A stretch of DNA of 64,000 nucleotides from a virus: positions 1 through 64,000 of the IMG/VR virus record IMGVR_UViG_3300027659_000011; one strand, given 5' to 3'. Positions 1-64,000 of the stretch are shown piece by piece. The notes under the pieces are model-generated. The model ran no database searches. It worked only from the letters and a program-made list of their open reading frames with translations, and was not told the origin of the DNA. The stretch's first letter is position 1, and every line of letters begins with the position of its first letter. The position numbers and the translations under genes were made by a program.

Positions 1-2
1 GC

Positions 3-296
3 GCAGGTATTTGCGGCGTGGTTAATGAAAAAAGCGTTGTATTTAATAAAGTGCTTTGTCAATTTTCTTGGTTATGTGACGGAAGCGAATCAAGACGCCC
101 AGTAAATAAAGAAACTTGGAAAGAGTCAGAAATAGCTGCTAAAAAAGTTTTGTTAGAGAACTTTACTTTACCTAGTTTAGAGTCAGCTTTATATTTTCAT
201 GCAGACTATGTAAATCCTCAATGGAAAAACATGGAAAAAGTTGCAAAAATAGGTCGTCATATATTTTATAAACCCAAAACAGAGAGTAATAAATGA
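3..296 (+). CDS. Cell wall hydrolase (SleB/Hydrolase_2 family), C-terminal part, truncated by window start
   Basis: ICGVV...CQFSWLCDG, ALYFHADYVNPQW and KIGRHIFYK motifs; frame is open from the window edge. Confidence 0.85.
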   Translation, partial: AGICGVVNEKSVVFNKVLCQFSWLCDGSESRRPVNKETWKESEIAAKKVLLENFTLPSLESALYFHADYVNPQWKNMEKVAKIGRHIFYKPKTESNK

Positions 297-655
297 GTTT
301 ACTAGAAAAAGAATCTGTAAGTAAAATCCCAGTTTCAGAGCCTTGGATTAACAATATAGTAAATAAACTTAATCCAATTGATTGGATAAAAGAACATGTA
401 GCTAATTTAAGTGCTACGAGTCTTCACATTATTTCAGTAATTTTATTACATTCATCAACAATTCCTACACTTCTTAGCTTAATGTTTGGAATTAGTGATA
501 AAACCCCTATTTTAGATATGGTATTGTTATTGTGGGCAGCTTTATTAGCTATGTTTGCACAGGCAATAATTCAGAAAAATTATATTATTGTTACAGTTAT
601 TACTGTTGGATTTATGGTTCAATCAGTAATTATGGCACTTATTTTCTTTAGGTAA
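293..655 (+). CDS. Hypothetical membrane protein
   Basis: 120 aa with about three hydrophobic segments; start overlaps the end of the upstream gene. Confidence 0.65.
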   Translation: MSLLEKESVSKIPVSEPWINNIVNKLNPIDWIKEHVANLSATSLHIISVILLHSSTIPTLLSLMFGISDKTPILDMVLLLWAALLAMFAQAIIQKNYIIVTVITVGFMVQSVIMALIFFR

Positions 656-659
656 TACT

Positions 660-932
660 ATGAGCAATGAGCAGGATAAATTCAAACATAGCCGTCGCTT
701 ACAAAAAGATAAAAATGCAGTTGCTAAACAATTAAAAATGGCTATAAGTTCTGGTATTACTAAATATGTAGAGCAGCCTCACCGCCTAGAAAAACATCAT
801 GCAATGGATTGTGGAAATCCCAATTGTTATATGTGTGGAAATCCTAGATATACTATGAATGAAAAAACAATACAAGAACAAAGGTTTGAACAGCCTGAAA
901 AACTCACAGTTGACCCTGACAGCCATAACTGA
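660..932 (+). CDS. Hypothetical phage protein (CxxxxCxxC motif)
   Basis: 90 aa, DCGNPNCYMCGNPR. Confidence 0.65.
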   Translation: MSNEQDKFKHSRRLQKDKNAVAKQLKMAISSGITKYVEQPHRLEKHHAMDCGNPNCYMCGNPRYTMNEKTIQEQRFEQPEKLTVDPDSHN

Positions 933-938
933 TATAAT
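910..938 (+). promoter_or_regulatory. Sigma70-type promoter
   Basis: TTGACC-17-TATAAT. Confidence 0.7.
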
Positions 939-961
939 ATAAGATTAGAAAGAAAAATACT

Positions 962-1162
962 ATGTACTATTGCGTAATTTGTAGCGAGGATGTTTCCAAA
1001 GGTCGTGCACTTTTAGGTTATAAAACCTGTATGTGTTGCGGAGAGCGCAAAGCTAAAGAGTACAAACATTGTATTGTTCCACTTCATAAATCTAATTATA
1101 TTCCAGTCTTTAGTTTAAAAGATTTGGTTGGTGTTAACTCAAAAGGTGGGCAGGTTAAATGA
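962..1162 (+). CDS. Small C4 zinc-finger protein (DksA/TraR-finger-like)
   Basis: CVIC...R...G..TCMCC. Confidence 0.6.
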   Translation: MYYCVICSEDVSKGRALLGYKTCMCCGERKAKEYKHCIVPLHKSNYIPVFSLKDLVGVNSKGGQVK

Positions 1163-1287
1163 AAGAACTAATACAAAATGTTCTTGATATGCATAGAGCA
1201 GGATTTTCTATAGAGGCTATCTCTAAAATTCTTGATTGCTCTATTGAAATTGTTGAACAAACCCTAGAATTTATAAATGATAAGTAA
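1159..1287 (+). CDS. Small HTH-like protein, 42 aa (not in ORF track)
   Basis: MKELIQNVLDMHRAGFSIEAISKILDCSIEIVEQTLEFINDK; ATGA overlap with upstream stop. Confidence 0.5.
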   Translation: MKELIQNVLDMHRAGFSIEAISKILDCSIEIVEQTLEFINDK

Positions 1288-1295
1288 ATAATATT

Positions 1296-1946
1296 ATGAA
1301 TTCTATACCAATTGTTAATAGACAACTAGTACAAATTCTTAATAACTTTAAAGATGAAATATTAAGCAATGATTTATCTAAATTAAATTTTAGACAACGT
1401 AATGCTACTAAAGATAATCATTATTTTTGTAGTATTGATCTTTTAAATGATCTTAAAAATCAAGAAACGATAGATCGTACTAAAAATGCAAAACTTGTTA
1501 ATATAGATAGCACTTTCTTAAAAGAAATAAATTCAAAACTTGACGCTGATTTAGACGAGTGGGATGAACAAAAAGGTTATGCTGTCCCAAAATCTTCTGT
1601 AAGAAAAAAAATGTTTGATCAAAAAGTATTAGGAGTAATATATCCCGCTAGTGGTTATATGTCTTGGCATACTAATTCAGATGATTTTGGACATAACGTG
1701 TTATTAACATGGAGTGAAAATGGAAACGGCTTTTTTAGATACCAAGATCCTATAACTAAAGAAATTGTAACAATGCAAGACAAACCTGGCTGGAATTGTA
1801 AAGTGGGATATTTTGGAAAACACACAGAACCAGATAAATTGTTTTGGCATTGTTGCAGTACTGATGAATTAAGAATTTCACTGGCTTGGATATTTCCAAC
1901 GGCAGAAGTAGCATCAAGTTTTGAAAATAAAATCCAGCAATCTTAA
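1296..1946 (+). CDS. Hypothetical protein, possible 2OG-Fe(II) oxygenase/cupin-like
   Basis: YPASGYMSWHTN...FWHC...RIS pattern. Confidence 0.5.
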   Translation: MNSIPIVNRQLVQILNNFKDEILSNDLSKLNFRQRNATKDNHYFCSIDLLNDLKNQETIDRTKNAKLVNIDSTFLKEINSKLDADLDEWDEQKGYAVPKSSVRKKMFDQKVLGVIYPASGYMSWHTNSDDFGHNVLLTWSENGNGFFRYQDPITKEIVTMQDKPGWNCKVGYFGKHTEPDKLFWHCCSTDELRISLAWIFPTAEVASSFENKIQQS

Positions 1947-1980
1947 ACCTACTAAATAATACTATGAAAGTAAAAAGATC

Positions 1981-2346
1981 ATGAAAGTTGCAATTAATCG
2001 TTGTTTTGGTGGCTTTGGTTTAAGTGAAAAAGCTTTTGAGCTATTACTTGCTAAAAAAGGTGTGCCTTTTGAAAAGCGTGATTCAGGTTATAGTACAGGT
2101 AGTGCCTACTATGTGGCAGGACACCTTGGACACGTAGACCATGAATTATCAGAATATCAATATATTCAAAATCGCTCAGATTCAGACCTAATTGCAGTAA
2201 TTGAACAATTAGGAGAAGAAGCCAATGGCTGGGCTGCTGATCTTGCAGTAGTAGATATACCAGAAGACGTTAAGTGGTATATTGATGAATATGATGGCAT
2301 TGAACACGTTGCTGAGATTCATAGGACTTGGTATGGTAACGATTGA
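1981..2346 (+). CDS. Conserved hypothetical phage protein
   Basis: KVAINRCFGGFGLS...WYIDEYDGIE pattern recalled from many phage proteins. Confidence 0.7.
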   Translation: MKVAINRCFGGFGLSEKAFELLLAKKGVPFEKRDSGYSTGSAYYVAGHLGHVDHELSEYQYIQNRSDSDLIAVIEQLGEEANGWAADLAVVDIPEDVKWYIDEYDGIEHVAEIHRTWYGND

Positions 2347-2554
2347 TAATAGATCTGATACACGAGGTTATAAACCTGACTGGCAGCCTGGTGAAAAAGT
2401 ATGGATTAATAATATAAGACAAGAAGCTACTGTAGTTGAGCAAGTACTTGTTTATGACTATGCTGATAGTTATTGGGGCGATGTTATATTAGAATATGCT
2501 AATAGTACACTAGGTGCTGCTAATTCATGGCAACTTTCAAGGATAGTTAAATGA
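2333..2554 (+). CDS. Hypothetical protein
   Basis: ATG at 2333; tight operon packing. Confidence 0.55.
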   Translation: MVTIDNRSDTRGYKPDWQPGEKVWINNIRQEATVVEQVLVYDYADSYWGDVILEYANSTLGAANSWQLSRIVK

Positions 2555-2952
2555 TAGAATGTTTAATACTCGGAGACAGCATCGGAGTCGGTGTAGCTAA
2601 TGTCCGTAAAGAGTGCGTTGCTTACGTACAAGGCGGTATTAACTCCCATCAATGGTTGAATAAGAATATTCAAAATACTCCTTTAATAGCTAACCATGTA
2701 ATTATATCTCTTGGATCAAATGATCACAAGCATATTAAAACAGAGAGTGAATTACGTACTATTAGACAACTTACTAATGCAAATAGAGTATACTGGGTGC
2801 TACCATCAACAAAGTTTCCAACACAGCGAAATGCTATTTGGAAGATTGCTAATGAGTACCGAGATACTGTACTTAAAACGGAACGTATGCAAGAAGATAA
2901 TATACACCCTAGTTGGGCAGGATATAAAGAAATTGCAAAGGCATCAGAATGA
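2551..2952 (+). CDS. SGNH/GDSL hydrolase-like protein
   Basis: GDSI block I, LGSND block III, DNIHP (DxxH) block V. Confidence 0.8.
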   Translation: MIECLILGDSIGVGVANVRKECVAYVQGGINSHQWLNKNIQNTPLIANHVIISLGSNDHKHIKTESELRTIRQLTNANRVYWVLPSTKFPTQRNAIWKIANEYRDTVLKTERMQEDNIHPSWAGYKEIAKASE

Positions 2953-3374
2953 AATTAGAGTTAGACAACATACTTTGTGAACGTTACCCATATATTATGG
3001 TTAATCGTTATCAAACTATGAATGTTACCTGTATGTGTTGGGGATTTGAGTGTGGTGATGGTTGGTTTACTATATTAGACCAACTTATGAGTAAAATTCA
3101 ACACCACATTGACTGGAAGAATAAAAAAGACATTGAAGTACCTCAAGTAACTTTTGATCAGGTTAAAGAAAAGTTTGGTTCTTTAAGAATCTATTATTCA
3201 GGCGGAGACGATGTTATTGATGGTATGATACAGATGGCTCAATCAATGTCTTCTGTGACCTGCGAACAATGTGGTAATCCTGGCAGTATGCGTGGTCGTG
3301 GTTGGTTATATACTAGCTGCAACACTCATGCTAAACCTCTTGACCAAGAAAGTGAAGTCAAGGAAACAAAATGA
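2949..3374 (+). CDS. Conserved hypothetical phage protein
   Basis: GDGW...QVKEKFGSLRIY...TCEQCG motif. Confidence 0.7.
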   Translation: MKLELDNILCERYPYIMVNRYQTMNVTCMCWGFECGDGWFTILDQLMSKIQHHIDWKNKKDIEVPQVTFDQVKEKFGSLRIYYSGGDDVIDGMIQMAQSMSSVTCEQCGNPGSMRGRGWLYTSCNTHAKPLDQESEVKETK

Positions 3375-3407
3375 ATAGCAGATATCAAGATTTTGCGGAG
3401 AGAAATT

Positions 3408-3602
3408 ATGAGAGTAACCAGACAAGAAGTATATAATACAAAATTGTATTTGGAAAGACTAGAAAAAGAAGAGCACATCAAAGAAGAAGTGCATCGCAAG
3501 CAACTAGAAAAGCGTAAGTTTGACGAAATTATAGCGGAACGAGTGTCCCGAAATATTCGTTTAGATTTAACTAAAGGCACCAACATTGATATTGAGTGCT
3601 AA
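3408..3602 (+). CDS. Hypothetical coiled-coil protein
   Basis: GGAG RBS upstream of ATG 3408; ends KGTNIDIEC. Confidence 0.55.
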   Translation: MRVTRQEVYNTKLYLERLEKEEHIKEEVHRKQLEKRKFDEIIAERVSRNIRLDLTKGTNIDIEC

Positions 3603-3603
3603 T

Positions 3604-3789
3604 ATGAGCTCCGCAGACCAACGATTGCGAGAGATTATGATTCTCATAGACAGTACTATTAGTTTAACTGATGATCCCCGTGAACTAATATTAATGTCTT
3701 ATGCTATGGCACATAGATCAAAAGAATTACTAGATAGGGCTATAGGCCCTGAACAAAGAAGACTATTAATGAGAGAATTAGCAAAATGA
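3604..3789 (+). CDS. Hypothetical protein (paralogue of 6934-7113)
   Basis: MSSADQRLREIM...DDPRELILMSYAM. Confidence 0.55.
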   Translation: MSSADQRLREIMILIDSTISLTDDPRELILMSYAMAHRSKELLDRAIGPEQRRLLMRELAK

Positions 3790-4046
3790 ATTTGCAATTA
3801 AAAAAACTTGCTGAACAAGCAGGTTTTCAATATATCACTGAAGAAGGTATTGGTTGGGCAGGTAACTACAATGCTAGTTTGCCAAAGTTTGCAGAACTTA
3901 TACTATCAAAAGTTTTAGATGCTGTTGTTAATACAGATGTTACAAGTGTAGTATATACTAGTCATGACAAAGATAGAGCTGCAGCAGTTCTAACATTAGT
4001 TGAACGTGGATTACTAAAAGAATTTAACATAACAGAAAAAGTATGA
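3786..4046 (+). CDS. Hypothetical phage protein
   Basis: LKKLAEQAGF...KFAELI pattern; ATGA overlaps. Confidence 0.6.
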   Translation: MNLQLKKLAEQAGFQYITEEGIGWAGNYNASLPKFAELILSKVLDAVVNTDVTSVVYTSHDKDRAAAVLTLVERGLLKEFNITEKV

Positions 4047-4177
4047 GTGGATTTAAATCAAAACGCCGAATGGCTAGAGATCGTTTTAGTACCGAGGTAA
4101 ATGAAGATTATAGAATTATTACTAGGTCAATAACGGGTATACTACTAATTATATTTATAGTGGCATTACTTGTATGA
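4043..4177 (+). CDS. Small membrane protein, 44 aa (not in ORF track)
   Basis: MSGFKSKRRMAR...GILLIIFIVALLV; ATGA overlaps at both ends. Confidence 0.55.
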   Translation: MSGFKSKRRMARDRFSTEVNEDYRIITRSITGILLIIFIVALLV

Positions 4178-5067
4178 AACGTATAGTATTTTTTGTTGAA
4201 CCAGAATGGGCATATGGAGTTATTCATTATGACTTAATTAAGTGGTTACAACCCTATAACATAAGAGCCTCTGTTATGCCATGGACTCGTCAGTATACAG
4301 TTGACGAGGTCCAAGAATTATCACAACATATAGATTATTTCGTCTCCACTCCGTCAGGGCTGGAGGCTTTGTGCATTTATCACTACCATATTCACCCTGA
4401 ACAAATCATTGTAGTATGTCACAGTAGAGAAGATATTGAGTACCTTTTAAAACTACCAGAAACTGTTTCAAATCGTATTGCAAAACTTGGTGCTGTTTCT
4501 AATTGGGTTCGTGATGAAATGATTAGAATGGGTATTCAAAAACCTATTCAAGTATGTACTCTAGGGGTTGACTATGAACAGTTTTACTCTCCTATAGCCA
4601 AAGAATTAGAAATTGTTGGATATGCTGGTGCTTATAAGGTACTACATAATGATCATATCAAAAGAGCACATTTAGTTGACAAAGCCGTAGGGCGCAGTGG
4701 TCTAGGCTTAAAGATCGCTATTCAATATCACAACTCTTTTATGACTATGCCAGGTTTCTATCCTCAGGTAGGAGCTATTGTTGTATCATCAACTCACGAA
4801 GGAGCAGGATTACCTGCTTTAGAAGCCGCTGCTGCTGGAAGATTGGTTATATCAACTGCAGTAGGACATTGGGATAGAATAGGACTTCGAGGGGCAGTTG
4901 AAATGCCTATTGAAGAAGAAGCTTTTGTAGACAGTTGTGCTGAAACTTTAACTTACTACAAAAATAATCCCAAAGAATATCAGGCAAGATGTTTAACTAT
5001 ACAAGAACATGCCAGAGAATATGATTGGTCTAATCATATTGAATCGTGGGTAGAATTAATCAAATGA
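4174..5067 (+). CDS. Glycosyltransferase, GT-B (GT4-like)
   Basis: SSTHEGAGLPALEAAAAGRLVISTAVG (EX7E motif). Confidence 0.8.
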   Translation: MKRIVFFVEPEWAYGVIHYDLIKWLQPYNIRASVMPWTRQYTVDEVQELSQHIDYFVSTPSGLEALCIYHYHIHPEQIIVVCHSREDIEYLLKLPETVSNRIAKLGAVSNWVRDEMIRMGIQKPIQVCTLGVDYEQFYSPIAKELEIVGYAGAYKVLHNDHIKRAHLVDKAVGRSGLGLKIAIQYHNSFMTMPGFYPQVGAIVVSSTHEGAGLPALEAAAAGRLVISTAVGHWDRIGLRGAVEMPIEEEAFVDSCAETLTYYKNNPKEYQARCLTIQEHAREYDWSNHIESWVELIK

Positions 5068-5252
5068 AACGCTGGAAATACGTAGTAGATGATAGTAGTG
5101 ACTTTGATTACCAAACTATATCCGAGCAAGATATTATCAAAGAATTTTTTCCAGACTGGGAAAAGGATATGATATCTGTAGGCAGAGAAGACGAAATTTC
5201 TCATGAAAATTGTATACAAGACTGGGTGTTATACTATCAGGCTTGGCAATAA
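5064..5252 (+). CDS. Hypothetical protein
   Basis: ATG 5064 overlaps upstream stop; CIQDW motif. Confidence 0.55.
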   Translation: MKRWKYVVDDSSDFDYQTISEQDIIKEFFPDWEKDMISVGREDEISHENCIQDWVLYYQAWQ

Positions 5253-5293
5253 AAATATTTATTTGATATTTTAGTCAAATTACTTTATAATAT

Positions 5294-5446
5294 ATGAAAT
5301 ACTTAATAAACTTCTTAGCCGTTCTATACTGGATAGCAGGCGTAGTAATTGCAAAAGGCTTTTGGAGCACTTTCTTTGCTATTTTAGTGCCTTTTTGGGC
5401 ATACTATCTCATACTTGAACGACTAATCACACAATACTTATCATGA
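5294..5446 (+). CDS. Small membrane protein, 50 aa (not in ORF track)
   Basis: MKYLINFLAVLYWIAGVVIAKGFWSTFFAILVPFWAYYL...; preceded by TTGATA-17-TATAAT (5263-5291); ATGA overlap downstream. Confidence 0.55.
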   Translation: MKYLINFLAVLYWIAGVVIAKGFWSTFFAILVPFWAYYLILERLITQYLS

Positions 5447-6309
5447 AAATCTCAGTTTGCAGCGATCTCCACCTTGAATTTGGAGAATTAGAAATCCATA
5501 ATACAGACAATACAGACGTACTTGTGTTAGCTGGAGATATCTGCGTGATTTATGATCTATTTGAATATACAACTGAAGAAGACGCTATTGGTTATGTAAA
5601 ATATCGTAGTCAACGCTTCCATGAGTTCTTTCAACAAGCCTGTAAAGAGTGGAAACAGGTTATCTATATTATGGGTAATCATGAGCACTATAATGGTGAT
5701 ATTGATAATACTTTAGTTACAGCTAGAGAGCGCCTTGGTTACTTAAATAACCTACATATCCTAGAACGTTCATCTATACTTATTGAAGATGTCAGATTTA
5801 TCTGTGGTACTCTTTGGACAGATATGAATCAAGGAGATGTAGAAACCCTTGATAGAGTTCGTGGATTCATGAACGACTTTAGTTCAATCAAAGATAGCAG
5901 AGCTCTTGTACACTTTCGGGATGAGTCTGGAACTTTTAGAACTCGTGCGGGTAAGTTTACTCCTGAGCAAAGTGTCGTAGAACACAAAGCTATGTTAGAC
6001 TTAATCAAAGAACAAGCCGCGCATAGTTATCAAAATATTGTTGTTGTGGGTCACCATGCTCCTACAAAGCAGAGTACACATCCTCGTTTTAAAAAACAAA
6101 CAGTTATTAACGGAGCTTATAGTTCTGATTTAGAAAGCGTAATCTTAGCTAATCCTAAAATTAAGTTGTGGATACACGGACATACCCATGATGACTTTGA
6201 TTACATGATTGGTTCATGTCGTGTAGTATGTAATCCCAGAGGTTATATAGGACACGAAAGAAGGGCTGAAGGGTATCAACCACGGACCATTGAAGTTTCA
6301 AATCTTTAA
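5443..6309 (+). CDS. Calcineurin-like metallophosphoesterase
   Basis: SDLH, LAGD, GNHE, HH and HGHTH motifs. Confidence 0.9.
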   Translation: MKISVCSDLHLEFGELEIHNTDNTDVLVLAGDICVIYDLFEYTTEEDAIGYVKYRSQRFHEFFQQACKEWKQVIYIMGNHEHYNGDIDNTLVTARERLGYLNNLHILERSSILIEDVRFICGTLWTDMNQGDVETLDRVRGFMNDFSSIKDSRALVHFRDESGTFRTRAGKFTPEQSVVEHKAMLDLIKEQAAHSYQNIVVVGHHAPTKQSTHPRFKKQTVINGAYSSDLESVILANPKIKLWIHGHTHDDFDYMIGSCRVVCNPRGYIGHERRAEGYQPRTIEVSNL

Positions 6310-6323
6310 GGTTAGGGTCAGAG

Positions 6324-6369
6324 GGGGCAGTACGGGTCAAAATTATTGACTTGTATTGCCCCTTTTTTT
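6324..6369 (+). terminator. Rho-independent terminator overlapping a promoter
   Basis: GGGGCAGTACGGGTCAA-AATTA-TTGACTTGTATTGCCCC followed by a T tract; TTGTAT-17-TATAAT overlaps the 3' arm. Confidence 0.65.
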
Positions 6370-6407
6370 GTGTTATAATTATATTATCAAATCAATAGGC
6401 AACCTCT

Positions 6408-6605
6408 ATGTCAACTAAACAAAAAGCTGTACTCTATACACTTGCTATCGTTATTTTATCTCTAATAATTATTTTAACTATTAGCGTTTTAGTTCACCTT
6501 ATTGGTTCTAGTGTATCGGCGACTGTGTTATCTATATTGGTATGGACTTATATTGTTTATAAGATTACATCAGGTTATTTGGGTTTTCTAAAGGAAGTAG
6601 AATGA
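6408..6605 (+). CDS. Small membrane protein
   Basis: 65 aa, two hydrophobic helices. Confidence 0.6.
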   Translation: MSTKQKAVLYTLAIVILSLIIILTISVLVHLIGSSVSATVLSILVWTYIVYKITSGYLGFLKEVE

Positions 6606-6685
6606 TTATTTGGTTTAACGAAGCTGCTAAAGGTAGCCAGTCTGCTAAAGAGTTCTTACAAGTTAAGACGTAACATTGGATAATT

Positions 6686-6937
6686 ATGAACGATGACTGG
6701 GCAGAAGAAGCTAGACTAAAAGTATTAGCGGCAGCTTTTAAAGATATTAAAGCTGGCAAGGATATAAACCTTGTTTTAGAAGCCATGTCAAAGTCTTTGA
6801 CTGCAAAACTAATGCACCCACTTATTATAAAGTTAAAGGGTGCTAAGCCAGAATTTGATGTAGAAACACATAGAACAGAATACAATAAAGCACTTGATAA
6901 GTGCGCATTAAAGAAACGTTTTGGAGTTGAGCTATGA
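6686..6937 (+). CDS. Stand-alone glutamyl-tRNA reductase dimerisation-domain-like protein
   Basis: GKDINLVLEAMSKSLTAKLMHP resembles the HemA C-terminal LTNKLLHAP helix. Confidence 0.45.
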   Translation: MNDDWAEEARLKVLAAAFKDIKAGKDINLVLEAMSKSLTAKLMHPLIIKLKGAKPEFDVETHRTEYNKALDKCALKKRFGVEL

Positions 6938-7113
6938 GTGTATCAGAAAGAATGTCAGAATTGGTAGAACCAATTGAACAACAAATTATGATGTGTGATT
7001 CCCGAGAAGATCTGTTGATGATAGCCTGTGTTATGCTTCAGCGCACACGAGAGATATTTGATTTGGAAATTGGTGTTGATGGACGTAAAAAAATGTTCAA
7101 GGAACTAGAATGA
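6934..7113 (+). CDS. Hypothetical protein, 59 aa (not in ORF track; paralogue of 3604-3789)
   Basis: MSVSERMSELVEPIEQQIMMCDSREDLLMIACVML...; ATGA overlaps at both ends. Confidence 0.6.
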   Translation: MSVSERMSELVEPIEQQIMMCDSREDLLMIACVMLQRTREIFDLEIGVDGRKKMFKELE

Positions 7114-7799
7114 AAGTTAAAATTGGTAAGTATACAAATTGGGTAGGTCCTTACCAGATTGCTGATGCTCTCTGCTTTTGGGCTACCAAAGTCAAAGACG
7201 AAACAGATATTGTACCTCGTAAGCCTGACTGGGTTCACGAGTTTGGTCGTTGGCTGAGTGAAGATAAACATGGTAATGATAGCTTACTCACTAAGGCTTG
7301 CCAGTGGGTTGAGTCTAAGAAAAAGCGTACTATCAAAGTACACATTGATCGTTGGGATACTTGGGGCATGGATCATACTCTTGCCCACATTATCTTGCCT
7401 ATGCTTAAGCAGCTTAAAGCCAGCAAGCATGGTGCTCCTAATGTAGATGACGAAGATGTACCTGAGCATCTTCGTAGTACTGCAGCAGAAGCTAAAGTAA
7501 ATGATTGGGACACTGATAGCAACCATTTCCTACGTTGGGATTGGGTTATGGATGAGATGATCCAAGCTTTTGAGTGCAAAATCTCAGACAACTGGGATGC
7601 CAAATACAGCTCAGGCGAACACGACTTTAAAAGCGTGCCCTGCAAATGGGATGAAAATGGAAAGCCTGTGCTTTTCACTATGGAACGTGGTCCAAAAGAC
7701 ACTTACAAGTGCGATTACGAAGCCTTACAAAAACACGAGGCAAGAAATCAAAATGGTTTCCGACTTTTCGGCAAATATTATCAAGGACTCTGGGATTAA
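7110..7799 (+). CDS. Conserved hypothetical phage protein
   Basis: WDTWGMDHTLAHIILPML...GFRLFGKYYQGLWD. Confidence 0.7.
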   Translation: MKVKIGKYTNWVGPYQIADALCFWATKVKDETDIVPRKPDWVHEFGRWLSEDKHGNDSLLTKACQWVESKKKRTIKVHIDRWDTWGMDHTLAHIILPMLKQLKASKHGAPNVDDEDVPEHLRSTAAEAKVNDWDTDSNHFLRWDWVMDEMIQAFECKISDNWDAKYSSGEHDFKSVPCKWDENGKPVLFTMERGPKDTYKCDYEALQKHEARNQNGFRLFGKYYQGLWD

Positions 7800-7802
7800 A
7801 CC

Positions 7803-8669
7803 ATGACTGCTAAAATTATTCAAGACAGTACAAGCAATGGCAAGCGTATTACTACACTTGAGTTGGAGTACCCACGCTTTATTCATGCTGAACTGCTTAC
7901 TCACCGACAGTTCTCCCGTAACTCAGCGTCATCAAGAGCTATTCCTGTTGAGCGCATGATGGACTTATTAGACACTCAACTTGCAGTTCCTTGCTACTGG
8001 GGCAAAAATCAACCAGGAATGGCTGCTCGTGAAGAAATCACAGAGATTGCCAGAGCAGAGACTACTTGGAAGTTTGCAGCTCAAACAGCCAAAGAGTTCA
8101 GCAAAGCTCTGTTAGACTTAGGTCTGCACAAGCAGATCGCTAATCGTGTAACTGAACCTTTTCAGACTATTAAAGTAGTACTCACAGCAACTGAGTTCGA
8201 TAACTGGTTTGAGCTACGTGCTCACCCAGATGCTCAGCCTGAGATAAACAAACTAGCACAAGAGATGCAAACAGCTTTAGCTGAGAGCACTCCCCTAGAA
8301 ATCCTACCTCACGACTGGCACGTGCCTTATGTTGACCGAGTGTGGCAAAATGGACAAATCTACTATCAAGTAGGTGGTGAACACTGCCAAATTACCCAAG
8401 CCAGAATGGTTTCAGCAAGCTGTTGCGCTCAGGTTTCATACCGCAGGCTAGACCACTCTTTAAACAAAGCCTTATCAATAGCTCAAAAGTTAGTAGCAGG
8501 CAGACCTTGGCACGCTAGTCCATTTGAACACCAAGCAAAGCCTATGCTGAGTACGCTGCAACCACACATCTGGGAAGCAGGCATGACTCACCAAGACCAT
8601 CATGGCAACTTTTGGAGTGGCAATTTCAAGGGATGGATTCAGCATCGTCAACTTTTAGAACAAGCCTGA
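7803..8669 (+). CDS. thyX: Flavin-dependent thymidylate synthase
   Basis: ELLTHRQFSRNSASSRA (RHRx7S-type motif), LRAHPDAQPEI, HASPFEH. Confidence 0.85.
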   Translation: MTAKIIQDSTSNGKRITTLELEYPRFIHAELLTHRQFSRNSASSRAIPVERMMDLLDTQLAVPCYWGKNQPGMAAREEITEIARAETTWKFAAQTAKEFSKALLDLGLHKQIANRVTEPFQTIKVVLTATEFDNWFELRAHPDAQPEINKLAQEMQTALAESTPLEILPHDWHVPYVDRVWQNGQIYYQVGGEHCQITQARMVSASCCAQVSYRRLDHSLNKALSIAQKLVAGRPWHASPFEHQAKPMLSTLQPHIWEAGMTHQDHHGNFWSGNFKGWIQHRQLLEQA

Positions 8670-8795
8670 CCCTAAACCGTTATGATCAAAGCATATTTTG
8701 AGAATGTGTCCGTATTTTACCTTATCGAGAACACGAGAATTTCAATTCGACACCTGATAAAGTTGTGTATTTTTAGCTCTGCACTGAAAAACAGT

Positions 8796-8824
8796 TGACT
8801 TTTTACAAAAAATGTGATACAATC
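8796..8824 (+). promoter_or_regulatory. Sigma70-type promoter for the D2/D3-like genes
   Basis: TTGACT-17-TACAAT. Confidence 0.65.
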
Positions 8825-8850
8825 AGTGTATATTAAAACAAGATGATACA

Positions 8851-8949
8851 CAGGGGACTCAACCAAGATGAGAAAACCACTGCGTAACGGGGTCAGAGGA
8901 GGCACAAGCAGTGTGAGTTTTCTCTGATCTTGCAGTTGAGGGTCCCCTG
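8851..8949 (+). other. ~100-nt long imperfect hairpin in the 5' leader of the D2-like gene
   Basis: CAGGGGA/TCCCCTG, CTCAAC/GTTGAG, CAAGAT/ATCTTG, GAGAAAAC/GTTTTCTC and CACTGC/GCAGTG nested complementary blocks. Confidence 0.75.
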
Positions 8950-8982
8950 AGCTAAATAGGGTAAATCCCATTATAAAAGCAA

Positions 8983-9789
8983 ATGAAAACATTTAAACCT
9001 GAATTTTATCAAACCGAATCCCTAAAAAGAATCTTTAAACCCATGACCATCCCTGTAATCCCCCGCAACCGAAAAAAGGAGTTGCGATCTTGGCCCATTG
9101 AACAGTTTGCCACAGGCACTGAGCCTGAACTTGCTCGCCTTGCCGAGCATCTTGCCCTACACAAAGAATCCGAGTGGTTCTTAGATCAGCTGCTACACCA
9201 GTTTGGTGGTTGGAAGCTGATCTGGAACGGAGACTTAATTGACTGTTTAGCCACAGTAAAACACAATGTGGTCAGTGACTTTGATCGTGGTTGTTGGCAG
9301 CTGGCTTGTAGAACTACTAGATCAAAGTTGGTTGCTAGACAAATAGACCAACCTAACTTCAGCTCTCTGGTACCACTTATCTTAGCTGGTGTTAAGCGTT
9401 ATCAGGAAGTTGCCTATAGTTCATGGGACGCAGCTACCGCAGAGTGTGTAATGCCCAGAGACTTATGGGAAGCTACTCGTGTTAGCTGTGATCTTGATAG
9501 CGAGGAACTGTTGCAGCTGAGGGTCAAGGGTTTGCAAGTTCAAACAGGAGCTCGTGCAGGTACTAGTCGTGACCCTAAATCGAGCTGGCAGTTGTATGGT
9601 ATAGCAGACTCAGAGCTTGGCAGGTTACCTAAACTGGCTCAAGTAATGTATGCACAGATCTGGGTAGCTCATCCAGACTTAAGACATAGGGACATGATCC
9701 TAGACCCCGAAAACTGGGATACAATGCCCGAACCTTTAATTAAAACCGATGTAGTAACTAAGTGGACAGCAATGCCTTGGGAACAGTAA
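8983..9789 (+). CDS. T5 D2-like DNA-binding protein
   Basis: SSLVPLIL...YSSW and QIWVAHP..R..MILDP.NWD.MPEPL recalled from T5-like D2; followed by a D3-like gene. Confidence 0.65.
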   Translation: MKTFKPEFYQTESLKRIFKPMTIPVIPRNRKKELRSWPIEQFATGTEPELARLAEHLALHKESEWFLDQLLHQFGGWKLIWNGDLIDCLATVKHNVVSDFDRGCWQLACRTTRSKLVARQIDQPNFSSLVPLILAGVKRYQEVAYSSWDAATAECVMPRDLWEATRVSCDLDSEELLQLRVKGLQVQTGARAGTSRDPKSSWQLYGIADSELGRLPKLAQVMYAQIWVAHPDLRHRDMILDPENWDTMPEPLIKTDVVTKWTAMPWEQ

Positions 9790-9790
9790 A

Positions 9791-10093
9791 ATGAAATACG
9801 ATCAGGAAATAACAGAAAAATTAAAAAGAGAATATCTAGCAGGAGTACCTGTGAGTACCTTAGCTGAGGGTCTGGGCGTACCCGACAGGTCGGTCATCGC
9901 TAAGCTATCGAGTCTGGGCGTGTACAAAAAGAAGGAGTACCTCACAAAAAGAGGTGAACTACCAGTCAAGAAGGAAGAGTATATTGAGCGTATTGCCAAG
10001 CTCCTGGACGTAAATTCAGACATGCTGGAGTCGCTGGAGAAGGTAAACAAGAGCGTTCTTGCCCTAATTGAAAAGAAACTGACCCCAAATTGA
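9791..10093 (+). CDS. T5 D3/A2-family HTH DNA-binding protein
   Basis: LAEGLGVPDRSVIAKLSSLGVY...SLEKVNK; homologous to three - strand paralogues. Confidence 0.7.
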   Translation: MKYDQEITEKLKREYLAGVPVSTLAEGLGVPDRSVIAKLSSLGVYKKKEYLTKRGELPVKKEEYIERIAKLLDVNSDMLESLEKVNKSVLALIEKKLTPN

Positions 10094-10150
10094 CCCTAAA
10101 CTGCGCCAGACTACGCTGTCAGGGCACTTAAAATCAGACTATGTCCCCAT

Positions 10151-10184
10151 AGCCACTTATTTCTCGGAATAAGTGGCTTTTTTT
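10151..10184 (+). terminator. Rho-independent terminator
   Basis: AGCCACTTATT-loop-AATAAGTGGCT followed by a T tract. Confidence 0.8.
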
Positions 10185-10297
10185 CGTCTGATTGCAGCAA
10201 ACGCCGAAATTTCTTGCTATAAGTGCAATTAAGTGAATTTGGCCCTGTTTGGCGTGGGTTCGGCTCAGTTGAGGGTCAGAGTGCTTAAAATTCCCAC

Positions 10298-10327
10298 TTG
10301 ACAATGCTTTCAGCACTATGGTATAAT
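10298..10327 (+). promoter_or_regulatory. Sigma70-type promoter with no downstream ORF
   Basis: TTGACA-18-TATAAT with extended TG, followed by TGGCGC. Confidence 0.6.
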
Positions 10328-10380
10328 TGGCGCCAGCACTATGGTGGCAGGCGCAGAATTAAGAGGTGAATCGCACAGAC

Positions 10381-10423
10381 AAACAAAAGCCCCATGAGGG
10401 CATGACTCCTCTGGGGCGTTTTG
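10381..10423 (-). terminator. Terminator of the candidate ncRNA
   Basis: - strand GCCCCAGAGG...CCTCATGGGGC followed by TTTTGTTT. Confidence 0.6.
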
Positions 10424-10816
10424 AATAAGACTAGTGGTGAACGCTACTAGATGACGAGTACTCACGATTTTTCACTATTACCGTAGTTCTGGTCTTGTTC
10501 AAGGACAACTGTCTAGGGTCGGAGGAAATACTGGTCTCTTATTTTTAACCTGCTCAAAACAGGAATTTCATCGTACCGGTCTAGGACCGCAGTAGCTTGA
10601 GATGGCGAAGTTTTTAGGATACTACAATCCATCCTTTTAGGCTGGACTAGCCGCTTCCGTATCGAGGTTGCATCTCGGAACCAAATTTAAGCCTCTGGCA
10701 CAGGGCTCCCAGATTGTGATCGCCATGCCTTAAAATAGTTGGGGGCTACGTAAAAGGTGGGTGGGAGATCACAAACAAAATAAACTCTACTCGGGGTCAA
10801 ATCCTTTTGAGTTTAT
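10381..10816 (-). ncRNA. Candidate ~430-nt structured non-coding RNA, class unknown
   Basis: Consensus promoter upstream, terminator hairpin plus U tract at the end, no ORF of 60 aa or more, about ten stem-loops, GC-richer than flanks. Confidence 0.55.
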
Positions 10817-10821
10817 AAGTA

Positions 10822-10850
10822 ATTATATCAGATTTTGATATAAGAGTCAA
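10822..10850 (-). promoter_or_regulatory. Sigma70 promoter of the candidate ncRNA
   Basis: - strand TTGACT-17-TATAAT. Confidence 0.75.
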
Positions 10851-10878
10851 GTCCGTAAACTTGACCCTAAACTGCCGA

Positions 10879-11190
10879 TCAGCGGACAGCTTCCAAAATC
10901 TTCGCCAAGGCGGTCTTGTTGGCTTTGGTCAAGCTCTCGGTCTCTGCTTCAGTCAAGAGCAAGATAGCAGCAATTTCGTCAGCCACAAAATCTTTCTTAA
11001 CAGGCTTCTCGCCAGTCTTAGAGACATAGCTCTTAGCCTTGTAGACACCTTCACGGCTCAACTTAGCTACCACTGAGCGCACTGACTTACCCACAGTTTC
11101 TGCAATTGCCTCAACTGCAACGCCTGCTTGGTAATCAGCAACCATAGCAGCAGTTTGCTCTGGTGTGTAATTCACAGTTTTCTTTTCCAT
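10879..11190 (-). CDS. T5 A2/D3-family DNA-binding protein, paralogue 1
   Basis: KTVNYT.EQT..MV.DY...GKSVRSVVAKLSREGVY...SLTKANK; AAGGA RBS before ATG 11190. Confidence 0.75.
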   Translation of the reverse strand: MEKKTVNYTPEQTAAMVADYQAGVAVEAIAETVGKSVRSVVAKLSREGVYKAKSYVSKTGEKPVKKDFVADEIAAILLLTEAETESLTKANKTALAKILEAVR

Positions 11191-11233
11191 TTTGGTTTCC
11201 TTTGGGTGGTGTGTTGTTTGTTTCAATAAAGTA

Positions 11234-11262
11234 ATTATACAGAATTAGGCAGGGAGAGTCAA
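11234..11262 (-). promoter_or_regulatory. Sigma70 promoter (second tandem promoter at 11319-11347)
   Basis: TTGACT-17-TATAAT; upstream TTGATT-17-TATAAT. Confidence 0.7.
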
Positions 11263-11363
11263 ATTAATAATTTTGATTGTCTTGATGAGATTGTGTCCCT
11301 CTCTGTGTCTAAGCCTATATTATACTGGAAAAGCTTGCGGCAATCAACAGCAGGTTTTTGCAC

Positions 11364-11642
11364 TTGACAAACGCTTGTGTGTCGTGGTATAATTGGCGCA
11401 GACACTACCTCAATAAAAATACATTTGACACTACCTTTTCCACTATGGCGCAAATTTCACAATGTCTTTTCCACTATGGCGCCCTATCGGGCGTAAGTAA
11501 GTGCTCACTTCGCCAAAAGTTAGTGAGTGCTCACTTCGCACCAAGTTAGTGAGCGCCTACTTCAATTTATCTGGTCGCTTAAAGCAACCGTTGTTTTTTT
11601 GCAACAAAATTTTGGCGCCCGAAGTGAGTACTCACTTCGGTA
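11364..11642. repeat. Repeat module 1: + strand promoter, CACTATGGCGC repeats, four AAGTGAGTRCTCACTT-type palindromes, GTCGCTTAAAGCAAC palindrome
   Basis: Perfect 22-bp palindrome CCGAAGTGAGTACTCACTTCGG at 11619-11640; 11574-11643 nearly identical to 13371-13440. Confidence 0.85.
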
Positions 11643-11653
11643 ATTTATTATAA

Positions 11654-11866
11654 TTAATTAATCAAGGCATTATGTGGAATATATACGCTTTGAGTAACAT
11701 AATTTATTTGCCAATTATAATGAGTAAATATTTCATAATCATAATCGCCCTCAAAAGATAATATATAATCAGCGCACCGATTAACTACAAATGGGTGAAT
11801 TTCTTGAATAGTTAATCCCTGATAATCTCTGAGATTAAGTTTCATTTCTTTGAATGTTACTATCAT
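11654..11866 (-). CDS. Hypothetical protein
   Basis: 70 aa; GGAGG RBS; end of a - strand operon. Confidence 0.6.
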   Translation of the reverse strand: MIVTFKEMKLNLRDYQGLTIQEIHPFVVNRCADYILSFEGDYDYEIFTHYNWQINYVTQSVYIPHNALIN

Positions 11867-12000
11867 TATTTACCCTCCATAAAATCTTTGTATTCTTTTC
11901 TATTAACTTCCCAAAATTGAGATAATGGGTAGTTAGAGAATGTCCAATCCAATAAAGCAATAATCGGAAAGAAAATAGTTACTAATATTTTACCAAGCAT
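11866..12000 (-). CDS. Small membrane protein, 44 aa (not in ORF track)
   Basis: MLGKILVTIFFPIIALLDW...; TAATG junction with the next gene. Confidence 0.5.
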   Translation of the reverse strand: MLGKILVTIFFPIIALLDWTFSNYPLSQFWEVNRKEYKDFMEGK

Positions 12001-12223
12001 TATATATCCCCAATATGTTAGCCAAAAAGAATGTGCCATTTAAAACAGTTAATGATTTGTCTTTACGAATAAATCCAACTATTAACCAAGATAATGAGCC
12101 AATAATAAATGCCAGATAACCGACAAATATAATCTGTGATGCAACTAAAAATGCACCGATAATGCTTGATATAGTCCCAACCCATGAAACTGTATTTATT
12201 AAATTAATAAGTTTAAAAATCAT
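11990..12223 (-). CDS. Small three-helix membrane protein (PnuC/PQ-loop-like)
   Basis: SWVGTISSIIGAFLVA...W...N..F..AN..G. Confidence 0.55.
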   Translation of the reverse strand: MIFKLINLINTVSWVGTISSIIGAFLVASQIIFVGYLAFIIGSLSWLIVGFIRKDKSLTVLNGTFFLANILGIYNAW

Positions 12224-12597
12224 CTTTTTATTTCCATTGTGTGATAAACATCAGGAGATAATCCATATTGTAACATTAACATTTTCCAGTTATTACCATG
12301 ACCACATTTTGCTTCTGATAATCCAAACAAATTATAATCTGCTTGGTGGATTATCTCATGTGGCAATATAACCTTAGTCATATTATGTGCATAATCAGGA
12401 GAATGAATAAAGAATTTATAACCTAATTCAACTGTATTATTTTCTTGATGGCACATCCCAGCATTACGCCATAATCTACCATTAATTTCTATATTAGGTG
12501 GATTATAGCGAGTTAATCGGGGATATAATTCGCAAAGATTATCCCAGATAATCAGAGTCTGATTATTTAATAAATTTGAGAGCTTTTTTCTATCCAT
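12220..12597 (-). CDS. SprT-like zinc metalloprotease
   Basis: RLWRNAG, ILPHEIIH (HExxH), GHGNNWK. Confidence 0.8.
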   Translation of the reverse strand: MDRKKLSNLLNNQTLIIWDNLCELYPRLTRYNPPNIEINGRLWRNAGMCHQENNTVELGYKFFIHSPDYAHNMTKVILPHEIIHQADYNLFGLSEAKCGHGNNWKMLMLQYGLSPDVYHTMEIKR

Positions 12598-12638
12598 ACC
12601 GAGATTATACACAATTCACCCTTGCTTGCAACTATTTT

Positions 12639-12790
12639 TTGAAAACCAAAGTATACATTCGCCAAAATACAACATAGGTGTTTACCCTTGTGGTATTTAT
12701 GCAACGGTCGCTTGAAGCGACCGTTGTTTTTTTGCAACAAAAAAAAAGCCCTGATTAATCAGGGCTTTTCAATAGGGGTAAACCCCTATT
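12639..12790. repeat. Repeat module 2 with bidirectional terminator
   Basis: AAAATACAACATAGGTGTTTA; 25-bp inverted repeat CAACGGTCGCTTGAAGCGACCGTTG (12702-12726); hairpin AAAAGCCCTGATTAATCAGGGCTTTT (12744-12769); ATAGGGGTAAACCCCTAT. Confidence 0.8.
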
Positions 12791-12793
12791 TAC

Positions 12794-13120
12794 TCAAATT
12801 GGTTTTGAGTTAGCCAAAGCATCAAAAATTGCTTTTAGAGCATTTTTGTTTGCTTTTGTCAGAGAATCAACGTCATTTTCTGACAATCGGAGAATTGCAC
12901 CGATTGCGTCTGCGTGAACGTCTTTTTTAACTGGCTTTTCACCAGTTTTGGAAACGTAAGTTTTAGCTTTATAAACGCCCTCTCGGGAGAGTTTAGCCAC
13001 AACTGACCGAACAGACTTGCCCAAATTTTCGGCAATAGAATCCACAGACACGCCCGATGTATAATCGGACACCATAGCAGAGGTTTGCTCTGCTGTATAA
13101 TTTACAGTTTTCGCTGTCAT
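12794..13120 (-). CDS. T5 A2/D3-family DNA-binding protein, paralogue 2
   Basis: MTAKTVNYTAEQT...GKSVRSVVAKLSREGVYKAKTYVSKTGEKPVKKD. Confidence 0.8.
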   Translation of the reverse strand: MTAKTVNYTAEQTSAMVSDYTSGVSVDSIAENLGKSVRSVVAKLSREGVYKAKTYVSKTGEKPVKKDVHADAIGAILRLSENDVDSLTKANKNALKAIFDALANSKPI

Positions 13121-13159
13121 TTTAAAACCCTTTCAAGGTTAGTGAGTGAAGAAGTCTCT

Positions 13160-13440
13160 ATTATAGCGGAAAATCAAGAATTGTCAAAAACATATTTTTT
13201 GTGGGGTTATTTGTTGTATTTGCGTCAAATAGGGAAAACCCCTATTGACGGGGTGCAAAATTATGTGGTATAATTTTGGCGCAAAATTGAATACCTGAGT
13301 ATTCAAAAAATCTATATGCACAAAAACCCTATTTTTGTATATATCTATATTATGTGGTAAAAAAGCAACAGTCGCTTAAAGCAACCGTTGTTTTTTTGCA
13401 ACAAAATTTTGGCGCCCGAAGTGAGTACTCACTTCGGTAA
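13160..13440. repeat. Repeat module 3: divergent promoters and palindromes
   Basis: - promoter 13160-13187; + promoter TTGACG-18-TATAAT 13245-13274; TTGAATACCTGAGTATTCAA 13287-13306; GTCGCTTAAAGCAAC 13371; CCGAAGTGAGTACTCACTTCGG 13416-13437. Confidence 0.85.
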
Positions 13441-13450
13441 GCCGATTATA

Positions 13451-13699
13451 TTATAATCGGGGTTTTATTTTATAATATAACATTACTAATAAGAAAACCA
13501 TATTAAGGGTATAATTAAATAATAATGGCATATCCATTTTAGGGAGAATATAAATTATTGTAAATATCTCTCCGAAAAACCAACATAATAGAAAACCCCA
13601 AGATAATCCCCGAGAATGTCCTGCTTTATGACATTCTATTGCTTGTGGTAATCCGCATATTGCGAATAATATTGAACCAATCCAACCTATTATTTCCAT
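13451..13699 (-). CDS. PQ-loop (SemiSWEET-like) membrane protein
   Basis: IGWIGSILFAICGLPQA...SRGLSWGFL...NY. Confidence 0.75.
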   Translation of the reverse strand: MEIIGWIGSILFAICGLPQAIECHKAGHSRGLSWGFLLCWFFGEIFTIIYILPKMDMPLLFNYTLNMVFLLVMLYYKIKPRL

Positions 13700-13703
13700 G
13701 ATA

Positions 13704-14399
13704 TTAAGCCTTAAAATTATCTCTTACTTGAAACTTATTCCAGTCATAAGGAATAATATTATCTTGCCAATTACGTTTCTTGATTATATGAGTGAGAATA
13801 GGTAATTCAAAATCTCTAGCATCTTCTAATGCAGTATGTGGCTCAATAATAAAATTATTATTAATATAACCGCAAACCATTTCCGCATTAGTTTTAAATG
13901 TCATATTGCCATGTTTAGTAACATTATTAAAACCATGATTATCTAAACAAAATTGTTTATATTTTTTAGTTTTGCAGATATTACCAACCGAGGCTTGCCA
14001 TAAGCAAAATTTATTATTAAATCCTGACAAATCAATACCAGTATTAGCGCATTTATTAATATCAAAAGCGAGATTATATGCAGTAAGTGAGGGATTATAT
14101 TTGCCGATTGCCTGATTAATCCATTTATTAATTGCATTAACTGATGCAATCATTCTAATGCCATTTTCTAACATGGCAATATAACCCATTTTGCGTTTAA
14201 TTAATCCCTCATAACCCCAAATATCGTTGGCGTTTTTGTCGTGGAATAATTCCATTGTGTTATAATGCCCATTAACTAAAACAGCGCATTGATTATAAAT
14301 TTGACCTTCACGATCACAAATAATCATGGCAAAATCTGCCACAGTATCGCCCATAGTAGTTTCTGTGTCCAGAATACAAAAGTATTGCTTTTTAGCCAT
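13704..14399 (-). CDS. DEDDh 3'-5' exonuclease (DnaQ-like)
   Basis: ILDTETT, AYNLAFD and HTALEDA motifs. Confidence 0.8.
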   Translation of the reverse strand: MAKKQYFCILDTETTMGDTVADFAMIICDREGQIYNQCAVLVNGHYNTMELFHDKNANDIWGYEGLIKRKMGYIAMLENGIRMIASVNAINKWINQAIGKYNPSLTAYNLAFDINKCANTGIDLSGFNNKFCLWQASVGNICKTKKYKQFCLDNHGFNNVTKHGNMTFKTNAEMVCGYINNNFIIEPHTALEDARDFELPILTHIIKKRNWQDNIIPYDWNKFQVRDNFKA

Positions 14400-14497
14400 G
14401 ATTGCTTTCAGTTAATAAGTCCTGATTATAGCATGAAAAAGCAAAAATTGTGCGTTGTATTTTAATCACACACGAAAAATAAGTTATTAAAAAAAGC

Positions 14498-14628
14498 TTG
14501 ACGGGGGGCAATTTTATGTGATAAAATTGGCGCCTGTGGTATAAAAACAACAGTCGCTTGAAGCGACCAGTTAAAATTGAAAACCTGAGTATTCAATTTT
14601 AACAGCAGTTGCAAACCTAGGTATTCAA
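14498..14628. repeat. Repeat module 4
   Basis: + promoter TTGACG-18-TAAAAT then TGGCGC; GTCGCTTGAAGCGAC 14553-14567; two TTG(A/C)AAAC-N4-GTATTCAA palindromes. Confidence 0.8.
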
Positions 14629-14798
14629 AAATATGGTTGTGCCGATTCGCTTTTGTCCATGATATCCGCCCAACCATGCCAGCCCATTTGCCATGCTTCC
14701 GATTGCGCCTTGTCTAGTGGCTCACCTAGTGAGCGAGCATCAAAACCTATTTGATAATCTCGATTATTAAAATAATATAAAGCCTGAATATCAATCAT
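14625..14798 (-). CDS. 57-aa protein, possibly Rmf/CrpP-like (not in ORF track)
   Basis: DYQIGFDARSLGEPLDKAQSEAWQMGW resembles the Y..G..A...G...W..GW pattern. Confidence 0.45.
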   Translation of the reverse strand: MIDIQALYYFNNRDYQIGFDARSLGEPLDKAQSEAWQMGWHGWADIMDKSESAQPYF

Positions 14799-14799
14799 T

Positions 14800-14952
14800 T
14801 TAATGTATTCTCTTAGTTAATATATCTAAAATCTGTGATAATGGTATTTGCATTATTTCCGATATATCATAAAGATTTAAGCCTTCGGCTAAAAAATCTT
14901 TAATTAATGTCTCGGCATATTCAACATTAATGCCCTTGTTTACTTGGTACAT
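14800..14952 (-). CDS. Small HTH-like protein, 50 aa (not in ORF track)
   Basis: ...LIKDFLAEGLNLYDISEIMQIPLSQILDIL... Confidence 0.4.
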   Translation of the reverse strand: MYQVNKGINVEYAETLIKDFLAEGLNLYDISEIMQIPLSQILDILTKRIH

Positions 14953-15403
14953 ATACACCCTTTATATTAAAACGATCACAAACTGCTTTTAAATATTCTA
15001 TATTATCTTCGTAAAATGTAAACTCTGCATTTTTAAAGTTAATCAAATTAAAGAATTTTGCTAAACCATTAATTTTAAGAGTTTTTCCAGATTGTGAATC
15101 ATTTTCACCTCGGCTAATTAGATAATCGGGCATACCTAATTCATTTTCTATAAAATACATATCGGGGTCATTAATAACCCTAGCGGTAGCAATAATAACA
15201 TAGCAATTTGGATTTTCTAAATCTTTTTGATATTGCTCGGCTAATGGCAAAAGAGAATCAAATAATGCTAAATCCTGATTTTCTCTCCAATAATCTAGGT
15301 CGATTCTCTCGCCTAAATCGTCTATAATAGTGCGGTAGCGGTGAGTCGAATCAACGATTGTGCCATCCATGTCATAAATTGAAACTTTTGTAATCTTAGC
15401 CAT
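14927..15403 (-). CDS. HAD-superfamily phosphatase
   Basis: IYDMDGTIVDS (DxDGT), IATAR, K and FYEDN motifs. Confidence 0.8.
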   Translation of the reverse strand: MAKITKVSIYDMDGTIVDSTHRYRTIIDDLGERIDLDYWRENQDLALFDSLLPLAEQYQKDLENPNCYVIIATARVINDPDMYFIENELGMPDYLISRGENDSQSGKTLKINGLAKFFNLINFKNAEFTFYEDNIEYLKAVCDRFNIKGVYVPSKQGH

Positions 15404-15489
15404 TTAAATCCTTTTTCTGTATGTGCTAATTATACATCAGAAAAGCTAAAAAAGCCAATGCCCTGCAAAAAATATGTTATAAATAATGC

Positions 15490-15653
15490 TTGACACGGAT
15501 CAAAATTATATGCTATAATTTTGGCGCAAAGTGTAGCTAAAAAACAACAGTTGCTTCAAGCGACCAGTTAAAAGCGAAGTGAGTGCTTACTTCGCTGCGG
15601 CGCAGACTTGAATACCTAGGTATTCAAATCTTATTGCAAACCTAGGTATTCAA
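15490..15653. repeat. Repeat module 5
   Basis: + promoter TTGACA-18-TATAAT then TTGGCGC; GTTGCTTCAAGCGAC; AGCGAAGTGAGTGCTTACTTCGCT; TTGAATACCTAGGTATTCAA (perfect) and a second copy. Confidence 0.8.
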
Positions 15654-16000
15654 AATGAAACAATATCTAAATCATAGTAACATTTAAAGTATTCTCGCCA
15701 TTCTGTAAAACGTGATTCCGCATTGTGGGCAATATCTAGGTCATTCTCCATTTGCCAAGCATGAACATATTCATGCGCTAATGTAGTAAATAAATCAATA
15801 TCTGATTTTACTTCAGTAGTGGCAATGCGGATTTTATGAAGAATTTTCTTTTCTGAGAATTTTTCACCGATATACATTCCCATGCAGGAAGCACCATCAT
15901 AAAGCAAAACTTTATTTTTTGCAAAATGAATCCTATGCTTCAATTTGAATTCGTCTTGAAGCATAAGCTGGAATAGTTTAAAAGTATCTGATCTAATCAT
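15650..16000 (-). CDS. Putative zincin metallopeptidase
   Basis: TLAHEYVHAWQ (HExxH) with a downstream H...F..W. Confidence 0.65.
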   Translation of the reverse strand: MIRSDTFKLFQLMLQDEFKLKHRIHFAKNKVLLYDGASCMGMYIGEKFSEKKILHKIRIATTEVKSDIDLFTTLAHEYVHAWQMENDLDIAHNAESRFTEWREYFKCYYDLDIVSF

Positions 16001-16016
16001 AAGCTATTGTAACACA

Positions 16017-16048
16017 TAAATAGCAGGGGATTTGCCCCCTGCTATTTA
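16017..16048 (-). terminator. Terminator hairpin after A2-like paralogue 3
   Basis: TAAATAGCAGGGG-loop-CCCCTGCTATTTA. Confidence 0.65.
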
Positions 16049-16369
16049 TTAACCCTTGTCTTTAATAAATTCCACAATCTTAGCGAGTGCAGTTTTATTA
16101 GCCTTAGTCAACGAATCCGCATCCGCTTCAGATAAGCCCAATTCTTGAGCAATAAAATCAGCGTGTGCGTCTTTACGCACAACAGCCTCACCAGTTTTTG
16201 TTACATAGTTTTTAGCAATGTAAACTTTCTCTCGTGAGAGTTTAGCAACAACAGAACGAACAGATTTCCCGAGAGAATCTGCAATGGCTTCAACAGTCAT
16301 TCCGTCTTGATATTGCACGATCATTTTTTCTGTTTGATCAGCAGTGTAGTTCACAGTTTTTGCAGTCAT
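16049..16369 (-). CDS. T5 A2/D3-family DNA-binding protein, paralogue 3
   Basis: MTAKTVNYTADQT...GKSVRSVVAKLSREKVY...SLTKANKTAL; start placed by alignment to paralogues. Confidence 0.8.
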   Translation of the reverse strand: MTAKTVNYTADQTEKMIVQYQDGMTVEAIADSLGKSVRSVVAKLSREKVYIAKNYVTKTGEAVVRKDAHADFIAQELGLSEADADSLTKANKTALAKIVEFIKDKG

Positions 16370-16388
16370 TTTATACCCTTTCAAAGTA

Positions 16389-16613
16389 TTATTTAAGTAA
16401 CCAACCATCTTCACGCAATGCCTTGCGCCCTTGCTCTGATTGTAGCATACAATCAAATGAATCGTCAATAGCTTTTATAGCATTGATTAGATTTTCTTTT
16501 GTATCCAAACCTTCCCAATCCCTTGGTCGCCAACCATGAAAATCTTTATGGTAATCTGAATAATGGCTTGCTAGGTCATTTAGTGACCATGTGCTATAAT
16601 CTGTAGTGGTCAT
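16389..16613 (-). CDS. Hypothetical phage protein (YSDxHKDxxGxRPR family)
   Basis: YSDYHKDFHGWRPR...GRKALREDGW. Confidence 0.65.
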   Translation of the reverse strand: MTTTDYSTWSLNDLASHYSDYHKDFHGWRPRDWEGLDTKENLINAIKAIDDSFDCMLQSEQGRKALREDGWLLK

Positions 16614-16717
16614 TAGAACCAGTCCCCATTGTGATCACGTGATAAATACATTGCAATAAAGCAAGGCAATAAAGCAATAGCTAATACAAGTATCATCTGA
16701 AAAATAAATTGCATCAT
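16613..16717 (-). CDS. Small membrane peptide, 34 aa
   Basis: MMQFIFQMILVLAIALLPCFIAMYLSRDHNGDWF; follows promoter TTGACC-17-TATAAT (16743-16771); TAATG junction. Confidence 0.45.
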   Translation of the reverse strand: MMQFIFQMILVLAIALLPCFIAMYLSRDHNGDWF

Positions 16718-16791
16718 AATGTTTCTTTCTGTCTATGTATTTATTATAAATCAGTTAAGCTAGAAGGTCAAGATAATTTTTTAGTTTCACC

Positions 16792-17063
16792 AAAATACAA
16801 CATAGGTGTTTATACCTATTGACAAATACAAATGAATACTTTTGTTTGCAAAAGTAAGTGGTCGCTTAAAGCGACCAGTACATGCGAAGTAAGTGCTCAC
16901 TTCGCAGTGGCGCCTACACTGGCGCACACACTTTGGCGCACGCACTAAGGCGCCACTTCGGGGCGAAGTGAGTGCTCACTTCGGAAAGTGTAAGTGAGTA
17001 CTCACTTCGCTGAGTAACCCTACTGGCATCAGGGTCTTTATTGATTATAAGGGTAAACCCTTA
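16792..17063. repeat. Repeat module 6
   Basis: AAAATACAACATAGGTGTTTA; TGGTCGCTTAAAGCGACCA 16859-16877; three AAGTRAGTRCTCACTT palindromes (16883, 16964, 16992); four GGCGC units; TAAGGGTAAACCCTTA. Confidence 0.85.
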
Positions 17064-17219
17064 ATCAATATCTATTCTGATTATCTTATTATCTTTTACA
17101 GTAAAATACATATTAAGGTTATTCATTATAACCCATATACAGTTATTACCCTGTTTCAAAACCCAAGTATAGGCAGAGTATTTTCTAGCCATATATTCAT
17201 TTACAATTTGATAATCCAT
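17061..17219 (-). CDS. Hypothetical protein, 52 aa (not in ORF track)
   Basis: MDYQIVNEYMARKY...IIRIDID; GGAG RBS. Confidence 0.5.
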   Translation of the reverse strand: MDYQIVNEYMARKYSAYTWVLKQGNNCIWVIMNNLNMYFTVKDNKIIRIDID

Positions 17220-17220
17220 T

Positions 17221-17340
17221 TTATTCTCCCGAAAAGTATTGTGATAATGCCGAACGATATTCTGTCATATTATTAAAACGAATATCATGCTTAATGCAAA
17301 ATGATTTGAATTGTATTATTTGTTTTTCAGTATATTTCAT
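17221..17340 (-). CDS. Hypothetical protein, 39 aa (not in ORF track)
   Basis: MKYTEKQIIQFKSFCIKHDIRF...; AGGA RBS. Confidence 0.45.
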   Translation of the reverse strand: MKYTEKQIIQFKSFCIKHDIRFNNMTEYRSALSQYFSGE

Positions 17341-17383
17341 TATATATAATCCTATTATATAATAAGGGTTTCCCCTTATTATA

Positions 17384-17773
17384 TTATCCATTCATTCCGA
17401 TTTTGTTGCATAATGCCCGAAACTGAGATAATGGCATATCTGAACGCATCCGATTAATACCATCACAGGCTAAGATAATATTGCCGACATTATAACCTTG
17501 AGCATTATCTATTCTATCCATTGTGCATAATGTAAATATAACAGCACCTTCAATTAATCCACGTTCAATGGTCATTATCTCACCAGTATGAAAACATTTT
17601 CCATCTTGACCATAATATAATCCGCAAAGATAATCGATTGTGACATTATCGTCAGAAACCCGATTATTCATTTTATCCCTTGAACGTGCCATTTTAAGGG
17701 ATTTTGCAAAAAAGTGTTGTAAGGGTGAACGTGTGCTTTTAGCCATTTTGAGAACCTCTGTTTTGTTGAACAT
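17384..17773 (-). CDS. HNH/His-Me-finger nuclease-like protein (start possibly 17746)
   Basis: QDGKCFHTG...TMDRIDNAQGYNVGNIILAC..IN. Confidence 0.6.
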   Translation of the reverse strand: MFNKTEVLKMAKSTRSPLQHFFAKSLKMARSRDKMNNRVSDDNVTIDYLCGLYYGQDGKCFHTGEIMTIERGLIEGAVIFTLCTMDRIDNAQGYNVGNIILACDGINRMRSDMPLSQFRALCNKIGMNG

Positions 17774-18039
17774 GAGTTATTATAGCGTGTTTTTAGCATG
17801 GTCAAACCCCTAATTTTAAACCTTGAAAACAAAGGTATTCAATTTGAAATATTTGTGCTAAAATACAACATAGGTGTTTACCCTTAGTACGTTAAAAGTG
17901 AGTACTTTGGTTCACAAACATACTATACCCCTAGGGGTAGGGCGGTTAGTAGACTTTCGTTTTCACATTGTATGCTGGGCCCACCGTCATGCGGTATTTT
18001 TAAGAATATTCTACAAAACTTTGGGTGCCAAATCTAGGC

Positions 18040-18123
18040 TTGACAATAACGGTGTGTTATGCTATAATCTACTATCGCCAAAAAATTTTCAACTTGCTCC
18101 TAAACTGCCCTTGGTGTTATAAT
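18040..18123 (+). promoter_or_regulatory. Tandem promoters of the late/packaging operon
   Basis: TTGACA-17-TATAAT (18040-18068) and TTGCTC-18-TATAAT (18094-18123). Confidence 0.7.
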
Positions 18124-18142
18124 GTGAGCAAAGAGGCCTTAA

Positions 18143-18643
18143 ATGTCAAAAAATCTACCTACTCATACTCCTGCTGAAGTCTTGGAAATCTCACCGGAAA
18201 GTTTAGAAATTGCTAATAGTTATCTGCAACTTCAAGACGCTCACCAAGTTGCTGACAACTTGGATATTCCTGTACATCTTGTAACCACAACCTTAAATCG
18301 CAGAGATGTAAAAGCCTATATCGATCAAGTGTTTTTTGACGTAGGTTTTAACAACCGATTTAAAATGCGCTCAGCGATGGATGCCATCATCAAGAAAAAG
18401 TTCCAAGAGTTGGAAGAAGCCGAGATTGGGTCGAATAAAGACATTTCAGAACTGCTTGCACTTTCGCATAAGATGACCATGGAACAACTAGATCGTCAGA
18501 TTGAGTTGGAAAAAGTCCGATCACAGCAAATCAAGTCGCAGGTAAATGTGCAGATCAATGATGGTGGCGGTCAAGCTGGTGACGGTACCAGATATGGCCG
18601 TTTAATACAACAACTAGTAAATCTAGACGGAGACGAAAAATAA
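18143..18643 (+). CDS. terS: Terminase small subunit (T5-like)
   Basis: ISPESLEIANSYL...YIDQVFFDVGFNNR..., size and position at the head of the late operon match T5-like TerS as recalled. Confidence 0.7.
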   Translation: MSKNLPTHTPAEVLEISPESLEIANSYLQLQDAHQVADNLDIPVHLVTTTLNRRDVKAYIDQVFFDVGFNNRFKMRSAMDAIIKKKFQELEEAEIGSNKDISELLALSHKMTMEQLDRQIELEKVRSQQIKSQVNVQINDGGGQAGDGTRYGRLIQQLVNLDGDEK

Positions 18644-19338
18644 TGTTCGGTGCAAATTATACAGCTAACGGAGTCATCAACTATCGTTCAGCCTCAGAAA
18701 TTAACTCAGCTATGGGTCGTGTGTACGCACACATGAGCATAGCCGTGATGGTATCAATGTTTGTTAGCTACTGGGTTGGCACTACTCCAGAATTACTACA
18801 ATTCTTTTTTACGGGCTGGTTAAAGTGGGCAGTAATCTTCGCACCTTTAGCAGCAGTATTTGGGGTCACCTATGTATTAGGCACTAATCCTAGTAAGAGT
18901 ACTGCACAACTTTGTTTACATGGCTTTGCAGCCTTGATGGGACTAAGTCTTTCTACCATATTTGCCGTATTTGCTATGGGATCAATTGTTTCAGCATTTA
19001 TGGGAGCCAGCATCTTATTCGCTGTGCTAAGTGCTTATGGTTACTTTACTAAGCAAAACCTAGATAGCCTAGGTAAGTTCTTGTTTGTAGGATTGATTGC
19101 CATCATTTTAGCTAGCATTGTCAACATTTTTATTGGCTCAACTGTTATGGCTACAGTAATATCAGCGGTAGCTATTGTTATATTTTTAGGCTTAACTGCT
19201 TATGACACGCAAAAGATTCGTGAAGCATTAAGTATCAACATAAGTGATAGTGCTGAAGTATCTGGAGCACTAACTCTATACATGGACTTCATTAACTTAT
19301 TCATAAGCTTATTACAGCTATTCGGCGATAGAAAATGA
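18643..19338 (+). CDS. Bax inhibitor-1/YccA family membrane protein
   Basis: Seven TM segments; LTAYDTQKI and ALTLYMDFINLFISLL. Confidence 0.9.
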   Translation: MFGANYTANGVINYRSASEINSAMGRVYAHMSIAVMVSMFVSYWVGTTPELLQFFFTGWLKWAVIFAPLAAVFGVTYVLGTNPSKSTAQLCLHGFAALMGLSLSTIFAVFAMGSIVSAFMGASILFAVLSAYGYFTKQNLDSLGKFLFVGLIAIILASIVNIFIGSTVMATVISAVAIVIFLGLTAYDTQKIREALSINISDSAEVSGALTLYMDFINLFISLLQLFGDRK

Positions 19339-19637
19339 AATATTTGCTAGCATTAACACTTCTAGTATCAAGCGTTGTGACGGCACAGTCCATAGTTATA
19401 CAAAAGCCCGTAACTTGTACAGAAACTAAAATGTTATTGCAAGGATTAACAAGTAGTGATTACAAAGAAACTCCTTTATGGTTAGGCATAGAGCCTGGTG
19501 CTGAAGTATCAAAGTACAGCGTGTTTGTTAACCCGCAAACCAAAACCTGGACAATAATCCAGTTTAATGATAAAATAGCTTGCGTACTAGGTACAGGTAC
19601 AGAAAGCACCCAAGTATTTAACGGACCTAAGGTATAA
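19335..19637 (+). CDS. Hypothetical exported protein
   Basis: Signal-peptide-like N-terminus; KPV.C...TWTII...AC.LG.G. Confidence 0.6.
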   Translation: MKYLLALTLLVSSVVTAQSIVIQKPVTCTETKMLLQGLTSSDYKETPLWLGIEPGAEVSKYSVFVNPQTKTWTIIQFNDKIACVLGTGTESTQVFNGPKV

Positions 19638-19639
19638 TA

Positions 19640-20263
19640 ATGCTAGAAACAATTTGTGAAGTAATGACAGATGCTTATAAACGTAATTGGATTACCTCCA
19701 GAGATGGTAATGCCTCAATACGTCATCAAGATCGAGATCACTTCTATGTTACTCCTACAGGTGTTCGTAAGCAAACCTTGCAACCAGACCAATTTAAAAA
19801 GATGGGTATTAGATCCACTGGTTATGGTTTGTACGCAACCCCCTTAATGTACACAGATATTAGTCATAACTTAAAGCCTAGTGGTGAATTGCCCATGCAT
19901 TTTGGACTTCAGCAAAAGATCAACACTGAAGTTAGAGTAATTTTACACTTTCATCCAACATATACCATAGCTGCAATGTATGCAGGTATTCAGCTACCTG
20001 AGTTGCTAAAAGAGTTTCCAGAACTCAGTAGATATACTAGCGTAGCTCCTAATGTACCCATGCTGCCTCCGATATCACAAGAACTAGCAGACGCCTGCAT
20101 TGACGCCTTAGGATACAATAAGGATTCAGGTGATGTTGAATATAACATAGTAGGTATGGACCGACACGGAGTAATTGCTGTTGATACTAGTCCCTGGCGT
20201 GCCTATGAGCACATTGAACGCCTAGAACACATCTGCAAGATTGTACTTGCGTCAGGAAAGTAA
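19640..20263 (+). CDS. Class II aldolase/adducin family protein
   Basis: DGNAS.R, PTG..K, PSGE..MH, HFHP and HG motifs. Confidence 0.85.
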   Translation: MLETICEVMTDAYKRNWITSRDGNASIRHQDRDHFYVTPTGVRKQTLQPDQFKKMGIRSTGYGLYATPLMYTDISHNLKPSGELPMHFGLQQKINTEVRVILHFHPTYTIAAMYAGIQLPELLKEFPELSRYTSVAPNVPMLPPISQELADACIDALGYNKDSGDVEYNIVGMDRHGVIAVDTSPWRAYEHIERLEHICKIVLASGK

Positions 20264-20264
20264 A

Positions 20265-21059
20265 ATGGCTAATACTTATAGGTCAATTTTCATATCGGAC
20301 GTACATTTAGGTACTCGTGATTGTCAGGCCGATAAGTTAAATAACTTCTTAAAGAACAATTCGTGCGATACTCTCTACTTAGTAGGCGATATTATAGACG
20401 CATGGAGAATACAGCAGAATAAGTGGCGTTGGAAGCAGTCGCACACTAATGTAGTGCGTAGAGTTCTAGGCCATGCTAAACGCGGTACCCGAGTAGTATA
20501 CGTAGCAGGTAATCATGACGAATTCCTAAGACCAATGATTCCTTATGGATTTAGTTTTGGGTTAGTGGAAATACACAATCAAATAGAGCATATAGGTGCT
20601 GATGGAAAACACTACCTAGTAGTACACGGTGATCTATTTGATGGTATTACCAGATTAGCACCTTGGATAGCTTTTCTAGGAGATCGTGCATATGATTTCA
20701 TCCTTAGTATCAATAGTAAGTACAATTGGATACGTCATCGTATGGGTTTTGGTTACTTTAGCCTTAGCCAGTTCCTTAAGCATAGAGTTAAAAAAGCTGT
20801 AGACTTTATGTTTAAGTTTGAACATAACTTAGCAGGTTATTGTAAAAAACGTGGCTTTGATGGAGTAATATGTGGACATATACATCATGCTGAGATAAAA
20901 GATATTGATGGTGTTAGGTACATGAATGATGGTGACTGGGTTGAGTCGTGCACTGCCTTAGTAGAGCATCATTCAGGTCACTGGGAAATAGTTACATGGA
21001 CAAGGAGCAGCGATGAACCTAAGAGAGAAGATAACGATTGTAATACCCTCGAAGAATGA
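20265..21059 (+). CDS. LpxH-like metallophosphoesterase (UDP-2,3-diacylglucosamine hydrolase family)
   Basis: FISDVHLG, LVGDIID, GNHD, HGD, CGHIH and NDGDWVES. Confidence 0.85.
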   Translation: MANTYRSIFISDVHLGTRDCQADKLNNFLKNNSCDTLYLVGDIIDAWRIQQNKWRWKQSHTNVVRRVLGHAKRGTRVVYVAGNHDEFLRPMIPYGFSFGLVEIHNQIEHIGADGKHYLVVHGDLFDGITRLAPWIAFLGDRAYDFILSINSKYNWIRHRMGFGYFSLSQFLKHRVKKAVDFMFKFEHNLAGYCKKRGFDGVICGHIHHAEIKDIDGVRYMNDGDWVESCTALVEHHSGHWEIVTWTRSSDEPKREDNDCNTLEE

Positions 21060-21723
21060 GGAAAAGTATATAGCCCACTTATTAGATGATCTAATAATTC
21101 AAGGAGTAGGCTTTACCAAGATCATCGTTGCTGATTGCTCAACTGACCGGACTCGTGAAGTAGTAGACCGCTATCGACCACAGCTTGATATTCAAGTAAT
21201 AGATGGTGGACCCGTTAGTTATGCTAAAAATAAAGCTGCTAAACTGGTTACTACCCCTTATATTTTATTTATAGATGCTGATGTTAGATTCTTTAAAACA
21301 ACAGTTATCCAAGATGCAGTATCAGCTGCTGAGTCAGATAATTTAGATCTTGTTGGATTAAATGCTCGTTGTTATGATGAGGATATACGAGCTAAAATTG
21401 GTTTTGCCATCTTTAACGTTATAAATAATATTTTAAAGCATACTTCACCTTTTGCAGTTGGTGCGTTTATGCTGACACGCAGAGATCGTTTTGAACAGCT
21501 AGGTGGTTTCCCTGAACAGTTTACTACATCAGAAGACTACTTCTTATCTCGAATGTACAGCCCTAAAAAGTTTAAACTACTAAACCACTATTTTGGACAA
21601 GATTCACGTAGGTTTAAAAAGATGGGATATCTTGGTATGGCAACTTATTTAATTAAAAATTTCTGGAATAGAAATAATCGTGCATATTGGGATCGACTAG
21701 ATAGCAGTAAGTACTGGAGTTAA
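21013..21723 (+). CDS. Glycosyltransferase family 2
   Basis: IVIPSKNEE, DCSTDRT, FIDAD, GGF...SED. Confidence 0.85.
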   Translation: MNLREKITIVIPSKNEEKYIAHLLDDLIIQGVGFTKIIVADCSTDRTREVVDRYRPQLDIQVIDGGPVSYAKNKAAKLVTTPYILFIDADVRFFKTTVIQDAVSAAESDNLDLVGLNARCYDEDIRAKIGFAIFNVINNILKHTSPFAVGAFMLTRRDRFEQLGGFPEQFTTSEDYFLSRMYSPKKFKLLNHYFGQDSRRFKKMGYLGMATYLIKNFWNRNNRAYWDRLDSSKYWS

Positions 21724-21724
21724 A

Positions 21725-22111
21725 ATGAGCTACTCAGACAAAGTCATAGATCACTATGAAAATCCTAGGAATGTTGGTAAGTTTGATAAGTCAGACCCCA
21801 GCATAGGTACTGGAATGGTAGGTGCACCTGCTTGCGGCGACGTAATGAAACTACAAATAAAGGTTGACCATGATACAGGTATTATTACAGATGCGCGCTT
21901 TAAAACGTATGGCTGCGGATCGGCTATTGCGAGTTCGAGCCTTGTTACAGAATGGGTCAAAGGAAAAACTCTTGACGAAGCTGCTTCAATCAAAAACTCC
22001 CAAATCGCAGAAGAACTAGCCCTGCCTCCAGTTAAGATACATTGTTCAATTCTAGCAGAAGATGCTATCAAGGCAGCCGTAAATGATTACCGTAACCGAC
22101 ACAGCAAGTAA
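21725..22111 (+). CDS. iscU: Fe-S cluster scaffold protein IscU
   Basis: YSDKVIDHYENPRNVG, APACGDVM, FKTYGCGSAIASSS, LPPVKIHCS. Confidence 0.95.
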   Translation: MSYSDKVIDHYENPRNVGKFDKSDPSIGTGMVGAPACGDVMKLQIKVDHDTGIITDARFKTYGCGSAIASSSLVTEWVKGKTLDEAASIKNSQIAEELALPPVKIHCSILAEDAIKAAVNDYRNRHSK

Positions 22112-22409
22112 GCGAATCAAACAAAATTTATCTAAACGTGGTAAGGGTGTAGGAATACGCATAGGTGTTAGAACTACAGGTTGTAGTGGCTTAGCGTACG
22201 TATTAGAATATGTAGACACTTTTGAATATGAAGTAGGTGTTATAAATTATGCCCAACCTACTTTTGCAATATTAGTAAGCGCTAAGGATGAGCCTTACTT
22301 AAAAGGTTTGACAATGGACTGGGTTCGTAACGGACTAAATGAAGGATTTGAATTTAAAAATCCAAATGAACGTGATCGCTGTGGTTGCGGAGAAAGTTTC
22401 AGAGTATGA
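22083..22409 (+). CDS. iscA: A-type Fe-S carrier IscA
   Basis: [22 protein letters not shown]...CGCGESF. Confidence 0.9.
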
Positions 22410-22729
22410 TAACGATAACAGAATCAGCAAAAATAAAGATATTAGACCTTCTAGCTGAAGAAGGTAACCCCAACTTAAATCTAAGAACATTTGTTCAAGG
22501 TGGTGGATGCTCTGGAATGAGCTATGGATTTACATTTGACGAAATAATGAATGAAGATGATTTTGAATTACCTTTAGATAACTATAAATTACTAGTAGAT
22601 GCTATTAGTATGCAGTACTTAGAAGGTGCAAGTATAGATTATAAAGAGGATTTACAAGGTTCAGAATTTAAAATAACTAATCCAAACGCACAGTCAACTT
22701 GTGGATGTGGAAGTAGTTTCGCAGTATAA
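22406..22729 (+). CDS. erpA: A-type Fe-S carrier ErpA
   Basis: [29 protein letters not shown]. Confidence 0.85.
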
Positions 22730-22736
22730 GGTAACA

Positions 22737-24062
22737 ATGCTTAAAATTTCTAGATCTGATATTGACTCAGAATCAATAACAGAATTCCCAGCTGATCGTA
22801 GGTTTATCAAGTTACCTATTATCAACTATCTTAAACTGCTTCCAGCTTATGATCCAGAAACAGGCGTGACTACTACAGCCTGGGATCAAGTGAATAGAGC
22901 GCAAATAGCTCTTATAAATGCAGTTAACAATCCTAAATATCGCTTTGTGTGTGCAGCTCTTGCTCGCAGACTAGGCAAAACTTATATCGCTAATGTTATC
23001 GGACAACTGGTAATGTTGGTTCCTGGTTGTAATATATTAATTATATCGCCAAACTATACCCTATCGTCAATTTCATTTGAACTACAGCGCAGATTGATTC
23101 GTAGCTTCGACCTAGAAGTTGAACGAGACAACGTAAAAGACAAAATCTTAGAGTTAACTAACGGATCAACTATTCGTTTAGGTAGTTTAAGTACTGTAGA
23201 CTCTTGCGTAGGTCGCAGCTACGATCTTATCATATTTGATGAAGCCGCACTAGGAGATGGTGAAGCAGCATTTAATGTAGCCCTTCGACCTACCTTAGAC
23301 CGCCCAGGATCAAAAGCAATCTTTATTTCAACACCTCGTGGTAAGAACAACTGGTTCTCAAGATTCTTTGACCGCGGGTTTCAGGACAAGTATCCTGAAT
23401 GGGCCTCAATTACAGCAGACTACACTGAAAATCAGCGTATGAGTGAGTCAGACGTTCAAGAAGCTCGTACAGTTATGTCAAAAGCTGAATTTGAACAAGA
23501 ATACATGGCTTCCTTTTCAACTTACGAAGGTCAGATATTTAAGTTTGATGAAGATCGATTTATTGAAGAGTATGAAGCAGATGACGGTGATGAAATCATT
23601 GCAGGACTTGACCCAGGTTACAAAGATCCCACTGCGTTTGTAGTAATAGTGTACAAAGCCAAAACAGACAGTTACCACATAGTAGATGAATACCAAGAAG
23701 CACAAGCTACCACTGAAGGCCATGTGGAGAAGATGCAAGAGTTAATAGATAAGTGGAATATAGAAACTATCTTTATTGACTCAGCTGCTGCTCAATTTGC
23801 TGCTGATCTTGCTTACACTTACGACATTGCTACTATTAAAGCTAAAAAGTCAGTTCTTGATGGATTAGCAATGGTTGCCTCACTTGTAGAGCAAGGCAGA
23901 GTAAAAGTATCTCCTCAGTGTGAAAATGTTCGTATAATGTTTAATGAATATCGCTGGGATCATAAAACTAATCTGCTTAAAGAGCGACCAGAACATGGTA
24001 TGGCTTCTCACTGTGCTGACGCTACACGTTATGCAATTTATACTTTCACCACTGGCGGCTGA
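22737..24062 (+). CDS. terL: Terminase large subunit (T5-like)
   Basis: Walker A ARRLGKT, Walker B LIIFDE, ISTPRG, nuclease GLDPG and H..DA.RY. Confidence 0.92.
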   Translation: MLKISRSDIDSESITEFPADRRFIKLPIINYLKLLPAYDPETGVTTTAWDQVNRAQIALINAVNNPKYRFVCAALARRLGKTYIANVIGQLVMLVPGCNILIISPNYTLSSISFELQRRLIRSFDLEVERDNVKDKILELTNGSTIRLGSLSTVDSCVGRSYDLIIFDEAALGDGEAAFNVALRPTLDRPGSKAIFISTPRGKNNWFSRFFDRGFQDKYPEWASITADYTENQRMSESDVQEARTVMSKAEFEQEYMASFSTYEGQIFKFDEDRFIEEYEADDGDEIIAGLDPGYKDPTAFVVIVYKAKTDSYHIVDEYQEAQATTEGHVEKMQELIDKWNIETIFIDSAAAQFAADLAYTYDIATIKAKKSVLDGLAMVASLVEQGRVKVSPQCENVRIMFNEYRWDHKTNLLKERPEHGMASHCADATRYAIYTFTTGG

Positions 24063-24097
24063 TCACCGCTAGTTTTTAAACCTAACCAACTATAAAA

Positions 24098-25774
24098 ATG
24101 AAATTTCGTTTCCATATTCTAGGACTTCCACACACAGTTACAAATAAAGACTATGTGGCCTGTGCCTATACACAAAAGGTTTTAAAGTTTGCAAAAATGA
24201 TGCGTGCTCGCGGGCATCACATCACCCATTACGGACACGAAGATTCGCAGTTAGACTGTGACGAGCACGTAACTGTAATCACTAACGAAGACTTAGATAA
24301 ATCGTATGGTACTCATGACTGGCGTAAAAACTTCTTTAAGTTTGACATGAATGATCATGCTTATCAGACGTTTTTTAAAAATGCCATTCAAGAAATTGCC
24401 GTGCGTAAAAAACCATTAGATTTCTTACTGCCTTTCTGGGGATCAGGAGTTCGCCCTATATGTGACGCACACTCAGACATGATTGTAGTAGAGCCAGGAA
24501 TTGGCTATGCTAGTGGACATTGGGCACGTTGGAAGATTTTTGAATCTTATGCTATCTATCACGCATACTATGGACTTAATTCAGTAGCAACTTGTAAACA
24601 AGACTGGTATGATTGTGTAATTCCAAACTACTTTGATCCTGATGACTTTGAGTTCAGAGAAAAGAAGTCAGACTACTTCCTATTCTTAGGTCGTGTATAC
24701 GAGGGTAAAGGTGTTCATATTGCTGTACAAGCCACACAAGCAATCGGAGCTAAATTAATTATAGCTGGACAAAATCCAGAAAACCTAACCTTTCCAGAAC
24801 ACGTAGAATTTGTTGGGTATGCTGATCAAGCTAAACGTCGTGAATTGATGGCAGGTGCAAAAGGTGCTTTTGTTCCTTCAATGTATATTGAGCCTTTTGG
24901 TGGTGTACAGATGGAGCTGTTATTTTCAGGTACTCCTACAATTACAACTGACTGGGGTTCGTTTGCTGAGAATAATCTTCACGGTAAAACAGGCTATCGC
25001 TGCCGTACCTTTGATCACTTTGTGTGGGCTGCTCAAAATATTGATCGTATTGATCCTAAAGCCTGTAGACAATGGGCTGAAAACTTCTCGCTGGAAAAGG
25101 TAGCTCCTATGTATGAGGAGTTTTTTGAAGAGATCATGAACGTTTACACTAACAAAGGTTGGTATGAGCGTAAATATGATCGTCAAGATTTAGCTTGGTT
25201 AAAGCGTGACGTTCCACAATATCCCGAGCGTTTAAACTTTAATCATATGCACGCAGAAGAAAAGCCTTTTGCAGATCGTTTAGCTACTTGGATTAAAAAA
25301 GAGTTAAACCCTGCAACACTACTTGATATTGGTTGTGGGCCAGGACATTTTGTTAACTCATTTCGTTCAGAAGGCATAGATGCACGCGGATTAGATATTG
25401 ATGATCGTGTACATGGTAAACCTTATCTTGAGTATAAGAGTTTATTTGATATTGAAGAAGAGTCAGCAAATGTAGTAGTATGTATGGAAGTAGCTGAACA
25501 TATTGAACAAGAACGTGAAGAAGAAGTAGTAGCTAAAGTAGTGCAAACAGTTAAAGATACTTTAATCTGGACTGCAGCAGCCGTTGGTCAAGGTGGTATA
25601 GGTCATATAAATTGTAAAGATAAACAAGACTGGGCGGACCTACTGACTGCAGCAGGTTTACGTCGTAATCAAGAGCGTGAAGGTCAATTAATATTAGATA
25701 TGCGTAACGGTTATCATATGGGATGGTTTACTCAGAATCTATTATACTTTGAAAGAGTCAAAGATGAGGTATGA
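24098..25774 (+). CDS. GT4-like glycosyltransferase fused to a SAM-dependent methyltransferase
   Basis: FLGRVYEGKG and EPFGGVQME in the N-terminal part; LLDIGCGPG and CMEVAEHI in the C-terminal part. Confidence 0.85.
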   Translation: MKFRFHILGLPHTVTNKDYVACAYTQKVLKFAKMMRARGHHITHYGHEDSQLDCDEHVTVITNEDLDKSYGTHDWRKNFFKFDMNDHAYQTFFKNAIQEIAVRKKPLDFLLPFWGSGVRPICDAHSDMIVVEPGIGYASGHWARWKIFESYAIYHAYYGLNSVATCKQDWYDCVIPNYFDPDDFEFREKKSDYFLFLGRVYEGKGVHIAVQATQAIGAKLIIAGQNPENLTFPEHVEFVGYADQAKRRELMAGAKGAFVPSMYIEPFGGVQMELLFSGTPTITTDWGSFAENNLHGKTGYRCRTFDHFVWAAQNIDRIDPKACRQWAENFSLEKVAPMYEEFFEEIMNVYTNKGWYERKYDRQDLAWLKRDVPQYPERLNFNHMHAEEKPFADRLATWIKKELNPATLLDIGCGPGHFVNSFRSEGIDARGLDIDDRVHGKPYLEYKSLFDIEEESANVVVCMEVAEHIEQEREEEVVAKVVQTVKDTLIWTAAAVGQGGIGHINCKDKQDWADLLTAAGLRRNQEREGQLILDMRNGYHMGWFTQNLLYFERVKDEV

Positions 25775-26369
25775 TTACGTTGACATAGGAACCTGTGACT
25801 TTGATACAGCACACGATATTGCCCAGCCTGGGGAAAGAGTGTTGTTAGTAGAGCCAGTTCAATACTACCTAGATAGAATTTCAAATCGTGAACTTCAAAC
25901 TAAGGCCAATGTAGCTATTTCAGCTGCATCAGGCCGTGTGCCTATATACTACTTACCTGACGTTAGTATACACTTATTTGATTTACCTAGCTGGACTCGT
26001 GGATGTAACTCTATAGGTAATAGGCATCCTACTGTGGATCATTTATTACAGCAAAGAAACTTACCTCTTAATTTAGTTAATAAAGCTGAAGTTGAAGTAA
26101 TAACTTTCAGAGAGTTATGTACTCGATATCAAATAACTGAAATCAATAAACTTAAAATTGATACTGAAGGTCACGAAACTTTCATACTACCCACTGTACT
26201 AGAAATGGTCAAGGAGGGTATGTACATTGAAGAAATTAAATTTGAAAATCAAGAAGTTTTGGGAAATAAACCGTTTCTAGATATCCTTGCACAAGAGTTT
26301 GTAAAGCTAGGTTTTTATGAAATTACCGAAGTCACAGACATGGATACAACTTTACGAATAACTAGATGA
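25764..26369 (+). CDS. FkbM-like methyltransferase
   Basis: DIG, LLVEP, NVAIS and LKIDTEGHE. Confidence 0.75.
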   Translation: MRYDYVDIGTCDFDTAHDIAQPGERVLLVEPVQYYLDRISNRELQTKANVAISAASGRVPIYYLPDVSIHLFDLPSWTRGCNSIGNRHPTVDHLLQQRNLPLNLVNKAEVEVITFRELCTRYQITEINKLKIDTEGHETFILPTVLEMVKEGMYIEEIKFENQEVLGNKPFLDILAQEFVKLGFYEITEVTDMDTTLRITR

Positions 26370-27178
26370 AAAAAATATTAGTAACAGGAAACTCAGGATA
26401 TATAGGTTCCCACTTATCTAGGATGTTAAATGAATCTGGATATGAAGTTTATGGCTTAGATCTTAACTTACCTGAATATAGTTTATATAATCATTATCAA
26501 CTAGACATTGATCTTAGACTAACTGGGTATTTTACTAAGTTTGACTGTATAGTACATTTAGCAGCACTAGTACAAGTAGGTGAGTCTAAACGCTCTCCTT
26601 ATGAATACTACACTACTAATACTATGGGTACAGTTAGAGTATTAGGTATACCTCACGATAATTTTATATTTGCTAGTACTGGTTGTGCTCCTGCTTGTGA
26701 GAGCCCTTATGCAATTAGTAAATTAGCAGCCGAACAGTGCATAGAGCAATTAGCCCCTAAAGATTACACTATATTTAGATTCTATAATGTTATAGGCACT
26801 TCTGGTTTTGCATCTACAAACCCAGACGGATTAATGTCACAATTAGTTAAAGCTAAACAGACTGGTAAATTTACTATTTATGGCACTGATTACAATACTA
26901 AAGACGGTACCGCTGTACGTGACTATGTACATGTCGACGAGATATGCAAGGCAATAGCACTAGCCATTGAGACACCGGCTAATGCCATAGAGAATTTAGG
27001 GCACGGACATGGATATACAGTTAAGGAAATAGTTGATCAATTTCAATTTACTAATAGCTGTAATTTTGAAGTACTATCAGGTCCACGTAGACAAGGTGAT
27101 TTAGAGAGCTCAGTATTAGATAAGCCTTCACAATACATGAAGAAACTCTACGATATAAATGAACTTTTAGCTATCTAG
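26366..27178 (+). CDS. NAD-dependent epimerase (GalE-like)
   Basis: VTGNSGYIGSH, YAISK (YxxxK), DGTAVRDYVHV, RRQGD. Confidence 0.85.
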   Translation: MKKILVTGNSGYIGSHLSRMLNESGYEVYGLDLNLPEYSLYNHYQLDIDLRLTGYFTKFDCIVHLAALVQVGESKRSPYEYYTTNTMGTVRVLGIPHDNFIFASTGCAPACESPYAISKLAAEQCIEQLAPKDYTIFRFYNVIGTSGFASTNPDGLMSQLVKAKQTGKFTIYGTDYNTKDGTAVRDYVHVDEICKAIALAIETPANAIENLGHGHGYTVKEIVDQFQFTNSCNFEVLSGPRRQGDLESSVLDKPSQYMKKLYDINELLAI

Positions 27179-27195
27179 GAATAAAAATTTATATA

Positions 27196-27224
27196 TTGAC
27201 TTATACTTCCTATCATGCTATAAT
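27196..27224 (+). promoter_or_regulatory. Sigma70-type late promoter
   Basis: TTGACT-17-TATAAT. Confidence 0.75.
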
Positions 27225-27254
27225 AGGAGCAATTAAAAGGTACATAATAAATTT

Positions 27255-27686
27255 ATGGCAAAAAATACTGGTAACAAACGTATCCCGGTTAAACACGTTA
27301 GAGATAAAGCTAAAGCAGCTTATCAAAAGCAGGACCACTGCTATGTGTGTGGTACTGATCAAGATTTAGAACTGCATCACTTTCACTCTATTACAATCTT
27401 GCTCGAAAATTGGGCTAGAGTAAAGCAGTATGATATTTCTACTGACGATGGAATATTGGCAGTAAGAGACGAGTTTATAGCAGAGCATCGAATTGAGCTT
27501 TATGAGCTAGTAAGAACTTTGTGTAATAGGCATCATGTTAACTTACATAAGATATTTGGTAAAGCCCCCCTACCTAACTCTGTTGAACGTCAAGTTCGAT
27601 GGGTTGATATACAAAGGGATAAACATCAAGGTAAAGAAGTCACTACTAAAATTACTACAGGTTCGTTTTTTGGCGCCTTTACATAA
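27255..27686 (+). CDS. HNH (nicking) endonuclease, T5-like
   Basis: CYVCG...LELHH...TLCNRHH..LH; directly upstream of portal as in T5. Confidence 0.75.
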   Translation: MAKNTGNKRIPVKHVRDKAKAAYQKQDHCYVCGTDQDLELHHFHSITILLENWARVKQYDISTDDGILAVRDEFIAEHRIELYELVRTLCNRHHVNLHKIFGKAPLPNSVERQVRWVDIQRDKHQGKEVTTKITTGSFFGAFT

Positions 27687-27697
27687 GGTAACAAAAT

Positions 27698-28888
27698 ATG
27701 GCATGGTATAATAATCTAGGTAGCTGGGTTAGAGAAAAGCTAAACCCCGCACAAGAAATTATTCGAAGAGAACAAGGCGTAAACATTGGCTCAGCAGCTG
27801 CTTTCAGCTACAGAGTTGCCTTTCAAAAACTAGAAGCAGTTAATAGAGGTACTAGCATGTTAGTTAGTGCTTGCGCTAGTTTAGATTATGATGTTAAGAA
27901 CAAACTAAGCACTGATGTAGTATCAGGAATTAGACAAAAGACACTATTAAATTTATTAAATTACAACCCTAACCCATTTCAGTCAGCTCAAGAATTTAGA
28001 ACAGCTATATTTTCAGATTTAGTTCTTGATGGTAATATATTTATGTATTATGATGGAGCACACCTCTATCACTTACCAGCTACTAATGTACAGATACAAC
28101 CAGACGAAAAAACCTTTATAAAAAGTTATACTTATAATAATTCTATAACTTTTAAACCAACAGAAATTATACATATTAAAGACTTAAATAGTGAGTCCAT
28201 ATATCGTGGATCTAGTAGATTAGAGTCTTGCTCTAGATCTATGCAGATTATGTATAAAATGCAAAATTTCCAAGACTCCTTTTTTGAAAATGGAGCAATA
28301 CCAGGAATAGTGCTAACAAGTGAAAATACACTTAGTGCACAAGCAAAAGAGAAAACTATACAAAACTGGACTGCAAAATATAATCCAAAAAATGGGGCCA
28401 AGCGTCCTATGATTCTGGATAGTGGACTAAAACCTTCTAATCTATTAAACACTAGTTTCCAAGAAATGGATTTTGATACTTCTATTAAGTCTCATGATTC
28501 AAAAATCTTAAAAGCAATCGGAGTCCCTCCTATTCTTTTAGACGGTGGAAATAACGCAAATATATCGCCCAATTTAAGATTATTTTACTTAGAAACAGTT
28601 ATGCCTGCAATACGTAGGTACACTTCTGCCCTAGAAAGATACTTCGGCTACGATATAGATGCAATAACGTCTAATGTTAGCAGTTTACAGCCAGAATTAA
28701 AAGACATAGCAACCTACCACTCCACATTAGTTAATGCAGGAATACTGACACCTAATGAGGCTCGTGTAGAATTACGCTACGATAAGATTGCAGGTATGGA
28801 CGAGATTAGAATCCCAGCTAATATAGCAGGTTCTGCGGTCGATCCTTCGCAAGGTGGGGCCCCTACTAAAGACAGTATGGGCAATTAA
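27698..28888 (+). CDS. Portal protein (HK97/T5 pb7-like)
   Basis: PNPFQS, FFENGAIPG, GVPPILL and TPNEAR motifs. Confidence 0.92.
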   Translation: MAWYNNLGSWVREKLNPAQEIIRREQGVNIGSAAAFSYRVAFQKLEAVNRGTSMLVSACASLDYDVKNKLSTDVVSGIRQKTLLNLLNYNPNPFQSAQEFRTAIFSDLVLDGNIFMYYDGAHLYHLPATNVQIQPDEKTFIKSYTYNNSITFKPTEIIHIKDLNSESIYRGSSRLESCSRSMQIMYKMQNFQDSFFENGAIPGIVLTSENTLSAQAKEKTIQNWTAKYNPKNGAKRPMILDSGLKPSNLLNTSFQEMDFDTSIKSHDSKILKAIGVPPILLDGGNNANISPNLRLFYLETVMPAIRRYTSALERYFGYDIDAITSNVSSLQPELKDIATYHSTLVNAGILTPNEARVELRYDKIAGMDEIRIPANIAGSAVDPSQGGAPTKDSMGN

Positions 28889-28899
28889 TAAGGAGTCAT

Positions 28900-30879
28900 A
28901 TGGATAAAAATAAAGTATTATATGTAAATAGTACTTTTACTAAAGCTGCTCCTGCAAACAATGAACCAGCGGATTCTATTTATATTGAAGGGTATGCAAG
29001 TACCACAGATGTAGATAGGCAAGGGGATATAGTTCCTGCCAGCGTTTGGGAAGCAGGACTTAAAAATTACCTCAGAAATCCTATCATATTAGCACAGCAT
29101 GATCATGACGATCCTGTTGGACGTATGGTACAACATAGGATTGATGGCAGTGGTTTATGGATTAAAGCTAGAATTTCAGCGGCAGCTGAAATTTATAATT
29201 TAGTAAAAGATGGGGTTTTAACCGCATTTAGCGTTGGATTCAGAGTACTCGATGCTGAATATAATGCTGCAACCGAGTTATTTGTTATCAAGAAACTAGA
29301 ACTAGTGGAAATTTCCGTAGTTTCAGTACCTGCTAATCAAAATACTCTATTTAGTTTGTCTAAGGCATTTAACGATGCTGATGAGTATAATCAATTTAAA
29401 TCGCAGTTTGCACCCAAAAGCGAATCAGCTAAAGGGCTAGAATCCTCAACGGAAGCAAACGGCATATCACAAAAGGAATGGAAAATGAATCCAGAAGAAA
29501 TCAAACAAATGGTTGCAGACGCAGCTAGAGCCGCAGTTGAACAAACAACTAAAGCAATGCAAGATGCAGCATCAGCTCAAGCCGAAACTGAGCGCTCAAA
29601 AGCAGCTGAAGAAGCCTCCCTAGAAGCACGTATTAACGCCCGCGTTAAGTCAGCCCTAGAAGCCGCTACTCCAGCAGTAGTTCAATCCGGCGAGTCAGGT
29701 GCAGAGCGCCTATTAGCTGAAGTTGAAAAACGTTTCGAAGAGCAGTCACAAACAACAAAGCAAGTATTAGACAGCCTACAATCAGCTCTAGCTGAAAAGT
29801 CTGCCGAAATCGCAGCTATCCAAAAGTCAAAAATGGCTTTCTCAGATAAGTCTGGTGCTGACGGTGTTACTTACCAAGAAAAAGAGCAAGCAGTTATGCT
29901 TTCTACTATTATGGGTAAGTCACTGGACCAAACTAAGTATGGACGCGCACTACTAGAGAAGTCTAGTGTAGCTCACGTTCCAGGTGCTACACCATGGGAA
30001 AATGAAGTACAATTAACAATGGAAGATGCACTACGTCGTAGACTAGTTATCGCTCCTATGTTCCGTCAAATCCCAATGAAAACCAATGTATTAAGTATCC
30101 CTGTAAATCCTGAAGTTGGATCTGCAAGCTGGGTTACAACATTCAGTGGTGGAACTGCCCTAGAATCAGGTTCTGGCGGATCAGCGGTTGCTCACAAGCT
30201 AGCTGAAGTTACTCTAAATGCCTACAAAGTAGCGACAAAAGAGTATGTTGGATACGAAGAAGAAGAAGATTCTTTATTAATTCTTCTACCTATGATTCGT
30301 GATGCTATGGTTCGTCGTTGCGCTAAAGCAATCGATGGTGCCCTACTAACAGGTGACGGATCTACAGTACCTATCAGTGGCTTATCAAACCGTGCAGGTA
30401 CTTCAGGTACTAATGCAGCCCTACTACAAACAGCTGCCAATGGTGCTGTAAGTATTGCTAAACTACGTGGACTACGTGCTCAATTAGGCAACTATGGTAT
30501 CGATCCAGCTGACGTAGCATACATCGTTAATAACGATACATACTACGATCTATTAGAAGATACAACATTCATGACAATGGAAAAAGTTGGTCCTTTAGCT
30601 ACTGTTATCACTGGTCAAGTTGGTATGATTGCTGGTTCCCCAGTTATCGCCACAGGAGAACTAGCTGCCAAAGCTACTGGTGCTGTCACTGCATTGACTA
30701 ACATTGCTGCTCTTGCAGTTTATGTTCCTAACTTCTTAGTCGGTGCTCAACGCGGTCTACGCATTGACACACAAGAGTTAGCAGCTGAACAAGCCCGTGT
30801 AATGGTTGCTTCTATGCGCGTTGGAATGGCTCAAATTACAGCCAGCCAAGGTGTTAAAGCCCTTCGTTGGACAGCTTAA
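28900..30879 (+). CDS. Prohead protease fused in frame to HK97-fold major capsid protein (internal start 29485)
   Basis: IEGYAST..VDRQGD, HD, FSVGF, EISVVSVPAN protease motifs, then a coiled-coil delta domain and capsid body. Confidence 0.9.
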   Translation: MDKNKVLYVNSTFTKAAPANNEPADSIYIEGYASTTDVDRQGDIVPASVWEAGLKNYLRNPIILAQHDHDDPVGRMVQHRIDGSGLWIKARISAAAEIYNLVKDGVLTAFSVGFRVLDAEYNAATELFVIKKLELVEISVVSVPANQNTLFSLSKAFNDADEYNQFKSQFAPKSESAKGLESSTEANGISQKEWKMNPEEIKQMVADAARAAVEQTTKAMQDAASAQAETERSKAAEEASLEARINARVKSALEAATPAVVQSGESGAERLLAEVEKRFEEQSQTTKQVLDSLQSALAEKSAEIAAIQKSKMAFSDKSGADGVTYQEKEQAVMLSTIMGKSLDQTKYGRALLEKSSVAHVPGATPWENEVQLTMEDALRRRLVIAPMFRQIPMKTNVLSIPVNPEVGSASWVTTFSGGTALESGSGGSAVAHKLAEVTLNAYKVATKEYVGYEEEEDSLLILLPMIRDAMVRRCAKAIDGALLTGDGSTVPISGLSNRAGTSGTNAALLQTAANGAVSIAKLRGLRAQLGNYGIDPADVAYIVNNDTYYDLLEDTTFMTMEKVGPLATVITGQVGMIAGSPVIATGELAAKATGAVTALTNIAALAVYVPNFLVGAQRGLRIDTQELAAEQARVMVASMRVGMAQITASQGVKALRWTA

Positions 30880-30889
30880 TTTATTAAGC

Positions 30890-30915
30890 AAGACAGGACT
30901 CAGGTCCTGTCTTTT
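30890..30915 (+). terminator. Terminator after capsid gene
   Basis: AAGACAGGAC-TCAG-GTCCTGTCTT-TT. Confidence 0.75.
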
Positions 30916-30960
30916 ACATATCTTGCTAGTCAGGATATGTAAAAGACAAAAGGAAATATT

Positions 30961-31527
30961 ATGGCCAATCTAGTAACCAAAGCAGAATATAAAGCTTATG
31001 CTGGTATATCTAGTACTACGCAAGATAATTTAATTGACTTCTTAATTCCAAAAATATCTGATGCTGTAAGAGGCTTCTGCAGAAATCCACTAATAGATAC
31101 CCAAGAGAGTGTCATAGAAATATTTGATGGAGGTAATCCAGTATTAGTACCCTCTAGCGGACCAGTAGGAGCAATTGCTTCTGTACAGTACTCCACTGAC
31201 TACGGCAAAATATATACAGACATGGTTCAATATATAGACTGGATCTATGTACAAAAAGAACAAGTAATAAAATGTGTATATAGCGACGTATTTCAGCTTA
31301 GACCAGCAGGTTATAGAGTAACTTATACAGCCGGATATGATGGATGCCCTGAAGGATTAAAGCTAGGAGTACTAGAGTTTATTAACTACTATATGCGACA
31401 TGAAAGTACAGTTCACTCAAATTCAGCCCCTGGCGGTAGTGGTGGACAAATAGAATATATAATGCACAGTAAACTACCAGCAGCAATACAGCGTATCTTT
31501 GACCAGTATGCGTTAACGGTAAATTAA
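30961..31527 (+). CDS. Head completion/head-tail connector protein
   Basis: LVTKAEYKAY.GI, VTYTAGY...P..LK, P..I..I.D.Y; position after capsid. Confidence 0.8.
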   Translation: MANLVTKAEYKAYAGISSTTQDNLIDFLIPKISDAVRGFCRNPLIDTQESVIEIFDGGNPVLVPSSGPVGAIASVQYSTDYGKIYTDMVQYIDWIYVQKEQVIKCVYSDVFQLRPAGYRVTYTAGYDGCPEGLKLGVLEFINYYMRHESTVHSNSAPGGSGGQIEYIMHSKLPAAIQRIFDQYALTVN

Positions 31528-31528
31528 T

Positions 31529-33133
31529 ATGTCAATAGCGGAATTTAGTCAAACTCTAAGAGATAGAATTTTTAGTAAGTTTAATCAGATTAAAACAAGA
31601 AATTTAAGAGACGACTATTCTAAATTAGTAGAATCTGAAAAATTTCGTAAAAAGTATGAAGCCGCTAAATTAGGTGCCTCTTCAGTAATTACTGAAGGCT
31701 CTTTAAATAAGTTAATAAGTGATTTAAATAAAGATATAGAAAACGATACTTTAAGATCAGCTACACAAAAATTCTTAAAAAGCATATCTTTACCAAGATT
31801 TATAAACTATATACAAAGCACTACTTATTATGATAAACTAGTGACAAGAATTCCAGGAGAATTTAGGCTAGAAGCAGTACCGCAAGATACCTTACGCAAA
31901 TTATTTATAGAGTATATAGAAATAGAGTTAAGCACTTTTGGATTACCTCATGCAACTGAGGTAGCAGTATATGAACATATTAATCATCATATACAGTCAG
32001 GACATTTAGCAGGAGTTTTCTCCCTACGTCTTAAAGAAGCACTATTTTTAAATGTAACAGATACAGGCACAGGATATAGAGATTTTAAGCTAGATCTAGG
32101 CGAGGGAGTCGATAAAACCTCTATAGATACCTTAGAAAGAATAATGAAAGTAGTACTAGATGCAGACTACTTAACCAGTAATATTGTAGACAGAGAGAGT
32201 ATATTTGCAAGGGCAACTAAAACTGTCTTAGGTAATAGACCTCACTTAGAAGTAGAACTACAGTATAAAAGAGATAATGAAGAAGCCGGTAAATTACTGG
32301 CAACTACTGGTAAATATTTAAATGATTTAATTAAAACTATATCTTCAAAAACTGGAAGATCAGATAAAGATGCTACTGATAGTTTTAAAAAACTAATAAT
32401 TAGCTTAAAACCTTTAACTGAAGTAGTTATAGCTAAAGCAGCAGAACTACAAAGTACACCTTCTAGCAGAGATTTAGCTAATTTAATAGCTGGAGACGCA
32501 AGAGCCTTAAATCAGTTAGCAAGCTCTTTAGTAAATACTAAAGGATCGCCTTCTTTAAAAGAATCAATTAGTAAAAATATAGCAAGTATAATAAAAACTG
32601 GAAAAACTTTAGAAGCAGTTACTACAAAAGTAACTGAAAAAGTATCAAAGACCAGTAAAGATAAAGACGTTGAAGCTTTAAATAAAACTTTTAAACAAGT
32701 AGGTAAAGCACTTAAGCAAGTACATGCTCAAATAAGTAAGCATAATAAAATATCTGGAACTAAAGCAGTATCAGCTACACAGCCATCTGCTGCACTACAG
32801 CGTATGCCTTCTATGACCTCTTTGCAGGCATATATTAACGAGAATTTACAAAGTGTAATTTCAGCTAATATGGGTGGAGGCACAGAGCATAGTATTTTAA
32901 ATTATCGTACAGGAAGATTTGCTGAATCTGCTAAAGTAACAGCAGTTTCACAAAGTAGACAAGGTTTAATAACTGCTTTTTACACTTATATGAAAAATCC
33001 ATATCAGACTTTTGAACCTGGATTTAAACAAGGTAGCCCTGCATCAAGAAATCCAAAATTGCTTATTTCTAAGTCAATTAGAGAAATTGTAGCAAATAAG
33101 GTAAGTAATAACTTTAGGGCACAAGCACTATGA
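31529..33133 (+). CDS. Tail completion/neck protein (T5 p143-like C-terminus, long N-terminal extension)
   Basis: C-terminal LNYRTGRFA.S...YTYMKNPYQTFE...RNPK.LI..SIREI; synteny. Confidence 0.65.
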   Translation: MSIAEFSQTLRDRIFSKFNQIKTRNLRDDYSKLVESEKFRKKYEAAKLGASSVITEGSLNKLISDLNKDIENDTLRSATQKFLKSISLPRFINYIQSTTYYDKLVTRIPGEFRLEAVPQDTLRKLFIEYIEIELSTFGLPHATEVAVYEHINHHIQSGHLAGVFSLRLKEALFLNVTDTGTGYRDFKLDLGEGVDKTSIDTLERIMKVVLDADYLTSNIVDRESIFARATKTVLGNRPHLEVELQYKRDNEEAGKLLATTGKYLNDLIKTISSKTGRSDKDATDSFKKLIISLKPLTEVVIAKAAELQSTPSSRDLANLIAGDARALNQLASSLVNTKGSPSLKESISKNIASIIKTGKTLEAVTTKVTEKVSKTSKDKDVEALNKTFKQVGKALKQVHAQISKHNKISGTKAVSATQPSAALQRMPSMTSLQAYINENLQSVISANMGGGTEHSILNYRTGRFAESAKVTAVSQSRQGLITAFYTYMKNPYQTFEPGFKQGSPASRNPKLLISKSIREIVANKVSNNFRAQAL

Positions 33134-33573
33134 CTCGTAGAACATCTATTGTAAAAGCAATTGCTGAAAAAATGCAAGTGCAATTAAACGGGATTACCTA
33201 TCCATCAAATGTATATGGTAATGCCTATCCCTCACTAAAATTTTGGGATGAAGTAAATGATTTTCCTTGTGTATATATGAGTCCTGGCACTGAAATTCGT
33301 CAATACGAACTTTCAGCATTTGCTTGGGGCTTAATGAATGTAAGCATAAAGGTTTATGCCCGTGGAGAAGATGCTCAGCTACAACTCGAGCAGTTGTTAG
33401 AAGATATTGAGAAACTACTAGAAAATAACAAAAATCTAGTATACGACGCCACAAAAAATCTGATAACTACTGAATTCTTAGTAGTATCTATAACAACAGA
33501 TGAGGGACTTCTAAAACCTTATGCTGTCGGAGAAATTAACATACAAGTACGTTATCAAGTTATGTATGTATAA
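33130..33573 (+). CDS. Tail terminator protein (T5 p142-like)
   Basis: RTSI..A, KFWDEVNDFP, ITTDEGLL.PY.VGEI. Confidence 0.75.
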   Translation: MTRRTSIVKAIAEKMQVQLNGITYPSNVYGNAYPSLKFWDEVNDFPCVYMSPGTEIRQYELSAFAWGLMNVSIKVYARGEDAQLQLEQLLEDIEKLLENNKNLVYDATKNLITTEFLVVSITTDEGLLKPYAVGEINIQVRYQVMYV

Positions 33574-33674
33574 GTAGCCATAAGGCTATTAACAAATCGT
33601 ATCCTAACGCACCAATCACAGATAAATATCTAGTAATGTGTCCGCAGGATGCACAAAATTAAAGGAATTAGATA

Positions 33675-35099
33675 ATGGCAGCAACATTTAATCTAGTAAG
33701 AAATAGTAGAGTATTCTACACTACTAATGTAAACGCAAATACCGGCGTAGTAGCCGCTAGCGGTTTTACTACTGGAAATACACTAGAACTTCAAGTTTTA
33801 GATGGATTTACTTTTGGTCAAACTTCAAACGCAGACACAATCACAATTTCTGAAGCAGGTGCTACACCTACTCGAGGTCAGCGATCTTTCAACACAAGTT
33901 TAGGTCAAGCGGACTTCTCGTTCTCCACCTATATTAGACCTTCTAAGGCCGGTACTGTAGGCTCCGTTGTAAAATGCGAAGAGTCAGTACTATGGAATTC
34001 CTTACTTGGTTCTGTAGCTATCGGTGCATCAAATGCTATTGGAGTTGATTATACAGCTGCTTTAACAACACCTACTGCTGTTGGTTATACGGGCGGTACT
34101 CTAACAGTTACTGGCGCCACTGGCGACTTAGTAGTTGGTGAAACAGTTATGATGACTGGTCACGCAACAGCAGACCATAATACTGCTATTCGGATTACTG
34201 CAGTTACTGCAGGTACTAGCTGGGAAGGTCAGTGGTTATCAAACCCTGCTACACCAAGCACAACAGCTGCAGACTATGACAATGTAATCTTACGCAGAAC
34301 AGCTTGGAATGAACAAGGTACTGCTTACGCAGAAGTTACAACCTCTTTAAGTAACAAAAATCAACTAGTTAAGTTTGGTATGATTATGGTAGTTGATTCA
34401 ATTACTTATGTAATTGATAACTGCTGTTTAAATCAAGCCGACATTCAATTTGGTTTAGATGGTATTGCAATGGTAGCTTGGACAGGTATGGGAACAGCCC
34501 TACGTCAAGTTGCAACAACAGCTGCATTTGCCACTACTACACCATTTGCAATTACTGGTGGACTAACTGGTAACTACACATACAAAAATACTACTGCTGA
34601 TTTTATTACTAATAAGCTAAGTACTGTTACCCTAAAAACAGGTATCAAAGGTTCTGGAACCGCATACAATCTAGCCTTAACAGGTGGACAAGTAACAATT
34701 AACAATAATGTTACATATGTAACACCTGCTAACCTTGGCGTTGTTAATCAACCAGTAGGATACTACACAGGTACTCGTGCTATTTCAGGTAATGTAACAG
34801 CCTACTTACGTACAGGTACTACTAATACTGCAGGATTACTTAATACGTTACTAGCAGCATCTTCTACATCTGCTGGAATTGAGCCACAGTATCAACTTAT
34901 TGTATATGTAGGCGGAGCTTCTGCTACTACACGTGTTGAACTTGAAATGCCAATGGCGTTTGTACAGATTCCAACAATTGATGCTCAAGCAGTTCTATCA
35001 ACCACAATTAACTTTACTGCTGAAGGTCATATCAATGACGCAAGCGGTATTGATATCGAAAATACTAATGAACTAGAAGTTCGTTATTTCCGCGCTTAA
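33675..35099 (+). CDS. Major tail tube protein (T5 pb6-like)
   Basis: LQVLDGFTF.Q, FSTYIRP, TGTRAISGNVTAYL; synteny. Confidence 0.85.
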   Translation: MAATFNLVRNSRVFYTTNVNANTGVVAASGFTTGNTLELQVLDGFTFGQTSNADTITISEAGATPTRGQRSFNTSLGQADFSFSTYIRPSKAGTVGSVVKCEESVLWNSLLGSVAIGASNAIGVDYTAALTTPTAVGYTGGTLTVTGATGDLVVGETVMMTGHATADHNTAIRITAVTAGTSWEGQWLSNPATPSTTAADYDNVILRRTAWNEQGTAYAEVTTSLSNKNQLVKFGMIMVVDSITYVIDNCCLNQADIQFGLDGIAMVAWTGMGTALRQVATTAAFATTTPFAITGGLTGNYTYKNTTADFITNKLSTVTLKTGIKGSGTAYNLALTGGQVTINNNVTYVTPANLGVVNQPVGYYTGTRAISGNVTAYLRTGTTNTAGLLNTLLAASSTSAGIEPQYQLIVYVGGASATTRVELEMPMAFVQIPTIDAQAVLSTTINFTAEGHINDASGIDIENTNELEVRYFRA

Positions 35100-35110
35100 G
35101 CGGTTTTTAC

Positions 35111-35142
35111 AGGTGCCGGCTTGATCATCGGCACCTCTTTTT
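35111..35142 (+). terminator. Terminator after tail tube gene
   Basis: AGGTGCCG...CGGCACCT followed by CTTTTT. Confidence 0.7.
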
Positions 35143-35169
35143 AGTGTTATTATAATAGGAAAAAAATCA

Positions 35170-35601
35170 ATGTCAACAGCAGCACCTGCTCTATCATTAA
35201 AATCATTACTAGTACCCAGTAAAACAGTCGAAGTAGACTATCCTGGACTTAATGGATTCAAAGTCAATGTAGTATTTTTATCAAGAGAAAAACTTGTTGA
35301 AATTCGAAAGAAAGCAACAAAGACAGCTTGGAAAAATCGTCAAGCGACTGATGAACTAGACGATAAGTTGTTTCTACAACTTTACGTAAATGCTTGTATC
35401 AAAGGCTGGAAAGGCCTAAAACTAAGTTATCTTGAGCAACTAGCTCCAGTAGACTTAGCAGGACAAGATCTAGAAAGCGAACTGCCCTACGATCAAGATA
35501 ATGCCCTATTCTTAATGCAGAGTTCTGCAAATTTTGACGCCTTTATTTCGGAAACTGTTAGCGAGCTAGCAAATTTCACGAAGACCAGTACATCGAGTTA
35601 A
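35170..35601 (+). CDS. Tail assembly chaperone
   Basis: Between tail tube and tape measure; IKGWKGL motif; slippery AAATTTC near the 3' end. Confidence 0.8.
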   Translation: MSTAAPALSLKSLLVPSKTVEVDYPGLNGFKVNVVFLSREKLVEIRKKATKTAWKNRQATDELDDKLFLQLYVNACIKGWKGLKLSYLEQLAPVDLAGQDLESELPYDQDNALFLMQSSANFDAFISETVSELANFTKTSTSS

Positions 35602-35966
35602 ATAAGTTACTAAAATCTTACTTTGATAATAGCAGTCTTAAAATGACAAAAGAAGCATATTTTGAAATGTGCGAGGCACTTGGTAGTGAGCCTGAAGAGT
35701 CTGAGATCCCAGTGGATTTTGCAGATTTACCAGACGAAGTACAATATGCATTTGGAGTTTACGGTAAGTTACGAGATGAGTGGGATGGGTTCAATGGAGT
35801 GTATCTTGGAAAAAATTTCACAGGTATACTTGATATATTTAATATATTAGATGTGCCGGTCGAAAATAAACGCGGATTATTTGAGTTAATATCAATTATT
35901 GATATTCATAGGTCTAATGCAATAGCACAGAACAAAGAAGCTAAAAAGTCAGAGCAATCAAAATGA
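35571..35966 (+). CDS. Tail assembly chaperone, -1 frameshift extension (gpGT-like)
   Basis: A AAT TTC at 35571-35577; the -1 frame is open for 24 codons into ORF 35643-35966. Confidence 0.75.
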   Translation, partial: KFHEDQYIELNKLLKSYFDNSSLKMTKEAYFEMCEALGSEPEESEIPVDFADLPDEVQYAFGVYGKLRDEWDGFNGVYLGKNFTGILDIFNILDVPVENKRGLFELISIIDIHRSNAIAQNKEAKKSEQSK

Positions 35967-35967
35967 G

Positions 35968-36001
35968 AAACCCCTATACTGAAAGGTATAGGGGTTTTTT
36001 T
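35968..36001 (+). terminator. Rho-independent terminator
   Basis: AAACCCCTATAC-TGAAAG-GTATAGGGG followed by T7. Confidence 0.85.
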
Positions 36002-36023
36002 ATGAGTTAAAAAAATTTGCTTA

Positions 36024-36052
36024 TTGACTTCTGCGTGCTCGCGTGCTATAAT
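36024..36052 (+). promoter_or_regulatory. Promoter for tape measure gene
   Basis: TTGACT-17-TATAAT. Confidence 0.75.
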
Positions 36053-36105
36053 GTGGAGGATGAAATAATATTACATTGTTTTAAAAGATGTTTATTGGAG
36101 GCCGC

Positions 36106-39100
36106 ATGGCAACAGAACAATCAACGATTGAAGTAAACGTACTCACCAAGGGCTTAACTGAAGCCACGGCGAGTGCGCAGAAATTACATGATATAATGAA
36201 GGCAACTTCGAACATAGCCGCGAATATTCGTATTCCTACGGCTGTTCAGGCTGCCCAAGAACAAGTAGCTGCTACAAATAATAGAAGATCTTCACCAGTT
36301 ATGGCTGGTTCGACTCCTAAAGGTGGAGGCAAGGGCAATGAGTATGGTACTGCAAGAGGTACTCTAGGCACAGGCGCTGAAGGCCGAGACTTCGCTAAAC
36401 AAGCTCAAGGTCTTGGTGGACTAGTACACGTTTATGCTACATTTGCAGCTAACTTATTTGCTGTTTCCGCAGCATTTTCTGCACTTTCAAAAGCAGCAGA
36501 TACTACTAACATTATCAAAGGTTTAGATCAACTAGGTGCCCAAAGTGGTAGATCTCTTGGCGGAGTTGCCAAGGCTATGGTTGAAGTTACTGGTGGTGCT
36601 TTAAGTTTAAGAGAAGCAATGACTTCTACAGCGCTTGCAAGTTCTGCAGGCATGACTAATGCTGCCATGATAAGAATGACTGAAGTAGCTAAAAAGGCTA
36701 GTTTGGCTCTTGGTAGAGATATGGGCGATTCTATGGATCGTCTTACAAAAGGTATTGCTAAAGTTCAGCCCGAACTATTAGACGAACTTGGTATTATGGC
36801 TAGGGTTATTCCTTCTCAAGAAAAATATGCTAGAGAATTAGGTAAATCCGTAAGTGCTTTAACTGACTTTGAAAAGAAGCAAGCGTTTGCTAATGCTGTA
36901 TTAGAAGAAGGTGAAAGAAAATTTAGTTCAATTAATATTGATACTAATCCCTATACACAACTGTCAGCAAGTTTAGCTAACGTAGCGCAGACTGGCCTAG
37001 AGTTAGTAAATACCGTACTTGGACCATTAGCCTCAAGCTTAGCAAAAAGTCCAACAGCATTAGGACTAGCACTTACAGGTATTGCCGGTATATTATTAAA
37101 ACAAGCCATTCCAGCACTAGGACAATACAGAAAAGGGCTTGAAGCAGTAAATGCAGAAAACTTGAAAAAAGTTTCTGAAATGCAGAAGATTCAAGGTGAA
37201 GCAGGTTATGATTACGATACTAAAATCGTAGGCGAACGAGCACGTAAAAAATATTTAGTAGAAAAAGACTTTGCTACAAAGTCTCTAGATGAGCAAAAAA
37301 AGATAACGGCCCAAGCAAATAAAATTGCAGATGCAGCAGCAGAAGCCTCAGCAGCTAGAGCAACTAGTTTACTAGGTCACGAAACGACAACTAATAAAAT
37401 TCGTGACAGAATGTATCAAACCACTGCTATAAGTGGTGCAAAATATAATGTAAGCCAAATTCAAGGCGCATATGGTATGACTGCAGCATTTTCACAACTA
37501 AGTGAAGAGATGACAAAACTTCAATCTAAAACTAATACTATTGATGTTGGTGGTGGATTGATGCGCCAAGTCCCTGCAATTAATAAATTTAGCGCAGCAC
37601 TAGTAGGTATATCTGGAGCCATAGCTATTATAGGAACTACAATAGGTACTTTAATAAATCGTTTCGCACCATGGATTATAGCAATTACAGCTTTTGCATC
37701 TGCTGTATCGTTTTTAATAGATTACTTTAAAACAGCTACTACAGCAGTAAATGCTTCAGCAAAAGCCCTTGAAGGAATAACCACAGCAGCTAAAACCATA
37801 GGCGATACTCTTGATGCTATAGAGAAAAAACCATTTTTAGAGCAAATTAGTAATGCATCTGTACAAGCTAAAGCTGCGGCCATAAATGAACTTAGTTCAA
37901 GCTTAGGGCTACTAGTAAAACGCAATAAAGAAGCCAGTGAAAAAGTAGCAAAAGGTAGTTATGCGGATTCAATTGGAGATCAACGCTTGACTTACCGTTT
38001 AGATAGAGCCTATAAGGTAGGAGACGCCTATACAAGTAATTTAGGTAGAGAACTAGCAGATGGAACACAACAAGCATTAGTTGCAGCTTCTAAGTTAATA
38101 GTAGGTAGCACAGAAGAAGCAACCTACAGAGCCAGTATTAAGAATATATTAGGTATATCATATAGCGACTCAGATAATTTAGAAAAACAACTGAAAAATA
38201 TACCAGACGAATTAATTAAGAAATTACCTAAATTACAAAAATCTTTAGAGGATACCAATAAAGCTATAAATAATGCAGCGTCCGCAGGTAAAGAGCTTGA
38301 TGACGCTTGGACTGCAGCTACAAAAACTTTTGATAATTTAATGACTAGTTTAGCTATAACAGATCCACTTGGCAAACTAGGTGATGAAACTATTAAAGTT
38401 GGTATAGCCATGACTAAGGCTTTTGAAGATCCTGCAAATAAATTAGCAGAATTAAGTAAAACTTCTAAGGATATGTCTAGACTAAGATTTATGTCCCCTG
38501 AAACTGCAAAAGACATGATGTTATTTGCAGGACAATTAGATCAATCCGCTAAAAAAGTAGACAAGCTAAAAGAAAAATTAAAAACTTCTAGAGAAAATGA
38601 AAATAAATCTTCTAAAGAAGTCGGAATGTTTGGAAAATTCACAGACTTTTTAGGAATTACAGATAATCCTGGTGATTTAAAGAAAGCACAACAAGAGTCT
38701 AAAAATATTAACAAACAGATTGCTGCTGAAGCTAATAATGTAGAATACCAAAAATTATACTTAAAATCTCAAGATGAAGTATTTGCTAAAGGTGCAAAAC
38801 TTGTAAACGATTCTATAAGTCAATCATTTGCTAAAGCAAATATTGCCTTAAGCCAAACCGTTTTAGCTAATGCAGGAAATACTAAAGAAGGTATAAGAGC
38901 ATTAGCAGATTTAGCAAAACAACAAATAGATGTTGAATCTGGCAATCTTAATGCAATGCTTCAATTAGCAATAGTTACCAGTGAACTAGCTAAAATTCAA
39001 GAAGAAATATTAATTGCAGAAAAACGCAAAGAATTAAAAAGAGATAATAAAGACGGTAATATTAGCAATGAGGATTTTAAACGTCAATCAAGCGAGCTTA

Positions 39101-42100
39101 CTAAAAGAGCAATTATACTAGAAACATCTAGAGAAAAGCAAAATGCTTCATTTAAAAATAATGCTGCAGACTTAAATGCCACAGGTCCAGGCTCAGACAT
39201 TACAAGACGAGCTGCTCAAATGAATTACCCTTTAGTGTCTATGACAGAATCAGTAAGAGCACAATTAGCTTTAAATACAGCTAAAAAAATGGGTATAGAC
39301 ATTGATGCAAAAGGTAAAGAAATACTACTTGATATTGATGGAATTATCCGTCGTAATGATTTGACATCTAAAGGTTTAAGTCTAAAAGCTGCAGAATTAG
39401 GTCTTCTTGCTCAAAGTTCTCAGTATGAAAGTGAAGCTGCAGTATTGCAAAAACAAAGTATTGATCGCAGTATTACAGATCTTGCACAAGAAAAAGAGAG
39501 ACTAAACATAGTTGGTCAAATAAAAGACGCAGAAATGCGTGCTAGTCAGGCAACAGATCCAAAAACTAAAGCCACAGCTAATGCCAGTGCACTGAAGTTT
39601 AGAAATGATCTAGCTGATAAAGAAAAACAGATTGCAATGGATGTTCAAATACTGGATCTTAAAAATATCCAAGAACTAAAAAATGCAAAAATTGCAGAAT
39701 TTAACTACTTAAAGGATTTCCAGTTATTAAATAATACAATTAATACTGAGAGTTTGTCAGCAATTCAATCTACTACTAGTTTATATTTAGACTTTGTACA
39801 ACAGCAAAAGGCCGGTATAGAACTAAGTAACTTAAAACTTAATTTTGATAAGCAGTCTAACGCAGAGTTACAAAATCAAATTATATTACAAGATCGACTA
39901 AATAAACTCAGAAGAGATTCTAGCTCAGATCCTAAAACAGTATTAATAGCACAAGAGGCACTATCACAGTCTACAGCAAAAATAGCTCAAACTCAAATGA
40001 AGTACGAAGCTGATGTTGCCAACGTCAACATTAAAAATCAAAAGCTAAGATTAGACGGATTGGAATCAATACGTAAAAGACAAGCAGATTTAGCTTTTTC
40101 AGAAATAGAAAGCGCTAATAAAATAGCTCTTATTAAACTAGATGCAGAAGATAAGTTAATTCAGGCAAAACTAAGTTTAGGTAGAATTTCTGAAACTACA
40201 GCTGCCAGAATGACAGCAAAACTTGCTCAAGATAGATTTGAGAAAGAACTAGATACTCAAAGTAAGGCAGAGAAAAAACTTCAAGAAGAAGAATTTAATG
40301 CTAAACTGGCTAGAGCAGATCAGCTAAATAGTGCTTTAACCGAGCTAAATAGAGAGCAAGAAACTGAACGTGTAGAAGCAGCACGTAAAGCCCAAGAAGA
40401 GATTGACAAACTTAGAAAAACACCAGTTTCTATACCTGGACAAGATATACCAGGATCTAAGTCTCAAGATGTCATTGACACTGGTATAGCTCAACAAGTA
40501 GAAAAGCTTAATAATCTTCAAGAAGTTCAAAACAAGCAAGCTCAAGAAACAAGAAACAATTTTGCACTACAAGATAGTGAAGCTACTAGTGCTGCAAATA
40601 GACGCGTAGCTGAACAAGGTGCTTTAAATACGCTTAAAAAACAAGAGCTACAGTACGCATTTCAGATTGGTGAACAACAAGCTAAACTTAACCAATTATC
40701 TAAAGACCAAGCTTTCTACACAGAAATGGCAGAATCAGCTGCAAAAAGTTTTGCAGCAGGATTAACAGATGCTGGTAAAGCTATGGGTGATGTAATTAAG
40801 TTATTTGCACAAACTGCAACAATAACAGAAAAATATAACATCGAAAGACTTAATGCTGAAAAAGCCATAGCCGATAAAGCAGGAAAAACAGCAGAAGATC
40901 AGAAAAGAGATGTAACAAATCTTAATCAATTAGATGCAAAATATTATGCAAGTAAGCTTGATGGGGCCGCTAGTATAGCTAGTGCTTCTGCAGGTTTATT
41001 TGATAAAGATAGTAAAACTTATAAACAGTTGATGAGTTTAGAAAAAGCGTTTCACTTAATGAAAATTGCTGGTATGGTATTTCAACAAGCTATGTTCCTA
41101 AAAGACTGGGTTGTTAGAATGACTAGTACTAAAGCAGAGATGGCTTTAACTGGTACTAAAAATGCCACTGATACTGGAAGCTCAATGTTTGGTAGCTTGG
41201 GTAAAATGTTTGGTTTTGGTGGTCCTAGTACTGCTGCTGCCGGCACTGCTAGTCAGACTGCACTAGTTACAACAGATCTAGCTATGGGCGGAGGTGCAAT
41301 GGCTGGAAACGCAGCAACAACTGCAGCAACCGCAACTGGTGGAGCCACAGCAGGAGCAGCAGGAGCAGGTGGCATGGGTGCAAGTCTAATGGCCGCAGGC
41401 CCTTATGTATTAGCAGCAGTTGCTGTATACAAGCTACTTGGGCTTGGTGATAAAAAACCACCAGGACCAACTCCTGAAGAACTAGCCTCAGTTAGTGGTA
41501 CGGGTATGCGTTATAATGCTGCAGGCAAACTAGAAGCAACAGGTACAGGTGCTTTAGGAGATGCTAAAGCAGCTAATGAAAGCATAGCAAAAAGTATTGA
41601 CTATTTAGGTAAAATTAACTACGAAAACTTACAGTTTGATAAAAATAAAGCCCTAGTAGCATTAGAAGCTATTAGAGATAATACTGAAAACTTTGTAAAT
41701 TCAATTGGAGCAACTGGTAAAATAGGAGATATGACCGCAGGTGGAGTAGAGTTAAACAAGAAAAGCGGATTCTTAGGATTTAGTTCCAGCGCTACTAGTT
41801 TAGCAGCTAGTGGTGTAATTATATCTGGTACTATCGGTCAAATTGCTGATGGGCTGGGAGGATCTGTTAAAAAGTTTGAAGATATTAGAACACAGACTAG
41901 TAAGTGGTGGGGTTTAAAAACCCGCACCACTATAGACCGTTCATATCAAGAAGTAAACCAGGATGCAAAAGATTTTCTACAAGCTACAGTAGGTAGTTTT
42001 AGAGCAGGAATTCAGGCGTCAGCAGCTGCATTTGGTCAAGACGGTGGAATATTAAAACCAATTATTGATCAAATGGATATCAGCTTTACTGCATATCAAA

Positions 42101-43761
42101 CGGGTGAAACCAGTGCTGATTTTGCTAAAAGAGTTGAACAAGAACTTGGAAATAAACTAGACCTAGCATTCAAAACCGTATTCCCAGGAATAGAAAATTT
42201 AGCAAATAGATTTCAAAACTTTGGTGAAACCCTATCTGAATTTGCATTTAGAGTTCAAGGGGACTCAGAGCAGATCAAATTTGCATTTCAATCAATTGGT
42301 CAAGCTTATATTACTAAGCCAGGCACTGACGCAATGATTCAAAGAGAATACGAACAAAGCTTAATTAAAGCATTTGGTGGATCTCAAGAACTGTTTTCAG
42401 CTATTGATAAATATGGAAATAGTATGCTTACTGAAGCCGAAAGACTTGCTCCAGTACGTGATAACGTCAATAAGAAATTATTAGAGCTATTTCCTGCATT
42501 GCAATCAGGTGGTAAATCCTTAATTACTACCAGAGAAGAATTTAATAATCTCAGAAAAACTCTTGATCCTCTTAGTCCTGCTACTGCAGATTTATGGGCA
42601 CAAATGACTAGACTTGGTCCAGCATTTGCTTCAGTTACTGAAGAAGCTAATAATTTAGCAGAAACGGAACTTAAGAAAGCTAAACAAGATCAGTTATTAA
42701 CTATATTAGCTCTTAAAAATGACGATATAAGCAAATTAAAAGCTTTAACACTTACTAGACAGCGTGAATTAGATGCTATGGATGATTTACTAAAACCAAA
42801 TCAACTATATATCTATGCCCTACAAGATGAAGCAGCTGCAAAAGATAAGCTACAGACTTCTTATGACAAAGTTAAAACAGCAATTAATAGTACTATTGAT
42901 AGTTTAAAATCTCAGGTTACTGTGTTACAGGATTATAAGAAAAATCTACAGATGAGTGACAAAGGTAATCTAACACCACAAGAAGCTTATGCAGCTTCTA
43001 AAGGACAGTTAGATTCAGCTGCTGCTTTAGCACAGCAAACACTTGGAGCAGGAGCTTCTAAAGCAGAAATTGCTGCAAGAGATAAAGCTGTTTCAAGTTT
43101 ACCCAATTTAATAGATCAATTCTTAAATCAATCTAGAACTTCTTTTGCTAGTGGTGATCAATATCAAGCTGATTACTCTTGGGTAAATGGTTTGCTTGAT
43201 ACTACTACTGCACAATTAACAGCTCAAGAAACTGACGCAGAAAGACAGTTAAGTGTTTTAAATAATAGTGTTAGTTATTTAACTACAATTGATGAAAATA
43301 CTAAAACAACAGCAAGCCTAATGGGAGAATTCATAGCTAATCAAGTTAGTTATGAAACTGCAGCACTAAGTGCTACAAAGCTTCTAACAGAAGAGTTAAA
43401 AGGTATATTATCAAGTTTACCTACAAAAGTAAAAGGATATGCTTCTGGCGGCTTAGCTGGTAGAGGTATAAACATGGTTGGAGAACAAGGACCAGAGTTA
43501 GTAGATTTCGCCTCACCAGGTAGAGTCTATACAGCTGGACAGACCGCTGCTTTTGGAGATAATACTGCACTAGTTGCTGAGTTAAAAGCTTTAAGAGATG
43601 AAATGTCTCAGTTACGTTCGGAACAAAAAGAACAAACTGGACATATTATTCAAAGCAATTATGATGCTAACCAGAAAAATGCGCAAGCAGTTTCTAATGT
43701 TACAGAAAATGCTATTAAGCAACAGACGTGGAAAGAACGTTCTCAAGTTGTAATAGCTTAA
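36106..43761 (+). CDS. Tape measure protein (~2550 aa)
   Basis: GGAGG RBS; T5 pb2-like N-terminus (GGLVHVYATFAAN, PELLDELGI); long Ala/Lys/Gln-rich coiled coil; C-terminal GYASGG...VGEQGPE. Confidence 0.9.
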   Translation: MATEQSTIEVNVLTKGLTEATASAQKLHDIMKATSNIAANIRIPTAVQAAQEQVAATNNRRSSPVMAGSTPKGGGKGNEYGTARGTLGTGAEGRDFAKQAQGLGGLVHVYATFAANLFAVSAAFSALSKAADTTNIIKGLDQLGAQSGRSLGGVAKAMVEVTGGALSLREAMTSTALASSAGMTNAAMIRMTEVAKKASLALGRDMGDSMDRLTKGIAKVQPELLDELGIMARVIPSQEKYARELGKSVSALTDFEKKQAFANAVLEEGERKFSSINIDTNPYTQLSASLANVAQTGLELVNTVLGPLASSLAKSPTALGLALTGIAGILLKQAIPALGQYRKGLEAVNAENLKKVSEMQKIQGEAGYDYDTKIVGERARKKYLVEKDFATKSLDEQKKITAQANKIADAAAEASAARATSLLGHETTTNKIRDRMYQTTAISGAKYNVSQIQGAYGMTAAFSQLSEEMTKLQSKTNTIDVGGGLMRQVPAINKFSAALVGISGAIAIIGTTIGTLINRFAPWIIAITAFASAVSFLIDYFKTATTAVNASAKALEGITTAAKTIGDTLDAIEKKPFLEQISNASVQAKAAAINELSSSLGLLVKRNKEASEKVAKGSYADSIGDQRLTYRLDRAYKVGDAYTSNLGRELADGTQQALVAASKLIVGSTEEATYRASIKNILGISYSDSDNLEKQLKNIPDELIKKLPKLQKSLEDTNKAINNAASAGKELDDAWTAATKTFDNLMTSLAITDPLGKLGDETIKVGIAMTKAFEDPANKLAELSKTSKDMSRLRFMSPETAKDMMLFAGQLDQSAKKVDKLKEKLKTSRENENKSSKEVGMFGKFTDFLGITDNPGDLKKAQQESKNINKQIAAEANNVEYQKLYLKSQDEVFAKGAKLVNDSISQSFAKANIALSQTVLANAGNTKEGIRALADLAKQQIDVESGNLNAMLQLAIVTSELAKIQEEILIAEKRKELKRDNKDGNISNEDFKRQSSELTKRAIILETSREKQNASFKNNAADLNATGPGSDITRRAAQMNYPLVSMTESVRAQLALNTAKKMGIDIDAKGKEILLDIDGIIRRNDLTSKGLSLKAAELGLLAQSSQYESEAAVLQKQSIDRSITDLAQEKERLNIVGQIKDAEMRASQATDPKTKATANASALKFRNDLADKEKQIAMDVQILDLKNIQELKNAKIAEFNYLKDFQLLNNTINTESLSAIQSTTSLYLDFVQQQKAGIELSNLKLNFDKQSNAELQNQIILQDRLNKLRRDSSSDPKTVLIAQEALSQSTAKIAQTQMKYEADVANVNIKNQKLRLDGLESIRKRQADLAFSEIESANKIALIKLDAEDKLIQAKLSLGRISETTAARMTAKLAQDRFEKELDTQSKAEKKLQEEEFNAKLARADQLNSALTELNREQETERVEAARKAQEEIDKLRKTPVSIPGQDIPGSKSQDVIDTGIAQQVEKLNNLQEVQNKQAQETRNNFALQDSEATSAANRRVAEQGALNTLKKQELQYAFQIGEQQAKLNQLSKDQAFYTEMAESAAKSFAAGLTDAGKAMGDVIKLFAQTATITEKYNIERLNAEKAIADKAGKTAEDQKRDVTNLNQLDAKYYASKLDGAASIASASAGLFDKDSKTYKQLMSLEKAFHLMKIAGMVFQQAMFLKDWVVRMTSTKAEMALTGTKNATDTGSSMFGSLGKMFGFGGPSTAAAGTASQTALVTTDLAMGGGAMAGNAATTAATATGGATAGAAGAGGMGASLMAAGPYVLAAVAVYKLLGLGDKKPPGPTPEELASVSGTGMRYNAAGKLEATGTGALGDAKAANESIAKSIDYLGKINYENLQFDKNKALVALEAIRDNTENFVNSIGATGKIGDMTAGGVELNKKSGFLGFSSSATSLAASGVIISGTIGQIADGLGGSVKKFEDIRTQTSKWWGLKTRTTIDRSYQEVNQDAKDFLQATVGSFRAGIQASAAAFGQDGGILKPIIDQMDISFTAYQTGETSADFAKRVEQELGNKLDLAFKTVFPGIENLANRFQNFGETLSEFAFRVQGDSEQIKFAFQSIGQAYITKPGTDAMIQREYEQSLIKAFGGSQELFSAIDKYGNSMLTEAERLAPVRDNVNKKLLELFPALQSGGKSLITTREEFNNLRKTLDPLSPATADLWAQMTRLGPAFASVTEEANNLAETELKKAKQDQLLTILALKNDDISKLKALTLTRQRELDAMDDLLKPNQLYIYALQDEAAAKDKLQTSYDKVKTAINSTIDSLKSQVTVLQDYKKNLQMSDKGNLTPQEAYAASKGQLDSAAALAQQTLGAGASKAEIAARDKAVSSLPNLIDQFLNQSRTSFASGDQYQADYSWVNGLLDTTTAQLTAQETDAERQLSVLNNSVSYLTTIDENTKTTASLMGEFIANQVSYETAALSATKLLTEELKGILSSLPTKVKGYASGGLAGRGINMVGEQGPELVDFASPGRVYTAGQTAAFGDNTALVAELKALRDEMSQLRSEQKEQTGHIIQSNYDANQKNAQAVSNVTENAIKQQTWKERSQVVIA

Positions 43762-43765
43762 AATC

Positions 43766-43793
43766 AGCCCCAGCTTTGCCTGGGGCTTTTTTT
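43766..43793 (+). terminator. Rho-independent terminator
   Basis: AGCCCCAG-loop-CTGGGGCT followed by a T tract. Confidence 0.8.
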
Positions 43794-43813
43794 GTGCCAA
43801 ACAAAAATTATGC

Positions 43814-43842
43814 TTGACTAAATATGCTTAAACGAGTATAAT
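43814..43842 (+). promoter_or_regulatory. Promoter for tail tip operon
   Basis: TTGACT-17-TATAAT. Confidence 0.75.
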
Positions 43843-43867
43843 ATAGTAGATTGATATAGGAGCGCTT

Positions 43868-45790
43868 ATGGCAATAAATTATACCCAAGCATGGCTTGAA
43901 GATCCTACAAGCATACGTGGAATATTAGTAGAAGTAACAGTTAAAGACTTGCAAGGTATATACGGTACTGCTGGTAGCGAAAACATTATATACTTATCTA
44001 ATATTGGCTATGTTTCAGGAGACTCTCAAACTAGCTATCTGCCATTTTTAACAGGCAGTTTACAAACAACAGAATCAATATCTATTGACGGTTCACTAAC
44101 AATGTCTTTTGGTGATATAGCAGTAGTAAATACAAGTGGTGAAAGAGATGACTGGTTAGATAGTACTAAGTTTATTTGGACAAATAGACCTATTAAAGTA
44201 TATCTTGGCGATCCAAGATGGCAGTTAGAAACACTTACCGATATTCACGATACAACCACCGGCGGCTTCCAAAAAATATTTGACGGCATTGTATCTGATA
44301 TAGATTCTAGTGGCAGAGACGTACTTAATATTAAAGTACGTGATAAATTACAAAGATTAAATGAGCCTTTAACAGATAATAAACTAGGTACTAACGGTAC
44401 TTGGGGCCAAGGGCAAAGTAATCAAGACTCTATACGCCCACTAGTTTTTGGTGAAGTTTTTAATATCAGCCCTATATTAGTAGATCCAAGTCAGTTAGAG
44501 TACATGTTTCATGATGTTAATGTTGGAACAAATATTAAAGCCACAACAGCGGGTACAAATTTAATAACTTGCACAAGTACTAAAGGTTTTGTACTTAATG
44601 CAACCGTAGTATTCACAGCTACTGTAGTAGTATCTGGAACAGGACTAACACCTGCTACTGCGGTATTTGGTGGACTAGTTGCGGGTACTACTTACTATAT
44701 TAAAACAATTAATAGTGATACCACTTTTACAGTATCTACAACTAGTGGTGGTTCAGTAGTGTCTTTAACTACAGCTGCTGCAGTTACTACTGCAACAGTA
44801 CAAGCAGAAGCCCGAGTATCTAGCGCAGAGTTAGTAATTGAGATAAGAGATAATGGAGTGCCAATATATACAGATCAAAGCGTATATACTCTTACTGGAG
44901 TACCTAGACCTCAAGGTGCTACTATTAATTACACTACAGGTAAATTTAAGTTAACTAAACCACCAAGTGGGACAATAACTGCTAGTATACAAGGTGCTAA
45001 AAGATCAGTTAATATTAGTACTGGTCAACTAGTAGAAGGCACATACGTAAATAATATAGCTAATATAATTGCTCTTATAGTTACTCAATATGGATTAGCT
45101 TCTGTACGTTTATCTCCCTCAGACATTGATTTAGTTAATTTTAGTAGTTTTGCTACTGCTAATACGCAGTCTGTTGGTATTGCTATAACAGATAGAACTA
45201 ATACACTTCAAGCATGTAGATTCATTGCTAATAGTGCTAATGCTAATCTATTTATGAATCGCACAGGATTATTACAGTTATTACAGCTTGGAACACCTAC
45301 TTCAGACGATAAAGTGTATATTACTGATAACGATATATTACATCATTCTTTACAAATATCTAGTAAAACTAATGTTATGGCAGCTACTAAAGTGGCCTAT
45401 TGCAGAAATTATACACCACAAACAACATTAGCATCCACACTTCCAGCTAATCATAATAAAATATTTCAAGAGCCCTGGCTTTCAAATACTGTTGTGGATT
45501 CAACAGTTCAATCTGATTATAAATTAGATTCTACACCAGTTCAACTTGAAACTGCTTTAATTAGAGGAACACACTCTGCAGCATTAGCTCAAAGTCTTAA
45601 CTCGTATTGGAAAGTACCAAGAATTATTTACTCTTTCACAGGTACTAGCAAACTATTATCCCTTAAACTAGGTCAAGCTGTAAATATTATACACAATAGA
45701 TTTGGTTTAACTTCTGGTAAAGATGGTCAAGTTATATCTTTAAGCCCTAATTGGGTATCCGGAACTATATCTGTAGAGGTAATAATTTAA
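43868..45790 (+). CDS. Tail tip/baseplate hub-like protein
   Basis: Follows tape measure; RPLVFGEVFNISP and LKLGQAV...RFGL patterns. Confidence 0.65.
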   Translation: MAINYTQAWLEDPTSIRGILVEVTVKDLQGIYGTAGSENIIYLSNIGYVSGDSQTSYLPFLTGSLQTTESISIDGSLTMSFGDIAVVNTSGERDDWLDSTKFIWTNRPIKVYLGDPRWQLETLTDIHDTTTGGFQKIFDGIVSDIDSSGRDVLNIKVRDKLQRLNEPLTDNKLGTNGTWGQGQSNQDSIRPLVFGEVFNISPILVDPSQLEYMFHDVNVGTNIKATTAGTNLITCTSTKGFVLNATVVFTATVVVSGTGLTPATAVFGGLVAGTTYYIKTINSDTTFTVSTTSGGSVVSLTTAAAVTTATVQAEARVSSAELVIEIRDNGVPIYTDQSVYTLTGVPRPQGATINYTTGKFKLTKPPSGTITASIQGAKRSVNISTGQLVEGTYVNNIANIIALIVTQYGLASVRLSPSDIDLVNFSSFATANTQSVGIAITDRTNTLQACRFIANSANANLFMNRTGLLQLLQLGTPTSDDKVYITDNDILHHSLQISSKTNVMAATKVAYCRNYTPQTTLASTLPANHNKIFQEPWLSNTVVDSTVQSDYKLDSTPVQLETALIRGTHSAALAQSLNSYWKVPRIIYSFTGTSKLLSLKLGQAVNIIHNRFGLTSGKDGQVISLSPNWVSGTISVEVII

Positions 45791-48700
45791 TGTCAACTTT
45801 ATTAAATGATAATGACGTAGCCCTTCAATCGGCACCTTATAGGGATAAAACTAGTTTAGTAACTGTAACTGCAAGTGCTACAAACTTTATCACTGTAAAA
45901 AATGGTGGAATAACTACCCCTAGTAGTATAACTCTAACAGCCACACCTAATATTGTATTTAGTGCAGCGGCATCTTTTAGTTGGAGTTTTGCTTTAAATA
46001 CTGCCCCTACTGATTTTAGAGCTTTTGACGGGTCTTTGATACAAGGAACTACAACGTTCGGAGGATCAGGAACAAGCGTTAGCAAAGCTGGAACATATAC
46101 TAATTTAGTGCCTTTAAGTACAAGCGGTACAGGTACTGGAGCAAAATTTGTAATTACAAAAATAAATACAAGTAGCTCTTATTCAGGAAATATTAGTGTA
46201 ACTATTATTAACTCTGGAGTTGGTTATAAAACTGGAGATACAATAACTATCTCTGGGGGTTTTCTTGGTGGAGCACTAGGAACAAATAATTTAGTACTTC
46301 AAGTAGGTGGTTCAGTAACTACAGAAACCGGTACTAATACTAAAGAAATAACTGCACAAACAGTTAATTCTTTAGTAGGTGAAACAAAAGCTACCTCTGT
46401 ACAGTTCAGATGTGCAGTAAGTGAAAATTTTATTGATACCGCATACGGGTACTCCTTAGTAACCTATAGTCTAGAACAAGCTAATGCAGACTCTGTTAAT
46501 ATTGAGCTTACTAGAACTAATGGAATAGTAAACGCTACTACCACTGGCATAATAAATAATTATAATGATAGTGGCACCACAATCACAGTCGTAAGAGCAG
46601 GTACACAATTAGCTTATAGTGCATCAGGCGGCAATTTAGTAGGAATATCTTTACCTAATAGTTTCAGTGTTGAAATTGTTACAGATACTGGTATAGATTC
46701 AACTGTGCCTTATAGAACGGTAGGTCCGACTACTAATACTGCAACTTCTTGGACTCTGAGTGGGATAACCTTACTAACAGCAGATTCAGTAACAGTAACA
46801 TTTTTAGTTACTGTATATGATGCATCAGGAATTAAAACTTTAGGTATCTTTAAAACTTTAACAATAACTAAAGTCTCCAGCGGAGTAGATGGAGACCCTG
46901 CAATAGTTTATTTTATAGATCTAAGTGCTCCAGTAATAACAAAAAGCACATCTAGTAAATTTATAAATGGTGTACATCAACAAATAAAAGTATACGGAAA
47001 AAAGACAGTAGGTACAGGTACTTATAGTATATATGGATTTCTAACAGTAACAGGAGATCTAGAAACAGAATCGGCCACAGCTTTTGCTTCTACTAGTAAT
47101 GGTTATACTACAACTATAACTAATACTTCTGAAAATAGTTTATATACAATCAGATTATATGATAGAGCAGATAGAACTAGTGCATTTGCACAACTGCTAG
47201 ATACTCAAACAGTACCAGTAGTATTTAATGGATCTAATGCACTTACTGCTACAATTAGTAATGACTCGGCCCCAGTTTCTGTAAGCTATACAGGTACAGT
47301 AATATCTGGAGGATATGATGGAACAGGTACATCAATACGAGTTTATGAAGGTGCAGAAGAATTAACTTTTGATACCGTTGGTAGTAGTAGAGGAACTTAC
47401 ACTGTAACAGCCACAGGAACTGGAGTTAATCCTGGTAGTATAAGCAGAGCAGTTAATGCTCTGCATGCTATAACTGGGAATGTTTCTGCTTTAGCAGTAG
47501 ATCAAGCAACAGTTACGTATACTATAACTGGTACAAGTAAAACTGGTACGCCTTTTACACTTTCTAAACTACAAAGTATTAACAAAACTTACCCAGGCGC
47601 AGATGCTTTATTTAATTATTTAGATATATCAGCTAATGTAATAACTAAAAATGCTGATAAGGCCACGACAGATGGTGCCCATAGCGTAGTAATAATTACA
47701 GGTAAGCAGACCATAGGTAATGCAGCGCCTATTATTACAGGATTTGTAACATTTACTGCAAGTTTATTAGTACTTTCTGTAAACTCTAATGCAGTATTTC
47801 TAAGTGGTGTTAGTACTTTAGCAATTAATACTCCTATAATATTTTCTGGTATAGGGATGCCTCCTCAAATAACAGTAGGTACTACATATTATATTAAAAC
47901 AATAGATCTCGTAACTAAGTCAATTACCTTATCTAGTTCACTTGGCGGGGCTGTTCTAAACTTAAGTAATACGGGCAATTTAACAGCTGCGTATGCACAG
48001 TCAGAAGCTACCTCAGCTACTGCTAATAGTATTATAGGTGCAATACCTAATGATGCTGGAGCATATAGTTATATAGCTAGACTATACAATAATGCAACTA
48101 AAACAACATTGTTTGATTTTGAGGAACTACTGGTATTATTTAAAGGATCTAATGCAGTAGTAGCAAACCTTAGTAACGATTCTGCTCACATTTCATGTAA
48201 TGACCTAGGAGTTCCTAATACGGGCGGATTTGGTAATACTAGTACGCTAATACAGGTATTTGATGGTACTAGTGAGCTAGTGTACAACGGAGTAGGTACT
48301 ACAGACGGAACTTACAAGGTTACAGCAGTTGGAACAAGTGTTACACCAGGAGCAATAACAGCTAGCGGTGTCTCAGCAATAACAGCAATAGCTAGTAACA
48401 TAACTAATAATTTAGCTAGTATTGCTTTTACAATTACTGGTAAATCATTAAGTGGCATAAATATAACCTTAACCAAAATTCAAACATTAGTTAAGCAAAT
48501 TAATGGTAAAAATGGTGACAATGGTGTAACATTCAAAACAGCCATAATTACTGCAGCAGGTTGGAGTACTAGTAGTACACCGCCTGCTTTAACAGGAACT
48601 TTTAACTATACCTGGAGTACACAAGTGCTTACAGCAGGCTCTGGAAGTACTACTGTATATCCAGCAGGATATTATACAGATGCTCCTGCAGTTTCAGGCA

Positions 48701-49275
48701 GTGGCTATGTACTACATAGTGTAATGGTAACAATATCTGCCCCTAGTACTGAAGTTACTACATTTAATATTCCTTGGAGCTCAGGAAAAACTAACAGGCT
48801 TGGGTATAAAGAAGACGGCGGAATAGGTCCAGTTGGAGATTCGGCCAGAACAGTTTATGTTGTAAATACAAGCTCAACTCCTCCAGCAATACCTACAGCA
48901 GGTGCAGGAGATGTAGTACCTACATCAAGTGCCGGTACCTGGTCTTTTAACTCTACTAGCGTATTAGCTGCAGGCCAGTTTATGTATCAGTGTGATGGTA
49001 CATATAAGCCGTTACCCAGCCCGGGAGTTACAACTTGGAGAGCACCTTACTTAAGTAATTTAAAAGTTGGCAGCTTATCAGCAATTACTGCAAATCTTGG
49101 TCATATTATTGCTGGTTCAATAAATATTGGACCAGATAAGTTCACAGTAGATACTAGCGGTAATGTAAAAATTAGGGGAACGGGTACAGGTAGGATGGAG
49201 ATTACTAATGAAGCTATAAAAGTTTTTGATAGTACAGGATCTTTAAGGGTTCAATTAGGAAATCTTGACGTGTAA
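45790..49275 (+). CDS. Large tail tip/central fibre protein
   Basis: Thr/Ser-rich beta repeats; C-terminal LKVGSLSAITANLG...LRVQLGNL typical of host-specificity/central fibre proteins. Confidence 0.7.
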   Translation: MSTLLNDNDVALQSAPYRDKTSLVTVTASATNFITVKNGGITTPSSITLTATPNIVFSAAASFSWSFALNTAPTDFRAFDGSLIQGTTTFGGSGTSVSKAGTYTNLVPLSTSGTGTGAKFVITKINTSSSYSGNISVTIINSGVGYKTGDTITISGGFLGGALGTNNLVLQVGGSVTTETGTNTKEITAQTVNSLVGETKATSVQFRCAVSENFIDTAYGYSLVTYSLEQANADSVNIELTRTNGIVNATTTGIINNYNDSGTTITVVRAGTQLAYSASGGNLVGISLPNSFSVEIVTDTGIDSTVPYRTVGPTTNTATSWTLSGITLLTADSVTVTFLVTVYDASGIKTLGIFKTLTITKVSSGVDGDPAIVYFIDLSAPVITKSTSSKFINGVHQQIKVYGKKTVGTGTYSIYGFLTVTGDLETESATAFASTSNGYTTTITNTSENSLYTIRLYDRADRTSAFAQLLDTQTVPVVFNGSNALTATISNDSAPVSVSYTGTVISGGYDGTGTSIRVYEGAEELTFDTVGSSRGTYTVTATGTGVNPGSISRAVNALHAITGNVSALAVDQATVTYTITGTSKTGTPFTLSKLQSINKTYPGADALFNYLDISANVITKNADKATTDGAHSVVIITGKQTIGNAAPIITGFVTFTASLLVLSVNSNAVFLSGVSTLAINTPIIFSGIGMPPQITVGTTYYIKTIDLVTKSITLSSSLGGAVLNLSNTGNLTAAYAQSEATSATANSIIGAIPNDAGAYSYIARLYNNATKTTLFDFEELLVLFKGSNAVVANLSNDSAHISCNDLGVPNTGGFGNTSTLIQVFDGTSELVYNGVGTTDGTYKVTAVGTSVTPGAITASGVSAITAIASNITNNLASIAFTITGKSLSGINITLTKIQTLVKQINGKNGDNGVTFKTAIITAAGWSTSSTPPALTGTFNYTWSTQVLTAGSGSTTVYPAGYYTDAPAVSGSGYVLHSVMVTISAPSTEVTTFNIPWSSGKTNRLGYKEDGGIGPVGDSARTVYVVNTSSTPPAIPTAGAGDVVPTSSAGTWSFNSTSVLAAGQFMYQCDGTYKPLPSPGVTTWRAPYLSNLKVGSLSAITANLGHIIAGSINIGPDKFTVDTSGNVKIRGTGTGRMEITNEAIKVFDSTGSLRVQLGNLDV

Positions 49276-49288
49276 TTAAAGGAATAGT

Positions 49289-51034
49289 ATGGCGTATGGA
49301 TTATCGTTTTTTAAAGGTTTGACTACTGGGTTTGATGATTGGATAGCAACCAGAAACACAGATAGTCCGGCTTTAAAAGCTCAGTACCTGGCAGAGCAGG
49401 TTGAAGATAACACAGGAATAACTTCAACTAGAGCACAGGTAATAGATGCTTTTTTAGCTAATAATATTAGTCCCATAGTTCCTACTAATGCAGAAATACG
49501 TGGCTGGATGATTAGTGGTTTAAGTACTTTTAATTCGTATTATAATAATCTTTATTATAGCGGTCCAGCTTCCTGGCAAGTACAAATTATTGCAGACAGA
49601 GTGTTTCAAAATAGCATTATATCTCCATTAACTGCAAGACAAGAAGCTAACCAAAATGGGTCGCCATCAGAATCTACACAAAGTACTACGGGATTTAATA
49701 AAACAGCGTTCTTATTAGGAATAGATAATGGTACTATAACTGAAGATGTTACAGGAAATACAGCAGTATTATGTGTAAATCCTTTAGAAAGAACTGAAAC
49801 ATTTTATCAAACTTTTCCTAGACCTAACTATCTAGGTACAGTAGGATACAATGGGGCTAACTCACTTACTCAAGTATGGGGCGGGGACTTTATAATTCCT
49901 CAAAACACCAACTGGTGTGCTGAAGCGTGGATATACCCTACTAGATTCGGTGGGGGTATCCTAGGATCAGGAGACTATGGTCCAGGGTCATGGCAACTAT
50001 TTCATAATCAATCCAATGGAGTTATACAGTTAATTTCAGAAGTTATTGCTCCAGTTAATAGAACATTTACTACTTGGTGGTGGAGTAGTAGTATTCTTTC
50101 AATATATGGAACATTTCCACCTCCAGGACTTGTTGTAGGTACTCAAATTACTCCTCCCGCTGCTTACGGAGCTTTAGTTCCTATGTATGTAACTGGCATA
50201 GATTATGAAAGTAATTATATAACTGTAACCCCAGTATTTATAGGAGGCTCGTTAGATGAAGACGGTAATCCTACTAATTATAAAAGAACATTCATATCAG
50301 AGTTAGATAGTAATGGTGAACCACTGCCTACTGTATTTCCAGATGAATTTAAGTTTACATATGTAACAAATGAGGTTACCACTAGTTATATGGACTCAGG
50401 AGCTAGAACTGCACCTACATATACTTGGACTCATGTTGCAGCTAGTTTAACTGGTACTACACTACGAATATTTGTAAATGGAATAGTATCTGCTACAAAA
50501 ACTATTGCTCCTACTGTATTTAGACCGAATAGAATAGATCAATCTTACTATATAGGAGTTCATGAAAAAAGTTCAGCTTCACCTATATATTTCCAAGGAT
50601 ATATATCTAGTCCTAGATTAGTAAATGGAAAAGCTATTTATACAGGTAATTTCTCACCTAGTAGTAAAGCTCCGGGAACTAGTAGAATAAATGTAATAAA
50701 AGCGTTTGCTAATAATTTAGCTGGGCCAGTAGTTCCCTCAGAACGAGACATACAGTACTGGATGTTTAAAGGTTTTGACTACGGTACCCTACAGTTTAGT
50801 AGTACTGACGTAACTTGGAATCAAGTAGATGCCTTTTACAAATTAGCAAATACTAATGTGTCAAACACTTATGCTTCGTGTGTAGGCAGAGAAATGCTAG
50901 TTACTCAAATATTAGTGGGTACTCCGGATTTCAACAAAGCTTTTTATGCAAACACTATATATACTAATGCCAGTGGTTCTATATATATAACTGGTGCAAA
51001 TGTGGACACCTATATAATGGTGCTGATGCGATGA
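49289..51034 (+). CDS. Minor tail protein with concanavalin A/LamG-like domain
   Basis: WCAEAWIYP...WTHVAAS...LRIFVNG...FQGYIS..R...GKAIYTGNF. Confidence 0.7.
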   Translation: MAYGLSFFKGLTTGFDDWIATRNTDSPALKAQYLAEQVEDNTGITSTRAQVIDAFLANNISPIVPTNAEIRGWMISGLSTFNSYYNNLYYSGPASWQVQIIADRVFQNSIISPLTARQEANQNGSPSESTQSTTGFNKTAFLLGIDNGTITEDVTGNTAVLCVNPLERTETFYQTFPRPNYLGTVGYNGANSLTQVWGGDFIIPQNTNWCAEAWIYPTRFGGGILGSGDYGPGSWQLFHNQSNGVIQLISEVIAPVNRTFTTWWWSSSILSIYGTFPPPGLVVGTQITPPAAYGALVPMYVTGIDYESNYITVTPVFIGGSLDEDGNPTNYKRTFISELDSNGEPLPTVFPDEFKFTYVTNEVTTSYMDSGARTAPTYTWTHVAASLTGTTLRIFVNGIVSATKTIAPTVFRPNRIDQSYYIGVHEKSSASPIYFQGYISSPRLVNGKAIYTGNFSPSSKAPGTSRINVIKAFANNLAGPVVPSERDIQYWMFKGFDYGTLQFSSTDVTWNQVDAFYKLANTNVSNTYASCVGREMLVTQILVGTPDFNKAFYANTIYTNASGSIYITGANVDTYIMVLMR

Positions 51035-51948
51035 CAACTTATGGATTTTTAGCTACAAATGGAAATAGTCAAGTACTAATATCAAGTAAGACAAAAAATT
51101 TACACTTTTTAGGTAAGGCAAAGTACGCATATGCTGCACAAGCTACAAATAGTTACGGTGGTATTAGACGTTTTGTTTATAGGATAAATTGTATTACAAC
51201 ACCAGTTCCTTTTTTTACTACACCTACTCCAGAAAGTTACGCAATTTTACGCATGACTTTAGTAGCAGCAGATACTTGGGAAATAGAAATAATTAAATCA
51301 GGTTACAGTGATGTAAAGCCAGAAGTTTATGTGTTTACAGAAGCCAATGGACAAATTACTCCAAATACTTCTTACGGTATGAAAGTATTAAATGAAACAT
51401 CTGGAGTAACTTATGATTCCAGACTTAGGCCTTTAATTGTAAAAGCCGGAGCATCTATATCTCAGCCATATGATCCAATCCCAAACGCACCTCCTCCAGG
51501 AGCATTAGATCCCTCAGAGTGTAGAACTGATGCCGGACCCTATCTTGCACCAACAGCTGCTACTAGCATAGGTATAACCAATGTAGCATCTTTAGTAAAA
51601 CCTATAGTAAATTATCAATCTATATCTCAAGCTCAAAGACAATTCTGGGTAAGTATGGTTTCAAAAACCGGATTCTTTGTTAGACAAACATATGTTCGCA
51701 GGAGCGATTACTGGGTATTTTGCAGAGGGGGAGTATCTATGGCACAAGTAGGATCTACTCTTAATGTAACCAGTGGTTGGGTAGCAGTAGATTACTCTTG
51801 TAATTGGACCTATTCAAAAGAAAGTTCGATTCTAGGTGTAGGTTTTGGTGCAAAAACTAGAACAGGCGGTACATGGCCTTTTGAAAATCAGTCAATAAAT
51901 ATGGATCCAGTAAGTTTTATAGTTTCTGACGGTGCCTTATATGATTAA
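51031..51948 (+). CDS. Minor tail protein
   Basis: YG...N..SQVLI and YGMKV...G.TYDS motifs; tail operon context. Confidence 0.6.
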   Translation: MTTYGFLATNGNSQVLISSKTKNLHFLGKAKYAYAAQATNSYGGIRRFVYRINCITTPVPFFTTPTPESYAILRMTLVAADTWEIEIIKSGYSDVKPEVYVFTEANGQITPNTSYGMKVLNETSGVTYDSRLRPLIVKAGASISQPYDPIPNAPPPGALDPSECRTDAGPYLAPTAATSIGITNVASLVKPIVNYQSISQAQRQFWVSMVSKTGFFVRQTYVRRSDYWVFCRGGVSMAQVGSTLNVTSGWVAVDYSCNWTYSKESSILGVGFGAKTRTGGTWPFENQSINMDPVSFIVSDGALYD

Positions 51949-52156
51949 ACCTTTTACTATTTTAGCAACCAAAGATGAACCGAATTTTGGAACTTTAGTA
52001 AGCTATACTATATCAGATAGAGCTTATGTAGACCAAGAAGATTATAAAGGTATACAAACTTCAGTGTTAACCTCTAGTGTATTAGTTCCGCACGGAGAAG
52101 ACATAGATACATATTTACTTAACTACTTAATACGATGTGAATGGATTAAGTTATGA
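51941..52156 (+). CDS. Hypothetical protein
   Basis: Short ORF in a tightly packed operon. Confidence 0.5.
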   Translation: MIKPFTILATKDEPNFGTLVSYTISDRAYVDQEDYKGIQTSVLTSSVLVPHGEDIDTYLLNYLIRCEWIKL

Positions 52157-52779
52157 ATTATTTGTCAGTAGAAACTTCAGAAGGCTTAGTAAAATATTAC
52201 TTAGCGGGTACTGAAAAATTCAAAGAAATAACCGCAATCGTAGAATCTAAATATAATAATTTGGGTTCTACTAAGTGGGAATTACTTAGTGAACCTACTT
52301 ATAATAGTATTTTAGAAGATCAAGTAGTAACTGCTATATATAAATCATCTAGCCCCTACTTAGATCATCTAGACCCTATTAAAGTAAGTCGAAAATATTT
52401 ATTAAATAAACAACATATTTATGAAAAAGTATATACACTTTTAACTGATATACCTTCTGAATTTGAACTACCAGAAAATTCTAAAGCATTAGCTAAAGGA
52501 TATTTACTAAATATTTACGGACAGCCTGGTGATGAAGATTATTCTAATTACATAGATATATACTTCTCATGTACGAACCATGCAAACGTAGAAGCTTTTG
52601 CAGAGAAAAAACTTACAGTTGGTAGTTATTCAAATTACTACTGTATAACTTTTAACGGTACTACTAAAGAACGATTAAAAGTAAAAAATTATTGTTTTGA
52701 TACACAAAATAGTTTATCAAACTGGGATGAATATTGGACCGCTGAGTGTGAAGATAGAAATATAGATATTTCTACATAG
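52153..52779 (+). CDS. Hypothetical protein
   Basis: 208 aa; ATGA overlap. Confidence 0.6.
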   Translation: MNYLSVETSEGLVKYYLAGTEKFKEITAIVESKYNNLGSTKWELLSEPTYNSILEDQVVTAIYKSSSPYLDHLDPIKVSRKYLLNKQHIYEKVYTLLTDIPSEFELPENSKALAKGYLLNIYGQPGDEDYSNYIDIYFSCTNHANVEAFAEKKLTVGSYSNYYCITFNGTTKERLKVKNYCFDTQNSLSNWDEYWTAECEDRNIDIST

Positions 52780-52806
52780 CTTTCCTAAAATTTATAGAGG
52801 AATAAA

Positions 52807-53733
52807 ATGGCATCGAATAATCTTAGAATAATCTATAATAATATTCTAGATCTACCTACAACCATTATAACGGCATCAAGTAGCGCCACAGGCACTGCCA
52901 CATCCCTTAGTAATTTAAAGTTAGATTCTAAATCTCAAGTATGGAGATCAGCCACTACAGGAGTAGTAAACCCTAGTGGTTTATACACTACAAGAGTTAA
53001 TATAGTAGTGTCTTTTACCCAAGCTATTATAGGTGGCGTAATGTTACCTTTCTGTAACTTATCATCTGCTGCAAAAATCAGAGTTCGTGGGTATACAGGA
53101 ACAGCTCCCACAACTGGTGCAGCCACTAATACTCCTACCTCTGTGGCAGCAGGTACTTTAGTACATGATAGTACTAAAATATTTTCATGCCCTTATCAAA
53201 CTTTTGGCTTATGGAATTGGGGTAGTTTACCACTAGGAGTAAATAGTTATTCCTATGGCGGAGGAACTTATGGTAGAGTTTGGATGCCCACACAATTAGC
53301 TTGTACTAGTTTATTAATTGAGATAGAAGATACTGAGTGCCCTAATCCATACATAGAAATATCAAGGATTATTACTGGATCTTATTGGTCTCCTAAGTAC
53401 AATACTTCTTTCGGACTATCAACAGGTAGCCAAGATTTAAGTAAACATCAGCGTAGTGAGTCTGGTGACTTAATTACAAATAGAGGTATTCGTTATCGTA
53501 ACATGAGATTTGACTTAACATGGTTACCTCCAGAAGATAGACTAGAATTTACAAGAATACTTAGAGGAAATGGATTACCAAGACCTTTATTTATAAGTTT
53601 ATTTCCAAATAACTCAGAAGATTTTGAAAAAGAACAATCACATCAGATTTATGGAAAATTATCACAACTTTCTGATATAACACATCCTATTTTTGAAATC
53701 TACAGTACAAGTATTGACATAGAGGAGATTTAA
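52807..53733 (+). CDS. Putative tail (distal tail-like) protein
   Basis: NLRIIYNN, NLSSAAKIRVR, YIEISRII.G.YWSP, RSESG.L; virion-gene context. Confidence 0.55.
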   Translation: MASNNLRIIYNNILDLPTTIITASSSATGTATSLSNLKLDSKSQVWRSATTGVVNPSGLYTTRVNIVVSFTQAIIGGVMLPFCNLSSAAKIRVRGYTGTAPTTGAATNTPTSVAAGTLVHDSTKIFSCPYQTFGLWNWGSLPLGVNSYSYGGGTYGRVWMPTQLACTSLLIEIEDTECPNPYIEISRIITGSYWSPKYNTSFGLSTGSQDLSKHQRSESGDLITNRGIRYRNMRFDLTWLPPEDRLEFTRILRGNGLPRPLFISLFPNNSEDFEKEQSHQIYGKLSQLSDITHPIFEIYSTSIDIEEI

Positions 53734-56700
53734 ATGGCAACTCAGGCTTTTTATGTTGGCCAAAATGATTATTTAACAGCTCTAAATGTTTTATATGATG
53801 CCACCGTTAGTGGCGGCAAAGCGTTATTTAGTATTGGAGCTAATTCTCCTACTACTTCACCAACTGGTGGTATAAGCTATAATTCGTCTACAGGCGTATT
53901 TACTTTTATACCAAAAACCAATGAAATACCTACAATAGTAGGCCAGACAAATAAATACCTATTCACAAACGGATCCACAGTAAGTTGGGGAACAATTACC
54001 CCAACACCGCAAAGTAACTGGACCGCTATTACAGCTGCAACTGGTGCTATTCTTAATAAACCTAATTTTGCAACTGTAGCCACAACAGGTAATTACGCAG
54101 ATTTACTAAATAAACCCACAATAACTACCCTTACAGCTAGTGGTGGTGGTGCTTTATCTATTTTAGGTAATACATTTCGATTTACTCCTGCAGCAGTACC
54201 TACATATACTATTAACACAGCTACTCCTAATGGAAATGGTAGCTTAACTCTAACAGGTAGTGTTTTTACATTTACTCCTCCAGTTATTCAAAGTTCTTAT
54301 AGTTTACCTACCGCAAACACAGCTTTGTTAGGCGGTGTAAAAATTGATGGTATAAGCATTAAGATTACAGCAACTGGAGTAATTTCTGGATTTTCTGGTA
54401 ACTATGCAGATCTAATAAATAAACCAACAATACCAGCAGCACAAGTTCCCTCAGATTGGAACGCAACTTTTGGTGCTGCGCAAATATTAAATAAACCAGT
54501 AATACCAAGTATTACTGGTTTAGCACCTTTATTAAACCCTACTTTTACAGGTACTCCAACAGCACCTACAGCTAGTTTAGCTACTAATAGCACACAGATT
54601 GCTACAACAGCATATGTGAGAGGTGAAATTAATGCATTAGCAGCTAGTGCCAATTCAGCACTAGACACTTTAAATGAATTAGCTGCTGCATTAGGAAATG
54701 ATGCAAATTTTGCTAATACAGTTACTAATCAGCTAGCTTTAAAAGCACCTCTTGCTTCGCCTAATTTTACTGGTACGGTTGACTTTTCTGGAACATCCGC
54801 AGTAACTGGTTTAACTAAAGCAATGGTTGGGCTAGGTAATGTTACTAATGAGAGCAAAGCTACAATGTTCACAGCCCCTGTATTTACAGGGGCAACAACA
54901 GTAAGTGGACATATAGTACCTAGCACAAATATTGCATATGATCTTGGTTCTGTAACAAATAAATTTAGATCCTTATATTTAAGTAATAATACAATTTACT
55001 TAGATGGTTATTCAATTAGTGTTTCTGCTACAGGATCATTACTTATTACCGATACTGCAACTCCAAATTCTGTTCCAGTAGAAGTAGCAAGTGTTGCAGC
55101 AGTAACAGCAGCAATATCCACTAGCGTTGGTAATGTTACTAACGAGAGTAAAGCAATTATGTTTACTAATCCTACATTTACTGGTACAGTAAGTGGGGTT
55201 ACTGCGGGAATGGTAGGTTTAGGAAATGTTACTAACGAGAGTAAGGCTACTATGTTTAGTAACCCTACTTTTACTGGTACGGTAACTGGTATTACCTCTA
55301 CGATGGTAGGTTTAGGCAATGTTACTAACGAGAGTAAGGCTACTATGTTTAGTAACCCTACTTTTACCGGCACAGTAAGTGGTATTACTCCTGCAATGCT
55401 TGCCTTAGAAAATGTTGATAATACATCAGATTTAAACAAACCTATATCTACAGCAGTACAATCAGCCTTAGATAATATTGCTATTACCATTAATAGTATA
55501 GATATAGTAGGATTATCTAATATAGTATCTACTAAAGCTGCTATAGATAGCCCTACTTTTACTGGTACAGTGGGAGGTATTACTTCCGTAATGGTTGGCT
55601 TAGGTAATGTAGACAATACTTCAGATCTAAATAAACCACTTTCTACAGCAACAATAGCAGCTATAGCCGTAGAAACTGCAAGAGCTCAAGCTGCAGAATC
55701 CGCTTTTGTAACTAGTGATAATCCTACTTTTACCGGCACAATAAATGGCATAACTAAAGCAATGATAGGATTGTCTAATGCAGACAATACATCAGATTTA
55801 AATAAGCCTATATCTACTGCTACTCAATCAGCCATAACTGCAGAAGAACAAAGAGCACTAGCTGCAGAAGCATTATTAGCCCCACTATTAAATCCTACAT
55901 TTACAGGTGTAGTAAGTGGTATAACTAAATTAATGGTAGGTTTAGGCAATGCAGATAATACATCAGATTTAGCTAAACCAGTATCGACAGCGACCCAAAT
56001 AGCAATAACAGTAGAAAGTATAAGAGCACAAGCAGCAGAAGCATTACTAGCACCTTTAGCTAGTCCTACATTTACTGGTACAGTAAGTGGCATTACTTCT
56101 GCAATGGTTGGTTTAGGTAATGTTACTAATGAGAGTAAAGCCACTATGTTTACTAGTCCTGTATTCACAGGCACAGTAAGTGGTGTTACCTCTACAATGG
56201 TAGGATTAGGTAATGTTACTAATCAGAGTAAAGCTACTATGTTTACTAGCCCTGTATTCACAGGCACAGTAAGTGGCATTACTTCCGCAATGGTTGGTTT
56301 AGGCAATGTAGATGATACTTCAGATCTAAACAAGCCAGTATCAGTAGCTACACAAGCCTCCATTATAGCCGAAACAAATAGAGCACTAGCAGCAGAAGCA
56401 TTATTAGCTCCTATATCTACTACCTATACCAAAACTGAAGTAGATTTAATGGTTAGCCAAGTTAGTTTACTAACTCCTGGTTTAATAGCTAATATTACTC
56501 AACTAACAGGATATTTAAACGATAATGCTATATCTATAGGAGATATTGTAACTAGTTTAAATGGTAAAGCTCCAATATACAGCCCTACTTTTACAGGTAC
56601 AGTAGCTGGTATTACTAAAGCGATGGTTGGACTATCAGATGTAGATAATACTTCAGATGCAAATAAACCAATATCCGTAGCTACTCAAGCAGCTATAGAT

Positions 56701-59700
56701 GCAGAAATAAGTAGAGCGCAAACAGTAGAAGCATTATTAGCAACTAAAGCCAACCCTACTTTTACTGGTGTAATAACTGGTATCACTAAAGCTACTGTAG
56801 GATTAGAGAATGTAGATAATACATCTGATTTAGACAAGCCGGTATCTACAGCAACCGCTACAGCTATTGCTGTAGAACGTGATAGAGCTTTGGCAGCAGA
56901 AGCAGGTTTTGTAAGTAAAGATAACCCAGTATTTACTGGAACAGCTTCAGGTCTAAATAAAACTACTATAGGTTTAGGAAATGTAGATAATACATCAGAC
57001 CAAGATAAGCCTGTATCAACAGCAACAGCAACAGCTATAGCCTTTGAAGCTACAAGAGCACAAGCAGCAGAACTTTTATTAGCAGCTAAAGCTACTACAT
57101 ATACTAAATCAGAAGTAGATGCAAAAATTGTAGAAATTGGGGCTATTCCTACAGGATTAGTAGATACACTTGCAGGTCTTGCCCCTAAAATTTCTCCTAT
57201 ATTAACAGGAATACCCTCAGTACCAACAGCAAGTTTAGAAACTCAATTAGATGTACAAAACATTACTGTTACAGCAGGTATAGCTACAGTAAATTTTGCT
57301 AGTTTAATTATACCTCCTTTTACTGTAGGTTCTAGCATAACTCTTGTTGGATTTGTTCCGGCCCAAACAACTAGTCCAGTTAATAATGTAAATTCAACAT
57401 TTACAGTATTAAGTTGCAATGCAACAAATTTAACATTTGCTTTAACAGGCACATACACTAATACAACCTTAGGGGGCATTAGTGGTATTAATCGTTCCAA
57501 TCAGATCGCTAACTTAGCATATGTAAGTGCAAAAATTGATGCTGTACTTAGTTCCGGCCCTGGTGCTTTAGATACACTAAACGAATTAGCTGCAGCTTTA
57601 GGCAACGATGCCAATTTTTCTACTACAGTACTTAATGCATTAGCCCTAAAAGCACCCTTAGCTAATCCTAGTTTTACGGGCACAGTAAGTGGTATTACTA
57701 AATCAATGGTTGGTCTAGGTAATGTTGATAATACCTCAGATGCAAATAAACCAGTATCTGTAGCAACGGCAGCAGCCATAGCCGCTGTAACAAGTTCGGC
57801 TTCCTTAACAGGATCAGTTGATTTTTCAAATGCTACTTCAGTAACTGGATTAACTAAAACTACTGTTGGTTTAGGCAATGTTGATAATACTTCAGATGCA
57901 AATAAACCAGTATCTACAGCACAACAAACAGCCTTAAACTTAAAAGCTAACATAGCGTCTCCAACCTTTACAGGTACCGTAAGTGGAATTACTTCCGCAA
58001 TGGTTGGTTTAGGTAATGTAGAAAATTTAAATAGAGCTTCTTTATTTACAAGCCCTACAATTACTGGAGTTTTATCTGTATCTGGAACAACTTCTGGGTC
58101 TGTTAGAATTCAAGCTCAACCAGACGCTGGTTCAGCAATTTATACGCTACCAGCAACAGCACCATCATCAGATGGTTATGTTTTAAGCAGTAATACTTCA
58201 GGATTACTAAGCTGGGCAGCACCTGGATCAGGTCCATCAGGCGCCTCAGGCGCTCAAGGTGGAGCAGGTTATCAAGGTGCCACAGGACCACAAGGTGCCA
58301 GTGGATATATTGGAAGTGATGGAGCTACAGGTGCCGCAGGTTCAAATGGAGCTACAGGTGCTTCAGGTATTCAAGGTCCACAAGGCCTTCAAGGTGCCAC
58401 AGGTATGGGAGCATCTGGAGGTGCGGGATACAATGGTGCTACAGGTCAGGCCGGGTATCAAGGTGCTACAGGTGTAGGCTTTCAAGGAGAATCAGGTGGA
58501 CCAGGGTATACTGGTGCTACAGGAGCTACTGGATATCAAGGTGCTACAGGTATTCAAGGTGCTACAGGTATTGGATATGCCGGAGCACCAGGATCAACCG
58601 GTCCTAAGCGTGAAACCATAGTTTATGAGTTAACAGGCTTCGAAATGCGAGGAGGTATTGTAACACCAGCAATGTATACTACTCCTGACCCTATATTACG
58701 TATTAGAACATTTAATGATGGTAATTATCTTACTTTCACTGATGGTGTTAATGGCAGTGGTGCTCTGGGCGTAGATCCTTGGAAAGCGCAATTTTATATT
58801 GGTTTAAGTGGTAGTTTAAAATTTAATTTAATATCACTTAACATTAATACAGGCAGTGGTACACACATAGTATACGTTAAACTATATAACTATGTAACAG
58901 CTACTTTTATACCTTTTGGAAGTGTTCAGTCTCCGGGCGGGTTTAACCAGTTTGCAATAGAAGTACTAGACTACAACAGTTATAGAAGTATAGATGGTAC
59001 AATACTAATCGAGCTAAGCCATTCTAGCGAAACTACTGCAAATACTACTCAACTTGAATATCTAACCTTAGCAGATTCAGTTCAAGGCGCACCAGGTAAA
59101 ACAGGTGCTACAGGAGCCTCAGGACTACAAGGTGTATCAGGATATCAAGGCAGTTCAGGTGTTACAGGTTATCAAGGTGCAACAGGTATTGGATACGCTG
59201 GTGAAGCAGGTCCTTCTGGTGGCCAAGGCTATGATGGTGCTACAGGTGCTACAGGATTACCAGGAGCTACCGGTGCAACAGGTACTGCAGGTCCTACAGG
59301 ACTAACTGGTACTACAGGTGCATCAGGTCTACAAGGCTCAACAGGTGTAACTGGATTTACAGGAACTACAGGAGCTTCAGGTGTTCAAGGTTATGTAGGA
59401 GCAACTGGATATGGTTATCAAGGTTCAACTGGTCTTGATGGATTAAATGGAGCCACAGGAGCCAGTGGAGCCACAGGTTATCAAGGAGCAACAGGTGTTG
59501 GTGGTATAGGTGCCACAGGTTATCAAGGTGCTACAGGTATTAAAGGTGATTCAGGATTAGGTTTTGCAATAGCAAAAAGTTACCTATCAGTAGCCGCACT
59601 TAATGCAGATACTAGCCCAACTGGTATTGTAGCAGGACAATTTGCTATAATTGAAACCACTAGTACTGATAATCCTGAAAATTCAAGATTATACTTATGG

Positions 59701-61854
59701 AATGGTACTACATATTCTTATGTATCAGATCTATCAGGTGCACAAGGTATAACAGGACCACAAGGCTATATAGGTGCTACAGGTAGTTCAGGTTTTCAAG
59801 GTGCTACAGGTATGGGAGCATCTGGTGGTGCGGGTTATCAAGGAGCAACAGGTAGTTCTGGTGTTACAGGTTATCAAGGTGCAACAGGTAGTTCAGGTAT
59901 TCAAGGATTACAGGGGGCAACTGGTTTAGGTGCTACAGGTGTAACAGGAGTTCAAGGTGCTACAGGAGTTCAAGGTGCTACTGGTCAAGGTGCAACAGGT
60001 GGTCCAGGATATCAAGGTGCTACTGGTACAATAGGAGCAACTGGTACAATAGGAGCAACTGGTAGTTCAGGTATTCAAGGCTTACAAGGAGCAACTGGTA
60101 TAGGTGCTACAGGTGGTCAAGGATATGATGGAGCTACAGGCTTTCAAGGAGCTACCGGATTAGGTGCTACAGGAGGACTAGGTTATCAGGGTGCTACAGG
60201 ATACGAAGGTGCTACAGGTATTCAAGGTACAATAGGAGCTACAGGAGCCACAGGTTCTGGAGCAACAGGTGCTTCAGGAGCAACAGGATTTACAGGAGCC
60301 ACTGGTGCTTCAGGTGTTACAGGTTATCAAGGTGCTACAGGAGTTCAAGGTGCAACAGGTGCAGGTGCTACAGGTGCTTCAGGTGTAACAGGTTATCAAG
60401 GTGCTACAGGTACTATAGGTGCTACAGGAGCATCAGGATTAAGAGGATCTACAGGTCTAGGAGCAACAGGTACTATAGGTAGTACAGGTGCATCAGGTCT
60501 ACAAGGTGCTACAGGCTATCAAGGTGCTACCGGCTCAGGTGCCACAGGTGCTTCAGGTGCTACTGGATATCAAGGTAGTTCAGGTGCTACAGGTTATCAA
60601 GGCACGACAGGTGTTACAGGGTATACAGGAGCTACTGGTTCAGGTGCTACAGGTGTTACAGGATATCAAGGTGCTACAGGTGCCTCAGGTGTTATAGGTA
60701 CAATAGGAGCAACAGGAGCTACTGGCTCAGGAGCTACAGGTGCTTCAGGCTATCAAGGTGCTTCAGGTGCTACAGGTACAATAGGAGCAACAGGAGCCTC
60801 AGGACTACAAGGTGCTACAGGTGCTGGTGCTACAGGAGCTAGTGGTGCTACAGGATATCAAGGTGCTACAGGTGCTTCAGGTGTTACTGGATATCAAGGT
60901 GCTACTGGCTCAGGAGCTACAGGTGCCTCAGGTTTAGACGGTATTGCTGGTCCTACAGGTGCTACAGGTGCTACAGGTATTGGATATAATCCACTTACTT
61001 CTACAACTACAGTAACTGTATCTACAGGATCTAAAACCTTTATAGTTAATAGAGATACTAGTCAGTCAGCTTTTGCAGTTGGTCAGTATGTAAGAATGAC
61101 TGGAACCGGACAAACTATTAATGGAGTTTATTCTAATGTTTTAGAAGGTGTTATAACCAGTTACTCAGGTATTACTTTAGTAATAAATGCCAGTACAGTA
61201 ATAAGTTCATCAGATGCCTCTGCTACACCTTGGAGTATAACTGCAGCAGCTCCAGCAGGAGCAACAGGTTCTGCTCAATTAATAGAATCAGCCACTGCTC
61301 CAGTTAATCCAACCGATGGATTAATGTGGTTAAGCACTAATACTGGTACTCTTAATATCTATTATGCACCAGAAGAAGTTTGGTTAGCGTATTCAGGAGG
61401 CGTACCTCCTACTCCAGCAACACTTAATAATGTTACTAATGAAAGTAAAGCTACTATGTTTAGTAGTCCTACTTTTACAGGTACTGTTAACTTACAAGCA
61501 ACTTCAGAAAAATATACTCCAGCCACTATAGTTTCACAAGCAGTAACTTTAAACTATAACGCAGGAGCGATTTTCTCCCTAGCTAGTTCAACAACTAACA
61601 TAACACTTAACTTTGTTAATGTTCCAGAAGGTCAGTATATAGCTACTGCAGTTAGTTTGATTATTACACAGGGGTCTATATCCTATATCCCAAATAACAT
61701 AACAATTAATGGTTCATCTCAAACACTGTTATGGCAAAATCAAGTACCTCCAATAGCAACACCATATAAAACAGAATTAGTAACTCTTGTATTTATAGGT
61801 ACTGCAACAAGTAATATTTGGACAGTACTAGGTAACTTAACAACTTATGGATAA
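53734..61854 (+). CDS. Giant tail fibre protein with [11 protein letters not shown] repeats and collagen-like Gly-X-Y domains
   Basis: 2706 aa; many [21 protein letters not shown] units; two [18 protein letters not shown] units; long GAT/GYQ/GAS triplet runs. Confidence 0.85.
54760..58060 (+). repeat. Coding tandem repeats ([20 protein letters not shown][TNESKATMF|DNTSDxNKP])
   Basis: Roughly 20 degenerate copies visible at DNA and protein level. Confidence 0.85.
58225..60985 (+). repeat. Collagen-like Gly-X-Y coding repeats, interrupted by globular inserts
   Basis: GGTGCTACA/GGTTATCAA-type 9-nt periodicity; non-collagen inserts near 58610-59085 and 59560-59735. Confidence 0.9.
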
Positions 61855-61856
61855 AA

Positions 61857-63017
61857 ATGCCTAGAATATCATCACTAATCACTAAGGGGTTTAATACTCC
61901 TTATGTAGTGCCAGATTACTGGCATATTCCTCAAGGTGCAATTATTATGTATTCTGGAAGCTCAGTACCTAGTCTAACAGGTTGGACTAGGTACTCTGCA
62001 GCAGACGGAAAATTTATAAAAGGCACTGCAACACAGTCTGAAATAGGTACAGTAACACCAAATAATAACGATCAGCTAGGTGCCGGCGGAACAACTACAG
62101 GTAGTGCTGGGTATCACTCAGGCCCTTTAACTATAGTTAAAGAAAACGGCATCGCTAATCCACAAAATTCAACAGTAATGTCATATACTCTAGGTGGGGG
62201 CAGTCACGCACATTCTTTGTTCTATAGCCTAGGTGCCGGAACTGATTTAAATCCTCCAAGTACAGACTATATATTATTAGAAGCTACTCAGGATCAAGAA
62301 TATTTTCCTGCTAATGCAATAATTAGTAAAGCTACTCAAATAACAGGAAGTACAAAAGAGTTATCAATAAATCAAAACAGATATATAAGAGGTGGATCAA
62401 CATATGCTAATAACTATGCTACACAGCGTAGTATATCTGGATTTACTGATCAACAAGGTAGTCACACTCATGGACCAACAAGTTTTCTTGGAAGTACTTT
62501 TGCTAGTGGAACAAATACCTTAGCTTTTAGAGCTGAAAATAGCAGTTCAGGATTATCTCACTCGCACAGCCTTTCCGGAACCATAACGGGTGCTACACTT
62601 CTAGGAACGTTACTAAAACTCTGGAAATTAGGTTCTAAAATGACTGCTGAAGATAACATAATAGTTATGTATACAGGTAATATTGCTAATTTGCCTAGTT
62701 ATTGGAAAGTATGTAATGGTAGTAATGGTACACCAAATATGGTAGACTTTTTTCTTGGATATTCAAGTGATGAGAATACTGCTCATAATACTTATACTCC
62801 TTATAGCGCACCATTTAGTTCAGGAGGTCTAAGTACTGAAGCATGGACTCATTATCATACTAGTGGTCAGGCTTTTAGATTTGGTACTGACACCGCCTAC
62901 TATCACAGTAGTTTTAGTATGTTTCATTCACATACTTTCTCTAATCCTAATGTTGTAATGTTCCAACCCGACGAAATAAAGTTGTGTTTTATTCAACTTA
63001 CTAAAACCTTATATTAA
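61857..63017 (+). CDS. Tail fibre/collar-domain protein
   Basis: IPQGAIIMYSG...GW and IIVMYTG...LPSYWKVCNGSNGTPNM collar-like motifs; several HxH motifs. Confidence 0.7.
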   Translation: MPRISSLITKGFNTPYVVPDYWHIPQGAIIMYSGSSVPSLTGWTRYSAADGKFIKGTATQSEIGTVTPNNNDQLGAGGTTTGSAGYHSGPLTIVKENGIANPQNSTVMSYTLGGGSHAHSLFYSLGAGTDLNPPSTDYILLEATQDQEYFPANAIISKATQITGSTKELSINQNRYIRGGSTYANNYATQRSISGFTDQQGSHTHGPTSFLGSTFASGTNTLAFRAENSSSGLSHSHSLSGTITGATLLGTLLKLWKLGSKMTAEDNIIVMYTGNIANLPSYWKVCNGSNGTPNMVDFFLGYSSDENTAHNTYTPYSAPFSSGGLSTEAWTHYHTSGQAFRFGTDTAYYHSSFSMFHSHTFSNPNVVMFQPDEIKLCFIQLTKTLY

Positions 63018-63018
63018 T

Positions 63019-63528
63019 ATGATACATGAATATATACAAATAGATACCTATAATGACACTGCTAGTTGTAGACTTAATGGCATAACTTGCAGTTTTTCAA
63101 GCGCTACTGAGTTTATTACAGCTATTGGTTTCCCTTTTCAAGTAGGCTTATTAAATTGGGAGCCTACTAGATCCCATTGGATAATAGAAAGATTAGGTAC
63201 TCCACCAACTGTTGTTAGTGGTAGTACTTTAGTAGAGATGATATGGTTAGACGACAATAAATCTGCTATTACAGAATATTGTAGACAATATCACGAAAAA
63301 CTACCAAAACCTTACGAAGTAACTTTAAGGGATGTTAGAGATGGTACTTTATATATGACTGATTGGGTACTACAACGTCGTCAAGAAGAACAACTTTTAA
63401 ACTTACCACTAACTTTAACACAAGAAAAGTTTCAAGAAGTATTAATGTATAGGCAAGCATTAAGAGACATGACAAATACATACACTAGTCTAGATACTGC
63501 TGTGTGGCCTGTTAGCCCATTGGAGTAA
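63019..63528 (+). CDS. Tail fibre assembly chaperone-like protein
   Basis: C-terminal RD..L..TDW...YRQALRDM...WP..P. Confidence 0.7.
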   Translation: MIHEYIQIDTYNDTASCRLNGITCSFSSATEFITAIGFPFQVGLLNWEPTRSHWIIERLGTPPTVVSGSTLVEMIWLDDNKSAITEYCRQYHEKLPKPYEVTLRDVRDGTLYMTDWVLQRRQEEQLLNLPLTLTQEKFQEVLMYRQALRDMTNTYTSLDTAVWPVSPLE

Positions 63529-63531
63529 TAT

Positions 63532-64000
63532 ATGCCAATTTCTTTTCCAGATAATCCCACACTTTACCAAACTACCACAACAGGTGGACAATCCTGGGCT
63601 TGGAATGGAGAAGCGTGGGTAAGTTCCGGTAGTTTAAGTGCTTACTACTATGTTCTACCTGATGCAAGCTCAACAACCCTAGGTGGAGTTAGAGTAGGTT
63701 CAGGACTATCGTATACATATACTAGCCCTTGGACTGCAACAATAACCGGTATAGGCTCTACCACAGGTTTAGCCGTTAACGATGTAATAACAGCAACTAA
63801 TAATGTAGGTAGTTTAGGTACTGGAGGTACTTATACTATATTATCTGTACCTAGCTCTACTAGCATAACTTTTAGAGCGGCAGGTGGTACAACTCCTATA
63901 GCTGGTTTAGTAACTACTATAACTAAAGGTGGTAGTAATTATGCTTCTGGAACAGTAACCGGAATTGTTGGAGCAAACGGTACTCTTAATGTTATAGGTG
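63532..64000 (+). CDS. Virion/tail fibre-associated protein, truncated by window end
   Basis: MPISFPDNPT...WAWNGEAW...LP.AS..TLGGVRVGSGL; frame open to the window end. Confidence 0.65.
   Translation, partial: MPISFPDNPTLYQTTTTGGQSWAWNGEAWVSSGSLSAYYYVLPDASSTTLGGVRVGSGLSYTYTSPWTATITGIGSTTGLAVNDVITATNNVGSLGTGGTYTILSVPSSTSITFRAAGGTTPIAGLVTTITKGGSNYASGTVTGIVGANGTLNVIG

Follow-up and report, generated by a model that had tools for sequence, protein, structure and literature searches.

A candidate gene for a structured, independently promoted and terminated non-coding RNA of about 436 nt in a tailed freshwater phage

Organization of the locus

The window analysed here is a stretch of 64,000 nt from a viral record of 128,412 bp, of which it is the first half. 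On its - strand, an ORF-poor interval of about 436 nt (10816-10381) is preceded by a near-consensus sigma-70 promoter and closed by a GC hairpin with a U tract; these elements and the structural domains described below are collected in Table 1. The first-pass annotation of this DNA had proposed the - strand promoter, the lack of ORFs of at least 60 aa and the hairpin with U tract at the 3' end, and all of them were recovered in our analysis. The longest ORFs inside 10381-10850 are 49, 39, 37 and 29 aa. The G+C content of the RNA interval is 45.4%, compared with 36.7% for the genome, and the neighbouring genes are similarly G+C-rich.

Table 1. Features of the RNA locus (positions in the window)
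Feature	Position	Strand	Characteristics
13-mer copy	10862-10874	+	TGACCCTAAACTG; 11 nt upstream of the RNA promoter -35
RNA promoter, sigma-70-type	10850-10822	-	TTGACT, 17 nt, TATAAT, TG extension; score 11/12
P1, 5' terminal hairpin	10779-10816	-	RNA nt 1-38; helices 1 and 2, 13 pairs, 100% of cells paired
P2, long three-part hairpin	10714-10774	-	C-rich apical loop with conserved YCCCA; first variable module, three alleles
Conserved core	10548-10713	-	RNA nt 104-269; small hairpins P3-P8 and A-rich linkers
3' domain, second variable module	10424-10543	-	three alleles; closing stem AAUAAGA/UCUUAUU, inner hairpin CUAGU/ACUAG
Intrinsic terminator	10381-10418	-	imperfect GC hairpin 10418-10389 and U tract 10388-10381; invariant in all copies
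Convergent promoter	10298-10327	+	TTGACA, 18 nt, TATAAT, TG; score 12/12; aimed at the RNA terminator
Second 13-mer copy	10266-10278	-	one mismatch; 19 nt upstream of the convergent promoter -35

Both hexamers of the RNA promoter are invariant across six aligned copies of the locus, and the spacer varies in the copies of the L002 type (see below). The region 8500-13500 has no general excess of promoter-like sites (17 found, 12.7 +/- 4.1 expected), so that the support for this promoter comes from the conservation of its hexamers. Judged from the -10 box, the RNA likely starts at the A at 10816. At the other end, a sequence scan placed an inner hairpin at 10401-10389, followed by TTTTGTTTGT, and the predicted folds extend this hairpin to the limits given in Table 1.

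A convergent + strand promoter, also pointed out in the first-pass annotation, is present downstream of the terminator and is kept in the two related loci L002 and L006. An antisense RNA from this promoter is possible. Copies of the 13-mer TGACCCTAAACTG precede both promoters, and the motif is enriched in the window, with 11 matches at up to two mismatches against 1.58 expected; eight of the 11 fall within 8667-10874. It is likely a regulator-binding site, to judge from its placement and enrichment. The locus also marks the point where gene orientation flips and where the cumulative GC skew peaks.

The description of the locus as lying between D3-like and A2-like genes failed at the sequence level, since the flanking 115-aa protein has no tblastn match in 50,697 phage records at E <= 1e-3. 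The small flanking HTH proteins belong to a large family from uncultured phages (2259 matches at E <= 1e-10), with a precomputed assignment to PF26822, and cultured phage records contain no match to them. The neighbouring 268-aa protein gave no match in Pfam, PHROGs or Atlas. The large terminase of the phage shares about 49% identity with its counterparts in Vibrio, Salmonella and Escherichia phages of about 113 kb, which we take to be T5-like, and a distant T5-like affiliation is plausible on this basis. ARAGORN detected no tRNA or tmRNA within the window; elsewhere in the same genome, at 116.7-126.7 kb, it found 12 tRNAs and a permuted tmRNA, which shows that the program works on this phage. 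The tmRNA matches the betaproteobacterial permuted model, and this match suggests the class of the host.

Homologues and distribution of the RNA

Searches with the upstream 115-aa protein confirmed 279 relatives in viral contigs, of which 79 loci were kept. The RNA lies downstream of the 115-aa homologue at one of these 79 loci, L002, where it is 75% identical over about 590 nt. In addition, a single gapped motif scan returned five metagenome contigs, all of which carry a full-length match to the RNA. This one viral contig and the five metagenome contigs, together with the copy studied here, represent four distinct variants, all from freshwater samples: the reference type, which includes L261 (99.8% identical to the reference copy); L258; L259; and the L002 type, in which L260 equals L002 and L262 differs by one base.

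Other scans added no member to this set. Exact core-motif scans (14 to 24 bases) of the viral collection returned the L002 contig as the only true homologue, and the 79 and 99 stretches matched by two of the 14-mers turned out to be chance matches when 257 loci were checked with nhmmer. A scan with the terminator pattern retrieved the L002 and L006 contigs only. No homologue was found by pattern scans of 185,579 prokaryote genomes; scans of this type rely on exact motifs and would miss members that diverge there. When related records were searched whole (45 of the 91 related loci served as input), the RNA body was present in one of 44 records, and in none of the five that are at least 90% complete. 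The RNA is thus distributed as an accessory gene and is not part of the core genome.

The conservation among the four variants is not explained by a reading frame. In the aligned 491-nt stretch, the reference copy has nine frames of at least 12 codons (five on the RNA strand and four on the opposite strand), and eight of the nine are broken in at least one variant by lost starts, frameshifts or altered stops. Indels disrupt all RNA-strand frames of this length. An indel just upstream of the most conserved 30-nt block puts this block into one frame in this phage and into another in L002. The sole frame that is whole in all four variants has 12 codons and is located on the opposite strand, inside the invariant core.

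Folded structure and covariation

We drew ten helices by hand from the sequences and counted base pairs on a six-row alignment, two rows of which are near-duplicates, so that the count represents four real variants. On this structure, 98.3% of 353 cells are paired and 11 of the 60 pairs are changed on both sides (19 cells), values favoured by the derivation of the structure from the same sequences. None of 500 shuffles reached the observed pairing and covariation. Slid controls, with partners shifted by one to three columns, gave zero to two both-sided pairs and 33-48% of cells paired. Twelve pairs use G-U in some copy, for which the + strand equivalent is A-C, and the fold therefore belongs to the - strand RNA.

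The evidence is distributed unevenly along the molecule. In P1, one C-G pair changes to A-U and four pairs are changed on one side. Most of the covariation comes from P2 (helices 3-5), in which eight of 19 pairs change on both sides across the three alleles. The core differs in 22 of 168 columns between this phage and L002. Within it, the P7 hairpin CGGUC/GACCG becomes CAGUC/GACUG in L259 and CAGCU/AGCUG in L002, and P4 shows one U-A to C-G change. P5, P6 and P8 never vary and P3 departs only once, with one pair lost in L258, so that none of these four is informative. In the 3' domain, as read from the sequences, AACAGAA/UUCUGUU is a possible closing stem in L002 at the place of the reference stem. 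The inner hairpin occurs also as CUAGA/UCUAG. The unrelated 3' module of L259 can be closed by AAAUU.GCA/UGC.AAUUU, a stem that does not appear in its minimum-energy fold.

The ten stems named in the first-pass annotation fared differently. Changes that keep the pairing support six: AUAAACUC/GAGUUUAU, UUGUGAUC/GAUCACAA, CGGUC/GACCG, AAUAAGA/UCUUAUU, CUAGU/ACUAG and CCUU/AAGG, the last as part of the long hairpin. Three (GGCU/AGCC, AGGAU/AUCCU and CCUG/CAGG) are invariant and hence uninformative. The remaining stems each lose a pair: UCUGG/CCAGA in L258, and UUCCG/CGGAA in L002. For the latter stem, a change from U-A to C-G is seen in a rival hairpin, UUUG-GUUC-CGAG. A pairing between the YCCCA loop of P2 and an invariant UGGGAG is possible on paper, has no covariation and contains one mismatch in the reference copy, and we do not claim it.

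Folding energy, which the first-pass annotation had put forward as a test, gave no support for the RNA as a whole: it is no more stable than its shuffles (z = -0.79), 21 of 100 of which fold as well. The corresponding value for the L002 copy is -2.46. The two-hairpin domain formed by P1 and P2 reached z = -2.36, -3.53 and -3.09 in three variants, and a 133-nt piece of the core gave -0.76. For the core, which hardly varies, the fold is a prediction.

Expression in natural communities

Of the words sampled from 10250-11300, half or more are present in each of twenty public runs, among them six metatranscriptomes. We placed the contigs of four metatranscriptome runs on the region 9500-12000. In three of these runs, contigs over 10409-11286 have a word depth of 358-1925, compared with 3-17 for the flanking genes; each contig carries one depth, with neither ends nor strand. 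In X15 the depths are 1925 (10409-10577) and 784 (10548-11286), against 17 (9734-10147) and 14.5 (11781-12000). In X17 they are 1137 (10481-10577) and 585 (10548-10927), against 20 (10898-11299) and 3-7 in the flanks, and in X19 the depth is 358 (10481-11282) against 5 in the flank. The fourth run, X16, shows a flat depth of about 21 across 10080-10968. The three runs with high depth bear three study codes and possibly come from one campaign. The flanks in the same run act as a silent-stretch control, so that DNA carry-over does not explain the 20- to 100-fold excess.

The step from 585 to 20 in X17 hints at a dominant role of the RNA's own promoter. In X15 and X19, the upstream gene and the RNA are spanned by one contig, whose depth does not separate the two, and read-through from the gene of the 115-aa protein probably adds to the RNA level. 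For the antisense strand, no contig of X15, X17 or X19 covers 10172-10339, which allows no conclusion on a transcript from the convergent promoter. As a separate observation, one X15 contig has an adapter loose end at 10409, a place in the terminator hairpin where fragments could preferentially end.

A sister cassette and the exchange of modules

The locus L006 comes from a complete phage of 123,962 bp with terminal repeats and has the same gene order around the cassette. There, an HTH gene is followed by the block GCAGTTTAGGGTCAAG and a promoter. Next come about 740 nt that contain no ORF of at least 70 aa, a terminator hairpin, a convergent promoter, then GGCGCC, and a convergent gene for a 100-aa protein. 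The 16-nt block GCAGTTTAGGGTCAAG precedes the promoter in both phages, and the terminator hairpin of L006 is homologous to that of the RNA studied here, with the common stretch GGAGUCAUGCCC / GGAGTCATGCCC. The flanks are likewise alike, with 56/86 identical positions on one side and 98/129 in the downstream flank. The bodies between them are unrelated: the local alignment score of the 436-nt and 740-nt bodies is 18, compared with 19.6 +/- 2.1 for shuffles. The L006 body has relatives of its own, or shares modules, in L265, L267/L046, L040, L012, L043, L075 and L073. Twelve loci were found through the 100-aa gene, and at least 750 nt without an ORF of 80 aa occupy the junction in five of the ten checked.

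A similar replacement on a smaller scale was detected inside the 436-nt RNA. L258 is 98.56% identical to this phage over 4789 nt, and 21 of the 23 differences in its RNA fall within P2, which spans 63 columns. For L259 the identity is 95.7% over 3196 nt, and 82 of the 87 differences in its RNA are in the 3' domain. Each swapped module is bounded by its own closing stem, and the 3' module of L259 has no match among the other loci compared. An origin of the P2 variation in a DGR-like process was rejected, as the substitutions are not adenine-specific (judged by eye on the alignment).

The adjacent 268-aa protein is 49% identical between this phage and L002, where the RNA nucleotide identity is 75%, and 56% identical between this phage and L006; the RNA body is common to L002 only. 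These values indicate that the region is mosaic and that the RNA either has been under strong constraint or was exchanged recently. Since the 268-aa protein accompanies both types of RNA, it is not a specific partner of either.

Comparison with known RNA families

No model of Rfam 15 (4227 models) matched anywhere in the window at its gathering score, and a permissive scan of 10100-11000 gave just three chance matches (E 1.8-5.6, 15-17 bits). The bacterial and archaeal RNase P RNA models did not match the RNA region even at E <= 10, which, together with the ARAGORN result, bears out the first-pass statement that hallmarks of tRNA, tmRNA and RNase P are absent. A blastn search of 10100-11300 against the 50,697 phage records also returned no match. 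Literature searches listed no paper on this RNA. The accessible text of PMC10690425 describes candidate RNAs of 29-151 nt, each required in at least three unique IMG/VR regions, and its supplementary tables may list a piece of the RNA.

Several well-known RNAs share single traits with the one described here. Like GOLLD and ROOL, it is an independent, structured, phage-borne RNA gene of several hundred nt with no assigned function, and the models of these two families do not match it. According to PMC5737381, GOLLD and ROOL are often located in prophages and often adjoin tRNA genes, whereas the tRNA cluster of this phage is about 106 kb from the RNA, which has, moreover, a very narrow distribution. 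The bacterial Y RNA YrlA (RF02553) is also an abundant structured RNA that could act by binding a protein. The RNA of this phage is four times longer and has no YrlA match at E <= 10, and the Y RNA-related proteins Ro (TROVE) and RtcB are absent from this phage and two relatives (TROVE in 0/3 records: G000, G001 and G002).

Phages T4 and T5 make small stable RNAs of about 100-140 nt, which are encoded in tRNA clusters and have no known function. These are likewise ncRNAs of large lytic phages, made by host polymerase and still without a role, but the present RNA has about 436 nt and is encoded far from the tRNAs. In ColE1, RNA II is a long structured RNA with a convergent promoter for the antisense RNA I. 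The locus resembles that arrangement in its own promoter, in the convergent promoter for a possible antisense RNA and in the adjoining repeated DNA motifs; it differs in the placement of the convergent promoter, which points at the 3' end and terminator instead of the 5' end. A further difference is that the RNA body is replaced by unrelated sequence in a relative. Sponges of the CsrB/RsmZ type carry many GGA motifs, mostly in hairpin loops, and such motifs are not enriched in this RNA (6, against 5.48 +/- 2.06 in shuffles).

Interpretation

Few RNAs of bacteria or phages exceed about 400 nt and have a conserved fold, and among the known ones several perform unusual chemistry or form large assemblies. 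The first-pass annotation had suggested an undescribed structured phage RNA with its own promoter, and our analysis upholds this view: the sequence is conserved in four variants and is non-coding, covariation is specific to the - strand, contigs over the locus are very abundant and no Rfam 15 family corresponds to it. Several features generally expected of an ncRNA gene were observed, namely a conserved promoter and terminator of its own, the lack of a conserved reading frame on the RNA strand, and compensatory base changes that preserve helices, the latter on a base of four distinct variants. We are therefore confident that this is a genuine ncRNA gene of a tailed freshwater phage of about 128 kb. 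With these gene signals, the covariation and the very high abundance in natural communities, the RNA is supported well enough for bench work.

We propose that host RNA polymerase would start at about 10816 from the strong sigma-70 promoter and stop near 10381, giving an RNA of about 436 nt. This RNA would fold into P1, the variable P2, the near-invariant core, the variable and self-closed 3' domain and the terminator. The frame of the cassette, made of the regulator motif, the promoter, the shared terminator and the convergent promoter, is fixed and holds a different RNA in a related phage. The invariant core may be a recognised surface and the peripheral helices exchangeable struts. Very early expression, as suggested in the first-pass annotation, may be expected from one feature, the strong host-type promoter.

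As to the mode of action, the RNA might act in trans as a protein-binding decoy or scaffold for a host or phage factor, a reading that we offer tentatively. It is suggested by the invariant core, which includes unpaired linkers, by helices that keep their shape and not their sequence, by the abundance, by the accessory distribution and by the sister cassette with its tRNA-like module. The last two points and the swapped modules are also the reasons why a decoy or anti-defence role, proposed from the start, is retained as the leading guess. A single estimate that blends the existence of the gene with this mode of action comes to an even chance.

Other readings of the locus can be weighed against the same observations. 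The RNA might be a base-pairing regulator whose exposed stretches (the P2 loop YCCCA, CCUCC in the 3' domain and the A-rich linkers are candidates) block ribosome binding on host or phage mRNAs, with swapped modules providing new targets. Hfq-dependent RNAs typically combine A-rich linkers with an intrinsic terminator that has a U tail. Both are seen here, the YCCCA loop is kept in the three P2 alleles and CCUCCGA in two alleles of the 3' domain, and the exchange of modules between near-identical genomes would suit such retargeting. However, complementarity within the phage genome is not above chance (best 14 nt, E 0.17), P2 changes on both strands with its pairing kept, which points to shape rather than to a seed, and 436 nt with a near-invariant core of 166 nt is much larger than such regulators need; we hold this reading to be unlikely. 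Still less probable is a structured 3' tail of the mRNA of the upstream 115-aa gene, a stabiliser or cut-off by-product with no gene of its own. The lack of a terminator between the stop of that gene (10879) and the RNA fits a tail, as do the contigs that span both in X15 (10548-11286) and X19 (10481-11282). It is opposed by the RNA's own promoter, in which the hexamers are invariant while the spacer differs, by the drop in depth in X17 from 585 (10548-10927) to 20 over the gene body (10898-11299), coarse as these contig depths are, and by the 78 of 79 loci of the 115-aa gene family that have no such RNA downstream.

A function at the level of DNA, such as a replication origin or control region in which the 13-mers are iteron-like and the transcript merely opens or primes the DNA, would account for the enrichment of the 13-mer and its copies just upstream of both convergent promoters, for the flip in gene orientation with the skew peak, and for the conservation of the frame and not the body in L006. 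Yet the body is conserved relative to L002, with compensatory changes and G-U pairs that are sensible only as - strand RNA, the 13-mers lie outside the transcribed body, and no replication initiator was recognised alongside, the 268-aa neighbour being without a family in the three collections searched; we consider this improbable, to the same degree as the mRNA tail. A chance arrangement or a small-protein gene would be in line with the z-score of the whole RNA and, for the protein, with the 12-codon opposite-strand frame that is intact in the four variants. The conservation, covariation and abundance speak against both, and the 12-codon frame, which is part of the invariant core, lacks an evident ribosome-binding site (read by eye) and differs between copies only by amino-acid-changing substitutions, which makes this reading the most improbable by far.

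Returning to the non-coding RNA gene, its interest beyond one more orphan RNA lies in the unrelated RNAs that occupy the same promoter/terminator frame in sister phages and in the defined structural modules that are exchanged between almost identical genomes. These swaps of bodies and of modules make the biology of the RNA testable, and they hint at accessory RNA genes in phages whose evolution resembles that of genes for anti-defence proteins. The exchange of helical modules between genomes that are 96-99% identical is the pattern that an arms race would leave, in which case the RNAs would be counter-defence decoys. Taken further, the locus could be a swappable, RNA-only accessory anti-defence cassette of a group of large, lytic freshwater phages, holding unrelated abundant structured RNAs (about 436 nt in some phages, and about 740 nt with a tRNA-like module in others) that imitate a host RNA or sequester a host nuclease or sensor, a view that we regard as speculative and rather doubtful. 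The L006 and L265 RNAs gave sub-threshold matches to YrlA over a T-arm/D-arm-like module (33 bits, E 4.9e-5, and 30.1 bits, with a gathering score of 69), and these Y RNA-like matches are taken as a lead only.

Variation of the RNA among related phages

Comparison of the RNA with its homologues revealed that two of its structural modules are exchanged as blocks. P2 was swapped in L258 (118-180), the rest of the genome being 98.6% identical to the window, and the 3' domain was swapped in L259 (2946-3062), with 95.7% identity elsewhere; the L259 3' module has no counterpart among the other sequences compared. The 3' domain of the window RNA also carries GTGAGTACTCGT at 10463-10452 (-), similar to a palindrome family, (A/C)GTGAGT(A/G)CTCACTT, that has further copies in the window (see table), and this site is absent from the L002 allele. 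Antisense to the invariant core lies a 12-codon frame, MAKFLGYYNPSF (10602-10640, +), the sole short frame that is whole in all four RNA variants. No ribosome-binding site is evident for it, and the differences among variants alter its amino acids.

In two related phages, L006 and L265, the same frame of promoter, terminator and convergent promoter encloses an unrelated RNA body. This body gave YrlA (Y RNA-like) matches below threshold, across a module resembling a T-arm and D-arm, and pieces of it were found again in several further viral contigs.

Features of the RNA locus, its counterparts and the phage genome (G000)
Feature	Position	Strand
Small HTH protein gene	window 9791-10093	+
Small HTH protein gene	window 10879-11226	-
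Small HTH protein gene	window 12794-13120	-
Palindrome family, further copies	window 11495, 11522, 11620, 13417	
Gene-less promoter with ORF-free unit	window 11364-11645	+
Gene-less promoter with ORF-free unit	window 13245-13440	+
ORF-free RNA body, ~740 nt	L006:6385-7140	+
ORF-free RNA body, counterpart of that in L006	L265:4521-5468	-
Permuted tmRNA, outside the window	G000:C1:119473-119888 (= locus L276:3500-3905)	-

Regulatory sequences and neighbouring genes

The 13-mer TGACCCTAAACTG is enriched in the window (11 matches against 1.58 expected), with eight matches falling in a 2.2-kb stretch (8667-10874). The two convergent promoters each have a copy a short distance upstream of the -35, and the motif represents a regulator site or else an iteron. 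The promoters of the two ORF-free units read TTGAC(A/G)-18-TATAAT with TG, followed by GGCGC, and the units share an identical 70-nt 3' end containing two hairpins (11574-11643 = 13371-13440). Repeats of CACTATGG occur downstream of the + promoters at 10298 and 11364.

The three small HTH proteins, encoded on either side of the RNA and neighbouring cassettes, are paralogues. Their family is very large among uncultured phages (2259 matches at E <= 1e-10), and tblastn against 50,697 cultured phage records gave no match.

Phage tmRNA and host

The permuted tmRNA, whose tag is ANDSQFALAA, matched both tmRNA_permuted (112.5 bits) and beta_tmRNA (107.8 bits) in Rfam, which suggests a betaproteobacterial host. 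The phage genome also has 12 tRNA genes, at 116.7-126.7 kb.
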